Assembly: GCA_039679545.1 (NCBI GenBank)
Contig: JBDKUT010000014.1
Location: 1-10,856, forward strand
Direction of reading: 5' to 3'
Source of the DNA: Thermotogota bacterium
GTDB taxonomy: Bacteria; Bipolaricaulota; Bipolaricaulia; UBA7950; UBA9294
DNA length: 10,856 nucleotides
The notes beneath the pieces are model-generated. The model saw only the letters and a list, made by a program, of their open reading frames with translations, did not search any database and had not been told where the DNA came from. This document shows, piece by piece, positions 1 to 10,856 of the stretch (its first letter is position 1; every line of letters starts with the position of its first letter). Both the position numbers and the translations under genes were made by a program.

Positions 1-170
1 ATCCCGTGCACCTCGCGTGCGATAACAGATCGCGAACTCATCGAGTCGTTGCATCTCCGCCCCCTCTGTGGGCGGAAGGATGATCGGCAGATAGACCACG
101 TAGTCCCCGAGCTGGCCTGACGCTGACACGACCGTCACGTACCCCTCCAAAGCTGGCGCGATGCTTGCCG
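1..170 (-). other. Open reading-frame fragment running off the window edge; possible out-of-frame 3' continuation of the beta-helix gene or a remnant of another gene
   Basis: A minus-strand frame is open from 237 to base 1 (upstream TGA at 238-240). It reads ...SAASIAPALEGYVTVVSASGQLGDYVVYLPIILPPTEGAEMQRLDEFAICYRTRGARD, which is more protein-like than the Arg-rich tail of ORF 38..595 over the same bases. It has no convincing start of its own. Confidence 0.4.
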
Positions 171-559
171 CGGAGCCCTGTTCCACTCCCGCCTTTGATG
201 ACGTTGGCTTCGATCGTGACGTTGGCCGCACCCCAGATCACGATGCACGTATCTCCAGAGCTGGCTACCTCACATCCCGCCACCGTCAGCGATGAGGCAG
301 CGACGAAGATGGCGTATTCTTCCGCATTGCCGGTGTGCCGGATCGCCATCCCGTCCAGAAGCGCTGCCTCTACGCCGTAAGCCGTCACCGTATCGCCCGA
401 AGCAGCCACGGAGATAGCTGATTGGATGGTTCGGTAGTTGCCGCTTCCGTCGGCCGCAACGCGAAGCGTCTTCGCGAATCCGGCGACCGTTCTGGCGACA
501 ACTACGATCAACACGATTGCCGGAGTCTCCGCGACTCGAGAGACCCTTCTCGTTGTCAC
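38..559 (-). pseudogene. Secreted pectinesterase-like/right-handed beta-helix protein, probably degraded (internal deletion and frameshift)
   Basis: GTG at 559 with GGAGGAGG RBS at 564-571. Signal-like segment IVLIVVVARTVAGFA, then the N-cap motif TLRVAADGSGNYRTIQSAISVAASGDTV and beta-helix-like strands (LTVAGCEV, NVTIEANVI). The expected GxYxE segment after GDTV is missing and the sequence becomes non-protein-like after ~170. Confidence 0.6.
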
Positions 560-585
560 AGCGCCTCCTCCGGACATTGGAGCAC

Positions 586-614
586 AGAATCTCATACTTC
601 CCAGCCTATGTCAA
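586..614 (-). promoter_or_regulatory. Candidate sigma70 promoter for the 38..559 gene
   Basis: Perfect TTGACA (614-609), 17-nt spacer, TG-n extension and a weak -10 GATTCT (591-586), just upstream of the RBS. Confidence 0.45.
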
Positions 615-725
615 GAGACGGGCCGACAGCTGGGGACGTTGCCGCAGTCCTTAGCCGCTCAGTGTCGCGCTGCTCCTATCCGGCGGAGTTGGGATACTTG
701 GCCTGGTGCATCAGTCGCGACGACC

Positions 726-742
726 GCGCACACCGGGTGCGC
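726..742 (-). terminator. Small GC hairpin just after the stop of 747..2102
   Basis: GCGCAC-N5-GTGCGC inverted repeat 4 nt past the TAG; no U-tract. Confidence 0.25.
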
Positions 743-746
743 TAGC

Positions 747-2102
747 CTAGGGTGTCTTCCGAATCAACACAATCGGCGTGGCCGTGAAGAACATCACGGC
801 TTGCTGCCCCGTGTGCCCAGGGAGCGAGAACGTCCAAGACGAGAGGCACGTCTTGTCCGTGAACTTGATCTCGACCTCGACGCGGCCTTCGCTATCCGTG
901 GTGTACTCACGCGACGCCCCCCCGCCCGGCTCCTGTACCTTCACTCGCGCTCCGGCAACCGGCTTCCCTTGAGCATCCACAACGCGTACTTCGTGGGTTC
1001 GCCGTATAGTTGAGTTGTTCCATCCGCCCTCGAAGTAGTCCTTGGCGAACCGCACGTCGCCGCGCCAGGCGGCTTGGGAGTTCCCGACGTAGATGTAGTC
1101 GCTCAGCCAGGTTCGCCGGAAGGTGATGCTGCCAGCATGGTTGTCTTCCACCATCCATCTCACGGTGCAGTCTACGAGTGACAGCTGCACGCGATCCATC
1201 ACGGCAAGAATGCCAACCTCGCAGTTAGCGAACTCGATTGGCTGGTCTCCGCAGAGGTTCACACTCCATCCTGTTGTCAACGTCGTGTTCTGCAGACGGA
1301 GCCGGGACACCAGTCCTTCCAGCCGCAGCTCCCGCGAGTCCCAATCTGCTTGTGGACCCGTCCGCAGCCCCTGAATCGACCCGGTGACTCCATCCAGCTT
1401 CATCTCAACGTATTGCAGCGTCGAATCCTCGACGGTGACGTCCTGATTCGGTTGCGAGATCTTGACGGCCCAGCCTCCGACCGACGTGTCATCTAGAGTC
1501 AGCCTGAATGGCGCGGCTCCGGCCACGTCGGCTCCCGGTAGCTCAAGCGTGTCGTAGTACTTCGCTTCCAGCCCTCGGAAGACGATGGGAGTGCGGGCGT
1601 CTACGTCGATCCGGATGTAGATCTCCACCGTCGAGCGGCGCAACACCAGTTGCCCACTCCCCGCAAGATGCACCCCCATGAGCGTCGAATCCTCGACGGT
1701 CGCGGAACTCTGCCCGTAGAGCCACGGATGGACGGAGTCCCCGGAGACCCCCGCAAACCGAATCCGCCCTTGATCGTATACGTGGATCTCCTTCATTTCG
1801 GGACCGCCGATCTTCGCATCGATGATCTCGAGTTCACCGTTGCCGCGCACGGAGATGGGGTAGTGGCCGTCGTACTCCTGAGGCAACTCGAGGGTAGCAT
1901 GCCGGACGATCAATCTGCCTCCGTACTCGATCTGGATCGCGCCCTCTTGAACGTACTTCACGTTCTCGATCGTCATGACCTGGCCCGACCCGATCCTCAG
2001 GTCACCCTTGTGCTGTACGACGGCCGGCTGTGCAGACGCACCGAGTCCAAACAGACAGACAGCCAGGCTCGCTGCCAGCAGCCACGTGAGTCTCTTCTTC
2101 AT
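747..2102 (-). CDS. Secreted beta-helix-like protein with C-terminal carboxypeptidase-regulatory-like (Ig/transthyretin-like) domain
   Basis: 451-aa ORF; GGGAGGT RBS ~7 nt before ATG; Sec signal MKKRLTWLLAASLAVCLFGLGASA|Q; repeated short beta-strand/turn units; C-terminal VRVVDAQGKPVAGARVKV...YTTDSEGRV pattern typical of CarboxypepD_reg-like domains. Confidence 0.85.
   Translation of the reverse strand: MKKRLTWLLAASLAVCLFGLGASAQPAVVQHKGDLRIGSGQVMTIENVKYVQEGAIQIEYGGRLIVRHATLELPQEYDGHYPISVRGNGELEIIDAKIGGPEMKEIHVYDQGRIRFAGVSGDSVHPWLYGQSSATVEDSTLMGVHLAGSGQLVLRRSTVEIYIRIDVDARTPIVFRGLEAKYYDTLELPGADVAGAAPFRLTLDDTSVGGWAVKISQPNQDVTVEDSTLQYVEMKLDGVTGSIQGLRTGPQADWDSRELRLEGLVSRLRLQNTTLTTGWSVNLCGDQPIEFANCEVGILAVMDRVQLSLVDCTVRWMVEDNHAGSITFRRTWLSDYIYVGNSQAAWRGDVRFAKDYFEGGWNNSTIRRTHEVRVVDAQGKPVAGARVKVQEPGGGASREYTTDSEGRVEVEIKFTDKTCLSSWTFSLPGHTGQQAVMFFTATPIVLIRKTP
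1417..1700. repeat. Exact 20-bp direct repeat (1417-1436 and 1681-1700) inside the CDS
   Basis: AGCGTCGAATCCTCGACGGT occurs twice, 264 bp apart; both copies encode TVEDSTL on the minus strand. Confidence 0.9.
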
Positions 2103-2384
2103 CGAACGACCTCCCGGCTCCTCCGTAGACGTCTCGTGTTCACTTCATCTCCATCGCTCGCTTGATGCCTGACTACACTAGATCAGCCTATCGCTGACGC
2201 TTGTTCCTGCCTACCCCGAAGGACCAATGCGCCGGAGTAGACGGCCTAGCCGACCCAATGAGCAAGCTGGCGCCTCACTCTTTGCCGGAGAGCACTTCCC
2301 TGAAGCCTGCTGCATCTCTAGAGGGTGCACTTGAGCTACACTTCCCGGGAGCTCGTCAATCTGGAGAGGTCGTGGAGGTGAGGG

Positions 2385-3713
2385 ATGCAGGTGCCAGTAT
2401 GGATTTCAAGATTCAGGCTCGGGAAGTCACTCGAGGACGTCGATCGAGTCCTCACGCTTCTTGTTCGCGACGCGGGAACCCGCGTGCCCTTCTACCGGGA
2501 CCTGTATACCCGAGCGGGGATCGACACTTCTTCCTTCCGCGGATCGGCGGATCTGACGACGCTGCCTCGCTCGACGAGGGATGCACTCCAGCAGCCCCCG
2601 GACCGGGATCACCTGCGCGAGGGGCGCAACCCTCGCCAATGCGCACGGACGAGCACGAGCGGTTCCACCGGCCAGCCGCTCACAATCTACCTCAGCCGGC
2701 CGGAGCTCTACTTCCGTCGCTTGAGTGTTCTGACGGGCCTCCGACGCTACGCTCCGCTTCGCTTCCCGTTGCGTATTGCCGACGTGGGTTCCATGGTTCC
2801 CCACAGCGCCAAGAGCGTCGAGCAGAGCCTGGGGGTCGTCCGCATCCTTCGCATCCCCGGAAATGCTCCGCTTGCGGAGCAGTGCACGGCGCTACTGCGC
2901 TATCAGCCGACTCTCCTCGAGGGGTATCCGACGTGCCTAGGCCTTCTGGCTGAGAGCCTCTCGGAGAGCGAGTCGAAGCTCGTCCGCCCCGCGCTTGTTG
3001 CGTGCCGTAGCGAGCGGCTGCGCGAAGACACCCGCGAGATCCTCACTCGGACGTTCCGTGCCCCCGTGGCAAATCTGTACAGCTGCGAAGAAGTCGGGAA
3101 CCTCGCCTGGGAGTGCCCCGACCACAGCGGCCGCTTCCACCTGAACCGGGACACGTGCGTGCTCGAGGTCGTGGATGGCGCCGGGAGTCCCACCGCGGAG
3201 GATGGGAACGTCGTCGTGACCAACCTCTACAACCGCACCATGCCGTTCCTTCGGTATCACCTCAACGATCGAGGACGCCTAGTCGGCGACGAGGACAGTG
3301 TCTGCTCTTGCGGGGCGGCCGGAGCTTCGCTTGAGGGATTGACCGGCAGCGAGGACGACTTCATCTCGTTTCCCGATGGCCGCCTCCTCGCGCCTTTCGT
3401 CCTTCCGAACGCCCTCTTCAACGCTCTCCGCGCTCCCGATGACCCGCATCAGCTGAGCCCCTCGGTCCATCGCTACCAGATCATCCAGGAGGAAGACTAC
3501 TCCCTCCGCGTGATTCTTGACTGGCGAGGAACCATCGACGACGCCCTGTGGCGGCAGATCACATCCGAGGTGAATCAGGCGTGCGAGGGCCTCGCCTGCA
3601 CGGTGGAGAGGACGGCGGCGTTCGAGCTAACGCCGGCGGGCAAGTTCAAGGAGGTTCTGTCTCGGGTGCCCGGCGCCGCCAGCCTGAGGCGCCCTCCTAC
3701 CAGCGCAGCGTGA
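2385..3713 (+). CDS. Phenylacetate-CoA ligase family (PaaK/CapK-like) adenylate-forming enzyme
   Basis: 442 aa; GGAGGTG RBS; N-terminal VPFYRDLY...DLTTLP, P-loop TSGSTGQP (~2655), GYPT, YSCEEVG, VTNLYNRTMPFLRY, CSCG, and the C-terminal TPAGKFK lysine (3642-3644). Confidence 0.9.
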   Translation: MQVPVWISRFRLGKSLEDVDRVLTLLVRDAGTRVPFYRDLYTRAGIDTSSFRGSADLTTLPRSTRDALQQPPDRDHLREGRNPRQCARTSTSGSTGQPLTIYLSRPELYFRRLSVLTGLRRYAPLRFPLRIADVGSMVPHSAKSVEQSLGVVRILRIPGNAPLAEQCTALLRYQPTLLEGYPTCLGLLAESLSESESKLVRPALVACRSERLREDTREILTRTFRAPVANLYSCEEVGNLAWECPDHSGRFHLNRDTCVLEVVDGAGSPTAEDGNVVVTNLYNRTMPFLRYHLNDRGRLVGDEDSVCSCGAAGASLEGLTGSEDDFISFPDGRLLAPFVLPNALFNALRAPDDPHQLSPSVHRYQIIQEEDYSLRVILDWRGTIDDALWRQITSEVNQACEGLACTVERTAAFELTPAGKFKEVLSRVPGAASLRRPPTSAA

Positions 3714-4947
3714 GCCCTGCGCCAAGGCAATCGACTCCGGCCGCCGTCAGCACAAGCTCGACGGACAGGTCGATTGCTGTGCCCAATCCCACGCAGGCCT
3801 TGACCGCACTCATCGCCCAGGCGAAGGCACCGGCCGCCTCACCGCCGAAGTACGTGTTCGCGAGCACTCGGTTCACTCCCCCACCGCCGCCGGTCCAGAT
3901 CGACTCGACCGAGAGAAGCTCCCAGTAGCCAACGTAGTACTCGTCTCCGTTCTCGACCGCGTCCTCGATCGACTCGATGACGCTCCCGTATTCCTCCGTC
4001 GTGATCGCGAACCGCCCAAGATCAAGCACGGTGAGATTCCTGACCGTGATCCCATCCCAGGTCGAGACGAGCGCAACGCCACCGAGGCCGATCCCTGCAA
4101 TCTCCCACTCCTGAGCTTCGAAGTAGACTGCGAGGTGCGGCTCCGCACGGAGAAGCCCTTCACCGACCGCAACGCTCGGCGTCACAGCGACGCTCTTTGC
4201 CATGACGTCGTAGGCGAACGCGATGTCCATCTCGATCCGGCCGATCCCGAGGTCGACATCCTCGACCTTCGCAGCGAAGAACTCCAACCCGTCAGCCGTG
4301 ACGTAGGCGACCGCCTTGACGCTTTCCATCCAGCCGAAACCAAGTCCGCCCACGGACAGCTTTCCACCCGTGAGCCCCTGCCCGGGGACGACCGGATCGG
4401 TCGCGTAGTGGCGGTGAAGGCCGGTGGCGCCGTGAACGATGTCGACCCCGCGGAACTCCTCATCCTCGATCCGCGCGCCGAACTCGGTGGTCGAGACGAT
4501 CTCGAATCCGCCTACCTGCCAGGCAAGACGCACGGCGACGCCGTCCGCCGGCCCGCCAAGGACGGCGCCGCCCAGCACCGCGTAGAAGAACCCGACGTCG
4601 ACCCCGGCGAGTCGCAGCCCCACGATCGCCTGAGCGTACAGAAAGTCGGTCGTGGACGGCCCGAACAGCGCGTCACCCTCCACTTCGAACGCACCAACCG
4701 GCCCCTGCACTCCGAACTCCTGCCACAGGTAGCCCACGCCGAGCCGGAACTCCGAGCCGCTCGTCCAGAGAATCGGTCCGGTCGCGTAGCCAAGACCCAG
4801 CGTCGATTCGACGCCTCCGAGACGTGCGACGTTCGGGTCGAACGTGACTCCCGCCGTCCACTCCGCTGACAGCAGCTCCACGGCGAACCCAGAGAGCACG
4901 AAGAGCGCCAGAGTAACGGGCAGCACCCCGATCGTCCGTCTGACCAT
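3697..4947 (-). CDS. Putative outer-membrane beta-barrel / cell-surface protein (416 aa)
   Basis: Start moved to ATG 4947, with an AGGTGA RBS overlapping the upstream gene's TAG. Signal peptide MVRRTIGVLPVTLALFVLSGFA; Gly/aromatic-rich alternating beta-strands; C-terminal GAGLTLRW with a terminal aromatic residue. Confidence 0.75.
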   Translation of the reverse strand: MVRRTIGVLPVTLALFVLSGFAVELLSAEWTAGVTFDPNVARLGGVESTLGLGYATGPILWTSGSEFRLGVGYLWQEFGVQGPVGAFEVEGDALFGPSTTDFLYAQAIVGLRLAGVDVGFFYAVLGGAVLGGPADGVAVRLAWQVGGFEIVSTTEFGARIEDEEFRGVDIVHGATGLHRHYATDPVVPGQGLTGGKLSVGGLGFGWMESVKAVAYVTADGLEFFAAKVEDVDLGIGRIEMDIAFAYDVMAKSVAVTPSVAVGEGLLRAEPHLAVYFEAQEWEIAGIGLGGVALVSTWDGITVRNLTVLDLGRFAITTEEYGSVIESIEDAVENGDEYYVGYWELLSVESIWTGGGGGVNRVLANTYFGGEAAGAFAWAMSAVKACVGLGTAIDLSVELVLTAAGVDCLGAGLTLRW

Positions 4948-4958
4948 CCGTCGCTCAC

Positions 4959-5522
4959 CTACCGTGCGATGTACACGGCGTCCGCCGCCGTCTTCAGGAC
5001 CCACGTCGCCAAGAACTCGTCGTCGCTGCTCACGAGCCTCACCGACGCTTTCGTTACAGCAAACGTCGGGTTGTCTCCGGTCACCGTAAACGTGAATCGC
5101 AGGATGTCGCCGCTCATCACGCCGTCCGATCCGTTTGCGGCAATCACAGCACCACCGGAAACCCTGAACGCCTCGGCAAGGACGACGAACCCGTTCTGCC
5201 CCTCGACCTCAACCGACGCGGGGTCGATGTCGTTGAGAGCAATCGCCTCACTGCCCATCTCGCCGAACTGGACCGCCGCCAACCCGCCCGCCGGCATGGC
5301 AACAATTGACACGAGAACGTACCCGTTGTTCCCGCTCACCTGCACGTCGCCGACGTAGAGCGTCGGGAGGCCGGCAGGTGTCGTAAAGAGTCCGCACGCC
5401 ACGAGGCCGATCGCGACGGCCGCACCACGGGACCCGGTCGCTAGGAGGCAAGCACTCCGCCTTCTCGAACCGAGTCGAGAACGACATCCTTTCGTTTCGC
5501 GACCCACGTCCGTGGCATGCAT
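4959..5522 (-). CDS. Lipoprotein with cohesin-like beta-sandwich domain
   Basis: Lipobox L-V-A-C (Cys codon 5396-5394) after a basic and a hydrophobic segment. The mature part (VLVSIVAMPAGGLAAVQF...IDPASVEV...SGDILRFTFTV) resembles the cohesin-type fold pattern. Start codon uncertain; the fold call is an inference. Confidence 0.7.
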   Translation of the reverse strand: MHATDVGRETKGCRSRLGSRRRSACLLATGSRGAAVAIGLVACGLFTTPAGLPTLYVGDVQVSGNNGYVLVSIVAMPAGGLAAVQFGEMGSEAIALNDIDPASVEVEGQNGFVVLAEAFRVSGGAVIAANGSDGVMSGDILRFTFTVTGDNPTFAVTKASVRLVSSDDEFLATWVLKTAADAVYIAR

Positions 5523-5530
5523 GTACCTCT

Positions 5531-5558
5531 ATTATATGACAGGGTGGGTGCCCTTCAA
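5531..5558 (-). promoter_or_regulatory. Sigma70-type promoter for the lipoprotein/beta-barrel operon
   Basis: TTGAAG (5558-5553), 16-nt spacer, perfect TATAAT (5536-5531) in an otherwise very GC-rich background. Confidence 0.75.
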
Positions 5559-5617
5559 TGCCCCCGCTGGTCGTGTACTCCTGGACGGAACGGTCCGCAG
5601 CCTTCCCTGGGCGCCGA

Positions 5618-5633
5618 CCGGCGGGCGCGCCGG
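5618..5633 (-). terminator. GC hairpin downstream of the fused permease stop
   Basis: CCGGCG-N4-CGCCGG stem 4 nt after the TGA at 5640-5638; no U-tract. Confidence 0.25.
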
Positions 5634-5637
5634 GCGG

Positions 5638-8600
5638 TCAGTAGTCGCGCTCGCTCCCCATGATCATCAGTCCGAGCGCCGTGGCTTGTCCGGCCCGCCT
5701 GAGAACGCCGGCCTCGACGGCCGACGACGGGTCATCGGGAGAAGTGGCTTCGCGCCATCGCTCGCAGGAAAGCGTTGCCTCCGGCGTCCTTTCCCCCGCC
5801 TCCGCGGCCGTCTTGCCGGACAGCGCCGAGCGCAGATCGATGGCGGTCTCCGAAACCACCATCCGCGCCCCTGTCCGCGACGCGGCCGACCGAAAGAGGT
5901 TCGACAGGCGCATCCCGCCCGACGTCTCCACGGCAAGGCGCGACGTGGCACCATGCCCGAGCGCTCGCAGTCGCACAACGGCCTCAACCGTGTAACGACC
6001 GGACGGGAAGGTCGACTTCTTCAGGAACTCCTCGGCGCTCGGTTCGCCACGGAACTCCCCGCCGTTCCACCCCACCCCGCTGTAGGCGACGAGCAAGAAA
6101 CTGCGGTTCGGGGCATACTCGGATTCCGTGAGGAGGCGGGCGATCTCGAGAAGGACCGCCACGCCACTCGCGTTGTCGTTCGCGCCCTCGCTCTTTGCCG
6201 ACCCCGGCCGGGCCGGCCAGGTGTCGTACTGGGCGAGCACGGCGATGACTTGGTTGTCGAGCTGGTCGCCCTGCGCGCCGCGTGTTCCGGGAACCCAGCC
6301 GATGACGTGGCGCACCGGAGTGTCCCTTCGCAGCTCTCCTTGAGCACGAAGCGAGGCTCGTCGCGGAAGCACGAACGTCAGCGGGTTCCGTGCGTCCACC
6401 TCCGGAACCTCTGCCCGCAACTCGGCCACGGTCCGACCCGAGCCGGCGAGGATCCGATCGGCCGTCGCTTCGGAGATCCAGAACGTGACTCGGTCAATCG
6501 GCGTCGATGCGGTTGTACCGCCCGCCAATGCCCAGTCGGCGCGGCTTTCTGGTGAGAGCACGGATCGTTCCTTCAGAGCAGCCTCTTCATCCGCGACCAC
6601 GAGCATCCCCGCACACGGCCTCCCCGCTAGGAGTTCCGCGTCCGCCGCAGATAGGACGAGGAGGACTTCGTGCGAGAGATCGACCCGTTTGAACCGGCTG
6701 ACGTCGATCTCGCCGTACGTGGGCCGCTCTCCGAACGAGACGAAGCGAATCTCGCCTTTCGCGTCCCCGGCACATCGGAAGCGATTCGCGTACTCCGCGA
6801 AGTCGACCCCATAGCGCAACACAGGTCCCTCGTCGTCGAGCGTGAGGACCGGCGCCTCCGTCAGCTTTTCGAACCCGCCCGTGCTCGAGACGAAGTATCC
6901 GCCGTCCTCGCCGATCGCCTGAAGCGATAGGCGCCCAAACTCCGCCGCGATGTAGTCGGCCGCCGCCTCGGCGCCTGTGGAGCCGAGCTCCCGCCCGCCG
7001 AGCCCCGCCGTCAACGCGGCGACATGCGCTACGGCCCGCTCGCCGTCGAACAGGGTTGCGTCCCGTCGATAGATACCCGCCGGCCCCAGGCTCCCCGAAA
7101 TGGAGTAGAAGAGCACTCCGACCGCCACGGCGCCGGTGAACGTGTAGCGGTTGAACACGCGCCGCAACGAGAAACTCCCCCGCTCGATCTCGCGCCGGAT
7201 TCCCTCGCCCAGGAGGTAGAAGCCGAACGAAGAGACAAAGATCGCGAGCGAGGGATAGATGCCGAGCCACGGGTGAGCTCTGGCCGACTGACGGAACGTC
7301 GCCAAGAGGGCGCCCCACTCGGGGACGTCGGAGTAGTGAAGCGGTGGAGAAAACATCTCCATCTCCGCATACGCACCCCCGCCGAGGAAGATCCCGAGGA
7401 ACCCCAACTCGCCGAGCGCCACGAGAACAGCCGAGAACTCCACCGCGAGGAGCGCCACGAGGGACGGCGCCATGTGCGGAAGCAGGTGCGCGGCCACCAG
7501 GCGCGGTGTTCTCATTCCCACGGCCCGAGCGCTTTCCACAAAGGGCCGCGACTTCAGGCCGATCATCTCCGCGCGCACAAAGAGCGCGAGCTCTCCCCAG
7601 CCGATCACGCACAGGCCAATCGCGAAGGGCAGGACTCCTTGCCGAATGCCGACCGCAAGGATGACAAGCATCGCGAGGAGAAGCGCCGGGAAGGGCGTGA
7701 TGACTTGAGCCAGTCCGACAATCGTTCGGTCCAGAACCGACCCGCGCCGCCAGCCGGCGATCGCGCCGAGAAGCACTCCCATTGCCATTCGGGCCGCGAC
7801 GGCCACGGCGGCCAAGAGCAGAGTCTGCTGCGCGCCCGCCAGCACGAGGCTCAAGAGGTCGCGTCCGAGGGCGTCGGTGCCCCACGGGAACTTCGCGCTG
7901 GGCGCGAACGGGGGACCCATGTAGGTTCCGCCGACCTTCTCGAGGCCACGGGTGAGGTACGGATTGTGCGGCGCCAAGTCCGCTCCGAAGAAGACCACAA
8001 CGAGGACACCGACACACAGCAACCCGCCGACAAGAAGCGGGAGGTTGACGCGGATGCGCGCGCGGCGGAGGCTCCGGGTCCGTTCCGCTTGAGGAACACG
8101 AACATGGGGCACCCTGGCCCGTCGCTTCGCGGCTCGAACCAGGTACGCCAGCCATTCGCGGGGAAGCCGGACAAGCGACCGCACACCATCGACGAGGGCG
8201 GAGATCGCGTCGCGCAGCGACGCCCTCGGCTCCTCGAGTTCGAGCGCCGCCTTGCCAAGGCGTGGGTCGAGGAGCGGATACGAGAGCTCAAGGAGCATCT
8301 GGACCGCCAGAAAGACGAGGGCCAGTGAGAGCAAGAGCGCGACGGTCAGGTTGTCGTCCTGGTTCGAGATGGCCCGCAAGAGCGTGTACCCGGCGCCCGA
8401 CCAGCCGAAGTAGACCTCGACAACCGGCAGGCTCGCCAAGGCGAAGCGAAGCGAGACGGCGGCCGTCGTCAGGATCGGCATCACGGCGTTCCGGGCCACG
8501 TGCCGAGACAAGACTTTGCGGAACGGGACCCCTTTTCCATGAGCGGTTCGCACGTAGTCCTGCTCCAGGATCTCTCGGACCTTGATGAACGTGATCCGCG

Positions 8601-9177
8601 CGATCTGGGAGACCGGCCTTGCTGCAAGAACGAGGGCCGGCAGAACCAGCTCTCCGCCCCAACCGAACCCCCCGACCGGCAGGACACTGTGGCCGACGGC
8701 GTGCGTAGCCTTGAGAACGACGATCTGAAGAAGGAGAGCGACGAAAAAGCTGGGGGCCGACGCTCCAAGGATCGAGCAGAAGAGAAGGAGCGACGAGGCC
8801 AGCCGGCGCCGAGACACCGCCGCCGCGGTTCCGAGGAGGACGCCGGCCAACGTCGCAAGACCGAGCGTCACGCCCAGGAGACCGAGGCTCCGCGGCAGCG
8901 TCACGGCCACGACCTGCGCCACGGGAAGTCGACGCGATGTCGGGCCGCCCACGGACGTCATTCCCAAGTCCCCGTGCGCGAGGCGAACGACGTACGCGGA
9001 GAATTCCTGGCTTGCGTGACGCAGCGCGTCGCCTGCGGGGGCTCCGCGAGCCAGGTCGAGGGCGAACAGAGTGAACAAGGCCGTCGCGAGGCCCACGACG
9101 ACCACGAGCAAGATCCGCTCGCCCGCTCGAAGGGCTATCCTGCCGAGCCCCGTCCCGCTGTCGCAACTCAGCCGCAC
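5638..9177 (-). CDS. Fused peptide/nickel-family ABC permease (DppB-like + DppC-like) with C-terminal PA domain and degenerate M28 peptidase domain (~1179 aa)
   Basis: GTG at 9177 with GGAGG 7 nt upstream. DppB half: GDLGMTS, PSFF, LVLPALVL, EAA loop QDYVRTAHGKG, VEVYFGWSGAG, ending LLDPRL (~8257). DppC half: PWGTDALGRDLLS, EAA loop RPFVESARAVG, PEWGALL, LLGEGIR (~7200). Then a TM helix and M28 motifs FDGERA, GRELGSTG, AADYIAAEF, GANDNASGVAVLLEIARLL. Confidence 0.92.
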   Translation of the reverse strand: MRLSCDSGTGLGRIALRAGERILLVVVVGLATALFTLFALDLARGAPAGDALRHASQEFSAYVVRLAHGDLGMTSVGGPTSRRLPVAQVVAVTLPRSLGLLGVTLGLATLAGVLLGTAAAVSRRRLASSLLLFCSILGASAPSFFVALLLQIVVLKATHAVGHSVLPVGGFGWGGELVLPALVLAARPVSQIARITFIKVREILEQDYVRTAHGKGVPFRKVLSRHVARNAVMPILTTAAVSLRFALASLPVVEVYFGWSGAGYTLLRAISNQDDNLTVALLLSLALVFLAVQMLLELSYPLLDPRLGKAALELEEPRASLRDAISALVDGVRSLVRLPREWLAYLVRAAKRRARVPHVRVPQAERTRSLRRARIRVNLPLLVGGLLCVGVLVVVFFGADLAPHNPYLTRGLEKVGGTYMGPPFAPSAKFPWGTDALGRDLLSLVLAGAQQTLLLAAVAVAARMAMGVLLGAIAGWRRGSVLDRTIVGLAQVITPFPALLLAMLVILAVGIRQGVLPFAIGLCVIGWGELALFVRAEMIGLKSRPFVESARAVGMRTPRLVAAHLLPHMAPSLVALLAVEFSAVLVALGELGFLGIFLGGGAYAEMEMFSPPLHYSDVPEWGALLATFRQSARAHPWLGIYPSLAIFVSSFGFYLLGEGIRREIERGSFSLRRVFNRYTFTGAVAVGVLFYSISGSLGPAGIYRRDATLFDGERAVAHVAALTAGLGGRELGSTGAEAAADYIAAEFGRLSLQAIGEDGGYFVSSTGGFEKLTEAPVLTLDDEGPVLRYGVDFAEYANRFRCAGDAKGEIRFVSFGERPTYGEIDVSRFKRVDLSHEVLLVLSAADAELLAGRPCAGMLVVADEEAALKERSVLSPESRADWALAGGTTASTPIDRVTFWISEATADRILAGSGRTVAELRAEVPEVDARNPLTFVLPRRASLRAQGELRRDTPVRHVIGWVPGTRGAQGDQLDNQVIAVLAQYDTWPARPGSAKSEGANDNASGVAVLLEIARLLTESEYAPNRSFLLVAYSGVGWNGGEFRGEPSAEEFLKKSTFPSGRYTVEAVVRLRALGHGATSRLAVETSGGMRLSNLFRSAASRTGARMVVSETAIDLRSALSGKTAAEAGERTPEATLSCERWREATSPDDPSSAVEAGVLRRAGQATALGLMIMGSERDY

Positions 9178-9344
9178 CGGACGCCCTCCCTCCAGCGTCG
9201 CTCCGCAACCGCCAGTATAGCGGAACAGGCTCCTGCCCTGAGCCCGCCAACTTCTTGCTGGCGCTCGCTCCCCAGTCGGCTCTCGAGTCCCCGGGGGTGC
9301 ATCGCCCGCCGGGTCTCCCGTGCCCGCCGTGTGAGGGTTCCCCG

Positions 9345-9858
9345 GCGAACCACGGCTCAAGAAGCACGCTCACCGAGCGCCGCTCCTCGATGGTGGCGAC
9401 GGTGCCGGCCATGAATCCGCGGTACGTAAGCTCTGCGAGGCTCAGCCGCCGCTCCTCGAGAACCTTCGCGAACTCGGCCTCGACATCGGCGAGCATCTCG
9501 TCCAGTTCGCCGAGCGGGAATCACCAGTACACGTCGTGATGGTGAATGAACTCGCGACCAAATCGATCGGCGCGCTCCCTCGTGCGCCCCTCGGGGCAGT
9601 GTCCGTAGCAGACAAGGGCAATGGGGAATGCGCACGGCGGAAGACCAAACAGGGCTCGGTGCTCCTTCGCATGCCCCAAGACGTCGCCGACGTACCACGA
9701 GCCGATCCCCATCGACTCGACGGCAATGGCCGAGGTTTGCGCCGCGGCGAGCGCATCGCGCTCGCGATGATCCGGTCGACGTCTTCTCGGTCGATGGGTC
9801 GATCGGCGTACTCCCGAAGCGACGTTCGCTCATCGATCAGCCTTAGTGTCTCGTTCAT
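9345..9858 (-). pseudogene. Nitroreductase (NfsA/Frp-like) pseudogene
   Basis: AAGGAGG RBS and ATG 9858. Reads MNETLRLIDERTSLREYADRPI...SAMR, switches frame at 9759-9751 into DALAAAQTSAIAVESMGIGSWYVGD...LFGLP...YGH, hits an in-frame TGA at 9523-9521, then continues FPLGELDEM...ERRSVSVLLEPW. The 3' end is approximate. Confidence 0.85.
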
Positions 9859-9909
9859 CTCCCTCCTTGCCTCGATCGCGTTCGCGCATTCTCTCCCGCC
9901 ATCGCCGAG

Positions 9910-9938
9910 CTGTCCGTGGACCTCGGACCCCGTACAAT
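9910..9938 (+). promoter_or_regulatory. Candidate promoter for the intact nitroreductase
   Basis: TACAAT at 9933-9938 in a short AT-rich patch; weak -35 (CTGTCC, 9910-9915) at 17-nt spacing. Confidence 0.4.
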
Positions 9939-10060
9939 TAACTAGGAGGAAGGAGCTGAGCTGGCTTGCCGGAACCGCCTTCAGCGCTTCTGGAAGTCCC
10001 CGCAGTACCGGCGTGCAACGCTACGGAAAGACCACCAACCCGCACTCTCAAAGGAGCGCC

Positions 10061-10831
10061 ATGCAGAAGACGAACCCCGTCCTTGACTGCCTGATGAACC
10101 ACCGGTCGATCCGAAAGTTCAAACCCGACCCGGTCCCCGAGGAGACTCTCAACACGATCCTCGGCGCCGGGATCCGCGCCGCGACGGCAGGCTGTATGCA
10201 GGCGTACGCGTTCATCGTTCTCGACGATCCTCAGGTGCTGAAGAAGGTCAGCTACATCCCGGCGCCGCTCGCCGTCGTCGCCGTCGTCGACCAGTACCGC
10301 GTGAAACGGTACTACGAGCTTAACGACGCCCCCTTCTACAACGATCAGGCCGTCAACCTTCTCATCTCGTACTGGGACGCGACGATCGCGCTGCACAACG
10401 TCGTCGTCGCCGCAGAGAGCACGGGGCTCGGCGGCGTCTACATCGGCATGATCCTGTCTCAGGACCTGCGCGAGTCGCTCGGCGTGCCCGACTACGTCAT
10501 CCCGGCCGGCCTCGTCGCGCTCGGGTACCCCGACGAGGCGCCCGACCTGGCTCCCCGCCTACCGCTCGAGGCCGTCGTCCATCGGAACGGATACCACATC
10601 CCGTCCGACGATGACATCCGCGAGTGGTACCGCGTGCACGACGAGCCTTGGAAGAAGCGCTTCGACACGAAGTGGTCGGAAGAGCGGCGGAAGAAGTCGA
10701 TCGAGCAGGGCGTGACGAACCGCGCTCAGCAGTGGACCGTCGGCCACTACACACCCGACTTCATCCACGAGGAGTCGCAGGCGCTACTCCGCAATCTCCG
10801 CACCGCCGGGTTCCGACTCGAAGAGGACTAG
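10061..10831 (+). CDS. NfsA/Frp-family FMN-dependent nitroreductase (256 aa)
   Basis: AAGGAG RBS at 10051-10056; NHRSIRKF FMN-binding motif, DATIA..NVVVAAESTGLGGVYIG, LGVPDYV..LGYPDE, PRLPLEAVVHRNGY, and the long C-terminal extension typical of the NfsA group. Confidence 0.92.
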   Translation: MQKTNPVLDCLMNHRSIRKFKPDPVPEETLNTILGAGIRAATAGCMQAYAFIVLDDPQVLKKVSYIPAPLAVVAVVDQYRVKRYYELNDAPFYNDQAVNLLISYWDATIALHNVVVAAESTGLGGVYIGMILSQDLRESLGVPDYVIPAGLVALGYPDEAPDLAPRLPLEAVVHRNGYHIPSDDDIREWYRVHDEPWKKRFDTKWSEERRKKSIEQGVTNRAQQWTVGHYTPDFIHEESQALLRNLRTAGFRLEED

Positions 10832-10856
10832 CATCCCCCGGCCCACACTCGCCAGA

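Follow-up and report, generated by a model that had tools for sequence, protein, structure and literature searches.

In the window, that is, the whole stretch of 10,856 nucleotides analyzed here, the two membrane halves of a peptide-type ABC importer and a domain of peptidase fold are encoded in a single open reading frame. The frame lies on the minus strand, as do all features given below, runs from a GTG codon at 9177 to a stop at 5638 and codes for 1179 amino acids in the order DppB, linker, DppC, extra transmembrane helix and PA/M28 pseudo-peptidase ectodomain (5638..9177; ORF, Pfam and model). The protein is identical to P0002 of the homologue search. Pfam annotation identified two BPD_transp_1 stretches (E 5e-45) and a Peptidase_M28 match at residues 973-1104 (E 2e-11, above cut-off). 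The uninterrupted permease-M28 frame and the domain content proposed in the initial annotation were thus recovered, and its coordinates for the EAA loops, the linker and the extra helix agree with ours.

The membrane part belongs to the Dpp/Opp (peptide/nickel) class of type I importers, a DppB-like BPD_transp_1 domain being followed by a DppC-like one with six helices in each. The DppB/OppB-like half covers residues 10-303 (8269..9150; Pfam, model and Foldseek) and matched 8z1w_B with a target TM-score of 0.78, and the DppC/OppC-like half covers residues 379-666 (7180..8043; Pfam and model). All NCBIfam equivalog models scored the window protein under their cut-offs. The EAA coupling loops for ATPase docking are intact in both halves. 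In the B half (8521..8568), K215 is invariant in 120/120 homologues and aligns with K243 of E. coli DppB, which forms a salt bridge to DppD according to the accessible part of the structural report (PMC12136057); in the C half (7501..7545), E548, A550 and G554 are conserved in 114, 119 and 110 of the 120, respectively. The basic cytoplasmic linker between the halves (8044..8268), itself bridged by contigs, has a mean of 18 Lys/Arg residues and is poorly conserved, with at least 90% conservation in 4/78 columns. In a tree of 34 sequences, M28-linked DppC formed a separate long branch with a support of 100/100.

A 13th transmembrane helix (7096..7149; residues 677-694 in the model) follows the DppC half and is predicted to carry the C-terminus outside. 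Its hydropathy is at least 1.2 in 115/120 and at least 1.5 in 71/120 homologues, and the mean number of Lys/Arg residues is 4.8 before the helix vs. 1.3 after it. Since the model contains 13 helices, Dpp permeases have six helices each with cytoplasmic EAA loops in the part of the E. coli report available (PMC12136057), and the positive charges are biased around helix 13, the M28 module is predicted to lie on the outer side of the membrane, in line with the earlier proposal based on the helix and its preceding charges. For the proposed position over the translocation channel, covariation gave no usable signal.

The PA/M28 ectodomain spans residues 699-1179 (5641..7083; Pfam, model and Foldseek). 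A PA-like insert had also been proposed, and the model shows an alpha/beta insert in the M28 domain at residues ~775-945 (~6855-6343); the best Foldseek matches of the ectodomain are PA-containing M28 folds, and relatives gave PA matches in Pfam (above cut-off in P0346; weak in L082, L084 and P0361), but Pfam called no PA domain in the window protein itself. The metal site (5731..6231) is degenerate: Q983 stands for His, D1001 is kept, V1035-G1036 stand for Glu-Glu, R1071 stands for Asp, and there is no final His near 1145. The window protein therefore keeps 1/5 ligands of peptidase family M28 (His, Asp, Glu, Asp/Glu, His) and lacks the catalytic Glu, with Val-Gly in place of the EE motif. In the numbering of the active enzyme, the site residues are H97, D117, E151, E152, D179 and H256, of which D117, E151 and E152 were counted from the alignment.

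The loss extends over the family. At most 2/5 ligands are kept in 119/119 full fusions, and the EE motif or all five ligands were found in 0/119 B-C-M28 and 0/118 C-M28 domains, with all of them kept in 4/4 free relatives. Replacement of His by Gln and of Asp by Arg each occurred in 113/119 full fusions. A Glu is retained by 103/119 relatives at a position where Val stands in the window protein; whether it represents the first or the second EE residue depends on the alignment. Judged from its sequence, the M28 domain is a catalytically dead pseudo-peptidase. It is nonetheless under purifying selection: against four relatives, dN/dS was 0.17-0.28 for the M28 core and 0.11-0.29 for the PA region, and 54/234 columns of the core are at least 90% conserved. 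Pocket residues vary from subfamily to subfamily, and the family therefore shares no one ligand chemistry.

The outer face of the permease has been altered at two places. First, the first outer loop of DppB (8977..9048) lacks most of the alpha1-loop-alpha2 scoop, the motif for binding-protein docking, which is thus not present at full length: it has 28 residues, ~19 fewer than in ordinary DppB, and its length is 28-36 residues in 17/17 M28-linked DppB vs. 45-71 in 25/25 ordinary DppB, and at most 34 in 39/40 distant representatives. In E. coli the scoop fills the cleft of DppA, its deletion lowers the ATPase activity to ~1/4, and DppABCDF without it is impaired and not dead, as far as the accessible part of the study reports (PMC12136057). 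Second, the outer TM5-TM6 loop of DppC carries a family-specific insertion of 14-17 residues (7330..7383), predicted with low model confidence as a beta-hairpin; the loop measures 25-28 residues in 120/120 family members vs. 11 in 19/19 ordinary DppC, and residues 603-614 within the hairpin are the top covarying pair. The initial interpretation was supported for the fusion, the helix and the predicted outward M28 module, but overlooked the dead domain and this rebuilt docking surface.

In the textbook view, type I ABC importers depend on a binding protein of the classical kind, either free or tethered. We estimate a probability of roughly 0.5 that here a tethered receptor takes the place of the DppA-type protein, the ATPases probably being DppD/DppF encoded elsewhere. 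Because the permease halves have lost most of the loop that grips a binding protein, the dead enzyme is likely the substrate catcher; metal-site loss, purifying selection, the short scoop, the DppC insertion and the scarcity of neighboring binding proteins all favor this reading. The outward-facing M28 domain would act as a built-in catcher whose old active-site cleft would bind a peptide or an amino-acid derivative, the kept Asp1001, plus one Glu in most relatives, could hold the amine, and the family-wide Arg1071 could hold the carboxylate. The DppC hairpin might serve as a docking or release element in place of the scoop, and transport would be in the direction of import. For the window protein, however, an amine clamp is less plausible, as it has Val in place of the Glu. 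On a somewhat more tentative footing, the whole family may constitute an importer class in which a dead PA/M28 receptor replaced the binding protein and the outer gate was rebuilt, with intermediates that have an intact enzyme.

Alternatively, a DppA-type protein shared in trans may still be used, the dead M28 domain being an accessory pre-concentrator, gate or scaffold, an explanation that we consider unlikely. One binding protein may serve several permeases in trans, the scoop deletion in E. coli impairs activity without abolishing it (PMC12136057), 15 family-5 binding-protein matches were identified in the window genome, and in related loci a full dppDFABC operon often precedes the gene. 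Among 41 loci flanked by 3 kb or more on each side, several of them near-duplicates and not independent, a family-5 binding protein occurred within 5 kb at 8/41 and at none of the other 33/41, and at 3/41 there was one attributed to no ordinary B/C pair; the search profile had been built from the 15 matches of the window genome. No such gene was found on the window's 10.9-kb contig, and no cognate one is encoded with the permease. In addition, the scoop remains short in all but one of the distant representatives, a new DppC hairpin lies at the presumed seat of DppA, and ordinary pairs in the window genome retain a private binding protein, 14/15 of them having one within 4.3 kb (13 if a shared gene is counted once), all of which argues against continued use of a shared DppA.

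The same genome contains three DppD/F pairs, all elsewhere than the fusion, and because it has 15 ordinary B/C pairs, sharing of ATPases is normal in it. DppD/F genes were present in 5/5 other fusion-bearing genomes checked. At the 41 loci, DppD/F genes were found at 7 and at none of 34; they directly adjoin the fusion at L175 and L183, and at both the DppD-like gene is split. A partner gene X (~590 aa, lipoprotein-like start, C-terminal helices) adjoins the fusion in 24 loci and gave no Pfam family above cut-off in six copies scanned. It was rejected as the missing receptor, being found neither in the window genome nor in 3/5 other fusion-bearing genomes; in the other 2/5 it lies away from the fusion, with 2/3 copies beside dppD/F. 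Pfam annotation of 127 flanking ORFs (123 of 145 listed plus four ATPase-tagged ones; the 22 omitted were repeats, overlong ORFs or ones scanned before) revealed no recurring partner. A single binding protein, PstS-like, was seen among them, encoded two genes off on the other strand. A scan of genome contigs gave 5 family loci among 60; the others were weak M28 matches and were set aside.

Permeases of FtsEX/MacB-type systems move an ectodomain to control a partner in the envelope. By analogy, import might not be the task of the fusion at all, and it would instead work as a transmembrane switch or sensor driven by ATP, in which the ectodomain is moved for an envelope partner or an outside ligand signals inward to a cytoplasmic partner; we regard this as slightly less probable than the use of a shared DppA. 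Relatives carry N-terminal add-ons, namely a degenerate ABC ATPase (3/146 representatives), TPR, a receiver domain and an ABC-2 membrane domain; split-type genes at L084 and L178 adjoin large proteins with full-site M28 domains; the same DppC clade is also joined to an unrelated outer domain (P0381, P0387); and the lack of DppD/F at 34/41 loci fits as well. The degenerate ATPase domain of the three representatives is read as LolD/MacB-like from its motifs, and its presence does not suggest simple DppD/F coupling. On the other hand, the fold is that of a type I importer, conservation covers the EAA loops of both halves and the Lys that contacts DppD, few relatives have such add-ons, and no partner gene is conserved beside the window gene; these points speak against a switch.

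It is highly improbable that the ectodomain is an active peptidase with an unusual site that trims peptides and feeds the channel, since the window protein retains Asp1001 alone and neither Glu, and Arg occupies a metal-ligand position in nearly all full fusions; all six site residues are kept in 3/85 permease-linked representatives (P0247, P0254 and P0324) and P0243 bears a second M28 domain with an intact site, so cut-and-import may hold there. An assembly artefact or a decaying gene, which might be suspected because the contig is one 10.9-kb piece of an assembly in 163 contigs and because a nitroreductase remnant with a frameshift lies directly upstream of the gene, is already refuted by junction-spanning contigs, by the presence of all three parts in 120/120 best homologues (Bipolaricaulota and Chloroflexota) and by dN/dS of at most 0.29 across all folded domains.

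Read mapping across the junctions had been proposed as a check on the fusion. At the contig level, the B-C junction is spanned by single contigs of runs X1 and X2, two runs of the same study that possibly represent the source sample itself. Contigs of runs X1, X2 and X5 span the C-M28 junction, and no indel within the gene is listed in these bridging contigs. None of the three outcomes named beforehand as refuting the fusion reading was observed, that is, indels or stops at the junctions, homologues always encoded as separate genes, or a cytoplasmic M28 domain, although many relatives encode DppB separately. For RNA data, no holder of the gene was listed. A Shine-Dalgarno-like purine run (9184..9193) precedes the start codon, and a TATACT -10-like box lies ~37 nt ahead of it (9214..9219). 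The box is identical in 4/4 aligned close relatives, which suggests that the gene has its own promoter; the consensus promoter scan made no call there.

The fusion is patchy, being carried by 7/61 relatives, and its patchiness and nesting suggested a transfer from Anaerolineae to Bipolaricaulota. An intact PA/M28 aminopeptidase may first have been tethered to DppC, catalysis would then have been lost, through substitutions that differ between branches, and some lineages would have gained DppB in the same chain. Intact-site members took no firm position in the DppC tree, which therefore gives no order of events.

Comparison with known systems sets the protein apart in several respects. With DppBCDF/OppBCDF (E. 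coli 8z1v-8z1z, 8z21; M. tuberculosis 8j5q, 8wd9) it shares the two six-helix halves, the EAA loops and the DppD-contacting Lys, but it has B and C in one chain, the shorter scoop and the C insertion, adds a 13th helix and a 480-residue ectodomain, and lacks dedicated genes for a binding protein and an ATPase. In OpuA and GlnPQ the receptor is covalently tethered to the membrane domain, according to the parts of those reports available (PMC11065425, PMC8025302, PMC8144104); their tethered domains are classical substrate-binding proteins, whereas here a PA/M28 fold sits on a Dpp/Opp-class permease. A classical substrate-binding-protein fold gave no Pfam match and was not among the listed Foldseek matches of the window protein. 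PA-containing M28 aminopeptidases (AM-1 of Aneurinibacillus, 2ek8; BSAP of B. subtilis, 6hc6; PaAP of P. aeruginosa, 8acr), as well as the Vibrio/Aeromonas aminopeptidase (1amp), have the fold and the GAxD motif region in common with the window domain, which in contrast lacks 4/5 metal ligands and the catalytic Glu and is tethered to a permease.

Transferrin receptor and nicalin are not known to be catalytically active. The transferrin receptor ectodomain was the top Foldseek match (E 1.4e-13) and nicalin a weak sequence match (E 0.005); for nicastrin, a peptidase-derived pocket with Glu333 has been proposed to bind substrate, in the part of the paper accessible (PMC2647162). These proteins reuse the M28/PA fold for binding, but are eukaryotic, single-pass and outside ABC transporters. 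Because identity to this group is ~15% and the nearest relatives by sequence are M28 proteins of bacteria with an intact site, catalysis was most likely lost independently of the eukaryotic non-enzymes. No paper on such a permease-M28 architecture was found in the literature covered, which included few subscription papers.

If the tethered-receptor reading is true, peptidase-fold substrate capture would be a new receptor type with a new release mechanism for type I importers, and bacteria would have turned a peptidase into a receptor much as happened in transferrin receptor and nicastrin. The family also provides a natural gradation on one type of permease, with an intact enzyme at one end and a dead binder at the other. 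Furthermore, since some relatives are annotated as 'M28 family peptidase' although a complete site was present in 0/237 domains examined, the number of proteases counted in genomes of Anaerolineae and Bipolaricaulota may be too high.

The fusion gene is a single minus-strand frame from a GTG at 9177 to a stop at 5638, encoding 1179 aa, and Pfam returned what the initial annotation of one ORF with both permease halves and an M28 domain had led us to expect, two BPD_transp_1 stretches and Peptidase_M28. NCBIfam OppB/DppB models fell on the first third and OppC/DppC models on the second, all below cut-off. A TATACT box (9219-9214) and a purine run (9193-9184), both on the minus strand, were kept in 4/4 close relatives, and a promoter-like site of its own also precedes the next gene downstream; the fusion gene is therefore probably transcribed alone. 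The window is the entire contig C14 of a 2.35 Mb assembly, with Candidatus Bipolaricaulis and Bipolaricaulota as nearest named relatives among the matches listed.

An AlphaFold2 model built from 114 sequences (mean pLDDT 81, pTM 0.63) shows six helices for DppB, six for DppC, the proposed extra TM helix as a 13th at residues 677-694, and then an alpha/beta ectodomain. The best Foldseek matches were the ectodomain of the transferrin receptor (E 1.4e-13) and M28 aminopeptidases that contain PA; the search also found E. coli DppBCDF chain 8z1w_B (target TM-score 0.78). In E. coli, DppB and DppC each comprise six helices, with the EAA loops on the cytoplasmic side (PMC12136057). The 13th helix is moderately hydrophobic (at least 1.2 in 115/120 and at least 1.5 in 71/120). 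Because it is odd in number and its flanks average 4.8 Lys/Arg before and 1.3 after across the family, the ectodomain would lie outside the membrane, so that the earlier placement of the M28 module there holds by inference.

Four free relatives retain the complete set of site residues; compared with them, the window protein has Gln983 for the first metal-site His, keeps Asp1001, carries Val-Gly for Glu-Glu, has Arg1071 for the next Asp and lacks the final His. In the 119 full fusions whose M28 domain was of sufficient length (one dropped), none of five ligands was kept in 13, one in 96 and two in 10, the last His column being poorly aligned and the identity of the surviving Glu in relatives alignment-dependent. 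All five were present in none of 118 DppC-M28 proteins with separate DppB (two dropped), and the EE motif in none of the 237 permease-linked domains of both sets. By these residues the domain is a dead peptidase, sharing the M28 fold yet not an M28 enzyme. Nor is it decaying, since dN/dS against four relatives was 0.17-0.28 in the M28 core and 0.11-0.29 in PA. A wider 50%-identity search found all six site residues in 3/85 permease-linked domains; thus, intact-site members exist. In P0247, P0254, P0324 and P0243, DppC is joined to an M28 domain in which all six are present, and P0243 has dead and intact domains in tandem. Proteins of 1500-2100 aa with two M28 domains, some with DUF418, were also seen (L082:1-5547, L084:1-4485, L178:6253-9228 and the P0343-P0378 group). 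Their first M28 is complete in 18/20 and their last in 0/20; some adjoin DppC-M28 genes.

By fold and coupling loops the fusion protein is a Dpp/Opp-class permease. Its cytoplasmic side is unchanged, since both EAA loops are conserved in the family, as is, without exception, Lys215, the counterpart of the Lys243 that binds DppD. The outer face has been rebuilt. In E. coli the DppB scoop (residues 32-62) sits in and fills the cleft of the binding protein DppA, and when it is deleted only about one quarter of the ATPase activity is left (PMC12136057). The equivalent loop measured 45-71 residues in 25/25 ordinary DppB of this genome and related loci, versus 28-36 in 17/17 M28-linked DppB, fused or separate; it was 28 in 114/120 full fusions (region missing in two), and at most 34 in 39/40 distant representatives, with 44 in the remaining one. 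Unlike ordinary Dpp/Opp importers, the fusion has neither a full-length scoop nor a binding protein encoded alongside it. The DppC outer TM5-TM6 loop has 25-28 residues in 120/120 fusions versus 11 in 19/19 ordinary DppC, and the model and top covarying pair suggest that the insertion may form a hairpin. A tree of 34 DppC sequences placed M28-linked DppC on one side of a long branch (support 100/100). P0381 and P0387 share this insertion and the extra helix but carry an outer domain of a different, unrelated kind that Pfam does not match and whose repeats presumably resemble PepSY, which suggests that ectodomains on this DppC type are swappable.

Of the 15 ordinary dppB-dppC pairs in this genome, 14 lie within 4.3 kb of a family-5 (DppA-type) binding-protein gene (13 if a gene between two pairs on contig C72 is counted once); the other begins 142 bp from the end of its contig. 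Only three DppD/F ATPase pairs were found, so a missing ATPase gene is normal here, but a missing binding protein is not. In the 41 of 114 family loci with 3 kb or more on either flank, several being near-duplicates, no binding-protein gene occurred within 5 kb in 33; it occurred in eight, in only three of them not beside an ordinary pair, and DppD/F in seven. Pfam on 127 flanking ORFs gave no recurring partner. Some loci have a complete dppDFABC operon plus gene X before the fusion gene; gene X was dismissed as a candidate for the missing receptor, being tied to the operon instead. Its ~590-aa product (L144:6071-7843, L189:7048-8964 and 22 other loci) begins like a lipoprotein, has a soluble middle part and carries helices at its C-terminus. 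It matches no Pfam family, its Atlas clusters are unnamed, and it is possibly an accessory subunit travelling with dppDFABC operons.

The simplest account, to which we give a probability of about 0.5, is that the ectodomain is the substrate receptor of the permease, because the domain is dead but conserved, the DppA-docking loop is lost, a DppC hairpin is new, the ATPase-coupling loops are intact and a binding-protein gene is absent. On this reading the substrate would be held in the cleft of the former active site, beneath the PA lid, with the ectodomain docking on the outer gate and DppD/F borrowed from other systems powering uptake. It would work like OpuA and GlnPQ, importers with tethered binding domains (PMC11065425, PMC8025302, PMC8144104), but with a different receptor fold. 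Literature searches found no account of a DppB-DppC-PA/M28 architecture. Several points weigh against the receptor reading: the E. coli transporter retains some function after loss of the scoop, a binding protein can be supplied in trans, the residues of the pocket vary between subfamilies, and the window copy lacks the Glu kept by most relatives. A shared DppA with the ectodomain as accessory is unlikely; slightly more doubtful is an ATP-driven switch or sensor, in favour of which are the extra domains of some relatives (degenerate ATPase, TPR, receiver or ABC-2). An unusual active peptidase, set beside the ligand counts, is improbable. In P0245, P0253 and P0256, a degenerate ABC ATPase, DppB, DppC and dead M28 form single chains of 1443-1530 aa, and L189:9080-13510, L205:5347-9864, P0057 and P0080 have ABC-2 membrane, receiver or TPR domains in frame, N-terminal to the fusion.

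The fusion is real, and an artefact has a negligible chance: contigs of sequencing runs X1 and X2 (one study, possibly the source sample itself) span the B-C linker, those two runs and X5 also have contigs that cross the junction between C and M28, no indel is listed in the gene, and B, C and M28 parts occur together in 120/120 best of 493 matches (8000 candidates scored; window protein included), by profiles built from those same proteins, with precomputed Pfam concurring for 119. Full fusions thus recur elsewhere, and the suspicion that homologues are always separate genes fails for them; a second subfamily does have DppB separate, with DppC-M28 as a protein of 820 aa (119/120 listed). The full fusion was present in 7/61 genomes of the window's relatives (eight matches, one a free intact M28). 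A Chloroflexota copy as query matched 3/301 genomes sampled across that phylum, 18/151 in one order and 7/17 in another (unpublished G520 included). In L004, L149, L187 and L205 the full fusion gene occurs twice in tandem, and genome G519 has five matches.

Elsewhere in the window, a nitroreductase remnant (9858-9290, minus strand; several frames, internal stop) points away from an intact NfsA-like nitroreductase (10061-10831). Close relative L002 lacks it as such (alignment gap 9222-9745), and one run skips 69 bases at 9377-9447. A near-consensus promoter (5558-5531) precedes two minus-strand genes without Pfam or NCBIfam match (5522-4959 and 5004-3697), syntenic in L001 and L002; the larger, with alternating beta-strand-like sequence, possibly encodes an outer-membrane protein. 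Two further genes encode a PaaK/F390-synthetase-like AMP ligase (2385-3713, plus strand), which scores under every cut-off, and an exported protein of 451 aa (2102-747, minus strand) bearing an Ig-like stretch at its C-terminus.
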